DNA from: Eledone cirrhosa | Taxonomy: Eukaryota | Reading direction: 5' to 3' | Assembly: GCA_964016885.1 (NCBI GenBank) | Contig: OZ024755.1 | Span: 30,628,001-30,692,000 of the forward strand | DNA: 64,000 bases | Shown here: positions 1 to 64,000 of the stretch, piece by piece | Layout: the number at the start of each line of letters is the position of its first letter | Numbering within the stretch: the stretch's first letter is position 1 | Made by a program: the position numbers and the translations under genes | Notes under the pieces: generated by a model | Database searches by the model: none | What the model was told of the DNA's origin: nothing | Seen by the model: the letters and a program-made list of their open reading frames with translations, nothing else

Positions 1-119
1 GACGTCTCAGCTGTCACAAAAAATTGATCCTTTTTTAGTCCAAGGCTAAATAAATACATTACTGTTTCAAATACAGCTGATTACACTAGTAAACAAATCA
101 GCCTAACATGTTGTAAAAC

Positions 120-271
<152 letters not shown>

Positions 272-500
272 TTAAAATAACAGATTAAAGTTTAAACAAA
301 GAAACGCTGCTTTCACCCTTAACGGGATCTTCTGAGTTTCAGAAGATCCCGTTAAGGGTGAAAGCAACGATTCTTTGCTTAAACTTTAATATGTTATATA
401 TATCAAAATATGTAAAACCATAGAGCAAATATTTATTAAAATATTATCCATATCCAACCCTTCTTCGGATTTTAGTCCTCACATTTATTATAAACTATAT
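272..500 (+). mobile_element. Fold-back element (PLE-terminus-like): ~60-bp arms centred at ~337 plus ~100-bp unpaired tail
   Basis: ctttcacccttaacgggatcttctga / tcagaagatcccgttaagggtgaaag are exact reverse complements with a 3-nt loop; TA tracts on both sides; degenerate hammerhead-like cagaaga-stem-gaaa. Confidence 0.7.
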
Positions 501-813
501 ATAGATGTAATGGCCACTATAAACCTGGTGAAGCCTATCCCTCTCCAGGTCTGAACACAAAAGAAGGAGAGTAATAGTGAGGAATCACTATCACTCTCCT
601 TCTCTTGTGAGAAGAAATATAAAGGAACTAATGACAAAATGTACTGGATTGGTACGTTTTATTGACCAGGAATGAACTAATGGCATTTAGAGAGACATTC
701 CAAACATCCCATACATAATTAAGAGCTTTGAACCCGGAATAAGTATAAGAGTTTCTGACATACTCTCAGATGGGTATTTTTAACAGGGCTACTCACTGCT
801 TTAATAATATATT

Positions 814-966
814 AATTGTTTCTACTTTTGGCACAAGGCCAGCAATTACCCACTACATTACTGGTACTTTATTTTATCGACCCGTAAGGATGAAAGGCAA
901 AGTTAACCTCGGCGGTGTTTGAACTCAGACCGTAAAGGGACGTAACTCTGCTGGAAAGCATGGCGT
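814..966 (-). mobile_element. tRNA-derived SINE family A, 5'-truncated
   Basis: Matches the ~190-bp repeat present >30 times in the window; B box and core gcctttcatccttacgggtcgataaaataaagtaccag. Confidence 0.92.
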
Positions 967-972
967 AATACA

Positions 973-1295
973 TATAAAAATGAGAAACCTCATCGCTAGA
1001 ACAGCCGTTAAAACAGCTAAATGATGTTAAAGGCAGCGATGGACAAAAATGCCTACCAGCGGTCAACAGAGAGACAATGCAAAATGACTGAAAGGGGAGG
1101 ATAACAAGGAGAAGTATGTTAGCGCATAGAAGTGACATGAAAAAACATCTTTGTCCATAGCTGTCTTTCACAACTGATAATTGTTTTAACGGCAGTTCTA
1201 GCGATAAGTTTTTTCATTTTTATACGAATTGAAATTCACTCACGCTTCATCCGAATCAGATACAACGTTGTTTGTTTTCATTTAATAATGTCATA
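973..1295 (+). mobile_element. Older fold-back element, arms 973-1051 / 1146-1224, plus tail
   Basis: tataaaaatgagaaacctcatcgctagaacagccgttaaaaca is mirrored at 1182-1224 with a few mismatches; gatggacaaaaatg is mirrored by catctttgtccat. Confidence 0.7.
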
Positions 1296-1741
1296 TATTA
1301 GTTAAAAATTACACCAGTGGGTCACAATTATGCATGTAACCTCAACCTATATACCAATGCAATAAGGACATTTTTTTATCGACATATTTCGTATAGACTA
1401 TCATTGAACTCGGCTGTTACTGTTCATATAGCCAGGTCTAGCTCTAGTATGAGAAAACATTGAACTAACATACAAATCCAATAAACTTGCAACCCAAACC
1501 AGTAATGCTAGTTATTTTCCTCTGCAGAAGTCAGTAACGAAAAAATAAATAAAACAACTCATAGCACTATACATTCTATTCTCTAATGAAACTTATTAGA
1601 ATCTTTGTGTTCCTTCGTTTCGAAATCGGAATTTCTTCTAAGATAAAACAAATATATTTCATTGAAGTAAAAATGTCTATAGCATTTAAGATACGTATAC
1701 AACAGTTTATAAATATAAGAAACACTTTTAGAATATTGATG

Positions 1742-2212
1742 ACTAGCAGTGGTACCCGGCGTTGCACGGGATAAGGTATTGTGAAATAAATAACCGCCTT
1801 AGCTCAGCTTAATATTGCCACAACCACGGCTGGCAAAGAAGTAAGGGCCTGGTGGTACGTAAGTAAGCAACACTGTGGCTTAAAACGCGAGGAAGAAGTT
1901 GTGTGCACTTACCAACTGTTTGGGGAATGAGTGTGCGATTTGTCTTGAGCAAGGGTGGCAGAATAACCGGATGCAGCAGACAGCCAGACATACAGACAGA
2001 TATTATTAGGCCGCGACGTTATACGTATGTATCTATCTAAAAAGAGAAAGACTAAGAATTATAGAGAGAGATCGCTAAATCGCTTAATGCGGTCCCTAGG
2101 GCATTGAAAATTTGAAAAGAATTTTGCTCAGAACACTCCCTGAAACATAAGTATTACATGTGTAAAGTTTGAAAACAGTCGGCTGGGTGCTTCTCTAGTT
2201 TTAGGGATTCAA

Positions 2213-2243
<31 letters not shown>

Positions 2244-2270
2244 GACATCCTCAGTTATATATATAGAGAT
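1742..2270 (+). mobile_element. Helitron/Helentron-like non-autonomous (HINE-type) repeat, possibly nested
   Basis: 5' actag followed by hairpin cccggcgttgcacggg; subterminal (CA)n/(GACA)n and a tatatagagat end, as typical of HINE/DINE-1-like elements. Confidence 0.55.
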
Positions 2271-2484
2271 GATGGTGATGGCGATGTTGATGATGATGAT
2301 GATGACGATGATGATGATGACGACGATGACGATGATGATGATGATGACGATGACGATGATGACGATGATGATGATGATGACGATGTTGATGATGACGATG
2401 ACGATGATGACGATGATGACGATGATCATGATGGCGATGAGGATCATGATGGCGATGATGATTAAGATGGCGATGATGATTAAG
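2268..2484. repeat. (GAT/GAC)n trinucleotide microsatellite
   Basis: Direct reading. Confidence 0.95.
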
Positions 2485-2530
2485 ACCCCGTAAGGATGAA
2501 AGGCAAAGTTAACCTCGACGGGATAATAAT

Positions 2531-2722
2531 AATTGTTTCTACATTTGGCACAAGGCCAGCAATTACCCCAGTGTATTACTGGTACTTTATTTTATCGACC
2601 CCCGTAAGGATGAAAGGCAAAGTTAACCTCTGCGGGATTTGAACTCAGAATGGAAAGAGCCGCCGTAACTCTTTGCGTCAAAGCATGGCTGGTTTCTTAT
2701 ATAGGCACAAGACCAGCAATTT
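2531..2722 (-). mobile_element. SINE family A copy plus tail of a second copy
   Basis: Reverse-complement match to family A. Confidence 0.9.
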
Positions 2723-2724
2723 GT

Positions 2725-3851
2725 AGTGCTGGAGATGGTGGTGGTGGTGGTGGTGCTGGAGATGGTGGTGGTGGTGGTGGTGATGGTGATGGAGGTGGAG
2801 GTGGTGGAGGTGATAGTGTTGGTGGTAGTGTTGGTGGTGGTGGTGGTGGTGGTGCTGGTGGTGGTGGTGGTGCTGGTGGAGATGGAGGTGATAGTGTTGG
2901 TGGTGGCGATGGAGGTGATAGTGTTGGTGGTGGTGGTGGTGATAGTGTTGGTGGTGTTGGTGGTGGTGGTGATAGTGTTGGTGGTGTTGGTGGTGGTGGT
3001 GGTGGTGATAGTGTTGGTGGTGGTGATGGAAGTGATAGTGTTGATGGTGGTGATAGTGTTGGTTGTGTTGGTAGTGGTAGTGGTGGTGGTGATAGTGTTG
3101 CTGGTGTTGTAGGTGGAAGTTATAGTGTTGGTGGTGGAGGTTATAGTGTTGGAGGTGGTGGTGGTGTTGGTGGTGGTGTTGGCAGTGGTGTTGGAAGTGT
3201 TGGTGGTGGTGTTGGAAGTGTTGGTGGTGGAGGTGTTAGTGTTGGTGGTGGTGATAGTGTTGGTGTTGGTGATAGTGTTGGTGTTGGTGATAGTGTTGGT
3301 GGTGGTGGTGGAGGTGGTGGAGGTGTTGGTGGTGGAGGTGATAGTGTTGGAAGTGTTGGTGGTGTAAGTGTTGGTGGTGGAGGTGTTAGTGTTGGTGGTG
3401 GTGGTGGTGATAGTGTTGGTGGTGGTGGTGGAGGTGGTGGAGGTGATAGTGTTGGTGGTGGTGGTGGTGGAGGTGGTGATGGTGATGGAGGTGGTGTTGG
3501 TGGTGATAGTGTTGGTGGTGGTGGTGGAGGTGGTGGAGGTGATAGTGTTGGTGGTGGTGGTGGTGGAGGTGGTGATGGTGATGGAGGTGGTGTTGGTGGT
3601 GATAGTGTTGGTGGTGGTGGTGGAGGTGATAGTGTTGGTGGTGGTGGTGGTGGTGGTGGTGATGGTGATGGAGGTGGTGTTGGTGGTGATAGTGTTGGTG
3701 GTGGTGGTGGAGGTGGTGGAGGTGATAGTGTTGGTGGTGGTGGTGGTGGAGGTGGTGATGGTGATGGAGGTGGTGTTGGTGGTGATAGTGTTGGTGGTGA
3801 TAGTGTTGGTGGTGGTGGAGGTGGTGGAGGTGATAGTGTTGGTGGTAGTGT

Positions 3852-3882
<31 letters not shown>

Positions 3883-4965
3883 GGTGGTGCTGGTGGTGGT
3901 GGTGGTGCTGGTGGAGATGGAGGTGATAGTGTTGGTGGTGGCGATGGAGGTGATAGTGTTGGTGGTGGTGGTGGTGATAGTGTTGGTGGTGTTGGTGGTG
4001 GTGGTGATAGTGTTGGTGGTGTTGGTGGTGGTGGTGGTGGTGATAGTGTTGGTGGTGGTGATGGAAGTGATAGTGTTGATGGTGGTGATAGTGTTGGTTG
4101 TGTTGGTAGTGGTAGTGGTGGTGGTGATAGTGTTGCTGGTGTTGTAGGTGGAAGTTATAGTGTTGGTGGTGGAGGTTATAGTGTTGGAGGTGGTGGTGGT
4201 GTTGGTGGTGGTGTTGGCAGTGGTGTTGGAAGTGTTGGTGGTGGTGTTGGAAGTGTTGGTGGTGGAGGTGTTAGTGTTGGTGGTGGTGATAGTGTTGGTG
4301 TTGGTGATAGTGTTGGTGGTGGTGGTGGAGGTGGTGGAGGTGTTGGTGGTGGAGGTGATAGTGTTGGAAGTGTTGGTGGTGTAAGTGTTGGTGGTGGAGG
4401 TGTTAGTGTTGGTGGTGGTGGTGGTGATAGTGTTGGTGGTGGTGGTGATAGTGTTGGTGGTGGTGGTAGTGTTGGTGGTGAAGGTGGTGGAGGTGTTAGT
4501 GTTGGTGGAGGTGGTGGAGGTGGTGGAGGTGGTGGTGGTGGTGGAGGTGGTGGAGGTGTGGTGGTGGTGGAGGTGGTGGTGGTGGAGGTGGTGGTGGTGG
4601 AGGTGTTGGTGGTGGAGGTGTTGGTGTTGGTGGTGGAGTTAGTGTTGGTGGTGGTTATAGTGTTGGTGGTGGTGGTGGTGGTGGTGGTGGTGGTGATAGT
4701 GTTGGTGGTGGAGGTGATAGCGTTGGTGGTGGTGGTGGTGGTGGTGGAGGTGGTGGAGGAGGTGGTGGTGGTGGAGTTGGTGGAGGAGGTAGTGGTGGTG
4801 GTGGTGGAGGTGATAGTTTTGGTGGTGGTGGTGGTGGAGGTGATGGAGGTGATAGTGTTGGTGGAGATGATAGTGTTGGTGGTGGTGGAGATGATAGTGT
4901 TGGTGGTGGTGGAGGTGATAGTGTTGGTGGTGGTGGAGGTGATAGTGTTGGTGGAGGTGGTGAAT
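2725..4965. repeat. Complex (GGT)n-based G-rich array with a 1035-bp-offset internal duplication
   Basis: ggt/gat/agt/gtt triplets; distinctive block gttgtaggtggaagttatagt occurs at ~3106 and ~4141. Confidence 0.95.
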
Positions 4966-5140
4966 TGGGTGAGGGTGAAAATTTGGTCAATTTTAGTTGT
5001 AAGGATTAACTGTTGTTATCAAATATCAACCAAGATATTAAAAAAAATTGTACATAAATTGTAGCGCATATACAAATAGATGTGAGTTTTAGTAGTTTGG
5101 GGAGAAAAAAAGTATAATTATTGAGGAGCCATAAGCTCTT

Positions 5141-5185
<45 letters not shown>

Positions 5186-5396
5186 AAATCCACCACCCCT
5201 GATAAGGATATACATGTCTGTAGAATATTCAACCATTCACACTTAAATTTCACGTTCCCAGAGAAAAAAGAAAGAAAATCTGTCTCAATCTCCTTGATGA
5301 AAATTTCATCCCTGAATGTAAAGGATTTATTCCAATCATGATTGATCGTTTTGATTTGATTTTCAATTTAAAATTTCTTCATGTTATGATATCTGA

Positions 5397-5523
5397 ATTT
5401 ACGATCTGAGTTCAAATCCCGCCGAGGTTGACTTTGCCTTTCATCCTTACGGGGTCGATAAAATAAAGTAACAGTAATGCACTGGGTAATTTGCTGGCCT
5501 GGTGCCTAAAGTAGAAACAGTTA
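5397..5523 (+). mobile_element. SINE family A, 5'-truncated
   Basis: B box gagttcaaatcc, core and tail present; flanked by direct repeat tgatatctgaat. Confidence 0.9.
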
Positions 5524-6049
5524 TGATATCTGAATGATTCGAGAGTTGTTTCCCTTGTTCTTATTACACCAGCCTAACAGTATCTGCTACTGATGCTATT
5601 CCTTCCTGAGAAACTCTAACTAAACTAGGTATATGCCCATAGTAATGCGGTTTTGTAAATTCGTAACTCTATTTGAGGGCCCTTAAATAGTCGCTCAACC
5701 TGCAACAAATCGCAAACTAATTTTCCGTAAATTAAGCCTTAATGAGTAATGGCCATATTTGGTAATGGTTTCATGAATATACTATGCCTAGGGTGATGAT
5801 GGGATGGTTACCGGCCGGTACAGCTCCCATGACTTTCAGAAACATTTGTTCACGCTCAGAGTTGCTGAAGCATGAAACAACCTACCTGCCGGGAGACGGC
5901 ATCTTTCAAAACTACCATGCTTCCCGAAATTCGCCAACGCTACACCTGATATCCCCCCCCCCCTCTCCATCACATGCACGCATGTGTCTGTCTGCGTGTC
6001 ACTTTCCTTGTATATTTTTCTACGTACTATACATGCACCCTAGCACTAT

Positions 6050-6376
6050 CTATCTATTACTAAACGTCTGTGATTGCTTGTTTGTCTGTTATGTAATACA
6101 GCCAAAAGGGCTCATAATGGGAAAATACTTTGAACGGAAGTTGCCCCTGAAATGGAAATACAAATCGAATAAAACAAATTTCGCTTAAATCGAAGCACAG
6201 GTTCCCAAGATATGGGATCTTCTGGGTACTTTCATAAACAGAGAGGGGGAGAGAAAGATATATATATATATATATATATATATAGTAGATGTGAGAGAGT
6301 AGATTGAATGAGACATAGAGAGAGGGAGAGGAGACAGAAAATGAGAATGGAAGAGAGAGAGCTGGTGGTGTTGTTG
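6050..6376 (-). mobile_element. Dispersed repeat homologous to 47735-48050 (Helitron/HINE-like)
   Basis: Shared aacaacaccaccagctctctc and tatct-gggaacc-gtgct-cgattta-gcgaaa segments in opposite orientation. Confidence 0.7.
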
Positions 6377-6453
6377 TATATATATATATATATATATATG
6401 AGTGTGTGCTTATATATATGTGTGTGTGTAGACACAGACACCCACACATATAT

Positions 6454-6490
<37 letters not shown>

Positions 6491-6491
<1 letters not shown>

Positions 6492-6850
6492 GGTGGCTGC
6501 CAACTCGTTTTCGAGTACGGCCACTACTTTATATCCATGTAGGAGAACCCCTACCGATGCGCTGAATGAGTGTGACTTTTTAGTCCAGCCAGTGACTTGA
6601 AATCTCTGGTACAAACGCTACACTTGTGACAATTATTGGCACATAGTGCTGGGCCCGTGGTACCATGTGATGACAAGTGCAGAGATCTCCAGATATAAAC
6701 TTTGATATAACACCTGCAACTCTGATGGTATCCAATGATGTTGACTTGCTCTTCTTTTTGGTAAATATCATCTTGGTTAAGAGAGTGGGACTGGCTTTGT
6801 GCAGTGCCTTTGCTCACTATAAAAGCTTCACGGCACAGGCATTGCTTTAT
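6491..6850 (-). mobile_element. Non-autonomous RTE-derived element with 5' inversion
   Basis: 6491-6698 is the family 3' end on minus (C2H2 remnant [22 protein letters not shown]); 6698-6850 is the adjacent upstream part on plus; compare colinear copies at 27047 and 53719. Confidence 0.85.
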
Positions 6851-7079
6851 ATATATATATATACAAACACACACACACATATATATATACAAACACACGC
6901 ATTTATATATATATATACATACACACATATATATATATATGGGCCTCCCAGTTTCATTTCACATTATATAAAAGGCTGTGTATATTTTAATTATTTAAAA
7001 ATTATTTTTAAGTGAACATTATTATTTTAAAATATCTTGAAGAGAACGTCACCCAACGGGTCATGGGTGGTCTAATAAA

Positions 7080-7449
7080 GGCAGTATCGGTAGAGAGTCG
7101 GACGCCATGTTTTTCAGCAAAGAGTTACGGCCCTTTGCGGTCTCAATTCAAACCCCACCGAGGTTAACTTAGCCTTTCATCCTTACGGGATCAATAAAAT
7201 AAAGTACCAGTAATGTACTGGAGTAATTGCTGGCCTTGTGCCAAAAGTAGAAACAATTATTATTTGGCAGTATTGGTAGAGGGTTGGACGCCATGTTTTC
7301 TAGCATAGTTACGTCCCTTTACAGTTCGAGTTCAAATCCCGCCGAAGTGAACTTTGCCTTTCATCCTTACGGGGTCAATAAAATAAAGTACCAGTAATGT
7401 ACTGGGGTAATATCTGGCCTTGTGCCAAAAGTAGAAACAATTATTATTA
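7080..7449 (+). mobile_element. Head-to-tail pair of SINE family A
   Basis: Two A-box/B-box/core/tail units. Confidence 0.92.
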
Positions 7450-7728
7450 TAACAGCGAACAATATTTTCATATATCAACGTTGAATTATCTACCTTGTCA
7501 AACAGGGTATGCAGAGTTGTTTCCCATACAGAAGTTTACTTTTTTTTTTTTTCTGTAATTTGTGAGTTCTTGTTCGGTAAGAAAAGAAACTAAAAAATAT
7601 AACACAGGCATATACACATACACACTCACAGTGTTAGGTTTTGTTACGAATACATATAGGCACCGGAATACGTAGTTCTGGCTACAATCTCACTGTATGA
7701 CCTCTTAGTATGGTTTTATATCTATATC

Positions 7729-7939
<211 letters not shown>

Positions 7940-8057
7940 TAGTGGCTCCAATTTGCAAAAATTCTTGTGGTCAACACAATTTTGATTGGTCGGTAGAGGT
8001 CATGTGAATAAAAAATTTGTTTTGCGCCAAGATTGAGAAATGACTCTTTCACAACAA

Positions 8058-8121
<64 letters not shown>

Positions 8122-8189
8122 TAGTAGTAGTAGTAATGTGTTCGATGTTGTGATAATGGTTAGCAGCGATGTGTGTCAAATGGCTATTA

Positions 8190-9622
8190 AGATCGGGGAA
8201 CAAGTCCGGCATATTAATATATAGTTCGTAGGGCAGACCATCGAGTCCTGGAGATTTGCGTTTGCCGCATAGGCTCAGCACATCCCCTATTTCAGCAGCT
8301 GAGATCGGCCCGTCGCAGGACCTCGCCTCCCTGTCCGAAAGACGCGGCAGGCCGTCGAGGTATGGACCGAAATCCATATCTCCAACCGGCTCCCCACCCC
8401 TCCCGAACAATTGGGCAAAGTGCCTTTGAAAGGCCTCGCACATTTGCTTAGGTTCAAGGATCACCCGTCCATCCTGGTCTCGCAAAGACCGGATAGTGGA
8501 TTTAATCCCACTTTTCGCTTCTGTCACGCGGGCCCAGCTAACAGCTTTGGTCCCCTCGTTTCCCAGAGCACGTATTTTGCTTCGGACAACGCAGCCTTCG
8601 TGTTTCGCGTCGAAGAACTGGTTCAAGACCGTTCTCGACGCTTGCACTCTGGCCACGTTGCCGCTTCTCATTGCCTCTTCAACATTAACTACCAACTCCC
8701 TTTCCTTCCTATTTCTATCTGAGGCTAACTCCTTACTAACTCCTATTGAAACTACTCTAATCTCTCTTTTTAGAGAGCCCCACCACCTGTTGTTGACGAT
8801 GGCGCCCGTCAACTGCTCCTTAACTAAGGTTCTAATCCGGTCCCTGTAAGCTCTACTTGCCGGTAAGGACAAGTTGAGCTTCCAGTAACCGGGCCCCTGC
8901 CTATGCGTTCTATCAAGGTGGACTACGCAGGTCACTAACTTGTGGTCTGAATAGCCCACCATGAGCATTTCTGGACAACTTAAAAAGTCCCTATCCTTAA
9001 TTCTAACTAAGAACCTATCTAGGTACGATCTAGATTGACCACTGTTATTTGACCAGGTCCAGGTTGGTACAGTCGGAAAATCTAGTCGGTATCTATCGGC
9101 CAGGTCGAATCGGCCGATTAACCCCTTAAGGCTGTTACACCCCCCTCTATCGGGACATGCCCCTACATAGTCCCAACGTGCATCTAGGATACCATTCCAG
9201 TCCCCCACTAAAAGCAAGGAGCGGGACGTCCCTAGAAAAGTCTCCAGACGATGGAAGAAGTCCGACCGCATTGCCCCGAAAGGGGCGTATACTGCGACAA
9301 GCCTAAAAGCTTCGCCTTCGCCATTGCCAAGGTCCAGAACCACGAGTCGACCCTCCGGGTCCAAGTGTACCGTCTGTGTAGCGAGACCCAGATGTTTTTG
9401 CAGCAGAACGACAACCCCACCCCCACCTCCAGGCTGACAGAGAGATGCGTGCATCTCAAAGTCATCAAAGGTGGGGGTTAGCTGTCGCATGCTGCTGATC
9501 CGGGCCTCGCAAATAACCATCACATTTACACATTGTGACCTGAGGTCACTTAGAAGTTTAGCTTGCTTCCAAGGTGAGCCCAGGCCACGCGCATTTAGAC
9601 AACCTACTCTTAAGACAGCCAT
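8190..9622 (-). pseudogene. LINE ORF2: apurinic-like endonuclease, linker and start of RT (truncated)
   Basis: Motifs LNARGL, VYAP, GDWN, LDRF, SDH, GPGYWKLN, KSPGLDGLPYELY; homology stops near 8190 and the frame then runs into microsatellite. Confidence 0.9.
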
Positions 9623-9676
9623 GTTGGTGGCAAAGAAAGAGGCACTTACCTCTCTGCGTCCCGGGGTTCGGGTCGC

Positions 9677-11386
9677 TCAGTTTCCATGGGGCTGGTGGAG
9701 GGGTTGATGGGTGGGGTGGTGGTTTGGGGTGGTGGTTTGTGGTGGTGTGGGGGTATTAGTGTGTGGAGGGGTTGGGATCTTTGGAGTTGTGTGGGTGTTT
9801 GAGGAGGGGAGGGGAAAACCTTTCAGGAGGACGCGGTTGAGTGGCCTGGTGCAGGGTGGGCCCACGTCCTCAGGGTAAATGTCTTTCAAAGTTTTGAAAA
9901 TCTCAAGTGGGATTTTCACCATTTTCAGGTTAGGGAGCCCCATTGCCGTTACGAAATTCGGCCCTTCGGTTTGTATCGAAGGGTTGGTTTCTATTTTTAA
10001 AGTTAGGTTTTCATTGTTTTTGTTTATGTATGTGTAGAGTTTCTGTGTTGTTGTGTTTGTTTTTGCTTGTTGTTGTTGAGTGAGTTTGCGTTTTATTGTC
10101 TGTGTTGTGTTGTCAGGTGGGGTTATTTTTGTTTGTGTGGTGTGTGTACGTTTTTTTCTTTTCACTTTTTGGAAGGGAGCCCCCTCGTCTTCCGACGATA
10201 TGAGCTCCTCTTCCGTATTGGAGGGGAGGGGTATATCTCCGGGTTGTGTATGAACTGTTTTTGTATTTGTGTTCTGTGGGTGGGGCTGGGTGGGACCGTG
10301 TTTTTGGGTTGTTTTCTTGAGCTGTCGTTGATGTTGTTGTTGTGGTGGTGGTGTTGTTGGTTTTTGTTGTCGTTCTGGTGGTGATGGGAGTGTATTTTAT
10401 TGTTTTTGTGATGGTGGTGCTGGTTGTTTTTGTTGTTGTTGTGATGTTTGTAGCAGTGGTTTTTTTGTTGTTAGTAGAGGGCAGGCCGTCCTCAGGTGAC
10501 CTCTTCCAGCGCAGTGGTAACATGAGGGTCTCCTGCCTTCCACTGTGATATTTATGAAGGTTCGCCCATCCAGTAGCACTCGGTCGGGTATTCCGGAGAT
10601 TCTCTCAGGTGTCATCTGTAAGAGAACCTCCAGACTTTTCCCCCCGAACAGTCCACTGGTGGACTCCCCTGCTGAAATAAGTATATCCTTATCTAGGTCG
10701 GTAAATCCTGTTAGGACAGACCAGATGTTAATTTCCGGCGTTGGGCTCCACATTCTTATTCTTTGTGTTCTTCTTCCTTTATATGTGGGGAAGAAGGTGT
10801 ATTGTGGTGACACTATAGGTGCCACCGAATACTTTTGCGCCAGCATTTCGTCCTTCGTTCGGACCATAATGCTGGCATACAGCTTTCCTCTTTGAATAAA
10901 GAGTATGTCGTTTTTAATTTCTTTCAGAACCAGCTCAATTTGACTTTCGGTCAATTGCGCTGGCTTTCTTTTTTCGTTGGTTATGGTTCTGTAGGTTACG
11001 GTATTCTTATAAACCTGTTGACGCACTTCTTCTGGGGAGTTGATCGTAAAAGAACCATCCTCCCCAAAAGATACGTATTTTCTAGCCTCTAGCAAATTTT
11101 CCTTGGCGTTCGTGATGTCTATGGGTTTGTATTCCGTGGCTTTCCTGAGTGTTTGGGCAAAAGAAATTTTGTCTTTGTTTGTTGTTGTAATGTTGTTGGT
11201 TTCCTTATTTGTGGTGTTATTTTTTTCCTCAAAATTAAGTTTTTCATTTGAATTAATATTCTTCTTTTTTTTCATTGGAGAGGAGGGGCTGTTCAACAGT
11301 TTGAACTGTTGTTTCCTCTTTCCTGCTTGTTTTTTTGGCGTTCGCTTCCAATATGGCGATATCGTTTTCGACGATATCGTTATCAA
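9677..11386 (-). pseudogene. LINE ORF1 (gag-like, zinc knuckle), apparently frameshifted over three frames
   Basis: ITVEGRRPSCYHCAGRGHLRTAC CCHC motif; overlapping ORFs 10113-10523 and 9677-10165 continue a Thr/Lys-rich C-terminus. Confidence 0.78.
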
Positions 11387-11653
11387 CGATATCGATAAAG
11401 ATTTTTGAATTAATTATTTTTCACCCCAAAAGGGGTGAAAATATAATTACCCTACGTCTATAGTCCCAGACTAGGGGTTAGAGTTAATAATACAAAAGAA
11501 TTCAAATAATTCACTCACAAATATAGCAGGTAAAAATCCCAAATCGCAGAGCCGATTTGAAACACGTCTACTATCCTCAGACAGACAGACAGACAGACAT
11601 GTGAATATGTATCAGTTTAAATACCGAATCCTAATAGAACCTTAGTACTATAA

Positions 11654-12048
11654 GGGCGGTGGATTGGCAGTATCGGTAGAGGGTCGGACGCCATGCTTTG
11701 ACGCATAGAGTTACGGTCCTTGCCATTCTGAGTTCAAATCCCGCCGAGGTTAACTTTGCCTTTCATCCTTTCGGGGTCGATAAAATAAAGTACCAGTAAT
11801 GCACTGGGTAATTGCTGGCCTTGTGCCAAATGTAGAAACAGTTATTTAGTACTATAAGGGCGGTGGATTGGCAGAATCAGTAGAGGGTTGGACGCCATGC
11901 TTTCCAGCATAGTTACATCTCTTTACGATCTGAGTTCAAATCCCGCCGAGGTTGACTTTGCCTTTCATCCTTACGGGGTCGATAAAATAAAGTACCAGTA
12001 ATGCACTGGGTAATTGCTGGCCTTGTGCCTAAAGTAGAAACAGTTATT
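11654..12048 (+). mobile_element. Tandem pair of full-length SINE family A
   Basis: Both units start ttagtactataagggcggtggattggcag; A box tggcagtatcgg, B box gagttcaaatcc. Confidence 0.93.
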
Positions 12049-12301
12049 TAGTAATATATGTCGTTACTCATGGTTCCTGACACAGGATCTTCACGAGATG
12101 TAGTCCACATCAACTACAAAGGTAATAAGAATGGTAGTTTTCAGACCAGGTTGAAAATACATGACGTACTTTATGATAAAGTTAGAAATAAACTTTTTTT
12201 AGTTTTTAAATCCCGAGTGTTGGTTTCCGTTTTATATAAAATAATTTTCATTGTCTTAATCAAGTTTTTCTTTAGCTCGCATTTCAAGTGGGTTAAGGAT
12301 A

Positions 12302-12420
<119 letters not shown>

Positions 12421-12607
12421 CGCCTCTGTATGTGGGTGTGAGGGTGTGCGTGTTTTATAATCATTTAATGTTTACACTTTTTTGCTGGCCTGTTGCTATA
12501 CTTAGCAAGTATGTAGGTGGTCTGGTCACTTGACATGTTTCACAAACAGCTGAATCCTCTTTAAATTATACGTTGCTATCGTTAAAACAGAGGGACACGA
12601 TCAATAA

Positions 12608-12796
12608 ATGTTTCTACTTTTGGCACAAGGCCAGCAATTACACCAGTGCATTACTGGTACTTTATTTTATCGATCCCGTAAGGATGAAAGGCAAAGTTAA
12701 CCTCAGCGGGATTTGTACTCAGGCAGTGAATGGCCATAACTCTGTGCTGCAAAACATGGCGTCCAACCCTCTGAGGATACTGCCAATCCACCGCCC
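12608..12796 (-). mobile_element. SINE family A
   Basis: Full-length reverse-complement match. Confidence 0.9.
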
Positions 12797-13350
12797 AATC
12801 CACGAACACGTTCAATAATGTTGTGAAGATGTAGTAGCTGTCATGCTTGGAACGTCTTTTATTGTCGGTCAACTGGATGGTGGGTGATATGGAATTAAAC
12901 AATGAAAACATCATCAGTACCAGCAACACTACTACTTATCATTCTCAACGACAAACATATCCTGTTGTAGACATTCTCATGTTATATCAAAATAGTTTGT
13001 TAAAGAAGAACTCCATACTTAAACATATTAGAATTACACACCTGGTAGACACCCCCATTACAAATGCCATAGACTATTTGGAAAAATAATTAGGATTGCC
13101 TTCCACAAAACACTAATTAAGTTATTTGTGGAAAAATATTTAATGGGCTGTTTAGTTGCCAGCTGCAAGGAAAACACGATATTAAGCAAAATCTAATATC
13201 ATTTATTCCGACAAGTCTATGAGATAGAACTGGATATGCTTAGGTCTGAAATAGGCTAAAAGTAACTTGCTTAACTATTAGTTTTTCATGTCGATGGCGT
13301 CCATGAATAATTTCTTCACATATTTATTTTCTAAAACATGTTCATTTTGT

Positions 13351-13897
13351 GAGATCACAGCTCCGATACTATGTGCATGTGGTTAGAATGTCTCAGGAGA
13401 AAATCGCTGGAGAGTCACTCCAGGTGGAGCCACTACTTCTCTGAATTGAGAGATCACAGCTCCGATACTATGTGCATGTGGTTAGAATGTCTCAGGAGAA
13501 AATCGCTGGAGAGTCACTCCAGGTGGAGCCACTACTTCTCTGAATTGAGAGATCACAGCTCCGATACTATGTGCATGTGGTTAGAATGTCTCAGGAGAAA
13601 ATCGCTGGAGAGTCACTCCAGGTGGAGCCACTACTTCTCTGAATTGAGAGATCACAGCTCCGATACTATGGGCATGCGGTTAGAATGTCTCAGGAGAAAA
13701 TCGCTGGACGAATTTTACTGGACAAAACCAACCGGCAGGAGACCCAGTGGTAGACTCCAAGCAAGATGGTTAGATAACATCCATTGGTTGGTCACGCTTA
13801 GGATCCAGCCAGATCAGTTGGAGACAGTTGCTCCTGACAGAACCCACTGGAAGGAGTGTTTGAGGAATAAGTGGGCGAAGAAGAAGAAAAAGAAGAT
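13351..13897 (+). mobile_element. RTE-type LINE 3' end with (GAA)n tail and a 99-bp tandem amplification (x3.6) at its 5' junction
   Basis: Unit starts at 13351, 13450, 13549, 13648; KPTGRRPSGRLQARWLDNI and DRTHW resemble the RTE ORF C-terminus. Confidence 0.8.
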
Positions 13898-14652
13898 GCT
13901 CATTTTCAGACATTCTATTTAACCTGCCGAGGAGGTTTATACAGACCGAAACATGACTTCCTTTGTCTCCTGTATTTTCCGAAAACATTGAAATAATACT
14001 ATTTTTTCTTACAACATAAGTTCTTTCTAATTAATAATTTAATGTTCAGTGTCTTAAATATGGTAACCCCAAATGTATCATTGCTTTTTGCGTGCAGAGA
14101 GATTAAGTAATGTTTAGTCCGAACTACTTTTCCTCGTCGAATATTTTATTGTACCTCCGCCTTTTAATTCTCAATGTACTTACTACGCTTACGCCCACCT
14201 TCTTCCTTAAACCATTAAAAACGAGAATCTACATCCGGCTACAGGCACACCTTTTATCGGACATAGACTGCGAATACTACGAAAATTATCGTAAAAACAA
14301 GATAGATACGGATTTAAAATCTCGTCGTTATATAAAGTATGATGTTGAATGGCTGCCCTTCCGGCATCTTCAACTAATACAATTATATCCAAATGGAAGC
14401 TCTCCAAATGTAGTATTGAAGACGGATGTGCTTTAAACAAAACTTTGTAATCAACAACTTGCATCAAAGTAGATTTTTGTTTCTATAAAATTAAGTGAAC
14501 TAAAATTGATCGAATATAACAAACTATTGAAAGCCAGAACTACAGAATGGCCACTGAAAAACTTTTTTTTCTTTTGCCGGTTATAGTGCATCCCTTGTTG
14601 TTTATCACACATAATACTGACAAAAATCCATTACTTATATTTCCAAATAAAA

Positions 14653-14872
14653 TAATTGTTTCTACTATAGGCACAAGGTTATCAATTTTGGGGAAGGCAA
14701 AGTCGATTAAATCGACCCCCCAGTGCGTGACTGGTACTTTATTTTATCGACCCTGTAAGGATGAAAGGCAAAGTTAACCTCGGCGGGATTTGAAATCAGA
14801 GCGTAAAGGGCCGTAACACTATGTCACGAAGCATTTGGTCCGGCGCTCTTCCGATTCTGCCAATGCACCGCT
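14653..14872 (-). mobile_element. SINE family A, long variant with gtcgattaaatcgac hairpin
   Basis: Same head and core plus an extra segment also seen at ~19400, ~30270, ~32350 and ~39560. Confidence 0.88.
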
Positions 14873-15793
14873 CTTTTTCTAATAATAATAATAAAACATA
14901 GTTGGAAGAACTTAAATGGGATGGATCTTAATCAACGTTGTTTGTTTAGCAGGTCAACAGAGAAATTGTGTGTGTGTGTGTGTGCGCTTGTGTGCGTGTG
15001 CGTGACAGCTGGTTGATTATTACCATTATATTTAACATGTGTTTACAACTAAATTTCTTTTAAAATAATATAAACATAGTTAGTCCCCATTTTTAATCCT
15101 ATAGGAAGATCTGCTTCGTAGAATCAAGACGTATCTGAGGACCTTGCGATTTTCAGAGTCAGGTTCGATCATCACATCGATCGTGCCTCGAGCTGGTCGC
15201 CAGAGAAACAATTGTAATATGTCCAATAAATTCCATTCGTCGCAATACTGATTCTTTTTTTCGGTGATATCATAATCTGCTCTATGAGGGCATCGAGTGC
15301 TCAAACAGCCTACCGCATACGGACGCTTTAAGCATCCAACACCAATTATATATATATATATTGCTGTCGTTCATTTATCTAATATTTCCTCATAGATGCC
15401 TTTTAATCTTATAGCCTGGTCTAATTGATTTTTTATGTGGTTGATTATGCTAATTGGGAGAGGAAATGGTGTATATATATATTATCAAATGATTCTTTGG
15501 ACATACTTTATAGTATATATATATATATATAAAAGAAAACTTTTTTTCGCTCTACATGCCTGAATACAATAAATGTAATCTGACTTTTTCTAATATTAAT
15601 AATAACATTCGATTCGTTTGCAATTATGCAAACAAGCCTCAATTGTATAGCCATGTCAGTAGAATGAACCCTTCATTCTTGCTCTTGCGTTGGAATGTGA
15701 ACAGAACTGCAGGCACTAATGTTTCTGGGTATCACCCTTCATCAGTACAGCTCACTGTTCACCTGCCAAACTGTCAGAGCTAGTGAAAATATA

Positions 15794-16326
15794 TGGTAGT
15801 TTCAAAAATACACAATGACTGATCGGCCTAATCAACCTCAGGACCGACTTCTTTGGTACATGTAAACACCACAGGGCCGGAACCTTCCTCAAGCTATATG
15901 GATAACAATCCATTAGGATGGGAACTTCCCTCAAGCTATAGGGACAGCAGCCCCGTCACACTGAGCCCAAGGTAAACCTCTCCCTACACCCGCCTCTATC
16001 CCCGCCTCGATCGACCCCTATAGCAATACACTTACCTAGCAGCTAAAACCATGCCTCACACCGCTGTGGTTAATCCCTCTCTCTCACTTCCTTAGCCAGA
16101 ACTCAAGTTAGCTGATATTAGATGATATAAATAGACTAAGTACATCAGTGGAGTCCTATCCTCTGTGCAAACAGGCACCCCAAGTTCCTGACCAGCGGGC
16201 CCCAACGACCAACCCCAGCTTGTGACCCGAATACCCGGAGGATATCCTGTCTCGAACCCGACCCTCTCCGCACGCATGAGTCAGTGATAAATACCACAAG
16301 TAAATAGGACGCGCCTATTACTACCA
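15794..16326 (+). mobile_element. Probable solo LTR
   Basis: 533-bp GC-richer block with TG...CA ends and 7-bp terminal inverted repeats tggtagt/actacca; no clean TSD. Confidence 0.5.
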
Positions 16327-16865
16327 CTTACCCCTCTCCCCACCTCCAGATGTGACTTTTGACCCTGTGTCCGTGTATGTGTATCCAAATGTAGGCGTAT
16401 ATGGAATTGTGCGTATGCATGTATGCGTGTGTGTGACTGTGTATACGTAATATGGGAATGCACCTGAGCGTGTGTGTGACTGTGTATACGTAATATGGGA
16501 ATGCACCTGAGCCTGTGTGTGTACGTGTGTGCTTGCAACGGTGTGCGTTGAAGAACATACACGCATGTGTACTTTATGCTGAAATAAGAATTGTAGTCCT
16601 TTTCAATTTCACTCCAGTTTTACCTCATTTGTTTTTAAAACGCACCCATCTCTTGTTTGACTGTGTGGACGTAAATAGGTGAATGCACCGAGCCTGTGTT
16701 TATACATGTGCATGCGCAACGGTGTGCGTTGACGGACAATCACACGTACGTACTCTATGCTAAAATAAGAAGTGTAATTCTTTACACTTTTCGATTCTGA
16801 CACAGGTTTTTTATTTCAGTTTATATTTTTCCAAATTTATTATATTGGTTGTAACACACACGCAT

Positions 16866-17050
16866 TGTGGATTGGCAGTGTCGGTAGAGGGTCGGACGCC
16901 ATGCTTTCCAGCATCGTTACGTCCCTTTACGATCTGAGTTCAAATTCCGCCGAGGTTGACTTTATTTTATCGACCCCGTAAGGATGAAAGCCAAAGTACC
17001 AGTAATGCACTGGGTATTTGCTGGCCTTGTGCCTAAAATAGAAACAATTA
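16866..17050 (+). mobile_element. SINE family A with inverted core
   Basis: Core reads ctttattttatcgaccccgtaaggatgaaagccaaag, the reverse complement of the usual core, between normal flanks. Confidence 0.9.
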
Positions 17051-17059
17051 TTTATTTGT

Positions 17060-17505
17060 TTGGCATCCCCCACCACGTGACATGGAAGCAGGATAGATGC
17101 CAGTCTACACACAAATTCTTCAGACCACAGCAGCAGCATACTAAGGTTGACCTGCTAGCTGAACTCTTAACACCACTACCAACACAGTAAAGGAGGTCAG
17201 CTGTATTTAGACATTCTGATAAAAACAACTATAACAGGCTGACCTGTCTCAGCAGAATTTCTATAGACATTCGACTGGCGAGTGGTCTGACAACTGAACA
17301 ATGGGATACGAGCGTGTCCTCTGACGCTGAAATTCGTTTGTTCTAGCCCATATGATTCCAGTTACTCGGAGGACTAACAACACACCCAGGAGCTGGACAT
17401 ATCGATGTATTGACAGAGTGGAGCACACTTCAACAACATGTGTACCTATCTTTTTCACACCAATTCGGACTGCCTGAAGAAGTCACAGTCAATAATGGCT
17501 GTCAC
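17060..17505 (+). pseudogene. Degenerate Gypsy-like integrase fragment
   Basis: HQFGLPEEVTVNNG resembles the integrase motif FGxPxxIxSDNG. Confidence 0.45.
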
Positions 17506-17687
17506 CGAAATATATATAGCAGTATATCTATAATTTATAATAAACGAAGCCAAATTTTATGTTTGACTTACTTATTTTACATTATTCCGGAGTAAACAAA
17601 CCAACCTGCATACTTCGTCGAGTGCTCCAATCTGCATACTGAGGTGTCGGTAATATAATCAAAATTAATTTATATATAGAGAGAGAG

Positions 17688-17830
17688 AGAAATGGCTTCT
17701 ACAGGACTAAAATTGTTTCATTCGAAGGAAATCAGTTCTAATCCTGTAGAAGCCATTTCTATATCAAATATTTATACTGTGCTATATATTGAGTATCTTA
17801 CTGTGGTTACCCCCGATTGAACCCGAGATA
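17688..17830 (+). mobile_element. Short fold-back element with tail
   Basis: agaaatggcttctacagga / tcctgtagaagccatttct arms; tail contains tatattgagtat. Confidence 0.65.
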
Positions 17831-18144
17831 CACACATACACACACACATATATATATATTAACTATAATAAAGGAAGGTCTGCGGGATTGCGTCCAGAAT
17901 ATATATTTTTTACCCCGTTTGTAAAATAAGTTGGATTACTTTGAATAAATAATGAATTAATATTACATGATTTATGTGCTAAATTTCGTTGCTGTTGATT
18001 AAATATAATTTATAGCTTCATCTTTAATATTCACTTCTTTAAAATTATCAAATGTCAACACTTCCGGTTAGCGGCCGTTATATTATAACACTTATAATCG
18101 CATATATTTCCGTCGCTAATTTTCTCCTAATGCAGTTTATATAT

Positions 18145-18332
18145 AATTGTTTCTACTTTAGGCACAAGGCCAGCAATTACCCAGTGCATTACTGGTACTT
18201 TATTTTATCGAGGCCGTAAGGATGAAAGGCAAAGTCAACCTCGGCGGGATTTGAACTCAGATCGTAAAGGGACGTAACTATGCTGGAAAGCATGGCGTCC
18301 GACCCTCTACCGATACTGCCAATCCACCGCCC
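18145..18332 (-). mobile_element. Young SINE family A with TSD tttatatataat
   Basis: Near-consensus copy; direct repeat on both sides. Confidence 0.93.
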
Positions 18333-18920
18333 TTTATATATAATGTCTTTTTTTTAATATATCATGGATTACTGATTACATAAGGCAGTGTAACATAGGC
18401 TTTGTTCAATTTCTGTGTATATTGTCAATTACGATTTTATTTGATGTATCATATTTACATGCATATATATACTTGTGTATAATATCAATATACACACTAC
18501 ACATGCTAGCAGAAAACCACCCATGGGTGGTTTTTCTGCTAGTATATATAATAGTAGAACACTGGAGGGGTATATCGGTAGTAGTAGTAGAACACTGAAT
18601 CCATCCGTAAGGATGAAAGGCAAAGTTAACCTTGGCGGGACCGTAAAGGGACGTAACTATGCTGGAAAGCATGGCGTCCGACCTTCTACTGATACTGCCA
18701 ATCCCCCGATAAATAAATAATATGGCAGTTTTATTTGTCAACCACCCTATAAATCAATATTCCAGACTTGTAGGGCAAGTCTTTTAAAGAACCGAGACAC
18801 AGTTTACATATGTCCGTATTAGCAAATAAATGAATTGTTTAGATAATGCCTAGCATTGCACAATATTTCCTATGTATCTATAATCATTAACTGTAAGAAG
18901 TAGTATGTGTGTTGTAAGAT

Positions 18921-19108
18921 AATTGTTTCTACTTTAGGCACAAGGCCAGCAATTACCCAGTGCATTACTGGTACTTTATTTTATCGACCCCGTAAGGATG
19001 AAAGGCAAAGTCAACCTCGGCGGGATTTGAACTCAGATCGTAAAGGGACGTAACTATGCTGGAAAGCATGGCGTCCGACCCTCTACCGATACTGCCAATC
19101 CACCGCCC
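18921..19108 (-). mobile_element. Young SINE family A with 18-bp TSD
   Basis: tgtgtgttgtaagataat at 18906-18923 and 19109-19126. Confidence 0.95.
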
Positions 19109-20143
19109 TGTGTGTTGTAAGATAATGATTTCTACTTTAGCCGCAAGGCCAGCAATTCTTGGGCGGGGGGGGGGGGCGATTAAATTGACCCCAGTACATT
19201 ACTGGTGAGATGAACTATTATATCTAGGACATTCACTTCAATATTTTTTTTTTTATCGGATACTTTAGATAGTGTAGCACTAGAGAAATGCTGATGGAAT
19301 TGTAATGGCAAGAATTGTTTCATCATGATTCCGCTACATCAAAGATCTCCTCACCTAAAAGATGATGATTTCTGATTTTAGGGAACAAGAACAACAATTT
19401 GAAGGGGAGGGGAAAGTCGATTAAATCGAACCCAGTGTACTTTATTTTGGTACTTTATTTTGTCGATCCCGTAAGGATGAAAGACAAAGTTAACCTCAGC
19501 GGGATTCGAACTCAGGACGTAAAGGGCCAAAACTCTATGTCACTAAGCATGTTATCTGACCCTCTACCGATTCTGCCATGTGAATAATGTTACTTATTTC
19601 GACATCTGTTCAGTTATTTGCCAGTAGATAGCGATAATTTCTACTAAAGGTTAACGGCAACTAATCTAACCCAGCAATCTTTATCTCCCAGTCTGTGAAA
19701 AAACTCTGTTCACCTTCGACCACATAATAATGTGTATGCCAATGAGGTATCCTCTTTGTAGTCCATCTACAAATATCAGCTTGCTAATTCTCTCACTCAC
19801 ACTCACACATTATCTCTCTACATCTCTCTCGTTCTCTCTTTCACTCTCTCAAATCACACGCTAACATCCCAAAACGAGAAAACATTCGACGTATTTTGCG
19901 AAGTTGGTATAACCGAAGTAAGCATTTACTATTAATAATTGTTTCTAATTTGGCAGAAGGCCAGCAATTACCCCCAGTATATTACTGGAACTTTATTAAA
20001 TCGACCCCGTAAAGATGAAAGGCAAATGCTTTCTAATATTGGTACAAAACCAGCAATTTAATAAACTAAATTTTGTCTATCCACTTTATAAGTCCTTCAC
20101 TCAGTACATGCTTAATGTATTTGTTACACAAACTATAAACAAA

Positions 20144-20195
<52 letters not shown>

Positions 20196-20255
20196 CAATA
20201 TCGGTCTCAACACACGTTTTCAGATAAAGAATCTTGCTAAACAAATTCAGAAACG

Positions 20256-20322
<67 letters not shown>

Positions 20323-20327
<5 letters not shown>

Positions 20328-20683
20328 AGAATATTTTCGAAACAGCGAGTGGGTTTGAAATTATTAGAAATGTAAGCTATCGCCGTATTTTGACTAAAGA
20401 AATTAAAGAAATTATTTAGCCTGGTAGTGGGGTTAAGAACCTTCGGAGAAATGGAAAAAGATGAGTATTGACGTACATGGGAGTCGAACCCACATCTTTG
20501 GTTATCCGGGGTGATGTGTTGGTGTAAATGGTAGCACAGTGTTCCGGATAACCAAAGATGTGGGTTCGACTCCCATGTACGTCAATACTCATCTTTTTCC
20601 ATTTCTCCGAAGGTTCTTAACCCCACTACCAGGCTAAATAATTTCTTTAATTTCTTTAGTCAAAATACGGCGATAGCTTACAT
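20323..20683 (-). mobile_element. Fold-back element with tRNA-derived head (candidate PLE-mobilised SINE)
   Basis: 140-bp arms 20370-20509 / 20544-20683 appear identical; 47-bp unpaired tail at 20323-20369; TA tracts on both sides. Confidence 0.8.
20513..20584 (+). pseudogene. tRNA-like head (72 nt) with Pol III A and B boxes; anticodon arm degenerate
   Basis: Acceptor gatgtgt/gtacgtc, D arm gtgt-aaatggta-gcac, T arm gtggg-ttcgact-cccat; A box tggtgtaaatgg, B box ggttcgactcc. Confidence 0.8.
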
Positions 20684-21032
20684 ATATATATATATTCAAT
20701 GTGGTCTACCTTTCGTTGTAGGGTCTATACCGTAGTTAGAACTCAGTGTAATCCGTTAGAATATGTAAAATAACTTGCCTCTGTTATTATTATCATTGTT
20801 AAAATAATATCTCATATATATATATATGAAAGAAGGAAAGGGTCGAAACTAATATCTTATATATATATATATAACCAAAGATTAATATGGTTCATTGATT
20901 ACTCAATGAACATAGTTTTACAATAGATTAAAAGCACTCTACAGTGAAGTTTTCTGGAGTTATTAATATTATTCGGAATATTAAAAATGAATGAACCATC
21001 AAGACCGTTGAGGTATGTCATACATCAATTCA

Positions 21033-21100
21033 TGTATTTTATCTGACGAGGACGTACTGAAAAAACAGCACAGTACCTTCGAAATATATATAATAAAACA
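21033..21100 (+). ncRNA. Minimal type I hammerhead ribozyme
   Basis: ttttat-CTGACGA-stem II (gtactg/cagtac)-GAAA-t-atat-a-TA-ataaaa; core, UH site and stem I all present. Confidence 0.78.
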
Positions 21101-21136
21101 TATATTTTGTGAATGTCTTCATTTATTAATATTCTG

Positions 21137-21174
<38 letters not shown>

Positions 21175-21213
21175 GATATTAACAAATGGAAACTATATTT
21201 ATAAAACCATATC

Positions 21214-21278
21214 TATTTTATTATACATATTTCAAGGATACCATGTTAAATTATGGTATGCTTTCATCAGACAAAATA
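21214..21278 (-). ncRNA. Minimal type I hammerhead ribozyme (left-arm mirror copy)
   Basis: Reverse complement of 21404-21468 with slightly better stem II (aag-c-ataccat/atggtat-c-ctt). Confidence 0.78.
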
Positions 21279-21403
21279 CAATATATACCAGTTTTATAAA
21301 TAAACATTGACGTACCCTTTCACTATCCTTGATGTCTTCCAAAAGTAACGGTTGCTTTTTGAAAGGGTACGTCAATGTTTATTTATAAAACTGGTATATA
21401 TTG

Positions 21404-21468
21404 TATTTTGTCTGATGAAAGCATACCATAATTTAACATGGTATCATTGAAATATGTATAATAAAATA
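21404..21468 (+). ncRNA. Minimal type I hammerhead ribozyme
   Basis: tattttgt-CTGATGA-stem II (ataccat/atggtat)-GAAA-t-atgt-a-TA-ataaaata; 8-bp stem I; predicted cut after 21460. Confidence 0.8.
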
Positions 21469-21614
21469 GATATGGTTTTATAAATATAGTTTCCATTTGT
21501 TAATATCGTATATTTACTCCAAATACTTGTCGAGTGCTTTATATCAGTTATAAAAATATTTGCTTGTTGTATCCCAACAATTTAAATAGAACTTTTGCAT
21601 ATATATATATATAT

Positions 21615-21840
21615 ATAGGAACAAGTAAGACCCCGACGGCTGAGCTCAAGCCGTTTCGACGGCTAATTCTGGACTCCAGAATTAGCTGATTCTGGAGTCC
21701 AGAATTAGCCGTCGAAACGGCTTGAGCTCAGCCGTCGGGGTCTTACTTGTTCCTATTACCCACTCTACTACCCTAAGTATTGAGTACTTTGGTGCGTTAT
21801 GGTCCACCTGGTTCCTTACCACATTTCCTTCGTTATATAT
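21615..21840 (+). mobile_element. Near-perfect 142-bp palindrome (21615-21756) plus 84-bp tail
   Basis: Axis at 21685/21686; tail ttacccactctactaccctaagtattgagtactttggtgcg shared with 47605-47686. Confidence 0.85.
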
Positions 21841-21847
21841 GGGAAAA

Positions 21848-22025
21848 TGGCAGTATCGGTAGAGGGTCAGACGCCATGCTTTCTAGCATAGTTACGTCCC
21901 TTTACGGTCTGAGTTCAAATCCCGCCGAGGTTAACTTTGCCTTTCATCCTTACGGGGTCGATAAAATAAAGTACCAGTAATGTAGTGGGTAATTGCTGGC
22001 CTTGTGCCTAAAGTAGAAACAGTTA
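21848..22025 (+). mobile_element. SINE family A
   Basis: A box, B box, core, tail. Confidence 0.92.
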
Positions 22026-22084
22026 TATATATATATATATATATATCAGAAACTGTTGAAATGGCCGGAGCTCATACATATATA

Positions 22085-23300
22085 TATACCTCCATTCCAC
22101 CGTCTAACATAGACCCCATTGGTGTCACTGTTGATACGGAAGCTATCAATGTTTATACGGAAGCTATCAATGTAGCTTAGTATCTTCCTGGTTTTGATAT
22201 CCAAGTTGCAAACATCTTCAAGTGTACTGACGTTGGAACGGCCAAAGCATTATGGCTGTAGTTTTATTAACTACAGACAGTTCTAATATCCATACTTTTT
22301 AAAGTCTGCTGAGATATTTGTAGTTCAATCTAGTTTTACTCACAACATCAACATATTCAACGTTCATTTCTATTGAAAAGTGCTTGTATAGCACTTTCTA
22401 CTAGTGATTAGGACAATAGACAGGCCATTAATATCTATATTATTTATCTGGTCGGCGGTAGATTGGCAGTATCAGTAGAGGGTCGTACGCCATGCTTTGA
22501 CACATAGAGTTACGGCCCTCGCCATTCTGAGTTCAAATCCCGCCGAGGTTAACTTTGCCTTTCATCCTTACGGGGTCGATAAAATAAAGTACCAGTAATG
22601 CACTGGGTAATTGCTGGCATTGTGCCAAAAAAAAAAAGTAGAAACAATTATTATTAGCGTCAGGCACCATGCTTTGCAGCACAGAGTTATGGTCCTTTGC
22701 GTTCTGTGTTCAAATCACGCCCAGGTTCACTTTGCCTTTCCTCCTTACCTGGTCGATAAATAGAGTACCAGTAATGCACTGGGGCTAATTGCTGACCTTG
22801 TGCCAAAAGTAGAAACAATTATTTATCTGGTCGGCAATTTTTCCTTGGATGATGACCAAATATGAGCTCTTGCCCTGAACCAATTCCATTCCTATGTCCT
22901 GTAAGAAGGCTCTGATTAGCTCTACCTGTCTTTTTGTGCTGTGAATATTACCTGAAAACAATTTATCAAAACTGATGAAAATGTGTGAATAATAAAGTTT
23001 TCTCTCTTCTGCAATGCTTTTAGTATATCCTCCCTGATACAGACAGGTGGTTCATTGTTAGCACGAACAAAATTACAAACAAGCTGTCACCTTGGAGTAA
23101 TCCAGCTGATAATTCAATTCTGTCTATAACTATAAATGTTGTTATAGTTTTAAAAACAACCGAGTAGTCAGTAAAAAGTTAGACTTTTAATAGCTTTAAT
23201 TATAGCAGATGAAATTTCAGCAATGCATAATGACTATAGTGTACAATAGTTGGGACAGATTTAATTGTCTTCTTAGACTCTAGAAATACAGAATTACATT
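22085..23300 (-). pseudogene. Degenerate R4/Dong-like (RLE-type) non-LTR reverse transcriptase fragment, interrupted by SINEs
   Basis: Manual translation gives LLQGDSLFVILFVLTMNHLS, FLQDIGMELVQGKSSYLVIIQGK, KKVWILELSVVNK and LDIKTRKIL in RT order. Confidence 0.7.
22454..22820 (+). mobile_element. SINE family A dimer flanked by a single TSD
   Basis: attatttatctggtc at 22439-22453 and 22818-22832. Confidence 0.88.
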
Positions 23301-23475
23301 ATTCAGTATGTCCGTAAAACAGTAGGTTGTGGTTTGGCTACTATATCTAAAGGTTTCAGCAATTAAGAAAAACAAACATTAGACATCATTCATTCTATCA
23401 GCTTCCATTTGAACTAGAATTGAGCTAGAATTGAACTAGAAACACCAGCCAAACCTCCTTTAAACAAAACTATTA

Positions 23476-23710
23476 TGTCTTCTTCTTCTTCTTCTTCTCC
23501 CACCTATTCATGGGAGGATTGTGGGGGCAAAGTCCATACACACTCCTTCTAGCGGGTCCTGTCAGAAGCAACCGTCTCCAACTGATCGGGCTGGATCCCC
23601 AAGCGTGACCAGCCAAGTTCATGAGAGTTATCCAACCATCTACCCTTGGCTCACCTGCCGGTTGGTTTTGCCCGTAAAATCTGTCAACTATTGTGTCAAC
23701 GAGGGAAATA
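23476..23710 (-). mobile_element. RTE-type LINE 3' end with (GAA)n tail
   Basis: Homologous to 13700-13897 and 60630-60890. Confidence 0.78.
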
Positions 23711-24214
23711 TCTACATCCATTCGGGTTCGATAAAGGTAGGACAAGCCCAATGATAGTCCAGCCCACTTTCCTTCCATCAGTCAGGTTATGGATGTTCCA
23801 ATGGATCAAAGGGAGGTAGGGTCGTGACCATATCTGTCTGTTCGTGACTACATGGACATCTAAAAGCCTTAGCGGAACCATGGTACATATTACTAAGTCA
23901 TACTTGATTATGAGTGACGGCTATAGTAGTTTGTTTTTTTTCCGTATTTAAGATTAGCAAGCATATCAACGTACTCTCCATATTAATGTAGGTTGTGTGT
24001 ATGTGCGTGTGCGCGTGCATGCGTGTGTGCGTGTGCTGTGTGTATGTGCGCGTGCATGCATGTGTGCGTATGTGCGTATGTGTATGTGCGTGCATGTATG
24101 TGTATGTATGTGCGTATGTGCGTGTGTGTGTGTGCGTGTGCATGTGTGTGTGTGCGTGTGCATGTGTGTGCGTGCATGAATGTGAATGTGTGCGGCGTAT
24201 ATATGTATGTGTGA

Positions 24215-24245
<31 letters not shown>

Positions 24246-24294
24246 CATGGGTGTGGTGTGGTGTGGTGTGGTGTGGTGTGGTGTGGTGTGGTGT

Positions 24295-24346
<52 letters not shown>

Positions 24347-24924
24347 GCGAGTATCTTGTAGTGTATCCTGTGACATTAAAAACGAAGATAAGATCACTAT
24401 CACCCCTCTTGCTATTTTCCTGGTAAAGTCGTGTACTTTTCTCGAGTAAGTGCAATGGCCTTGTTTTGTAGTTGAATTTTGTAATCTTTGTAAGACTTTT
24501 AGCAGTATAAATAAATGCTTTAGAAGCAGCTTCATGCAGATTCCTGTATTCTGTCGTTTTTCTCCCATATTCGCTAGTATTGGGGTTAAATAGTTTTGGG
24601 GCATTGAAAATTGATCTCTTGATTGTCATTAAACTTGAGACGGCCTTGTGTTATTTTCTGGCAGAAACAACCTATCCTAAATATTTTACGATTTTTGAAA
24701 ATGTAGGTTAATAATTAATAAAAACTTGGCCGCCATTTTTTTTTTTTTGCTGGTAGATCAGCCAGGTAAAGAATTCCTCGCTTGTTTGTGCAGTAATATA
24801 ATCGACGGAGATACATTCAAATTATTTCTTTTCTTATCGCTATTAGCTTAAATGTCCTTTCCTCATGGCGTAATAATTCATTTAGGTACAAAGGTTGCAT
24901 CACAATATCAACAAAGTGTCCTTG

Positions 24925-25085
24925 GCCCTAGGGCTACCTCCCTATTCACCACCATAGGCGCTGAGCTGGCGAGATGGAATGGCTCTTCCAGCGCATCTCC
25001 CTTACCATCCTCCGGGGAAACACCTTCTCCATTCTGTCCGCCGGGGCTGTGGGGAGGCCAGCATGTAGGACCCCATTTGCTCACC
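24925..25085 (+). mobile_element. GC-rich dispersed repeat, unclassified (also 55820-56090 minus, 58895-59940 plus)
   Basis: Shared ccctagggctacctccct...caccaccat...ctcttccagcgca...ctccgg...ttctgtcc. Confidence 0.75.
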
Positions 25086-25759
25086 ATACTGTTTAAGACA
25101 TATAATCTCTCTTTTTCTTTTATTTACTCATCAACTTATTTATATATTTGCTTTATACAATAGAACATACCCCACGGTAAAATGAAGTCAATAATCTTTT
25201 CTTTTTTTTTTAACACAGCTTGTATTGCCTGGGGATTCCTTATATCAACAAGGAGCAATTACCTTTGTAATACGAGTAGCAGCAACATCGTCAAGATCTG
25301 CAACGTTTCCCACATATCTGTCCTATTACCGAATACTGAGCTAACCACATGGTATAGACCTGTCAACTCTCCCCGTCCGACGAGGAGATTTGCAATGGCC
25401 TTTGTGGTGGGTGAGAGATGTCTTCTCTGGTGAAAATGGCTATAGCTTTCATTATGTAAAATCTCTCCATTTTGCCTCATGTCTACCCGTTTTGGGGCAC
25501 GTTTTTTCATGATACTTCCCGTTTGGATTTTTAGAGGTTGCGAGGTCTGACACCAAAATGTATAAAACTCACAAATCTTACCCTTTCCTGATTTCTTAAA
25601 ATTCTATATATTGCCCCTATCATAAGCAAATATTTACACATATGTTATGACGGTCAGACCTGTCAACTCTCCCCGTCCGATTGGCAGATCACCCATCCAC
25701 TTTGGGGTGGGTGAGAGATGTCTATTCTTGTGAAAATGGGTATAGCTTTCATTGGTCAT

Positions 25760-25940
25760 TTGGCAGTATCGGTAGAGGGTCGGGCGCCATATTTTGAAGC
25801 ATAGAGTTACCTCCCCTTATGATCTGAGTTCAAATCCCGCCGAGGTTAACTTTGCCTTTCATCCTTACGGGGTCGATAAAATAAAGTACCAGTAATGCAC
25901 TGGGATAATTGCTGGCCTGGTGCCAAGCGTAGAAACAATT
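25760..25940 (+). mobile_element. SINE family A inserted into the second copy of a local ~200-bp duplication
   Basis: agacctgtcaactctccccgtccga at ~25356 and ~25656; SINE interrupts only the second copy. Confidence 0.85.
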
Positions 25941-27046
25941 GTGTAAAATCTCCTCATTTTGCCTCATTTTTTCCCGTTTTGGGACACTTTTTTTCATGTT
26001 ATTCCCTGTTTGAGTTTTTATGGGTTGGCAGGTCTGATAGTATTCTTCGGCTACATTATATGACGCGTATAAAGCACGGGTGGCTGCTATGGCAACAGAG
26101 AGTGTTTAGTTTTAGTGAATCCTGTAACTTCAAATTTAACCTAAAAAATAATGTTTTTAACTTTCGTTTTATAAAACCAGATGTAGGTTAATAGGAAAGA
26201 AATATAGAAATGATCTGTAAAGCTTATTATATGACCAGATGTTACACAAGGAGTGAAGAAAAGTCGCAGATGGCACCACATCGATTTATATTCAAGATAA
26301 TTTTTTTTTTTTTTGTGACCCTGAATTTTCAAATGTACCAGCATGGGTATCGAAGTCACGTGATGATTTGATGATTTTATCACTTTTTTTTTCTTTTTGA
26401 TTTTATTTTAAAATTCTTTTATTTAAAATTTTTTTTTTTTCCGTGCATTATGTTAAAGGTAGAAAACAAAAATATTGAGTGAAAGTTCGTTCGCAATAGC
26501 AATACACATGATAACGAAATTTATAACTTATCGAATACAAAATATTTTTCCATTATATTTATATACATACATATACGCATGTAGAATATATGCATCGATG
26601 GATACAAGCATTGACACATACGTATAAACGTATGTAGGTATAAGGAAAGGTATTGAGATCTAGCTCAATGATAACAATTTGGTGATATGTTCAAGGAGAG
26701 TCTATGCTGAAATCCTCATGTAATTAATGAGAATATGTTAAATTACGCAAAGCTTTTCAACGAAAATAGCTCGTCTTTCTGTGACACAGCACGAAATTGG
26801 GAATACACATTTATAGCAAAACTGAACCTAAAACGGTTGTAATTTCATATAGCATCTTGTAGTTTCCAGTGGTATATGTCTTCATATGTCTTAAGGGACC
26901 ATGGCAAAGTAGCATTACATGTTTAGAAGCATAAATAGAGAAGCCCCAAACGTTTGTCACACTCGATAGTGTGTGTGGATGTATGCGTGTGTGTGTGTGT
27001 GTGTGTGTGTTTATGTATGTATATATGCATGTTAGTATGTATGTAT

Positions 27047-27693
27047 GCCGGGTCACTCTTGAGTGCTACTGGTAACATGAAACCCAGTGTCGCATGGTCG
27101 GGTCGTCAGCGACTAAACCGGCAACCCCACCAAATTTACTTGGTGAGGAGGGTGATTTTGGACACCCTGCATGACAAAAAAACAAAACTTGACAAAAGGC
27201 GGAAGAACTCATAAGAAGCAACGGCCATCCAAAAATGTGTAAATATGTATATACATATGTATATATGTGTGTATATATATATATGTATATACATGTATAT
27301 CTTCCGGGAGAGATGGCCCCTTAGCCTTTGTCAAGGCAGAATTCTAGGAGAAGGAAAACTCTGATATAACACCTGCAACCCTGATGGTATCCAATGATGT
27401 TGACTTGTTCTTCTTTTTGGTAAATGTCATCTTGGTTAAGAGAGTGGGACTGGCTTTGTGCAGTTCCTTTGCTCACTATAAAAGCTTCACGGCACAGGCA
27501 TTGCTTTATATCTGGTGATCTCTCTGCACTTGTCGTCACATGGTACGATGAGCCCAGCACTATGTGTCAATAATTGTCACAAGTGTAGTGTTTGTACCAG
27601 AGTTTTCAAGTCGCTGGCTGGACTAAAAGTCACACTCGTTCAGCGCATGGATATAAAGTAGTGGCCGTACACGAAAACTAGTTGGCAGCCACC
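27047..27693 (+). mobile_element. Non-autonomous RTE-derived element (5' UTR joined to ORF C-terminus), interrupted by a TA-rich tract
   Basis: ctaggagaaggaaaactctg RTE-like 5' motif; 3' C2H2 remnant; colinear with 53719-54346. Confidence 0.8.
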
Positions 27694-28904
27694 ATATACA
27701 TGTATATATAAAGAAACTGGGATAACTCCGACATAAAACCTGCGGCTCAGTAGTTACTGATGATGTTGATCTTTTCTTCTTTTCGGGTTATAGCTACTGT
27801 TGCTCAGAGTGCGATTGGCCTAGTGTGTGTGTGTGTGGATCTGTGTCAGAGAACAAAATGGATACGTTATTTCAAATATCTACTAGGGATGAGTATGCAA
27901 GCAGATGTTTAATCTGCAGTAAAGACACTATAAAAAAATGGCAAAAAAGATATAGTCTGAAAATACTATTTATTTATAAATATTTATTTCCTTGAATCAT
28001 ATTTAAAGTAAATATTTAAAAATGAGAAAATTGGTAAACTTGTAAGCTTAAACAGCATTTAACTCACTTAGATGCAATTTTATGCTTACGTCATCACATA
28101 TGTTCATCTGGTTATGTTTGTATGTTTGTGTGTGTGTCTGTGCATAAATATATACACAAAGTCGGGATGGCCATCGCTGGTGTGTTTTGATCAAAGGTTT
28201 GCTCAGTCAAGACTGACCAAGGGCTACAAACCCTCCTAATTAACTTCATGATAATCATCATCATCATTATCTAGTGTGTAGTAGAGTGGGTTGGCAGTAT
28301 CGGTAGAATGTCGGACGCCATGCTTTGCAGCATAGAGTAACGGCCCTTTATGATCTGAGTTCAAATCACGTCGAGGTTAACTTTGCCTTTCATGCTTACA
28401 GGGTCGATAAAATGAAGTACCAGTAATGCACTGGGATAATTGTTGGCCTTGTGCCAATAGTAGAAACAATTATATAGCAAGTAAGGACTTCTGTGTAAAG
28501 GAGAAATAGAGCGCAAAGTATTTGTAATATATACATTTATATATTTCATTTGTTTCACCGAAAATGGGACAAGGGAATTAATGTCATGTAATTATGATGG
28601 TTTAGGATAATTATGATGTATGTCTGTCTCCTAAACAACTTTAAGCCTTTGCTAAATTGATTTTGTTTAACTTCTATACTTGTAATTTAGAGGCGTTGCC
28701 TTGAAAGTCTATAATTTAGATAAATAATTGTTAGGTTAGCAATTTTGTTTCTTATTTAGAAGATTCACATATTCTGTCACCCAGTTTAGCCCCCTAAAAC
28801 ACGCCCGTGTATTCCTTCGGCGGTGTTTAAACTTCTGCTAACATTCCAACCAAGTTTTTCCCTCCAATCACTTTGGCATGCTTTTCCCCTTCTAAGTCAT
28901 TGCG

Positions 28905-29296
28905 AGAGAGAGAGGGGGAAGAGGGAGAGAGAGGGGGGAGAGGGAGAGAGAGAGCGGGAGGGAGAGAGAGAGAGCGGGAGGGAGGGAGAGAGAGAGCGGG
29001 AGGGAGAGAGAGAGGGGGATGGAAGAGAGGGAGATAGGGGGATGGAAGAGAGAGAGAGAGAGAGGGGGATGGAAGAGAGGGAGAGAGAGAGGGGGATGGA
29101 AGAGAGGGAGAGAGAGAGGGGGATGGAAGAGAGGGAGAGAGAGAGAGAAGGAAGAAAGAGAGAGAAGAGAGAAAGTGCGAGAGAAAGTGCGAGAGAAAGT
29201 GCGAGAGAAAGTGGGATGGGTGAGAGAGAGAGAGTGGGATGGGTGAGAGAGAGAGAGTGGGATGGGTGAGAGAGAGAGTGGGATGGGTGAGAGAAA
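28905..29296. repeat. Purine-rich (GA)n compound repeat
   Basis: Direct reading. Confidence 0.95.
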
Positions 29297-29558
29297 GCGA
29301 GAGTATGATCAAGGTTTCAAAGCTAATTAAAACTGAGGCGATCTCTTAAAATACAAGATTTCCACCATCAAACAGTTATGCCTTTCATCCTGTCGAGGTC
29401 GATAAAAAAAAGTACCAGTCAAGTACTGGTGTCGATTCTTCCTCTATATCTCTTTCTCATTTCCTCTCTCTCATTTTCTATCTTTCTCTTGAAGAAGAAA
29501 TCTGCTGTACTCAGATCTGAAGAGGGATGGACTCCGCCAGGCTTAAAATGACCAAGAA

Positions 29559-29887
29559 ACGCCGTACGTCACTACGACGCCGTACGTCACTACGACGCCG
29601 TACGTCACTACGACGCCGTACGCCACTACGACGCCGTACGCCACTACGACGCCGTACGCCACTACGACGCCGTACGCCACTACGACGCCGTACGCCACTA
29701 CGACGCCGTACGTCACTACGACGCCGTATGTCATTACGACGTCGTATGTCACTACGACGCCGTATGTCATTACGACGCCGTACGTCACTACGACGCCGTA
29801 CGTCACTACGACGCCGTACGTCACTACGACGCCGTACGTCACTACGACGCCGTATGTCACTACGACGCCGTATGTCACTACAACGCC
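29559..29887. repeat. 18-bp CpG-rich minisatellite (acgccgtacgtcactacg) x~18
   Basis: Direct reading; variants cluster in blocks. Confidence 0.97.
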
Positions 29888-30037
29888 CCTACGCCTGTCA
29901 GGCGTTACGGGAACATACCTACATACATCATTGTTTTAGCTTGAATTCAGTTATGCAGTCTTCTTTCGAAGGTTCACTTTAATGAATGAGGATTTAAAAA
30001 GTTAAAGAATTTAACGGGAAAACCTTAATTATATAAT

Positions 30038-30604
30038 TAATTGTTTCTACTTTAGGCACAAGGCCAGCAATTACCCAGTGCATTACTGGTACTTTATTTT
30101 ATCGACCTCATGATGATGAAAGGCAAAGTCAACCTCGGCGGGATTTGAACTCGGGTCGTAAAGGGACGTAACTATGCTGGAAAGCATGGCGTCCGACCCT
30201 CTACCGATACTGCCAATCAATGGTTTTGTAGTATAGGCACAAGGCCAGCGATTTCTTTTGGGGGGGGGGGGTCGATTAATACGACTCCAGTGCATGACTG
30301 GTACTTTATTTTATCGACCCCCGTAAGGATGAAAGGCAAAGTTGTCCTCGGCGGGATTTGAACTCAGATCATAAAGAGCCGAAACTCTCTGCTACAAAGC
30401 ATGGCGTCTGACGCTCTACCGATACTGCCAACATATAATTAATTGTTTCTACTTTTGGCACAAGGCCAGCAATTATCCCAGTGCATTACTGGTACTTTAT
30501 TTTATCGAACCCTGTAAGGATGAAAGGCAAAGTTAACCTCGGCGGGATTTGAACTCAGAATGGCAAGGGCCGTAACTCAATGCGTCAAAGCATGGCGTCC
30601 GACC
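30038..30604 (-). mobile_element. Three tandem SINE family A copies
   Basis: Three core/B-box units. Confidence 0.92.
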
Positions 30605-31304
30605 CAACGATCGTAGTGTCCGTCGCTTTTTGCCAAGGACAAAATAAGTATGATACAATGTATTCTTCCATTTAAAAGATTGGTAGAGTCTGATTTATGT
30701 GAGACTGAGCTGTTATTTATAATAGGCCATGTTTTCACACAGAAGCTCACTCCTTGGTTCGTAGGAGTTAACTATAATTTTCCTGAATTGAAAGATACCT
30801 TAATAACATTGTGAATTATAACAATGCTTCTCTCAAAACAATTGAAGCAGTTGCGGATGTCAGAATGTCTTGTTGGTAGCAATTAGTTAGCCAGAACAAA
30901 CGTTGACAAAAAGACAGGAGGTTTGCTGTTTTTAAAATAAATAAAATAATTTACATTAATCATTCTTAAAAAAAAAAATCACACTACTGACAAACTGAAG
31001 TGTTGATACTAGCCTATCAAAAATGTACACTTTTTTTTTATATTGTGTTATTGATCTTATGTGATTGGTTTCGATTTGGAAGAAATTAATGCGTTTAATT
31101 TTCTCCTTGAAAAGTCGCGGTTCGATGACTGCAAGAAAATATCTAGAATTCTGACGTTCTGCATGTAGTAGAGTAGGCATATCAAACATACAGCCCTTTA
31201 CAAGCACATCTGCGGTCCGCACAAAGGTTTTTACAGCGCGAGCATCTTTTATCTTCGTAATATAAAATAAAAAAACATTAGTTGTAATGTGCGCAATTAG
31301 TTGT

Positions 31305-31436
31305 CGTGTGTGGCCCTCAGACAACCCATATGTGACCCATGTGGCCCTCAGACAACACATGTGTGACCCATGTGGCCCTCAGACAACACAAATGTGACCC
31401 ATGTGGCTCTCGGGCACCCTCAGTTTGACATGCCTG
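31305..31436. mobile_element. hAT (Charlie-like) transposon end with ~28-bp subterminal repeats
   Basis: agtttgacatgcctg is the reverse complement of a caggcatgtcaaact TIR; gtgacccatgtggccctcagacaac repeated; partner TIR not found. Confidence 0.6.
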
Positions 31437-32309
31437 TAGTAAAGGGTGAATAGGGTGTGTGGATTAGACACACTAGCGAGGACAAAAGGCGGTAAGACAA
31501 CTTAATCGAGGGTACTTAAGTAAGGATAAGGAGACGAGTCATCCAGGAAAAACAGAGGTCATTGTAGTAAAGGTAGAAATTAATTTACAGGTACGTTTAT
31601 AAAATTATCAAAGAGTTCTTTTGCCATGAGGAGTGAAAGGTATTAATATTTCAGACTTTACGGCTCTCTTACAATCTGAAATCAAATCCAGCCGAGGTTA
31701 ACTTTGTCTTTCATACTTACGGGGTCGATTTAGTCGACTATCCACCTCCAAAATTATTGGCGTTGTGTCTAAATCAGAAACCAATATTTCCGGAGCTTAC
31801 CCTTTGCTTGATAATTAAGAAAATAGAGAAATGTAGTCACCTTTGTCATAAAGTGATAACAATATCCTATCCTCTCAGATTTTATAAGACAGGAAAGTAC
31901 TCTAAATGTTATACCTTTTATCTCCAATATTGGCCAGCGATTTGGTATATGTTTGTAAGCAATTCTATACCAATCAGAAGAATAATCTTTCTTTCAATGT
32001 GTTCTAAGATATCTGTGGTATTTTTACAACCAAAAAAACCGCGATAACCAACTTCACTTTGTTGTAGCTAATTCGCTGCCATCAGCGTGCCTTTTAAAAT
32101 AACACTGTCTCTAACACGAAGGCAAATATTTAGTTCTCGAGTAAACAAACACAAATATCGACCTTAAACACTAAACTTCTATAATTGGTCTATCGTTAGA
32201 CTTAATAACTACTGGCTCTAATTTAGCACAAGAAGCCAACTTCTGATACAATTAACATCTATATTAGAAATACAGACATTTATATATTTATGAAAGATAT
32301 TTATACTGA

Positions 32310-32529
32310 AAATGGTTTCTGATTTAGGCACAAGGCCAGCAATTTCGGGGGAAGGGAAAGTTGATTAAATCGACCCCAGTGTGTTACTGGTACTTTATTT
32401 TATCGACCCGTAAGGATGAATGGCAAAGCTAACCTTGTCGAGATTTGAACTCAGAAAGTAAAGGGCCGTAATTCTATGCCGCAAAACATGTTGTCCGACG
32501 CTCCACTGATTTTGTCAATCCATCGCCCT
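32310..32529 (-). mobile_element. SINE family A long variant with TSD tttatactgaaaatg
   Basis: Direct repeat on both sides. Confidence 0.9.
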
Positions 32530-32854
32530 TTATACTGAAAATGTAACAACTTTCTCTATCCTCGGGTTAATGAATTAATATCTGATACCTCGGAACGATA
32601 TACTAATTTTTCCTGTAACATGGATTTATCTTTCGTCGAGAACAGAGAGAATTTTATAGAAGCTATCATGAAATTATCTGAAATGACTTCCAAGATATTG
32701 ATCTCTGGAGATTTATGCTTCTGGACAACTGAGTTTTGAGTCTCTGAAACAGTTTCAATTCTTTATTCATATTTTTAGTCATTGCCATCACGATATCTAT
32801 TTTGTCAACTCTACATGTTATGCCGGATCAAAAAGAAGCCTTAATATAAGTGTT

Positions 32855-32907
<53 letters not shown>

Positions 32908-32911
<4 letters not shown>

Positions 32912-33230
32912 TTGCGAGGTTTTTTATATGAAATCGTGTGTCGAAACAAATATTGTTATACTTGGGGAGGAAAATATAGCACCACTGACGATGTTGCAGA
33001 TGTGCAACGAAAGATTTATGATAAACTATATATATGTGTTTGTGTCTATATTGTATCTGTATTATTTTTGACCGCCGGTCAGTCAATGGCAACATTGAGG
33101 ACCGAGTATATTAGATTACCGATATAAAAGACACAGAAGCGAGAAGCGAAAACCAACCAAACAGTGAGTGTGTTCTGTTATTAATTCTGGCAATATTACA
33201 CAAATATGACCCTCCCCAAGTATAACAATA
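32908..33230 (-). mobile_element. Fold-back element of the 52880-53496 family
   Basis: tattgttatacttggggagg / cctccccaagtataacaata termini; tail aaatcgtgtgtcgaaac shared with 52918-52933; between TA tracts. Confidence 0.72.
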
Positions 33231-33296
33231 TATATATATATATATATATATATTAATTCAAAATATTAACAAAATAGATATTCTTGTGATCAATTA

Positions 33297-33363
33297 TATT
33301 TTATTATACATATTTCAGAGGCACTGAATTAAGTTCAACAGTACGTCCTCATCAGATAAAATA
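33297..33363 (-). ncRNA. Minimal type I hammerhead ribozyme
   Basis: Minus strand: tattttat-CTGATGA-ggacgtactg...cagtgcctct-GAAA-t-atgt-a-TA-ataaaata; flank homologous to the element around 21033. Confidence 0.8.
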
Positions 33364-33916
33364 AAATTATACATGACATACCCTGACATGGTAGATGGTT
33401 AAGATTTAATCAAGGTAGTGATTAACTCATGACAAAAACTCAATATTTATACCATAATATTGAGACCATGAGAAAACATAATACAAACAATAGAGAGGGT
33501 GTGAGTAATATATTTGAAGAAATACATGGCATCAATATAACAGTTATAGAATTTTTAATTTTTAAAAACTACTAGAAAAAGAGGAGGGAAAGGAAAGCAT
33601 ATAGGAAGAAACAGCTGATGTGATAACTTATTTAGTATTTAGCTTGAGAAGACAGATGAAAGATGATTAAAGAGAGAGACAAATGGGAGTAATTTATGTT
33701 CAAGTTTCTAGACACACAGATTCTTATATAGTATAGTTGGCGGTTAATTTTCAAAATATTTCATTTATGTTATTTCATGGTAAAGAATCAAATTTTAGGT
33801 TTTAAAAGTTAATAGCTATTTGTATTAATATTATAATATAATTATGTTAAATTTCTAAAATTCAAATTTTATGAAAACAAATTTAAAGGATTTGCGAAAC
33901 CCGAGAAAGAAAGAAA

Positions 33917-34438
<522 letters not shown>

Positions 34439-37249
34439 AACTTTGAATAACTTTGAAATGTTTTGGCCAGTATCGGCCCAGGCCATGTCTAACTTAATAG
34501 CACCACCTGGCGAAGTCTTTCAATTCAGGATTTGGGCACCATGGCCCATTCGAGAAGAGAATTACTGTTTGCGGAGACATATCCGGGTGTGGGTGGTTTG
34601 TCCGGGATTACTTGGAGGAATTTGTCCAAAGACTTCTTGAATTTTGTGTGGTCAGTTTCTGTTTTGACGTGTCCTGGTGTGATGTTGAAGAGAGCAGGGC
34701 CGATTGAGGTGAAATAATTGTGCCGTATTGTTGTTATGAGTTGCGATTTAGATTTTTGAATGGGACGGATAGCACGGGGCCCAAGCCTTGGGTGTATCTT
34801 GAAGGCGATGCCAACATCATTTGGGCAGTGATGATGGAACATTTTCCACATCATGCAGATAATATAACGCTCACGGCGACGTTGGAGTGAGTAAAGTTTC
34901 AGGTTTTCTAATCGACCCCAGTAGTCAAGGTCTGACATGCCATCTATCTTTTTTGTGATTGCCCTTTGAGGAGCTTCAAGTTTCATGATACTTTGTTTCG
35001 TGTGGGGAGACCACAGTGGACAACAGTATTCAAGGTGTGGTCGGGCAAAAGTAGAGAAGAGAAGGATAATGGTGCGGGAATCTCTCGACTGGAAGGTTCT
35101 GAGGATCCAGGAACACATTCTGCGGGCCATGTCAACTTTGCTGCTTATATGCGTGGTCCAGCTTATGTTGCTGTCCACGGTTACTCCCAAGTCTCTGATG
35201 TTGTTAGATGCCACGAGAGTTTCCCCGGAGGGAAGGGAGTACGGGAGTTTCAGAGCATCCTCTTTTCCAAAGTGGATCAGTTCGAATTTGTCTTCGTTCA
35301 GTAACATGTTGTTCTTTTCTGCCCATTGGGTAACAGCCAGTAGGTCTGACTGAAGGCTTATCCGGTCATCCACGCCATTGATGACCTTTTGGAGCTTGGA
35401 ATCATCAGCGAAAATTTTAATGTTGCTGTGTTTGATGATGTCAGTGATGTCATTAATATAGATGATGAAGAGAAGTGGGCCCAACACAGTGCCTTGTGGA
35501 ACCCCACTACTGACTTTGGCTGGGCTTGATTTGACTCCCTCAACTACAACATGTTGGGTTCTGTTTGACAGGAAGCTCTTGATCCACTGCAGCAGCTTTC
35601 CAGTGACACCAATATTGGACAGCTTTCTCAGTAGAATGTTATGATCAACCCTGTCAAAGGCCTTGCTGAAATCAAGGTAGATAACATCAGTGTTGGAACC
35701 CTCTCCCAAGGCTCTCAAAATGTCATCAAAGTGATGCAGTAGCTGCGTCAGGCAATCCCTTCCATTACGGAATCCATGCTGGTTGGAGTTCAGCATATTG
35801 TTACTCTCAAGGAAGTGGGTCATTCGCGATCTCACCACTCGCTCAAATACCTTAATGATATGAGAGGTGAGTGAGATTGGACGGTAATTCACGGCAAGGG
35901 ATTTGTTTCCCTTTTTGAAAACTGGGACAACAGACTGGCATAGAAGGTTTTCTGGCACATATCCAGCATCCAGTGAGTTCCGCCACAGATTGGCAAGAGG
36001 AGATGCAAGTTGGTGTTGACACGCCTTCAAGACACAAGCAGGGAACCTATCGGGACCTACTGCTGAATTATGCTTGATTTCCTTTATTGCCGCCAGGACA
36101 TCAGGGGCGCCAAACGTTATGTCCGATAAGGTGTAATGGGGAGTAACATCGCCGATACAGCCCAGATCGGCCATATCAGGATTGCTGAAAACAGAGCAGT
36201 ATTGTTTCTGCAGTATCTCACCCATGGTTTTAGCATTGTCTTGAAGAGTGCCATTTTCATCAATTAGAGGGCCAACAGTAGAGCCAGTGATTTTGTGTTT
36301 TTGTGCAAATGAAAAGAACACTTTGGGATTGAGTTTGATATTCTCAATGGCCCAGGCCTCTTCAGCTCTTCTCTGATTGTTGATGAGGGACATTATGTTG
36401 TTTTGGAGGTTATGTTTTTTAATCTCTAGTGATGAAATGGCAGTCAAGTTGATGTGTTGCTGGTGACAGTATTTCAGCTTGTTGATTTTTTTGTTCGTTC
36501 TCTTAATTTTTCTGATGAGCGTTTTTCTATTTCTAGGGATTCTGCTCTTAGATTTGTTTATAGTTCTTAATGGGGTGTGTTTAGCACATATGTTTGTAAC
36601 AGTGTCCACAAATGTCTGCTAGGACTTTTTGATGTTAGTGGGTGTATGAGTGTGCGTGAAGGACCAGTCGACATGTGCAAGATCATGACTGATCGCTTCC
36701 CAGTTTGCATTGTGGAAATCCATAGCGTCAAACGGATGGACAGGAGAGATGACATTGGGTTTGTATATTGGACGGTGGAATCTCAGATCACAGAGAACCA
36801 TGTCATGATCAGAGAGTAGAGTTTTCTCCACTGCAATATTGTGGATATTGTCAGTGTGATTGCTGAAAATTAAGTCTAGGACGTTTTTGTGGCACCTCGT
36901 TGGTTCGAGCACCAGTTGGGATAGGAAGAAATCATCCATGAAGTCAAGAAGCGGTTCCACAGCTTCCCTGTCAGAGGTTGAGGCAGAAGAACCTGGTGGC
37001 AGGCTGTTTGTGGACCAGTCAACTCCGGGGAGGTTGAAGTCCCCCATCATTAAGATGTTGTCAGGGTGACACTCTTGGATGAAACACTTTATGCTGTTGA
37101 GGCATTCCTTGAAGCATGGTACAGGCGTTTGGGGTGGCCTATAGAGCCCAACTACTAATAGGTTGTTGGTTTGACTGAATACAGTGACTGCTTCACAGTA
37201 TCCATTAGTGAATATGTTCATAGCCTCTGTTGAGAAAGAATTATGGACA
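34439..37249 (-). mobile_element. CR1/L2-group LINE, 5'-truncated inside the endonuclease
   Basis: APE motifs [25 protein letters not shown]; RT ORF; short 3' UTR ending in (ttcaaagtta)x2. Confidence 0.9.
34525..36609 (-). CDS. LINE ORF2 reverse transcriptase portion (frameshift near 36615 separates it from the endonuclease)
   Basis: [66 protein letters not shown]. Confidence 0.9.
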
Positions 37250-38573
<1,324 letters not shown>

Positions 38574-39307
38574 ATGTGTGTATTTATGGATATATTTGTT
38601 TGTGTATTTTCTAGCTAATTGATGACCACATGAGGTAATTAGCATGCTTTATAAATTACTATAATTATGTTTTGTTCTAGTTGCATACTACGAAGCTGAT
38701 TCACTAGTTAAACGTATGTACCAGATTACAAATTACATTATTTACTTTTCTATGCTCCATTTAATATTGTAAAACACCAGGGAATTCAATAATGAATTGT
38801 ATTATACCTTCATTATTGTGAATTATAGGAGAAACAAAGATATTATATACTCGAGAAAATAATGAAAATCCGTCGGAAGTTTACATGAAAATGGAATGCA
38901 CACTTTTCTTCGTTCCACATCACTTATAAAGAGGTATGAAATTTATTGTAGAATATCTGCAATATAACAATGTATATATGTATATAAATATATATGTATG
39001 TATATATATATGTATATATAATATCATACAATATATATGTGTGTGTGTGGGTTATATTTGGGGATGGTCATGTAGCCAATATTGCTAATAGAAAGAAACA
39101 CAGGCACCATATAATTTTCACTTTATCTTCATTGTTCGTTATTCATTTGTTTATCAAAGTTCTTTCGTCACACATTCTGTGACTTCTACAATGGGCATTC
39201 TTTTTGTACCTTCTCTTTTTCCTGGTCTTAAACTTCTACTCAAAATAAAAAGACAAACAAAGACATGATAGAAAAAGAGGAGGCACAAAACAGATATTAT
39301 TATTGCG

Positions 39308-39800
39308 CCTGGATTGGCAGTATCGGTAGAGGGTCGGACGCCATGCTTTGCAGCAAAGAGTTACGGTCCTTTATGGTCTGAGTTCAAATCCCGCCGAGGT
39401 TAACTTTGCCTTTCATCCTTACAGGGTCGATAAAATAAAGTACCAGTAATACACTGGGTAATTGGTGGCCTTGTGCCAAAAGTAGAAACATTTGAATCCC
39501 ACCGAGGTTAACTTTCCCTTTCATCCTTACGGGGTCGATAAAATAAACTACCAGTCACGCACTGGTGTCGATTTAATCGACTTTCCCCTCCCTCAAAATT
39601 TCTGGCCTTGTGCCTATATCAGAAATCAGTATCAGTAGAGGGTCGGACGCCATACTTTCCAGCATAGTTACGTCCCTTTACGATCTGAGTTCAAATCCCG
39701 CCGAGGTTGACTTTGCCTTTCATCCTTACGGGGTCGATAAAATAAAGTACCAGTAATGCACTGGGTATTTGCTGGCCTTGTGCCTATATAAGAAATCATT
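39308..39800 (+). mobile_element. Three tandem or overlapping SINE family A copies
   Basis: Three core units. Confidence 0.9.
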
Positions 39801-39809
39801 ATTATGTGA

Positions 39810-40030
39810 AATTACCATGCAACCCTTTACGTAGTTCTTAGATTCAGTGTGACACAGTGTATGATAAGGCTAGTCCTTCGAACTACAGGTACAACTCATT
39901 TTTGCCAACTGAGTTGACTGGAGCAGCGTGAAATAAAGTGTCTTGCTCAAGGACACAACGTGCCGCCGGGAATCGAACTCACGATCTTACGATTGTGAAG
40001 CTGAATACCACAAAGCCACGAGCCTTCACT
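39810..40030 (-). mobile_element. tRNA-derived SINE family B (V/CORE-like central motif)
   Basis: Minus strand gtgaaggctcgtggc...gagttcgattcc...gtgtccttgagcaagacactttatttcacgctgctcc; homologues at 51105-51325 and 63472-63595. Confidence 0.85.
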
Positions 40031-40368
40031 CATACTATACAGATCTATAAAAAGAGCATAAGTAAATGTTAAGGAGACTAGCCGATTGTTTTAGAATTAG
40101 CAACTGACGGTATCGTAGTCAACAACAAAGTAAAGGCATTGTCTTGGGAAGTAAAGCAACGTATCATCTCTTACTTTAGTTATCATACTGCCTCAAGAAT
40201 TGTGTTAAAACAACACAAACCCGAACTATGTGTGTGGCGGGTGGGTCTGTGGGTGTGTGGGTGGCGGGTAGGTCTATGGGAGGGTCTGTGGGTGTGGGTG
40301 TGGCGGGTAGGTCTATGGGTGGGTCTGTGGGTGTGTGTGTGGCGGGTGGGTATGTGGTTCTATGGGTG

Positions 40369-40402
<34 letters not shown>

Positions 40403-40473
40403 CGGGTGAATGTATTTGGGTGGGTTTGTGGGAGTATGCGTACATGATGGCCGGAGAGAAGATAAGTTAAATG

Positions 40474-40552
<79 letters not shown>

Positions 40553-40654
40553 GGGTGGGTTTGTGGGAGTATGCGTACATGATGGCCGGAGAGAAGATAA
40601 GTTAAATGTAGTGTGTGTGGGTGTGTGTGTTAGGTAATTCCGAAGAAAAAGCAA

Positions 40655-40900
40655 GGGAAAAAAGAGTACTCTATGTATAGAGCAGAGCTATTTAATTAGA
40701 AAGTGAACAACACAATATATAACTACACCATTACCAAAGGTTTCAGGATCCTAGATAATATTAATATATGTCTAGATCGTTCATCAGACATGAGAGGTTA
40801 TCTCTCTCTGATGAACGACCCAGACTTATATTAATAATGTCTAGGATCCTGAAACCTTTGGTAATGGTGTAGTTATATTTTGTGTTGTTTACTTTCTAAT

Positions 40901-40902
<2 letters not shown>
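40655..40902 (-). mobile_element. Hammerhead-core fold-back element, ~210-bp palindrome 40693-40902 plus tail
   Basis: CTGATGA (40808)-stem II-GAAA (40851)-cc-ttt-gg-TA in both arms; stem I not recoverable; TA tract on the right. Confidence 0.8.
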
Positions 40903-40941
<39 letters not shown>

Positions 40942-41267
40942 AAAAGGTAAACAGAAATAACACCACAATCGGTACAGTACGTGGAAGGAATACATCAGGT
41001 TAACGCTTGAAATAGCAGGAAGAGGGTGCGTGCGCGCGCGTGTGCGCGCGCGTGTGCGTGTGCGTGTGTGCGTGTGTGTGCGTGCGTGCGTGTGTGTGTG
41101 TGTGCGCGTGTGTGTGTGTGTGCGTGTGTGCGCATTAACCCCCAGCCCAAAAGAAAACTTTACTATGCATATAGTATTCAGCTGTTTACGGCTACCCCTC
41201 GCGAGAATACTCCAATTTAACGAATATTCATATACACTCATCGCTTCAAACCTTTCAATTATATATA

Positions 41268-42672
41268 TCACCTTGATCACCTTGACCGACCAGTCTGTCG
41301 GGCGTCCATTCGGCGCCGCTGGTCACAGCACGCCGTCCATTACTCTCTGGATCGTGCTTTCCTCATCCATGTAGTCCCAATCGTATTCTTAAAATCGTAA
41401 CTCCACCCTCGTGGAGGCCTTCTGAGTGGTCGTTTCCGCTCGCGCGGGTACCACTCGGCAACTGCACGGGTCCACACATTATCGGTGAACCGGGCGACGT
41501 GTCCAGCCCATCTGAACTTGCTGCGCATATATTCCGTGATGACGTACCTCACGCCGGACTTCTGTCTGATGACTTAGCCCCTGATGTGCTCTCTCAACGA
41601 GAATCCTAGCATTGATCTCTCCATGACTCTTTGAGCCGTTACCAGCCTCTGCTCTTCTCTTCTCTCTTCGTTGTAGCCCAAGTTTCACTGCCATATAACA
41701 TTGCAGGTAAAACTGTGCTATTGAAGAGGTTGGCGCGGGTGGTCTTGTCCAACCTCCCCTTGAGCACATCCCTTATGCCGTTGAACGCCTTCCATCCGGC
41801 CCTTATTCTCCACGAGATCTCCCTCTCAATGTCTCGGCGCATGTTCACTTCTTGTCCCAGGTAGACGTATTCCTCCGCCTCCTCTATTTCATCACCGCCA
41901 ACCACCATTCGACCTGTTGGTACGTTGTCGGACCGCATGAACTTCGTTTTCATGCGGTTCATCTTGAGGCCTACTGCAGAGCTTTTGATGTCGAGCTCCG
42001 TCAGCATGGTCTGAAGCTGATCCGTGGTTTCAGCCAAGGATGGGTGGCACATTTTCTTCCTGTTGTAGTGACGGCAACGGCTGCACATTCCCGGCAGACT
42101 TGAAGAGCTTGGTGTAGAAGTCTTCGCAAACCTTTTCCACCTCACTCTGGTCGCTGACTGGTACTCCAGCTGTGTTTTTCAGGGTCGTCACCTCCCATCT
42201 GTACATTGTCATGTCCCTCTCGCATTTCTTGAGGCTCTTCTTTTCCTTTACGACCTTCAGGAGCTTCTCCATCCGGTATGCCTCGAAGTCTCTCTTCAGT
42301 TGTTGACGTATCACTCTGCTGAGAAGGGAATATTCGAGGTGATCTTCAGGTGTCCTCTTCATATTCTTCCTCTTCTCAAGCAACTTCATAGTTTCCTCCG
42401 AGACTCTTCCCTTCCGCTCCCTCAGGCACACACCCTTAACCTTCCTCAAGCACTCCTTCAGTTTCCTTATCTGTAAGTCGTAGTCAGCGTCTATGCCGTC
42501 TCCTTGACGCCACTTTTCCTGCATAATGGCTTCCTGCAGCTGCGCCTCGTTGAAGACCCGGACGCGTTCTTCCTTCGACGCCAAATGCAGCACCTTCTCC
42601 CTCGTCTGGTCGATGACGATCCTCGCCCTCACCAGACGATGATCACTGCCAGTGTTGAATGGCGCTATGACG
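41268..42672 (-). mobile_element. RTE-clade LINE, 5'-truncated, frameshifted, with RT core deleted
   Basis: FNTGSDHRLVRARI, GLKMNRMKTK, YVYLGQ, LPAMLYGSETW, WAGHVAR, RRPPRGW; 3' repeats gatcaaggt. Confidence 0.88.
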
Positions 42673-42894
42673 TATATATACACTTTTACCCTTTTACCTG
42701 TTCCAGCCGTCTGGCTGAGGCCATAGTTCACGGGACTAGCATAAGGTTTCCCTCCTAGTCTCAGCGTACTCAGAGTAGACACAAAGTTAATTGCCTCAAT
42801 ACAACACACGTAAATGGGTACCATAAATCTATATCCGTACTCGAGTTTCGGCCACACTTAATGCAGCAAGAAAACGTACAGCATCTATTGTCGT

Positions 42895-43072
42895 GGCAGT
42901 ATCGGAAGCGGGTCGGATGCCATGATTTCCAGCATAGTTACGTCCCTTTATAATCTGAGTTCAAATCCCGCCGAGGTTAACTTTATTTTATCGACTCCGT
43001 AAGGATGAAAGACAAAGTACCAGTAATGCACTGGGGTAATTTCTGGCCTTGTGCCAAAAGTAGAAACAATTA
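42895..43072 (+). mobile_element. SINE family A with inverted core (second instance)
   Basis: ctttattttatcgactccgtaaggatgaaagacaaag between normal flanks. Confidence 0.9.
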
Positions 43073-44774
43073 TGTATGTATGGAACTAACTGTTGAAGCG
43101 AAAAGAGCTCAACCATGGGACACCGGCTCTTTTACTTTGCGCAGAGGCGGTACCATGGCCAATGAAGTATATCCGAGACGTGGTTATTGCTAGTTGAAAA
43201 CTATTCTAAGTATTGAGTACTCTGTTGAATAATGGTCTAACTAATTTAATACTAGTTTGATGCTTATATATATGGGTGTGTGTGTGTTTATCGATAACTA
43301 TATGATGAAGTAAATAAATAAACAAATGAGGTAAACCTAATAATGGACATGTAACAACAAAGTAAAGTAACATACAATCTTCCATGTCAAATCCTAAAGG
43401 TTGTACTTGAGAGAAGAAAAGATAATTTAAAAATCACTTTAAACATGACCAATGCTACAAAAATGACTATCAAAATACGTCAGCACAATGATGGCATGAC
43501 ACCATATTATTTTCTTAGTAATCTTCAAATGTGTATTATTGTACTAAGATAAGTTTATATATAAAAGTCGATGAAAGCGAAACAAAGGATGTATTATATA
43601 TTAAAGTTTTAACTAGATTGAAAGCCTTTGAACGCAATATTGTATTGGTCTGCCTCTATGTTCTGCGTTTATATAACATCGAGGTTAACTTTGCTTTCGT
43701 GCTTTTATCAAAAAAAAAAAAAGAACTTTCACCAAATAAGAACATGGTTCCACTTAATCGACATCAAATAAGCTTTTTCGACAATATAAACGCCAAGCAG
43801 TATTGTTTCTTTCCCTTCTCTTGAACATTGGTGACGTAGAAAAGGGAGAACAGCTGCAAGACAAACTACTGGTCTTCCCTGATATATTTGTCCTCACCGG
43901 CACCCACATTGGTGGCAGATCAAGGATCTCTCGAAAGATTACTATAATGATAATGTACGAAATTAATTAAATTTGCTTTTATCATATTTTTGCATTGTTT
44001 AATCAGGGTGATAAGTCTGAGCCAATGACCTTCTCAGGATGTCTGGGGTTGTTGTTCATCTTCAAGTTGATGACTGTATGGACGAAAAGATGAAAAGATG
44101 AAAGGCAAAATTGACCTCGGTTATATTTGAATTCAGAGCGCAGTGAACTGAAATAAATAGCGAGGAATTTCTAATTCAGCACCGGAAAATTCTGCTATTT
44201 TTCCGCCATCCCTCTCCACAGTCAAACACCAAAACAAGAATGATAATAGAACTAACCTTAGACAGAGAAAAAATAATAGCCGTTTGCATAACAAGGCATT
44301 TATTGAAATATATTTTGACTCCATAACAACGTGTTAACTAAAATTAAATACCACTCACGTATAAGATTTTAATTCGGATAGATAATTGTCTTTATAAAGG
44401 TTAAATTAACCCAGTAACGATAGCGGTTCCTTTGATCAATTCCAATCTTTCTGTAATCTGTTAAGTCGCTGTTACGATACTAATGCGTAATGTGCCAGGC
44501 ACATCAAGATATGGCTGAAATAAATAGTACCAAATTTGTGTGCAAGTATAAATATACATATGTGTGTGTGTGTGTGTGTGTGAAAAGAGTCAAGACCCCG
44601 ACGGCTGTGGTCCGTCATATATATATATATATTGTTGTAATAATATTGCCAGAAATAATAACAGAACACACTCATTGTTTGGTTGGTTTTCGCTTCTGTA
44701 ACTTTTATATCTCCACAGATAATTTATTTGGCAATCAACGTTTATCATTGACTGACCAGCGGTTGAAAATACTG

Positions 44775-44807
<33 letters not shown>

Positions 44808-44812
<5 letters not shown>

Positions 44813-45970
44813 TGCTCAGTTGGGTTACAAAGGTTTTATAAGTCTCAGGATTGGTATTCAGAACCGCCCAGTTGTAAGGAGTAGCATTGGCAGATTTCTT
44901 TTTATCCACTCGGAGACCTAATCGTATCTTGGCCGAGACAATGCGATGATCCGAGTCAACACTAACAAATGAGTCATATGCTCTGCAGTTTTTTGCACTG
45001 TTCTTCCATTTTCGATTGATTATGATATCGTCCAGTTGTGTCTTGTCGCCATTTGGAGATTTGTGTGTCCACCGCTGGCCTGGTCTTTTTTGGAATATGG
45101 CGTTGAGACATCGTAAATTGTTCTCACACAAGTAATCTTTTAGCATACAACCGTTTCTATTGGTTTGTGAGTGTTATGAGAATTTGAATCCATCAAGCTG
45201 TCCAAGACGCGCGTTGAAGTCTCCGCCAATGATGAGAACATTATGTTTCGGGATTTGTCTAGTGAGTGATGTTAGTTCCATGTAAAACCTCTCTGCTTCG
45301 GCCATGTCACATACATTTGTGGGACTATAGCCAGAGATTACAGTTGTTTTAGGATTCCCGTTAAACGTAGCTATCATTATCCTGGATGTTATCATTTCAA
45401 CACTCGCAAGTGAATCATAGGCTTGCAGGCTGAAAAGCATTCCAACTCCACCATTTGCTGCATTCGTGTTGTTTTTCCAAGCTGAGCAGGCTATCAGCCT
45501 CCAATTGCCAAATATTTGCTCCTTTGTTACAAGATCTTCATGTATGAACCGGTGCTCCTGAAGACAGATAACATCATGGTTGGTCACCCCTGCTGAAGCA
45601 ATCAGTTCAGTGATTTTATGGTCTTCCTGAATGTTTGAACATTGAGTGTACCAGCAAAGATGTCTTTCTTTCCGTGTACAAGTCGGGTTGGTTGTTTTCT
45701 CCGTGTATGTTTCCCAGTATCTGATTTTTCGACTGCAATCTGGGAATCCGTTGCAGGACGCGCACCTTGTTTAACCGCGCGACGAGCGCTGCGGGATAAA
45801 CATCAAAGAATTTGTGTCATATTTAGCTTTCAATAGCTGGATATAACTTGCGGTCGCTACTCCATACAAGTGAAAGCAGTACTCTGTATTAGAGCAGTTG
45901 TGCCTCACCGAAACATCCAACAATAGTTGATATGATTGCCTTGCCACTAGTAGTATGAACCAAATTCACA
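44808..45970 (-). mobile_element. RTE/RTE-X-like LINE 5' part (endonuclease pseudogene), 3'-truncated at (TA)n
   Basis: ICLQEH, GGVG, YSPT, GDFNA, QLDDII, SDHRIV motifs over two frames. Confidence 0.85.
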
Positions 45971-46833
45971 GTTACTTGATCATTGCCTTATCTACTGATA
46001 CGACATCCTGCTTACCAATGTCGTCGTTTAACCCAGTCAGGATTGGTTTGACAGATTGCCTATCAAGGCCAAAGAGCTCTGTCCGCCCCGGCTTTGAAAT
46101 CAGAGCGTAAGGATGAAAGGCAAAGTTAACCTCAGCGAGATTTGAACTCAGACCGTAAAGGGGCGTAACTATGCTAGAAAGCATGGCATCCAACCCTCTA
46201 CCGATACTGCCAATTCACCACCCGAAAATTTGTAAAATAATAAAACCAGAACACACACACACACACACACACACACGCGCGCGTACATACATACATACAT
46301 ACATACATACATACATACATAATTCATAGTCTACAAATGGCTGCGATAGCTGGCACCTTCAAAATTTGCAAAACATTCTTGCGATTCAAGGTATGACAAT
46401 TTCTTTTCTTTTACAACCTTGCCACCAGGAAGGTGGCCGGTCAAAAAAATATACTCAAAATTAAGAGAAAGAGAAAACATACATACATACATACATACAT
46501 ACATACATACATACATACATACATACATACATACATACATACATACATACATACATTACACACATATACATACATACATACATACGGAATTTTAAATATC
46601 TGTTAACAGGCCTCAGATCATAAAATCGAATGTGTGCATTTGATACGAATACGAAGCTTCTTGAATCATTGCTCTTCGATTCTAGTTGCCGATTATTCAA
46701 ACGATTGAATAGAGAAGCAGTGTGAAATACACACACACATATATATATATATATTTATATTGAAAAGATAACAAGGACGATTGGTTACTCCTTCACCCAG
46801 GTGAACCTACAGTAACTCCAAGTTACACTCCCC

Positions 46834-46874
<41 letters not shown>

Positions 46875-47109
46875 AGAAACAATGCACAGGGATAACTCAA
46901 AATCTCATTATTCATCAAGATTTGAGTGACATACATTTATTCACAATATAAGCGGCTATTTAAATGTAAAATCGCATTTTTGTTTTACTTCTGTATCTGA
47001 TGCGTGGATCGCACGAAAACAGGGGAGATGACTATAGCTTCTGAAGCTTTAGATTTTTATCTATTTTTTCTGTTTATGTTTTCATTATATGAACTTCTCC
47101 CGGTGATAT

Positions 47110-47510
47110 AGCAAACTTAGTATAGGTGAAATTTGTTTAGTTGTCAGTTGGAAATTCATCAATAGATATTGATGGATGTGTCTGCACGAAGTTTTGAATT
47201 CCGATCTTTTGTTCAAAATTGCTAAAGGCTTTAACGGTATGTTGTGGATAATAGAACCATTAATGTATTGTATAATGGATGAATATATTTTATAATTTTA
47301 ATATACATCCTTCAAACTCCAGATATATCATACACAATTTGAAAGGTTGGCGTGAATTGTTACAGCGTAATTAAACCTCAAAACATATGAGCGTTTGTCC
47401 GCGTGTCTATATACTTATAACGCGTGATGAATTAATACTTAAGCTATCACTTAACAGAAATATATAGGAGCCCATCCTGAATATATATTTACATACACAC
47501 TCCAACCTAA
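47110..47510 (-). pseudogene. Degenerate Penelope-like GIY-YIG endonuclease C-terminal fragment
   Basis: Manual translation gives NLSNCV*YIWSLKD and ILNKRSEFKTSCRH, resembling PLE motifs LSxxIWxLK and LNKRSExxxxCRH (recalled). Confidence 0.6.
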
Positions 47511-47527
47511 GCATGTATACATACGTA

Positions 47528-47570
<43 letters not shown>

Positions 47571-47572
<2 letters not shown>

Positions 47573-47686
47573 ACGAGTAGGACCCTACGGGGTTCTACTC
47601 GTCCCTATTACCCACTCTACTACCCTAAGTATTGAGTACTTTGGTGCGTTATGGTCCACCTGGTTCCTTACCACATTTCTTCCGTT
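47571..47686 (+). mobile_element. Mini fold-back (34-bp hairpin) with the same tail as 21615-21840
   Basis: ggacgagtagga...ttctactcgtcc hairpin, then near-identical tail; TA tracts on both sides. Confidence 0.85.
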
Positions 47687-47734
47687 ATATATATATATAT
47701 ATATATATATATACTTTGTTTACAAGGAATATAT

Positions 47735-48050
47735 ACTAGACCACTCGCAACCCGTCGGTACACGTGCACTTAAAATTGCTGTATTCGATTCTTTGAAGTC
47801 ACGTGTTATAATTTCATTCAACAACACCACCAGCTCTCTCCCTCTTCCATTTTCCTTCGCTCTATTTATGAAGGTATCCGGAAAAAACCCGTATCTCGGG
47901 AACCCGTGCTCCGATTTACGCGAAACTTGTTTTATTCCATTTGTATTCCCATTTCAGGAGCAACTTCTTTTCAACGTATTTTCCTCATTATGCTCCGTTT
48001 TGACTGTATTAAGTTACAGACAAGCACACAACCACAGAGTTTAAGTAGTA
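47735..48050 (+). mobile_element. Helitron/HINE-like dispersed repeat
   Basis: actag start; homologous to 6050-6376. Confidence 0.6.
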
Positions 48051-49989
48051 CATAAATATCTGTATATACGAATACATGTTTTGCAGTATGTTTACTGTGC
48101 ATTATGCCTGAACAGTATATATCTTTCTAATCAATGCAACACTGTTAAGAGCGACAGTAAAATACGGCCATCATTGTATGATCTAACAGTTAATTGCTTT
48201 TTTCAATCTTTTACATTAACTCTCTGATGCGCGAATCCAAGACTATAATCGTTTAATTGTCTGAATTGTAATGGACACAGATAATATATAATTATACGTA
48301 TCATTTATATCTAAATTACATACATTGCATGTAAACCAACGAGATGGTTAAATCATACAACGTTCCTTGTCTTATTTGTTTGCATAAAAACATTGGAAAT
48401 ATTGTTTTATTTTGTACATTCTGTCAGCGAAACTGCTCTTTCATAATACCTTATTAAAATGTTGTGTAGCGCTATTAAATGTTTCATCTAAAGAAATGAA
48501 AGACATGCCTTTACTAATGTGAGCTGTTGTGTGTGGTTTAAAGTATAGTTGGTATATGTTAATTTTTCTTGTGATTTCTATTAATATCCGAGAGACTAAG
48601 GAGATAACTATGTTGAGTTGGTATCAACCGTAATCCTTAATTCTTTGCATATATCAATAAAGCCCTTTCTAACTTTTCTAAATATATCTAAATCGTGAAA
48701 TTATTAAAGGCTTTTTCTGATTCTATCTAAATCGAGACACTCTTAAACCACCATAGCTACAACAGACGGATATCTGATATAGGAATCGAAAATAAAGTGT
48801 TTGGAAAGAAAAACTTTCCAGCCACGTCATGAAATATTTGTTTTCCTCGATCAATATAGAGCTGGTATTACACAACAACAACGGCAACAACAACAACACC
48901 AACGATGATAACAAGAACAACAAAAACAAGAACAACGGAATGGCATATTGTATATTTTAATCTGAGATAAATTATGCCTGACAAAAGACGGAATAGTCAC
49001 AGCTGGACGGTCTTTTGTTCATCTTTTACCCGATCAAGCCCTGACTATAGATATATAATTACTCCAACAACAGTAACTGCCACAATAGCGACAATGTATG
49101 TGATTTCAAAACATAAATGCATAACAAAGTGTTGTAGTTTGCTTGAAGGATTGTGGAATAAGAAATTCAAATTTAACTAGGAAATAAATTTAAATATTTG
49201 GAAGCCCGACAATACGTGTGAGATCATAAGTGCCAAGGTCATAGAAATTAGAGAAAATAGGACAAAACGACTGAGAAAAGAGTGAGAATGGTAGAATTTA
49301 CCGTAGCAATTTTATTGATCCCAAATACTTTCGGATTTACTATCCATTATCAATGGAATCCGTGGGGAAAGGCTTAGAGAGCGATCTGAGAAGAGTTGTT
49401 GAGGGCTGGTAGATTTAATTTGAATGGATGGAAAAGGAAACGAATATCTTTCTTTTCCTTTTTTAAGAAACCACTAATTAGCGATATTTCTCAATGCCTT
49501 ACACCCTCAAATTAACAGAGTTTTGTTTAACCTAATTACGTCCTTTTAATTATAGTTTAATTATATAAAAATACTTCTTTATTGTTTATTTGCATATTTA
49601 TTACTCTACTGGTTTATAAATAGTTCTAGAGTCTTCTTTTTCTTATATTTTCGTTTATTTTCTTTCTTATTATCTTATCTCTCTTTGTTTTAAATTACTT
49701 TGAATACATTTGAAAACAATTATATACAGTTGACAGCGTTGAAACAAAGTCGTAAATAAATTTATGTTTGTACTTTGTTTTCTATGTTTTGTATAATATT
49801 TTTTTTTTTTTTTTTTTTTTTTGTATTTGCAATAATCTGCCCGACATAATTAACTCGTGACACTTGTTTCTATATATCTCCTGCAATAGTTACATTTATT
49901 TGCATAGAATTTCAAGATTTCCTACAACAAATGTCTGGATCAAACTTATAGCTAACATTGGAAAGGCATCATCATTATCCTCATCATCG

Positions 49990-50352
49990 TAGTGGTGGTG
50001 GTGGTAATGATGGTGGTAGCGATGGTGGTGGTGATGGTGGTGGTGGTGGTGGTGGTGGTGATGGTGGTGATGGTGGTGGTGGTGGTGGTGATGATGGTAG
50101 TGGTTGTGGTGGTGGTGATGGTAGTGGTTGTGGTGGTGGTGATGGTGATGATGATGATGGTAGTTGTGGTGGTGGTGATGGTGGTGATGATGATGATGAT
50201 GGTGGGGTGATGATGATGGTAGTGGTGATGGTGGTGGTGGTGATCATGATGATGGTGGTAATCATGATGGTGGTAGTGATCATGATGGTGGTGATGGTAA
50301 CGATGGTGACGACGATGGTGATGGTGATGATGATGATGGTGATGATGATGAT
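49990..50352. repeat. (GGT)/(GAT)n trinucleotide array
   Basis: Direct reading. Confidence 0.95.
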
Positions 50353-50554
50353 TCCGTGATGTATTTCTCCTAGAACAAGAATTAATCAATCAATGTTTAT
50401 CGAAAATATTTTTTTTAAAAGCTAAGCAAATTCGTATAATAATTGTTACATTTTAATATATCACAGACGCACACATATTTATATATACACAAATATGCAT
50501 GCATGCACACGTGCGCAGCAAGCACTGCGTTGAGCCGGTGTTTGTCCGGGTTTC

Positions 50555-51131
50555 ATGGCGTGAAGCGACTGAGAGTTCAAGACCCGGCCCCCACTGGACA
50601 GGACACCATCAGTGTCAAGACAGGCCCTCGCAGTGCTAAAGTCTGTCTTAAGCCATTTAAGGCTCATTAGGTCGGTACTTATCCCAGTTATATGGCGTGA
50701 AGCGACTGAGAGTTCAAGACCTGGCCCCCACTGGACAGGACACCATCAGTGTCAAGACAGGCCCTCGCAGTGCTAAAGTCTGTCCTAAGCCATTTAAGGC
50801 TCATTAGGTCGGTACTTATCCCAGTTATATGGCGTGAAGCGACTGAGAGTTCAAGACCCGGCCCCCACTGGACAGGACACCATCAGTGTCAAGACAGGCC
50901 CTCGCAGTGTTCAAGTCTGTCTTAAGACATTTAAGGCTCATTAGGTCGGTACTTATCCCGGTTATATGGCGTGAAGCGACTGAGAGTTCAAGACCCGACC
51001 CCCACTGGACAGGACACCATCAGTGTCAAGACAGGCCCTCGCAGTGTTCAAGTCTGTCTTAAGCCATTTAAGGCTCGTTAGCTCGGTACTTATCCCGGTT
51101 ATATGGCGTGAAACGACTGAGAGTTCAAGAC
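50555..51131. repeat. 137-bp tandem repeat x4.2 attached to a SINE family B copy
   Basis: atggcgtga recurs at 50555, 50692, 50829, 50966, 51103. Confidence 0.95.
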
Positions 51132-51325
51132 TCTCCCCTAGATATGACGTCAGTCCATCTCAGGGTTAAACCCCAAGATATTGCTGGTACTCATTTTCAG
51201 CTAAAAGTACTGCAGCAACGTGAAATGAGGTTTTTTTGCTCAAGAACACAACACGCAACCCAGCCCAGGAATCAAATCCACGATATTACGATCGTACGAC
51301 CGACACCCTTACCACTAGGCCACGG
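51105..51325 (-). mobile_element. SINE family B-related copy
   Basis: gcaacgtgaaatgagg...gctcaagaacacaac...gggaatcaaatccacg...accactaggccacg. Confidence 0.75.
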
Positions 51326-51332
51326 AACATAA

Positions 51333-51990
51333 ATATACACACAATTTATATGTGTGTGTCTGGAGCGGGGGAATTAAAAGGAGACGACAATGCAAACAAC
51401 ACAGTACAATGGGGAGAAATATATTAGCTCAACGCTTGATAAGGTAGGAAAAGAGATTTAACGTTTCGGACACTAGTCCTTCATCAGGAGATAGAATAGG
51501 AAGAAATAGAAGGATAAAGAGTGTCAAGAGGAAGGAACATGTATATATATGTATAGATGTACATACATAGATACCATGTATATATCTATATACACATAAA
51601 TACGTATATGTATATATACATATATATAGATATACGTATTTATATATATATATATATGCACTTATATGTGTATATAAATACGTATATGTATATATCTATA
51701 TATATATATATATATATACACATATAAATGCGTATATATATATATATATATGGCATCTATGTATGTACATGTATACATATATATACATGTTCCTTCCACT
51801 CTTTATCCTTCTATTTCTTCCTATTCTATCTCCTGATAAAGGACTAGTGTCCGAAACGTTAAATCTCTTTTCCTACCTTATCAATCGTTGAGCTAATATA
51901 TTTCTCCCCATTGTACTGTGTTGTTTACATTGTTGTTTCCTTTCAATTCCCCCGCTCCAGACACACATATATAAATTGTGTGTGTATATA
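51333..51990. mobile_element. Large fold-back, ~240-bp arms around an AT microsatellite loop, with hammerhead-like core
   Basis: Arms 51333-51577 / 51750-51990; CTGATGA-a-ggac-tagt-gtcc-GAAA-cgtt on minus at 51460-51487, mutated to CTGATAA at 51833. Confidence 0.85.
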
Positions 51991-52098
51991 TACGCATTTA
52001 TATGTATATATATACATATAGTATGCTAGGGAAAGGATCAGGGGTGTATAACACTCCACTTATCCAGCAGGCAGTATATACGTATTTATATATACATA

Positions 52099-52156
<58 letters not shown>

Positions 52157-52176
52157 AATATGTGTGTATATATATA

Positions 52177-52228
<52 letters not shown>

Positions 52229-52492
52229 GTATTTATATATACATGTATCTTTATATATATATATACGTATTTATGTATACACATGTATGTGTGTGTGTAT
52301 ATATATATATACATATTTATATATACATGTGTGTGTGTATATATATATATACATATTTATATATACATATATGTGTATATATATATATTCATATATATAT
52401 ATACATATATGTACAGTATATATATGCGTATTTATATATACATATATGTATATTAGAATTGGAGCTCTGAAATAGCAATATATATATGGATG

Positions 52493-52656
52493 TATATATA
52501 ATGTATTTTGCAATACACTTTATGCTTAATTAAAAGCATTTTGAAGACCGTATGCTATTGTTTTAGAGTAGTGACAAATTTGTCACTACTCTAAAACAAT
52601 AGCATACGATCTTCAAAATGCTTTTAATTAAGCATAAAGTGTATTGCAAAATACAT

Positions 52657-52664
<8 letters not shown>
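52493..52664. repeat. Loopless 172-bp palindrome between TA tracts
   Basis: Axis 52578/52579 (gacaaatttgtc); one visible mismatch. Confidence 0.93.
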
Positions 52665-52700
<36 letters not shown>

Positions 52701-52879
52701 TACGTATAAATAGCCAGTCAGAGTATAGCTTAAAGTAGCCAGTCAGAGTTAAAGCTTTCTCTGTTAATGTATTGTATATATAAATATATATATTCGTATT
52801 TATACATATACGTATTTATATGTATATATATATATAAATATATATATTCGTATTTATACATATACGTATTTATATATAT

Positions 52880-53493
52880 TTCGTTTCTGAATTTGTTTAG
52901 CAAGATTCTTTATCTGAAATCGTGTGTTGAAACCGATATTGTTATACTTTGGGAGGGTCATGTTGCCAATAAGAAACACACGCACCAGTTGCTTTCACTT
53001 CAATTTATTATATATCTATAAATTTATAAATTTACAAATTTACAAACTTATAAATTTCTGGTTGGTTGGTTGGTTCCACAACCAGATAGTTGTTTATATA
53101 TATAGTCATAGTCCTTTCGTCACACACTGTGACCTCTTCAGTGACTGGGGATTCCTTTCCTCGTTTCTGTGCCTTTCCTTTCTTCTATCTTACGCCATTT
53201 TGTTTCTGTGTGTGTCACACACAGAAACAAAATGGCGTAAGATAGAAGAAAGGAAAGGCACAGAAACGAGGAAAGGAATCCCCAGTCACTGAAGAGGTCA
53301 CAGAGTGTGTGACGAAAGGACTATGACTATATATATAAACAACTATCTGGTTGTGGAACCAACCAACCAACCAGAAATTTATAAGTTTGTAAATTTGTAA
53401 ATTTATAAATTTATAGATATATAATAAATTGAAGTGAAAGCAACTGGTGCGTGTGTTTCTTATTGGCAACATGACCCTCCCAAAGTATAACAA

Positions 53494-53496
<3 letters not shown>
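52880..53496 (-). mobile_element. Hammerhead-bearing 561-bp palindrome (52936-53496) plus 56-bp tail
   Basis: Axis at 53215; tail 52880-52935 matches the reverse complement of 20191-20260; TA tracts on both sides. Confidence 0.9.
53284..53328 (+). ncRNA. Minimal type I hammerhead-like ribozyme (mirror copy at 53104-53146 minus)
   Basis: agtca-CTGAAGA-g-gtcaca-gagtg-tgtgac-GAAA-ggac-TA-tgact; perfect stems I and II, one extra nucleotide after the core. Confidence 0.72.
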
Positions 53497-53577
<81 letters not shown>

Positions 53578-53718
53578 TATAAATATATATATTCGTATTT
53601 ATACATATACGTATTTATATATACATATATGTATATATATATATATATATATATACGTATTTATAAATACATATATGTGTGTGTGTATATATGTATGTAT
53701 ATATATATATATATACAC

Positions 53719-54346
53719 GAGACAGGTTGTACTGGGATACATTTTACCAGTTGGTGCTACTGTTAACATGTATCCCAGTGCAACCTGTTTCATGGTCGGG
53801 TCGTTGGCGACTAAACTGGCAACCCCACCAAGGTTTCTTGGTGAGGAGGGTGACTTTGGACATCCTGCAGGACTAAAAACAAAACCTGTCAAAGGGCAAA
53901 GGAGCTCTTCAGAGTCAATGGCCATCCAAAATCACCGGGAGAGATGACCCCTTAGCCTTTGTTAAGGCAGAACTCTAGGAGAAGGAAAACTCTGTTATAA
54001 CACCTGCAACCCTGATGGTATCCAATGATGTTAACTTGTTCTTCTTTTTGGTAAATATCATCTTGGTTAAGAGAGTGGGACTGGCTTTGTGCAGTGCCTT
54101 TGCTCACTATAAAAGCTTCACGGCACTGGCATTGCTTTATATCTGGAAATCTCTCTGCACTTGTCGTCACATGGTACCATGGGCCCAGCACTATGTGTCA
54201 ATAATTGTCATAAGTGTAGTGTTTGTACCAGAGTTTTCAAGTCGCTGGCTGGACTAAAAAGTCACACTCGTTCAGCGCATCGATAGGGGTTCTCCTACAT
54301 GGATATAAAGTAGTGGCCGTACTCGAAAACGAGTTGGCAGCCACCA
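53719..54346 (+). mobile_element. Non-autonomous RTE-derived element with a 5' inverted duplication
   Basis: Colinear with 27047-27693; acaggttgtactgggatacat / atgtatcccagtgcaacctgt hairpin at 5' end; TA tracts on both sides. Confidence 0.85.
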
Positions 54347-54380
54347 TATATATATATATGCGTATTTATAAATTCATATA

Positions 54381-54436
<56 letters not shown>

Positions 54437-54454
54437 TGTGTGTTTATATATTTA

Positions 54455-54486
<32 letters not shown>

Positions 54487-57400
54487 CATATATGTGTGTT
54501 TATATATTTATATATATATATATATATATATACATATATGTGTGTTTATATATTTATATATATATATTACTTATGTATATATGTATGTTCATATATGTTT
54601 GTGTACATACTTGAATTTTTAATTGAGGAAATTATGAATGACAAATAAAGTATTGTTGAAACTTGAACTATAAAATACACCCCAACCACAAAATCATTGC
54701 CATGCCCTTGCAGCTATCTTCGCTCTTCTGTTTCAGCAAGATAAAACACAAACAAGTATTTTTTTATGCGAATATAAGTGTTTCCATTCATTTTTAATAC
54801 TTCAGTGAAATATAACAAATATAATTACGAAGACTATACCATCCTTGTATGCTTGTGTCACATTTATAAGTATGTTTATCATTTTTGTATAGTCTACGTT
54901 TAAAAATAAAATGACGTCTCAACAGTTTTCAACGATTTATTTCTCATCAAATTATATGTTATATTATATAGGATATAAGAGGAGTAAAATAGGTCTTTAA
55001 AGAATTGTAAATCACTTAATTATCTCGCGTATCCATGAGAGAAGCAGGAACAAATAGTAGCGGGAACAAATAAAGTACATCATCTTATTTAATGTTTCCC
55101 AGAATCTATTCCACTTCGCTGGATTGGTCTTTTTATTTATTCACCCCGTAAAGCTAAGTTGACCGCAACAAAATTTTAAATCAGAACACAAGGAGCTAAA
55201 AATATTTTCATAATTATTTGTGTTCTGAGTTAAATTTTGCTTAAGGGCCTTGGTTTTTCTTTGTTTGCCTTTTTTTTTTTTTTTTCGTCCGGTTGGGTCG
55301 ATCTTTCTTTATTTGCCACAGGGGCGTACAAAAATGGGACATTACAAGACGTGACGGCGGAGGTTTTACATAAAAATAACTTTAACATTAATAAATAACA
55401 ATAAACTATATATAATAAAATAACAATTGAAATCCCCAATAGGGGGGAACGTTACTGCAGGGTTGTTTTACACCCCGTGGATAGAAATTGATAATTTTCT
55501 AATAAAGATCGTCTTCTTAACTGAGATGTGTGACTTTATGAGTTATCTAACTTCTGTCATTCAATCGTTATCTCTTTATGCGTATCACAGTGAATATGTA
55601 GTTATAGGTATGCCATAATATTTGTAACAAAACATGATTTATTTAACTCATTTCTTACCATATTTCTAATGAAGTACATTTCCTAAGTTTTAAAAATAAT
55701 CAAGAATTTGGAGAGGATTTACGCACATACCTCACTTTCTTGTTATCAAGCTGGTGTTGCATGTTATGTATAAGTCCTAAAGCTTTGGTTATATATTGCT
55801 GGCTTTCATTGGATTCATACACGAGTGTGTGTCTGTGAAACATATACACATACACACAAGGAAACGTATGCACATACGCTGTCCCCATCTCTCACCACTA
55901 CGAGCAAATGGGGGCCCACGCGCCGGCCGCCCCGCCCCGCAACCCCGGAGGACAGAACGGGGGAGGCGTTTCTCCGGAGGGAGGTGCGCTGGAAGAGCCG
56001 CTCCAGCCCGCGTGGCTCACACTAGCGGGTAGCCAAATCTGTGTCGATGGTGGTGAGCAGGGAGGTAGCCCTAGGGCCAAGGACATCAGAAATCCCCATT
56101 GCCACGGGCTCGACTGCAAGCTGGTGTTTGGAACATAATACAAAAAACGTCTTACATAAAAGTATGCTTGAAAGTTTTTAGATAAATACGAACACTTTAA
56201 AACTGAGTTTTATATCATAGAACCAGACTCGGCTTTATGTACCAAAAGGGTTAAAACTGTTTATATTTTTTGTTATTCTAATCATTGAGGGTTTACTTCA
56301 AAATATTTATAGAATCAAATGGCACTTTTTGAAATTATTCCTAATCCCATTGGATTCCATTACTATGATTCTAAGACCTCTTCTGCAACTCCGGGTATTT
56401 GATTTGTTAAACAAGAAAGTGTAGGACAGAACAAAAGAGAGACACAAAGGAAAGGTTACTGGTCGGGGTTGGGACGTCCCTGGTGTCGGCTGAAGGTTCC
56501 GGATGTTTTTAGCGAAGTGTTGATAAGACATCCTGTGTGGGCTGGAGTAGCGTGTCTCTCGAGGCCAGCACACGTGACGTCGCCGAAAAGTCGCCCTCAA
56601 CTAATTTGAGGTTGACTCTCTCCCGAAGAGGTTTTGAAAGTGCAATCGAACACTCGTCATAAAGATTTTTTTAAGATTTTCTGAGACCCATTTCTTGATC
56701 ATATATTTCCGCTGCAATAATCGCAATACAACGCCATTTTCCATAATTCTACTTCAACGTAATATGCATTTGTTTCTTCTTTCTGAAGATTATTTTCATA
56801 AGATTCTTTATCTTTTCTAAACCGATTCAATAATACGACTCATGAGGAGGAAGATTGGCAGTATCGGTAGAGCGTCTGACAAATTGCTTTGTGTCATATT
56901 GTTACGTCCCTTTGCGTTCTGAGTTCAAATCCCGCTGATGCTAGCTTTGCCTTTAATCATTACGGAGTCTATAAAGTAAGTATCAATTTTGCATTGGGGT
57001 CGATTTAACCGAGTTTCCCCTCACCCCCAAAAAATTGTTGGCCCTGTGGCTAAATCAGAATCTATTAATTCCACTCTAATTTCTATTTTCAAATTTCTTT
57101 TTTCAGAAGAGCTGAGATTATCCAGGAGAAAATTTTCTTAACAGCGAATATATTATAAAACTGAAAAATAAGTTCAAATGTTATCTGTTACACGTTAATT
57201 ACTATTCTGTCAGTCAAACTACAAAAGCCAGAGATATACCTGGATATCAACATAAAGATAATATAGACAGGATGATAAAGTAGCAGGTGATTTATGCATT
57301 GACTCAAGCAGTTTTATGCCGGTAAAAAGAACTTAAAGAAATGTTACCATATGTGAGACTTTAAACGTAAGAAAGTTTGGAGAAGAAAGCGATATGATTT

Positions 57401-57543
57401 TCTAGTTACTAGCTGACACATGGATGTTAAACTAATAACATCGAACGAAACTCGTAAGAACCCATCGATAGTAGCTTGCTGGCATACGAATGTTAAAAAA
57501 TAAAACAGAACAAAGCTTTTAAGAATTCATTATCATAAGCAAT

Positions 57544-57735
57544 GGCGGTGGATTGGCAGTATTGGTAGAGGTTCTGACGCCATGCTTTACAGCATAGAGT
57601 TACGGCCCTTCATGGTCTGAGTTCAAATCCCGCCGAGGTTAACTTTGCCTTTCATCCCTACGGGGTCGATAAAATAAAGTACCAGTAATACACTGAGATA
57701 ATTGCTGGCCTTGTGCCAAAAGTAGAAGCAATTAT
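57544..57735 (+). mobile_element. SINE family A with TSD attatcataRgcaatg
   Basis: Direct repeat on both sides. Confidence 0.92.
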
Positions 57736-57856
57736 CATAGGCAATGTCTAGCTAGTAACAACAGCCAGAACATTAGGAATTACAACTCATAAACGCAGAC
57801 ATAGATTAAAACACTAAATCCGAAAAGGTTTGATACTATTGCGGATACAGTTGAAA

Positions 57857-57889
<33 letters not shown>

Positions 57890-57891
<2 letters not shown>

Positions 57892-58250
57892 ATCATCATC
57901 ATCATTATCTATCATCCGGCGGCCTCAGCCAAAATGGACTCAAGAATTGATCTCCACGTAGGTCTGTCATTCATTGCCGTTGCCAAATCCTGAATTTCAA
58001 TACCAGAATCTCTGGAGATGACATCGGGATAGAAGAGCTTGCGCCCCCTGTTGTTAGTGACTGCTTGTGGTTTCCTAAGCACTAATGAGGACACAGCCTC
58101 CTAGGTGGCACGATGGCAGTGGACAACAAATCTTACTCTCCTCTTACGTACAACGACAGATATGTGTAGGAGGCCGGCATATATCTCTCTCAAAGTCAGA
58201 TGTCACCAACTTATGTTCTGAATGCGCTGAAGCAGGCGAGTATAAGTGCC
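57890..58250 (-). mobile_element. RTE-like LINE 3' end with (GAT)n tail
   Basis: RGRKLFYPDVISRDSG...DLATAMNDRPTWR then stop and (gat)n. Confidence 0.72.
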
Positions 58251-58295
58251 ATCAAAGCGCTTCTGTTGTTTTAATGAAAGCGTCATGTTTCACTT

Positions 58296-58329
<34 letters not shown>

Positions 58330-58338
<9 letters not shown>

Positions 58339-58800
58339 TAAACGGAATAGAAAATGCTGACAAATTGTTCACAGTTGAAAAATTGTTTAATTAGGAATAA
58401 AAGAGTATTAGTGATTGTATGGGTTAGTATTCAGTTGTGGTTTTAAGTTTTTAAGTTTTTACCGGTTGCGCATTTCTAAATGCTTTTCAAAAATAATTTT
58501 GAGATAGAGTGTCCGTGCTGTTTGCTCTGATCTTTCCGTGCTGTTTGCTCTGATCTTTCCGTGCTGTTTACAGATCAGAGCAAACAGCACGGACACTCTA
58601 TCTCAAAATTATTTTTGAAAAGCATTTAGAAATGCGCAACCGGTAAAAACTTAAAACCACAACTGAATACTAACCCATACAATCACTAATACTCTTTTAT
58701 TCCTAATTAAACCATTTTTCAACTGTGAACAATTTTTCAGCATTTTCTATTCCGTTTACCAATATATAATAACTTGTGTGTTACACCTCTATTCTTTTAA

Positions 58801-58803
<3 letters not shown>
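58330..58803 (+). mobile_element. Fold-back element, ~200-bp arms 58330-58533 / 58572-58767 plus 36-bp tail, with degenerate hammerhead
   Basis: Arms nearly identical; ttgaaaa-gcatt-taga-aatgc-gcaa-ccgg-ta at 58615-58645; TA tracts on both sides. Confidence 0.85.
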
Positions 58804-58839
<36 letters not shown>

Positions 58840-59086
58840 TGGTGCAAGGTAAAGACTTGCTACTTGATGAAAACTAGAAGTCTACCTCTTTATCAGGGGT
58901 CAACCTCCCTACTCGCCACCATCGGCACAGAGTTGGCTACCCCCAGGTGTGAGCCTCGCGAGCTGGAATGTATCTTCCAGCGCCTCTCCTTCACCATCCT
59001 CCGGAGAAAAGCCTTCTCTATTCTGTCCGTCGGAGCCGTGGGGGTGGCCAGCGCGTGGAATCCTGAATCCTGTTTGCTCATAATAG

Positions 59087-59910
59087 TGAGAGATGTGGCT
59101 AGCGGGAGAGACGGAGGCAGTGACAGTGGTAGTTTGGTTCCTTTGTGTTCGGACCTGGTGCATATGAGAGATGGGCAGAGCAGGAGAGACGGAGGCAGTG
59201 ACAGTGGTAGTTTGGTTCCTTTGTGTTCGGACCTGGTGTATATGAGAGATGGGCAGAGCGGGAGAGACGGAGGCAGTGACAGTGGTAGTTTGGTTCCTTT
59301 GTGTTCGGACCTGGTGTATATGAGAGATGGGGAGAGCGGGAGAGACGGAGGCAGTGACAGTGGTAGTTTGGTTCCTTTGTGTTCGGACCTGGTGTATATG
59401 AGAGATGGGCAGAGCAGGAGAGACAGAGGCAGTGACAGTGGTAGTTTGGTTCCTTTGTGTTCGGACCTGGTGTATATGAGAGATGGGGAGAGCGAGAGAG
59501 ACGGAGGCAGTGACAGTGGTAGTTTGGTTCCTTTGTGTTCGGACCTGGTGTATATGAGAGATGGGGAGAGCAGGAGAGACGGAGGCAGTGACAGTGGTAG
59601 TTTGGTTCCTTTGTGTTCGGACCTGGTGTATATGAGAGATGGGGAGAGCAGGAGAGACAGAGGCAGTGACAGTGGTAGTTTGGTTCCTTTGTGTTCGGAC
59701 CTGGTGTATATGAGAGATGGGGAGAGCGAGAGAGACGGAGGCAGTGACAGTGGTAGTTTGGTTCCTTTGTGTTCGGACCTGGTGTATATGAGAGATGGAG
59801 AGGGCGGGAGTGGTAGTTTGGTTCCTTTGTGTTCGGACCTGGTGTATATGAGAGATGGGGAGGGCGGGAGTGGTAGTTTGGTTCCTTTGTGTTTGGACCT
59901 GGTGTATATG
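59087..59910. repeat. 78-bp minisatellite (~9 units plus two shorter units) inside the GC-rich dispersed repeat 58895-59940
   Basis: 26-aa periodicity in several ORF frames; flanks match 55820-56090. Confidence 0.95.
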
Positions 59911-60329
59911 TATATGTTTCACGGGGACACACACACACTGAGACATTAACATATGTACATACACATTTAAACTATCAGTCAATCTATCTAAGTTTACAAA
60001 AGTGTGGAATATTCACATGTGTCCTTCAGCAATTCAATTCAATATTATAACCTTAGAATTAACCACAAGCATTTCTTTAATAAGTTTAATAAGGTACGCA
60101 GGAGTAGGGGAAATTTCCCATGATCTTTATAGAACTTTCCATATATATCTACCTGATCATTATCTTGAATGGGTTTTCGAACCATTAAAGGTTCTCATCA
60201 GAAGATATGTATATCACATAAACAACTATAAGGAAATCGTAACTGAGAGGCTTATGTACTCTCTCGTTTATAGTATTATTCCTGAAATACACATTCCAGT
60301 TTGCATACTGTTAGCATTCGTGTCGTTAG

Positions 60330-60890
60330 TTCTTCTTCGCCCATTTATTCCTATGAGGGTCGTGGGGGAAGAGTCATCAAGCACTCCTTCCAGCGAGTCC
60401 TGTCAGACTCCAACTGATCCGACTGAATCCCCAAGCGAGACCAGCCAAGCTCATGAATGTTATCCATCTTACTCGGGGGGTCTACCCCTGTGTCCCCTGT
60501 CAGTTGGTTTTGCCATCAAAAACATAAACATCAGACATCATTTTATCACATTCCACTTGAACTAATATGTGATCAATCGATGCTGCTAGAAACAGCAGCC
60601 AAACCTCCTTTAAATAAAACTAGTGTATCTTTTTCTTCTTCGTCTTCTTCGCCCACCTATTCATGGGAATGGGTCGTAGGGGCAGAGCCCTCAAACACTC
60701 CTTCCAACGAGTCCTGTAGTTTCCAACATGATCCGGCTGGATCTCCAAGCGAGACCAGCCAAGCTCATGAATGTTATCCAACCATTTTACTCGGGGGCTA
60801 CCCCTGGGTCTCCTGTCAGTTGGTTTTGCCTGTAAAATCTGTCCAGAGACCTTTCCTGAGACATTCTAACCACATGCCCATAGTATCATA
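60330..60890 (-). mobile_element. Two RTE-type 3'-end fragments (60330-60520, 60630-60890)
   Basis: Homologous to 23476-23710 and 13700-13897. Confidence 0.78.
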
Positions 60891-61168
60891 TACTGTCTGT
60901 ATTTTTTCATTGTGTCACTATTACTTAACTTATGTTGATTACTCTGGGGATTAATTTACTTACTGATTACTCTCTCATTGAGTGCTTTGTAACAGCCTTC
61001 AAAAATTGATTGCGAACCTGCTACTCGCAGCTGCAGTTATACTCATTATTATATATCCTGCCGTGATTAACTTTGGTTTTCATCCCTACGGGATCGACAA
61101 ATTAAAGTACCAGTAATGCACTGGGGTAATTGCTGGCCTTGTGCCAAATGTAGAAACAATTATATATA

Positions 61169-61845
61169 CAGTGAATCTTAGCTTATCCGGACGGTCAAAA
61201 CCAAACAGGTAGAAAAAGATCCGGTTAAGTGAATTCTAAAATCCCATTGTTACATAATGCTCGTGGTTTCTAATGTTTTGGCTTCTTTTAGTCAAAATAA
61301 AAGACAAATGCTAAGTAAAAAAAGTTTATTAGAATAACAAAAGAACAGCTAGAATTTATAAGAAAATTAATTAAACAAACATAAGAATAACTAAAAACTG
61401 AATTGAGTCAAACCATAAAACGTTAGTACTTTTATAAAAATGAATAAGTAGAAGATTGTTTTCGCGCCGAAGCTCGTCGTTCCGCTACCATTTCCACGCA
61501 ACAGCTGAACGGTCAACCACCTCCCTCATGTTTATCGCACGTAAAAATGGAATTATTCCCGTGTCCCCTTTTCCGATCAAATCCCGGAGCAATTGTTTTC
61601 TGTAAATCCGCTTTAGTGTCTCCAAAACTCCCCCCTGGTCCATTGGCTCAATAAGTGACGTAACGTTCGCCGGAAGAAATGCTGACCGAATCTGTCCGTC
61701 TGCCAAAATCAAGTTCTCCTCATCCGGAGGTAGTATAGAAATAGTCGTCCGGTAAATCGAATTTCGGAAATCGGAAAAGCGATATCCGGAAATCGGAAAA
61801 GCGATATCCGGAAATCAGAAAAGCGATATTCGGATAAGTGAAGAT

Positions 61846-61851
<6 letters not shown>
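61169..61851 (-). mobile_element. Internally deleted Tigger/pogo DNA transposon
   Basis: TIRs cagtgaatcttagcttatccg / cggataagtgaagatgcattg with TA flanks; DDE_1 remnant FLPANVTSLIEPMDQG (61485-61712); 21-bp subterminal repeats. Confidence 0.85.
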
Positions 61852-61903
<52 letters not shown>

Positions 61904-61983
61904 TAGATATATATATATACAGTGCATCTTCACTTATCCGGTTGCAACGTTTTTTGAAATATCCTGTTCTGCGTGAGAGTGTA

Positions 61984-62015
<32 letters not shown>

Positions 62016-62086
62016 TGCGCGCGTGTGTATCTGCGTGTGCGCATGTATATGCGTATTTGTGTGTGTGTGATATGAATTTACGTATG

Positions 62087-62155
<69 letters not shown>

Positions 62156-62245
62156 ATGTACTTGCAGAGCGAAAAATAATAAATTCCAACAAAACTAGTG
62201 ATGTTCTGCGCCAATAAAATATATTTCATGCCAACCAATAAAATA

Positions 62246-63397
62246 ACCTCCAACACAAATACTCGGGCATTTGTATAGAGACATCAGGGCAACAAGAAGC
62301 TGACCATTGATCCCAAACTCCTGCAAGATCTTTCTTTCAAATTTCTGTACGTTCACTAATATGTTTCGTGTAATACTTTCACTTATTTCCCCTATTCCAC
62401 CGTAGATCATAGCTTTTCTTTTATAATACTTGTGTGATCTGGTTGTAACGTTGTTGTGTGTAAAATATATTTCATGCCAACCTCCAACACAAATACTCGG
62501 GCATTTGTATAGAGACATCAGGGCAACAAGAAGCTGACCATTGATCCCAAACTCTTGCAAGATCTTTCTTTCAAATTTCTGTACGTTCACTAATATGTTT
62601 CGTGTAATACTTTCACTTATTTCCCCTATTCCACCGTAGATCATAGCTTTTCTTTTATAATACTTGTGTGATCTGGTTGTAACGTTGTTGTGTGTAAAAT
62701 ATATTTCATGCCAACCTCCAACACAAATACTCGGGCATTTGTATAGAGACATCAGGGCAACAAGAAGCTGACCATTGATCCCAAACTCTTGCAAGATCTT
62801 TCTTTCAAATTTCTGTACGTTCACTAATATGTTTCGTGTAATACTTTCACTTATTTCCCCTATTCCACCGTAGATCATAGCTTTTCTTTTATAATACTTG
62901 TGTGATCTGGTTGTAACGTTGTTGTGTGTAAAATATATTTCATGCCAACCTCCAACACAAATACTCGGGCATTTGTATAGAGACATCAGGGCAACAAGAA
63001 GCTGACCATTGATCCCAAACTCTTGCAAGATCTTTCTTTCAAATTTCTGTACGTTCACTAATATGTTTCGTGTAATACTTTCACTTATTTCCCCTATTCC
63101 ACCGTAGATCATAGCTTTTCTTTTATAATACTTGTGTGATCTGGTTGTAACGTTGTTGTGTGTAAAATATATTTCATGCCAACCTCCAACACAAATACTC
63201 GGGCATTTGTATAGAGACATCAGGGCAACAAGAAGCTGACCATTGATCCCAAACTCTTGCAAGATCTTTCTTTCAAATTTCTGTACGTTCACTAATATGT
63301 TTCGTGTAATACTTTCACTTATTTCCCCTATTCCACCGTAGATCATAGCTTTTCTTTTATAATACTTGTGTGATCTGGTTGTAACGTTGTTGTGTGT
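62246..63397. repeat. 234-bp tandem repeat x~5, near-identical, containing a LINE RT-like fragment
   Basis: 78-aa periodicity; KILQEFGINGQLLVALMSLY resembles RTE RT WxxLxxxGIxGxLLxxIxSLY. Confidence 0.93.
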
Positions 63398-63471
63398 AAC
63401 ACATAAATATATGTGTAACACTTTAATATTTTTACGTTTGTTCAGTATTTTCTGTTAATTCTGTTCCCCTT

Positions 63472-63595
63472 GTGAAGGTGTGTGGCTGAGTGGTTAGAGA
63501 ATTGGATTCGCAGTCGTGAGGTTGTGAGTTCGGTTCCTGGAACAGGCGATGAGTTATGTCCTTGAGCAAGACATTTTATTTCACGTTGCTCCTTC
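63472..63595 (+). mobile_element. SINE family B 5' part
   Basis: A box tggctgagtgg, B box gagttcggttcc, gtccttgagcaagaca. Confidence 0.82.
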
Positions 63596-63864
63596 TACCT
63601 GGAGTTGCGACCGGTAGATGGTAATAGCAATTGGAAAGACCAACGGAAACATTGTTTCCTCGGTCCGATTTGACGAAAGTCGGTCGATCCTTTGTTCCTC
63701 TTTGAGATGTTAACGTTAAGAGGTGCAATTGTCTGTTTTGTGTTAGTTTCATGACGTAGAGCCCACTCTGAATGACGTAGAGCCCACTCTGAATGACATG
63801 CGTACGACAACCGTTTTGTAGAGTGACCGCTGTAAGCTGAGACTACGAAATTCAGCATTATTTG

Positions 63865-64000
63865 TATTGGCAAGGTCGGACTCCATGCTTTGCAGCCCAG
63901 AGTTATGCCCCTTTACGATCTGAGTTCAAATCACGCCGAGTTTAACTTTGCCTTTCATCCTTACGTTACGGGGTCGATATAATAAAGTACCAGTCAGGCA
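63865..64000 (+). mobile_element. SINE family A, cut by window end
   Basis: B box and core. Confidence 0.85.

Follow-up and report, generated by a model that had tools for sequence, protein, structure and literature searches.

Why should several hammerhead ribozymes (HHRs), on both strands, lie within a few hundred nucleotides of one another in an animal genome? The question is raised by a stretch of 64,000 nucleotides of Eledone cirrhosa DNA (the window), taken from a genome of 3.0 Gb (1796 contigs). This AT-rich animal DNA abounds in microsatellites and in a tRNA-like SINE. The first-pass annotation described a cluster of three complete minimal hammerheads in it, together with a fourth relative, and proposed that two of the three could act in tandem. 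The explanation presented here, which we hold to be probable, is that the motifs are pLTR ends of Hydra-clade Penelope-like elements (PLEs), which would have been inserted by two-ended priming on capped, sense, uncut RNA. Such a parent retroelement would explain the number, orientation and spacing of the hammerheads.

Neighbouring insertions in a (TA)n tract

The features of the locus are collected in Table 1. The sequences CUGANGA, GAAA and AUA are present in all four motifs (HH1 to HH4), and are invariant in 16 of 16 family representatives. A pairing-based descriptor for type I hammerheads finds six cores in the window, against zero in every one of 100 local dinucleotide shuffles. HH1, HH2 and HH4 pass this descriptor; HH3 fails it because the C>A change breaks the third pair of lower stem II. 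The first-pass annotation was right about the motifs, their positions and its two plus-strand cuts (21092 and 21460), but HH3 is not intact. Hammerheads are absent from the matches listed by Rfam for the window (best 150 of 163), and no hammerhead family is among those listed for 20900–21600 at E<=10.

Table 1 Features of the locus and of the family C copy elsewhere in the window. Family positions are counted from +1, the A of the recurrent ACT at the 5' boundary.
Feature	Positions	Strand	Remarks
Family B insertion, tailed arm	20874..20991	-	Family positions +150..+269; without HHR
Family B insertion, untailed arm with HH1	20992..21144	+	+18..+176; head to head with the tailed arm
HH1, type I hammerhead	21033..21102	+	CUGANGA core begins at 21043 (C3); stem III AUAUAUAU; predicted cut after 21092
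(TA)n target tract common to the family A and B insertions	21141..21173		
Family A insertion, inverted untailed arm with HH2	21169..21322	-	+39..+192
HH2, type I hammerhead	21214..21278	-	Core begins at 21270; predicted cut after 21222
Family A insertion, forward arm	21321..21599	+	Runs from +1 (21322), the putative transcription start, as far as +278, where the tail ends
HH3, mirror of HH2	21404..21468	+	Core begins at 21412; predicted cut after 21460; lower stem II altered by C>A at 21446
86-bp tail between the recurrent 3' ends +192 and +278	21514..21599	+	On one arm only
(TA)n at the tail end	21600..21618		
Family C pLTR copy with HH4	33250..33540	-	Continues upstream beyond +1; stops within (TA)n at +170; core begins at 33355; predicted cut after 33305

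The count of three separate hammerheads has to be reduced, as HH2 and HH3 are the mirror arms of a single fold-back. The stretch 21166–21516 is a single palindrome, and the two motifs belong to one 430-bp family A insertion, the arms of which differ at 2 of 155 compared positions. The arms of this copy meet at a 2-nt microhomology (21321–21322), and the extra G discussed below is absent from it. HH1 has the same sequence as the commonest family B motif, and HH2 the same as the commonest family A motif; families A, B and C are 71–75% alike where alignable. The cluster consists of two short neighbouring insertions in a (TA)n tract and is not purpose-built: HH1 and HH3 stem from unrelated insertion events that abut in this tract. 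Each of the two insertions likely took shape as it landed, two partial copies being set head to head. These local copies are by-products, dead on arrival, and the locus itself is ordinary debris of a known retroelement class.

Two other readings of the layout were considered and rejected. An assembly artefact is ruled out, since many contigs carry the same anatomy with differing centres. Non-LTR retrozymes, as far as the available accounts describe them (PMC7761336; bioRxiv 10.64898/2026.07.22.740005), share with the present copies a type I HHR and a PLE origin, but their units, each with a single HHR, are repeated directly in tandem. The locus has no tandem array; its arms are inverted, and the copies are dispersed and bounded by reverse transcriptase (RT) start sites and an inferred transcription start.

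Hammerheads are common in the window, with further examples at 53141/53289, 60201 and 17474. The one at 60201 (minus strand) is a single hammerhead-like motif that passes the descriptor, and that at 17474 (plus) has the same class of 8-nt stem III with a G-C-rich stem I. At 51487 (minus) and 32985 (plus) there is a core with stem II, and a clear stem I is absent. The stretch 52775–53651 is another fold-back with a hammerhead in each arm (cores at 53141, minus, and 53289, plus); it is of a different family, with a short stem II, and has relatives in several of the loci examined. A 218-bp fold-back at 40689–40906, ending in (TA)n, has a CUGAUGA core in each arm; its stem II is long and partly broken, and it is probably an older PLE end.

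Fold-backs of other kinds are also present. At 21615–21840 there is a 142-bp near-perfect palindrome with a one-sided extension, beside (TA)n and with no hammerhead core. It has the same head-to-head build, is found beside many of the loci examined, and likely represents a further element that targets (TA)n, its arms being shorter still. The 345-bp fold-back at 20355–20699 has a tRNA-like centre (Rfam tRNA 33.7 bits, 20513–20584) and represents a SINE-like element of tRNA origin with the same inverted arrangement. Elsewhere, 43133–43258 resembles U4 snRNA and, at 67.7 bits, exceeds the Rfam gathering score; its 3' end is degenerate and it is possibly a pseudogene; a 697-aa stop-free frame at 34525–36618 (minus) is, by eye, probably a piece of a LINE ORF2.

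Hammerhead anatomy and the plus-strand pair

A sequence-only pattern was run over the window and 200 loci, and gave 322 distinct copies in 19 clusters. Stem I is 6–8 bp long, stem II consists of 3 bp, a 1x1 mismatch and a further 4–10 bp, and stem III is 8 nt. In families A–C stem II has 3 bp, an invariant 5' C in the 1x1 mismatch (C.C) and then 6–7 bp, which is longer than it was first drawn. At least 313 of the 322 copies have a self-complementary stem III, and these include all four of the commonest octamers: AUAUGUAU (182 copies), AUAUAUAU (113), AUGCGCAU (16) and AUGUGCAU (2).

An alignment was made of 16 of the 19 cluster representatives, omitting one degenerate sequence and two indel derivatives. 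In it 91.4% of cells are paired and 16 of 22 pairs have two-sided changes, a covariation figure that kinship among the sequences can inflate. None of 500 shuffles scored as high, slid controls were 30–53% paired, and the family alignment thus supports the fold. The inner pairs of stem III covary (A-U/G-C and U-A/U-G/C-G), and between families this stem changes on both sides. Its predicted energy is +4.7 kcal/mol in the monomer and -2 to -3 in the duplex, reaching -10.5 for the AUGCGCAU duplex; predicted folding favours neither stem I nor stem III in the monomer. The earlier description of short-stem-III type I hammerheads of the dimer-cleaving kind is borne out by the self-complementary stem III and its changes on both sides. 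On the basis of the covariation and of the duplex-favouring, self-complementary stem III, there are good grounds at the sequence level for thinking that the parent families have been selected for a hammerhead of the dimer type. The parent hammerhead probably cuts as a dimer in multi-pLTR transcripts, and not in the RNAs that templated the local copies.

In type I topology, long helix II, palindromic helix III and predicted dimer cleavage, these motifs resemble the minimal type I HHRs of metazoan PLEs, in so far as those are set out in PMC4209133; Lunse et al. (2017), as cited in PMC6765202 and PMC7761336, also treated minimal type I HHRs. They differ from the metazoan PLE motifs in their longer stem III, with an 8-bp dimer helix, in having G10.1-C11.1 in family B alone (family A has A-U and family C has G-U), and in having no unpaired base between A9 and 10.1. 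The Hydra family from Octopus bimaculoides, Hydra-1_Obim, is given a different HHR in the relevant part of Craig et al. (2021; PMC8557442), and compared with it the present motifs have a longer stem II with a C.C mismatch and an 8-nt self-complementary stem III.

The first-pass annotation proposed a functional plus-strand tandem of HH1 and HH3, releasing about 370 nt. The two predicted cuts share the plus strand at a distance of 368 nt, and pairing between the stem III octamers is feasible (about -3.2 kcal/mol), which would suit a working locus that is cut as a heterodimer and releases a 368-nt RNA, possibly circular and retrozyme-like. We consider such a locus very improbable. In a plus-strand transcript HH3 is preceded by its own antisense arm, and the predicted fold of the 641-nt read-through RNA (-295.6 kcal/mol) has HH3 within a 155-bp hairpin. 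The five HH3 stem I/II pairs tested have a probability of 0.000 in this fold, and so does HH1 stem I. Given that HH3 has a stem II mismatch and would be buried in the hairpin, the folding predictions make the 368-nt excision unlikely. In addition, the 368-nt piece is no repeat unit, and a 561-bp query was matched end to end only by the window (40 loci scored). The two hammerheads come from unrelated insertions, and a functional tandem is not supported.

A parent element of the Hydra clade

A full unit of 4067 bp was found at locus L081, enclosed by two tail matches 4067 bp apart. It runs from (TA)n through an inverted pLTR piece, a pLTR with HHR and tail, an ORF, a long 3' UTR, a second pLTR and a tail to (TA)n. 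The ORF of this copy is frameshifted. Among six translated loci a 742-aa ORF is unbroken in two (L091 and L094), behind the same HHR and tail, and a 462-aa ORF piece has 92 genomic matches with 87–100% identity. The Hydra-type ORF was not found inside the 64-kb window by tblastn.

The family A ORF carries RIRWRAF, SDKT, YRDD, CNCRNKSNC, a YVG-type GIY-YIG core, CDLC and CCRH. Read by eye, L091 and L094 have RIRWRAF (an RWR variant), SDKTNN, CNCRNKSNC, CDLCIEE and CCRH, and CCHH is absent. Families B and C are linked to their own related Hydra-type ORF pieces (L235, L185): the family B piece has, by eye, the same CxCX5C linker and CxxC/CxH marks, and the family C piece has RMRWRAF and SDKTNN. 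An AlphaFold model of the family A protein has a pLDDT of 88.7, and its best fold matches are telomerase RTs (E 5e-9). PDB sequence searches with the ORF or its profile gave nothing useful, and only the fold search showed the RT. The protein has 817 relatives; Pfam did not find the RT in the protein itself, found it in 2 of 61 aligned relatives, and placed GIY-YIG in the family A protein below the cut-off (E 0.0017). It is worth adding that residues 484–510 and 588–597 of L091 are Asn-rich stretches of low confidence, which echo the N-rich inserts reported in rotifer Penelopes (Arkhipova et al., 2013; PMC3846280).

A single ORF with a telomerase-like RT followed by GIY-YIG, the latter weak, is the organisation of an EN+ PLE. 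L081 also has the other marks of this class, namely pLTRs with an HHR in partial tandem, an adjacent inverted 5'-truncated copy and a one-sided tail. Within the class, the marks of the Hydra clade in the published description (Craig et al., 2021; PMC8557442), as far as it bears on these features, are all found here: an RW-basic motif (RWK, here RWR) with DKT, the CxCX5C linker, CxxC/CxH around E and N, no CCHH, (TA)n targets and a canonical HHR in the pLTR. As judged from sequence, HH1 to HH4 lie in the pLTR ends of three sister Hydra-clade Penelope-like families, the clade being assigned by motifs.

There are differences from the clade as it is characterised in the same source. Family A has RWR where RWK is published; the unit is about 4 kb with a long 3' UTR, against generally <3 kb; the tail is about 86–93 bp, against 30–40; and the copy number is very high. 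The first-look queries for A, B and C gave 3367, 1914 and 816 candidates (40 scored each), so that, copy numbers being candidate counts, each family has hundreds to thousands of candidate copies in the genome. These families seem not to have been described before. Published work already covers the class, the hammerheads, the idea of a dimer, and the inverted arm with its one-sided tail. Thus Penelope-13_HM is reported as having a 5'-truncated inverted copy with an HHR on each strand (in the account of PMC8557442), and dual opposite-strand HHRs 100–700 bp apart are ascribed to truncated PLEs in the corresponding part of Cervera and de la Pena (2014; PMC4209133).

Ends of the copies and the mode of integration

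Each family A copy consists of (TA)n, an inverted arm, a centre, a forward arm, a tail and (TA)n. The outer ends of the head-to-head copies are constant and the centre differs from locus to locus. Constant outer ends and numerous copies would also be expected of a non-autonomous element, a MITE or fold-back DNA transposon, amplified as a unit. The varying centre largely refutes a fixed internal sequence, the ends are asymmetric with a tail on one arm, and the sequence is the pLTR of an RT-encoding element; we find amplification as a unit hardly credible.

The copies are instead best read as PLE insertions with two fixed 3' ends per family: +192/+278 in A, +176/+269 in B and about +170/+263 in C. 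Where read, these ends lie at or beside short TA-like motifs in the parent. Loci are top-scoring matches, and a few of the counted arms may be segmental duplicates. One set was picked by the tail alone (30 loci, 52 arms), and all 30 loci match the query through the TA end. Arms on both strands are present in 21 of the 30, and 19 of 22 extra arms end at +192. Pairs were counted in family A only, arm typing in B and C being unreliable owing to tail indels; 54 of 66 head-to-head pairs have one tailed and one untailed arm.

There is a boundary on the 5' side as well, the arms either continuing far upstream or ending at or shortly after +1. The site reads TCACT in B and C, and TCCACT or TCACT in A. 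Of the 52 tail-picked arms, 8 run through, none end between -59 and -1, 20 end at 0 to +24 and 24 at +38 to +127. Ten family A ends at -10 are probably not true ends, and reflect an alignment stop at a subfamily indel. Ends fixed by hammerhead cleavage are ruled out, as none lie at the cut site: not one of the 52 arms in the unbiased, tail-picked set has a 5' end within 3 nt of it, and the same holds for 408 arms of a set biased by queries that mostly held sequence upstream of the cut.

Of 33 arms starting exactly at +1, 22 have a G as the preceding base, compared to 38 of 180 control ends (p 5e-7). Where the partner arm is unable to supply the base the figures are 18 of 25 and 30 of 136. Run-through arms, which represent the parent, have C at this position in 57 of 60, which rules out a subfamily allele; a 3' splice site at +1 is ruled out by a parent without AG before +1. 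In a looser search the extra G is found in 21 of 42 untailed arms and in 4 of 12 tailed arms, of which 2 are explicable by microhomology, so that it is well shown on untailed arms and thin on tailed ones. The G is mostly preceded by T or TA (as TG or TAG), a hint of further non-templated A addition to the cDNA.

The arms stop at an initiator-like site with a G and none stop at the cut, and for this reason the templates were likely capped, sense and uncleaved. An initiator-like TCACT has been noted in a rotifer pLTR (Arkhipova et al., 2013; PMC3846280), and transcription of Drosophila Penelope also begins within the pLTR. We infer the transcription start, the cap and the state of cleavage from DNA alone. 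No paper on a cap-derived G in PLE insertions was found in the literature within scope, outside which lie most subscription journals and bioRxiv supplements.

The formation of PLE inverted repeats is called unresolved in the relevant passages of Craig et al. (2021; PMC8557442) and Arkhipova et al. (2013; PMC3846280). The inverted arm could come about through self-priming, either because the first cDNA folds back or, as the latter authors proposed, on an antisense template, and the same element could in principle have used this route here. Family A arms differ by 1.2% from their own partner and by 2.3% from other loci, and some centres have short microhomologies and small palindromes, as self-priming would suggest. 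The likeness within a locus fits a single template, but also fits copying or gene conversion between arms. Among the 54 family A pairs, the untailed arm reaches more than 10 nt further 5' in 25 and the tailed arm in 13, the two being within 10 nt in 16. Either arm may thus reach further, and neither is a plain copy of the other, although the appearance of independent truncation could also result if fold-back synthesis were followed by a deletion at the junction. Moreover, the extra G stands at the sense 5' end, mostly of the untailed arm, which would not be expected from an antisense template or a DNA-templated copy. Self-priming is in our view rather unlikely.

The favoured explanation, in its more detailed form, is that the thousands of mini-palindromes record integration in which both cut ends prime independently on capped, sense, ribozyme-uncleaved RNA, from two fixed TA-like starts; we rate the chances of this as about even. 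Pol II would start at the A of TC(C)ACT in the upstream pLTR, and the endonuclease of the element would cut both strands of (TA)n. The two DNA ends would then serve as primers for reverse transcription of the sense RNA, in one case from the tail end and in the other from a point 86 nt further in. The resulting cDNAs would both pass the uncut hammerhead and often reach the cap, which would be copied as an extra base, and the two would be joined head to head by a short microhomology or filler.

This two-ended model agrees with the in vitro data on Poseidon of Anolis, and disagrees with self-priming on an antisense template. In the experiments on Poseidon, as given in the pertinent sections of Frangieh et al. 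(2024; PMC11167929), two RT start sites flank the tail, both target strands are cut and extended, and uncleaved RNA is the main substrate. RNA-seq ends are absent at the hammerhead cut there, just as no arm ends at the cut here. Poseidon initiates without target homology, whereas both 3' ends here are at TA-like motifs matching (TA)n, and the ORF here begins after the tail and not within the HHR. A parallel can also be drawn with L1. Twin priming of L1 inverts sequence without duplicating it, whereas here the two arms have sequence in common, each of them starting from a fixed 3' site. Like the present copies, L1 and SVA show 5'-end inversion and an extra G, which is read as a copy of the m7G cap in the part of Hancks and Kazazian (2016; PMC4859970) concerned with it.

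Families A–C are a large natural record of Penelope-like integration. Their conserved stem II mismatch and covarying self-complementary stem III provide a clean test set for dimeric hammerheads, and the intact ORFs and the simple (TA)n target recommend the family for in vitro study. From the sharp 5' boundary with its extra G follows a testable prediction of the start site and template strand. If the two-ended model is true, the question of sense versus antisense template for PLE inverted repeats would be settled, a Hydra-clade promoter would have been mapped from DNA, and hammerhead cleavage would not define the template of these insertions.

Follow-up and report, generated by a model that had tools for sequence, protein, structure and literature searches.

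A 561-bp palindrome in the Eledone cirrhosa genome is a head-to-head Penelope-like element insertion, with edited sister copies that constrain how such pairs form

Introduction

For insertions of EN+ Penelope-like elements (PLEs) a layout has been described, in which a partial tandem pLTR is accompanied by an adjacent inverted 5′-truncated copy and a one-sided tail, in (TA)n targets (PMC8557442, PMC3846280). The discussion of PMC8557442 treats the origin of the inverted pLTRs and tails as an open question. For Poseidon PAc of Anolis, two internal RNA start sites were found in vitro to bound the tail, with both strands extended, and the priming sites are not homologous to the cut DNA; hammerhead mutants of this lizard PLE still insert, and the main text of that paper is silent on how inverted arms form (PMC11167929). 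Minimal type I hammerheads occur in metazoan PLE pLTRs, where pairs on opposite strands 100-700 bp apart have been noted (PMC4209133), and recent Penelope activity has been described in an octopus genome (PMC13282606).

Here we analyze a 64,000-nt stretch of contig OZ024755.1 of Eledone cirrhosa (positions 30,628,001 to 30,692,000, hereafter the window), which contains a long palindrome first described in an earlier note made from the sequence alone. The layout of this palindrome is one already published for PLEs, and the locus is an ordinary PLE insertion. We describe its parts and its parent element, and then its relatives across the genome.

Results

The palindrome is a head-to-head pair of truncated pLTRs

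Arm alignment bore out the near-loopless 561-bp palindrome with a single-base centre that had been read from the letters. It spans 52936-53496, and its arms, 279 nt (52936-53214) and 281 nt (53216-53496) long, meet at T53215. The sole mismatch between the arms is a 2-nt indel in hammerhead loop II. In the coordinates of the parent element (ORF ATG = +1), the locus joins -254..+86 head to head with -253..+26. The outer ends of the arms are the first 9 codons of the parent ORF and the one-sided tail is the next 20 codons, arranged as follows.

52775 to 52875, no strand: left-flank target, (AT)n-rich
52876 to 52935, minus strand: PLE tail, 60 nt, ORF codons about 10-29 (+27..+86), unpaired, ending in AATAT and followed by (AT)n
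52936 to 53215, minus strand: left arm, pLTR -254..+26, centre base included, with the A of the ORF ATG (+1) at 52961
53215, no strand: head-to-head junction, within the hot spot -254..-241 described below; candidate transcript 5′ end
53216 to 53496, plus strand: right arm, pLTR -253..+26, without a tail, followed by (AT)n, with the ORF ATG at 53471
53497 to 53715, no strand: right-flank target, (AT)n/(ATAG)n

The tail was identified by tblastn of residues 1-29 of the parent protein, P0002, onto 52961-52875 (100% identity), and in tandem units of the parent the same 60 nt run on into the ORF. Both flanks are (AT)n, the setting in which target-site duplication was sought. We conclude that the 561-base palindrome is a head-to-head pair of 5′-truncated pLTRs of a PLE in (AT)n. 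The likeness to the published EN+ layout extends to a pLTR that ends in the first ORF codons, a tail made of the following codons, the head-to-head inverted copy, the (TA)n targets and the tandem arrays, with a tail of 60 nt here compared to 30-40 nt in published PLEs. A separate short inverted repeat with arms of about 75 nt lies just left of the palindrome, at about 52540-52660.

The parent is an EN+ PLE with a C-terminal GIY-YIG endonuclease

We located family copies in the 3.0-Gb genome by exact sequence patterns. Copies of the palindrome arm extend upstream into a coding body, and the parent is a tandem unit of about 4.27-4.28 kb with an intact 1270-aa ORF.

L079, 431 to 4243, minus strand: intact ORF of the parent unit, encoding P0002

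The surrounding array (L077-L080; G000:C6, about 65.203-65.231 Mb) holds seven pLTRs head to tail, in one truncated unit and then six near-identical 4.27-kb units, and ends at +26 in (AT)n; the ORF is intact in one unit and frameshifted in the others. Both the arm end and the tail end of the palindrome stop, in the parent unit, at AATAT|CG. The 27-nt pLTR end has 26,134 exact occurrences genome-wide.

Searching Pfam with full-length P0002 returned no match. The GIY-YIG domain at its C-terminus scored 23.3 bits against a Pfam cut-off of 22.6, and the RVT_1 match was sub-threshold (22.9 against 29.6). A structure model from 100 aligned proteins (pLDDT 92.6) had an RT closest to telomerase (Z 14.7, rmsd 3.5, 357 aligned), with TERT filling the top 5 Foldseek rows and the top 14 VIA rows (Z 13.4-14.7; next 12.5). 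TERT was reached by this fold search and not by PDB sequence searches with the single protein or a profile, and the telomerase likeness is one of fold, not of tree. C-terminal residues 603-702 of the model match I-TevI (Z 9.8). The CCHH of the endonuclease comprises C1171, C1176, H1198 and H1214; C1171 is conserved in 100/100 aligned proteins and both histidines in 99/100, and the second cysteine moves with spacer length. All four cysteines of the linker before GIY-YIG (Cx4CxxCx7C) are conserved in 99-100/100. RT motifs 3 and 4 lie 136 aa apart (134-140 across the 100 proteins), with about 70 extra residues between them in 100/100, conserved as CP.R...Gr.P.iTg...W. P0002 also has an N/T/H-rich low-complexity insert near residues 245-470. 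The nearest named homologue among the 120 listed is from Octopus vulgaris (69% identical).

The parent is an EN+ PLE: it combines a single ORF for RT and C-terminal GIY-YIG, a telomerase-like RT fold, CCHH, a tandem or partial-tandem pLTR that holds the first ORF codons and a hammerhead motif, and a one-sided 60-nt tail with an inverted 5′-truncated copy. Among the named clades, it resembles the Nematis rows of PMC8557442 (Fig. S1, S2) in its C-terminal GIY-YIG, CCHH and short Cx4CxxC-x7-C linker, the last agreeing with the reduced Cx2-5CxxC linker of Nematis in a by-eye comparison with the Fig. S2 rows. However, canonical C-terminal EN+ RTs such as that of Nematis have no insertion in the fingers, and the distance between motifs 3 and 4, counted by eye in the published rows, is about 66-68 aa in Penelope and Nematis (about 68 for the Nematis comparison) and about 120 in human TERT, compared to 136 here. 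Because of the roughly 70 extra residues, we do not file the parent as Nematis. We rejected Neptune, in which about 25-30 aa separate the CxxC from the pre-GIY cysteine (7 aa here). The parent likewise does not share the CxCx5C linker, lack of CCHH and length under 3 kb of Hydra, nor the N-terminal endonuclease and lack of a canonical hammerhead of Naiad. It may represent a PLE lineage without a name so far, in which a C-terminal endonuclease of Nematis type is combined with an RT whose fingers contain a telomerase-sized insertion.

Copies end at two fixed sites and carry one tail per pair

Our position-ordered sample comprised the exact matches to the pLTR end on contig C1, up to the 100th, a choice that favours well-preserved ends. 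It yielded 37 pair calls, of which three (other-family or mis-chained) were dropped and 34 kept; in the remaining sets we dropped 3 of 41 pair calls and removed 10 duplicate loci of the same pairs. Pairs whose chain breaks at -386 or outruns the fetched flank were left uncounted, and L159, L161 and L183 among them have one tail. An inverted partner was not called in about half of the sampled loci.

Nearly all arms ended exactly at +26 (58) or +86 (49), together 107/116, and 102/116 run into (AT)n. Exactly one tail was present in 33/34 position-ordered head-to-head pairs, the exception having both tails and no pair having none. The tail is described as "optional" or "often at one end" in published PLEs. 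Among the one-tail pairs it lies on the shorter arm in 15 and on the longer arm in 11, and 7 are near-symmetric. Several tail-less single arms (L144, L146, L177) have an inverted tail remnant of 7-15 nt at their 5′ end.

Arm starts span -3985 to +59, in line with the suggestion that hairpin length is fixed per insertion. Near-symmetric pairs are in excess (7/34, compared to 1.6 by permutation; p = 0.0006). Arm divergence does not mark symmetric pairs as the younger class: its median is 0.0167 in symmetric pairs (n = 21) and 0.0160 in asymmetric pairs (n = 32; p = 0.76). The arms overlap at the junction in 17/34 pairs, indicating microhomology. Rare alleles are shared within pairs 73 times against 3.3 expected, 21 of these from L171; alleles strictly private to a pair are shared in only 8/70 pairs (9 alleles, vs 116 unshared). 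For unedited pairs, allele sharing shows the same subfamily and does not establish a common molecule, and the shared private alleles of these pairs, L171 left out, have no A>G bias (0/9).

Separately, L004 (G000:C7:86756556-86759836) has the element at the centre of an inverted duplication of more than 1.1 kb (99.9%) that includes host flanks. It has tails on both arms and is possibly a fold-back rearrangement seeded by the element.

Junctions pile up at the palindrome's centre

Inversion breakpoints are variable across the genomic copies, as had been proposed, but with a hot spot at the palindrome's own centre. Its exact 27-nt centre is common to 23 loci. These loci belong to several subfamilies, with arms matched within each locus, and the centre therefore recurs independently rather than descending from a master palindrome that moved. 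For junction counts, we used patterns in which both arms had to end just upstream of a given 12-mer. About 416 symmetric junctions, including a few overlapping double counts, fall at -254..-241, within about 17 nt. Control sites gave 23 junctions at -184 (55 nt downstream), 6 at -297 (55 nt upstream) and 47 near the predicted hammerhead cut, where most of the arms met within a TA run. An intact motif is rarer at the hot spot than at the controls (26/56 vs 52/65 and 38/48). As the upstream control at -297 adjoins a CA tract too, such a tract is not enough to account for the hot spot, whose centres consist of TG runs joined to CA runs with no overlap (gap 0). The earlier note had held that copies with one fixed centre would tell against it; the 23 identical centres and the roughly 416 junctions within about 17 nt go part of the way there. 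Among 20 hot-spot loci, all 16 that could be resolved have one tail.

Just upstream of the hot spot, full copies have a GCGC palindrome that we take to be NRF1-like. About 14 nt downstream from the junction is a second putative promoter motif:

53228 to 53237, plus strand: YY1-like motif with a GCCAT core on the other strand, mirrored at 53193-53202

In human L1, a YY1 site at nt 9-20 sets the transcription start (PMC11602158). The junction pile-up and the YY1-like motif suggest that -254 is probably the 5′ end of the transcript and that at this locus both copies ran off the end of the RNA. A cap-derived G before -248 was not found in a hand count of 100 listed bases (28 G, 34 A, 38 T), and about half of the 30 loci inspected for it were not true ends.

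Two edited pairs fix the template strand

Three of the 327 arms scanned stand out, with 25-36 A>G changes and no T>C in the sense of the element. Two are the pair of arms at one locus and the third is one arm of a pair at another:

L171, G000:C1:18412900-18414200: dense sense-strand A>G clusters
L243, G000:C1:2082500-2091500: dense sense-strand A>G clusters

These are two loci in roughly 75 sampled insertions. The L171 arms have 25 and 36 sense A>G changes and 0 T>C, and are concordant at 38/40 A sites (p = 1.6e-8), two edited sites differing; compared to the other edited locus, concordance is only 21/39 (p = 0.5). The L243 arms share 32/32 A>G changes and 86/86 unchanged A, or 118/118 sites. 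The edits are confined to about -259..-69 of the pLTR, and -68..+86 is unedited, perhaps because a bound protein shielded it. Editing tends to spare A preceded by G (7/18 vs 34/49, p = 0.046). ADAR disfavours A with a 5′ G. We infer that the clusters reflect A-to-I editing of the RNA before reverse transcription.

L171 and L243 both carry the tail on the shorter arm, which means that each arm holds sequence absent from the other; the L171 long arm also has additional edited sites absent from the short arm. For these two loci, the edits exclude an antisense template and two different RNAs. Both arms of the edited loci trace to one template, likely a single RNA primed twice. By themselves, the shared edits fit both two primings and a hairpin intermediate whose centre was lost afterwards. 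The L243 locus may be compound, as the upstream and downstream pLTRs of its long arm differ as subfamily variants.

In the openly searchable literature we found no description of edited PLE pairs, of a per-pair tail rule or of this RT insertion. The passages of PMC8557442 and PMC3846280 on insertion structure do not describe the junction hot spot or edited pairs seen in this family.

The hammerhead motif is intact in most arms, and edited copies span its predicted cut site

The hammerhead attributed to each arm was recovered as a minimal type I motif:

53284 to 53328, plus strand: minimal type I hammerhead motif, a descriptor match with a predicted cut after 53323
53104 to 53146, minus strand: matching motif on the left arm, loop II shorter by 2 nt

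The right-arm motif has a 5-bp stem I, CUGAAGA, an extra G, a 6-bp stem II, GAAA, a 2-bp helix III with a GA loop, and CUA. The descriptor gave three matches in the window (the two palindrome arms and 60161-60201) and a mean of 0.0 per window in 30 block-shuffled windows. Rfam at its gathering score made no hammerhead call on the palindrome motif, and folding of the 53-nt motif was no better than that of shuffles (z = -1.14). The core is intact in 57/65 family arms, and the variants retain NUH. The motif resembles those of PMC4209133 in that stem I is short and stem II long, with an additional base ahead of the latter, and in its G10.1-C11.1 and rudimentary helix III; unlike them, it has a predicted helix III that can pair with itself only if tandem G-A mismatches are allowed. 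The third match, on the minus strand at 60161-60201, is an unrelated minimal motif (CUGAUGA, 5-bp stem II, 6-bp stem I) and is probably the first hammerhead family of the earlier note.

A transcript across the whole palindrome is predicted to fold into one 280-bp stem with the hammerhead paired to its complement; the locus is therefore unlikely to be an active double ribozyme, unless transcription were to run outward from the centre. Pattern counts across the genome showed no junction pile-up at the predicted cut, on which ground we rejected the cut site as the origin of the 5′ ends. The edits at L171 and L243 destroy the hammerhead core, yet the edited copies span the cut site.

The palindrome is probably young

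At the 272 sites compared, the arms show 0 substitutions; across 57 pairs, the median divergence between arms is 0.02. An arm is identical to the ORF-intact unit at 273/281 positions (97%), and three variants uncommon in the family are present in both arms. As had been supposed, the copy is probably young, although conversion between the arms could mimic youth. The stated reason, that long perfect palindromes are normally unstable, fares less well: symmetric pairs with 4-9% arm divergence persist.

Reads and contigs, aligned to the element only, confirmed the family in three runs of one organism label. The palindrome's rare alleles appear at low depth in a run that is possibly the source of the assembly. 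No record spanning the palindrome centre is among the matches listed in these alignments.

Related pieces in the window belong to two PLE families

Four further pieces had been grouped with the palindrome as five fragments of one set:

20191 to 20266, plus strand: same-family piece consisting of tail alone (+16..+86), with (AT)n runs on either side, 69/71 identity
32908 to 33233, no strand: second PLE family, same layout, a short inverted arm with tail and a longer arm
39051 to 39290, minus strand: old, diverged relative of the palindrome family's pLTR, with stem II and GAAA retained and the CUGA box decayed
44640 to 44790, minus strand: second-PLE-family fragment, not inverted, 138/196 to the 32908-33233 copy

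The pieces are real, but the set mixes two families, 32908-33233 and 44640-44790 belonging to the second; they match the palindrome family at 147/260 and 64/110 gapped columns, respectively. In the 32908-33233 copy, the short tailed arm is 32908-32970 on the minus strand, and the longer arm, on the plus strand, has its own hammerhead core. No inverted partner of 39051-39290 was seen. The inverted layout occurs, within the compared pieces, only at 32908-33233 and in the palindrome itself. The variable inversion points claimed for these fragments are thus not shown by them alone; junctions do vary genome-wide, but with the 23 loci that share the palindrome's exact centre.

The second family has a similar ORF start and tail and often lies in the same (AT)n runs beside copies of the palindrome family; L006, L011, L090 and L095 are examples beyond the window. 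Other features of the window include a U4 snRNA-like copy at 43133-43258 (plus strand, 67.7 bits, 3′ part decayed), a tRNA-like stretch at 20513-20584 (plus strand, 33.7 bits), perhaps a SINE head, and young minisatellite arrays at 50555-51131 (period 137 nt), 59087-59910 (78/60), 62245-63399 (234) and 13347-13708 (99).

Discussion

The reading that we favour, and hold to be fairly probable, is that the enzyme nicks both (AT)n strands and primes two cDNAs on one sense RNA. The transcript would start near -254 in the pLTR and continue past +86 into the ORF. The GIY-YIG domains of an enzyme dimer would nick both target strands, and each ATAT 3′ end of the target would pair with one of the two AAUAU|CG sites (+26 and +86, 60 nt apart); with one site used per arm, each insertion would receive one tail. 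Both RTs would then copy in the direction of the RNA's 5′ end. At 53215 both would have run off, giving equal arms, and elsewhere the two would stop at different points, giving unequal arms. The two cDNA ends would be joined bluntly or through short microhomology and the second strands filled in, the hammerhead being carried along uncut. Two primings on one sense RNA would account for the ends, the tail rule, the shared edits and both symmetric and asymmetric pairs by one rule. As for a conserved RNA hairpin at the start sites, predicted folds there were weak.

A comparable process is L1 twin priming, in which two primings on one RNA at two target nicks, followed by joining of the cDNA ends, yield a non-duplicated 5′ inversion. 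In the PLE, by contrast, the starts would lie 60 nt apart and the same RNA stretch would be copied twice. The in vitro results on Poseidon PAc (PMC11167929) are similar in the two internal RT starts that bound the tail, the AT-rich target and the dispensable hammerhead; Poseidon PAc belongs to another clade, and its priming sites lack homology to the cut DNA, whereas the two start sites of the present family, each with AAUAU|CG at its end, match the (AT)n target, a difference that tells against the favoured reading.

The main competitor is a fold-back, in which the 3′ end of the cDNA would prime itself, the hairpin would be resolved at the other AATAT|CG site and later central deletions would create the asymmetry. 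It accounts for arm identity and shared edits, fits the excess of symmetric pairs and the microhomology at many junctions (17/34 overlap), and has a precedent in PMC8557442, where the tail is put down to endonuclease resolution of an intermediate. However, a tail on the short arm is absent from the long arm; unless something was deleted later, neither of the two could then have served as the only template for its partner, and the fold-back needs such a deletion in every one of these cases (15/34). Near-identical arms can differ in length by kilobases (L148, d 0.003, 1.7 kb; L032, d 0.005, 3.3 kb), arm divergence does not make the symmetric pairs the younger class (p = 0.76), and the TG/CA centres at the hot spot join with no overlap. 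We regard the fold-back as unlikely, if still worth weighing. Of the proposal that an RT template switch explains the palindrome better than a MITE, the retroelement origin holds up, and a single switch or fold-back fits poorly with 15/34 pairs tailed on the short arm.

It is very improbable that the palindrome is a non-autonomous mobile unit, MITE-like or a hairpin retrozyme, that was copied whole. The exact centre in 23 loci is what such copying would leave, but these loci fall in different subfamilies with arms matched per locus, and the tail side varies among 12 intact pairs (9 on the -254 arm, 2 on -253, 1 on -261). The ends of the palindrome are ORF codons and are asymmetric, and hardly any other family member has the three variants common to its arms (e.g. 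depth 47 of 334,354 at 53240). A MITE would have symmetric termini, a fixed internal structure and copying at the DNA level; we rejected it on the asymmetric ends, the variable junctions and the RNA-type edits in sister copies. An animal non-LTR retrozyme, as described in bioRxiv 10.64898/2026.07.22.740005 (head-to-tail non-coding monomers, each with a hammerhead), was rejected as well, since the locus joins two fragments of a coding parent head to head.

Self-priming on an antisense RNA template is the published reading of palindromes at inverted Penelope junctions (PMC3846280). We give it hardly any credence for this family, as an edited antisense template would give sense T>C, and both edited loci have A>G and 0 T>C in both arms. 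Finally, an assembly or sequencing artefact in the form of a chimeric fold-back read would be compatible with the missing read or contig bridging the palindrome centre among the matches listed, but is negligible in view of the one-sided tail, the 2-nt indel between the arms, the thousands of similar structures whose arms have diverged and whose ends are fixed, and the presence, in contigs of a public run, of further head-to-head joints from this family.

Returning to two primings on one RNA, we put forward a wider picture tentatively, as a possibility a little short of even. The ADAR-edited copies would be natural barcodes, showing that a PLE dimer starts one cDNA for each target strand, from two fixed sites on a single uncut sense RNA. 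Perfect palindromes would be double run-offs that mark the transcription start and feed back as dsRNA that gets family transcripts edited, and the parent may be an unnamed PLE lineage.

The significance of the palindrome lies in family-level constraints on how insertion works, with the edited pairs and the predicted start site foremost among them. PLE insertion is constrained by one tail per pair, by fixed start sites that match the target and by a hot spot that predicts the start of transcription. The edited pairs fix the template strand and indicate that RNA with a destroyed hammerhead core was still inserted. The intact ORF is usable for in vitro work, and long dsRNA could arise in the host animal from the near-perfect palindromes, which number in the hundreds.
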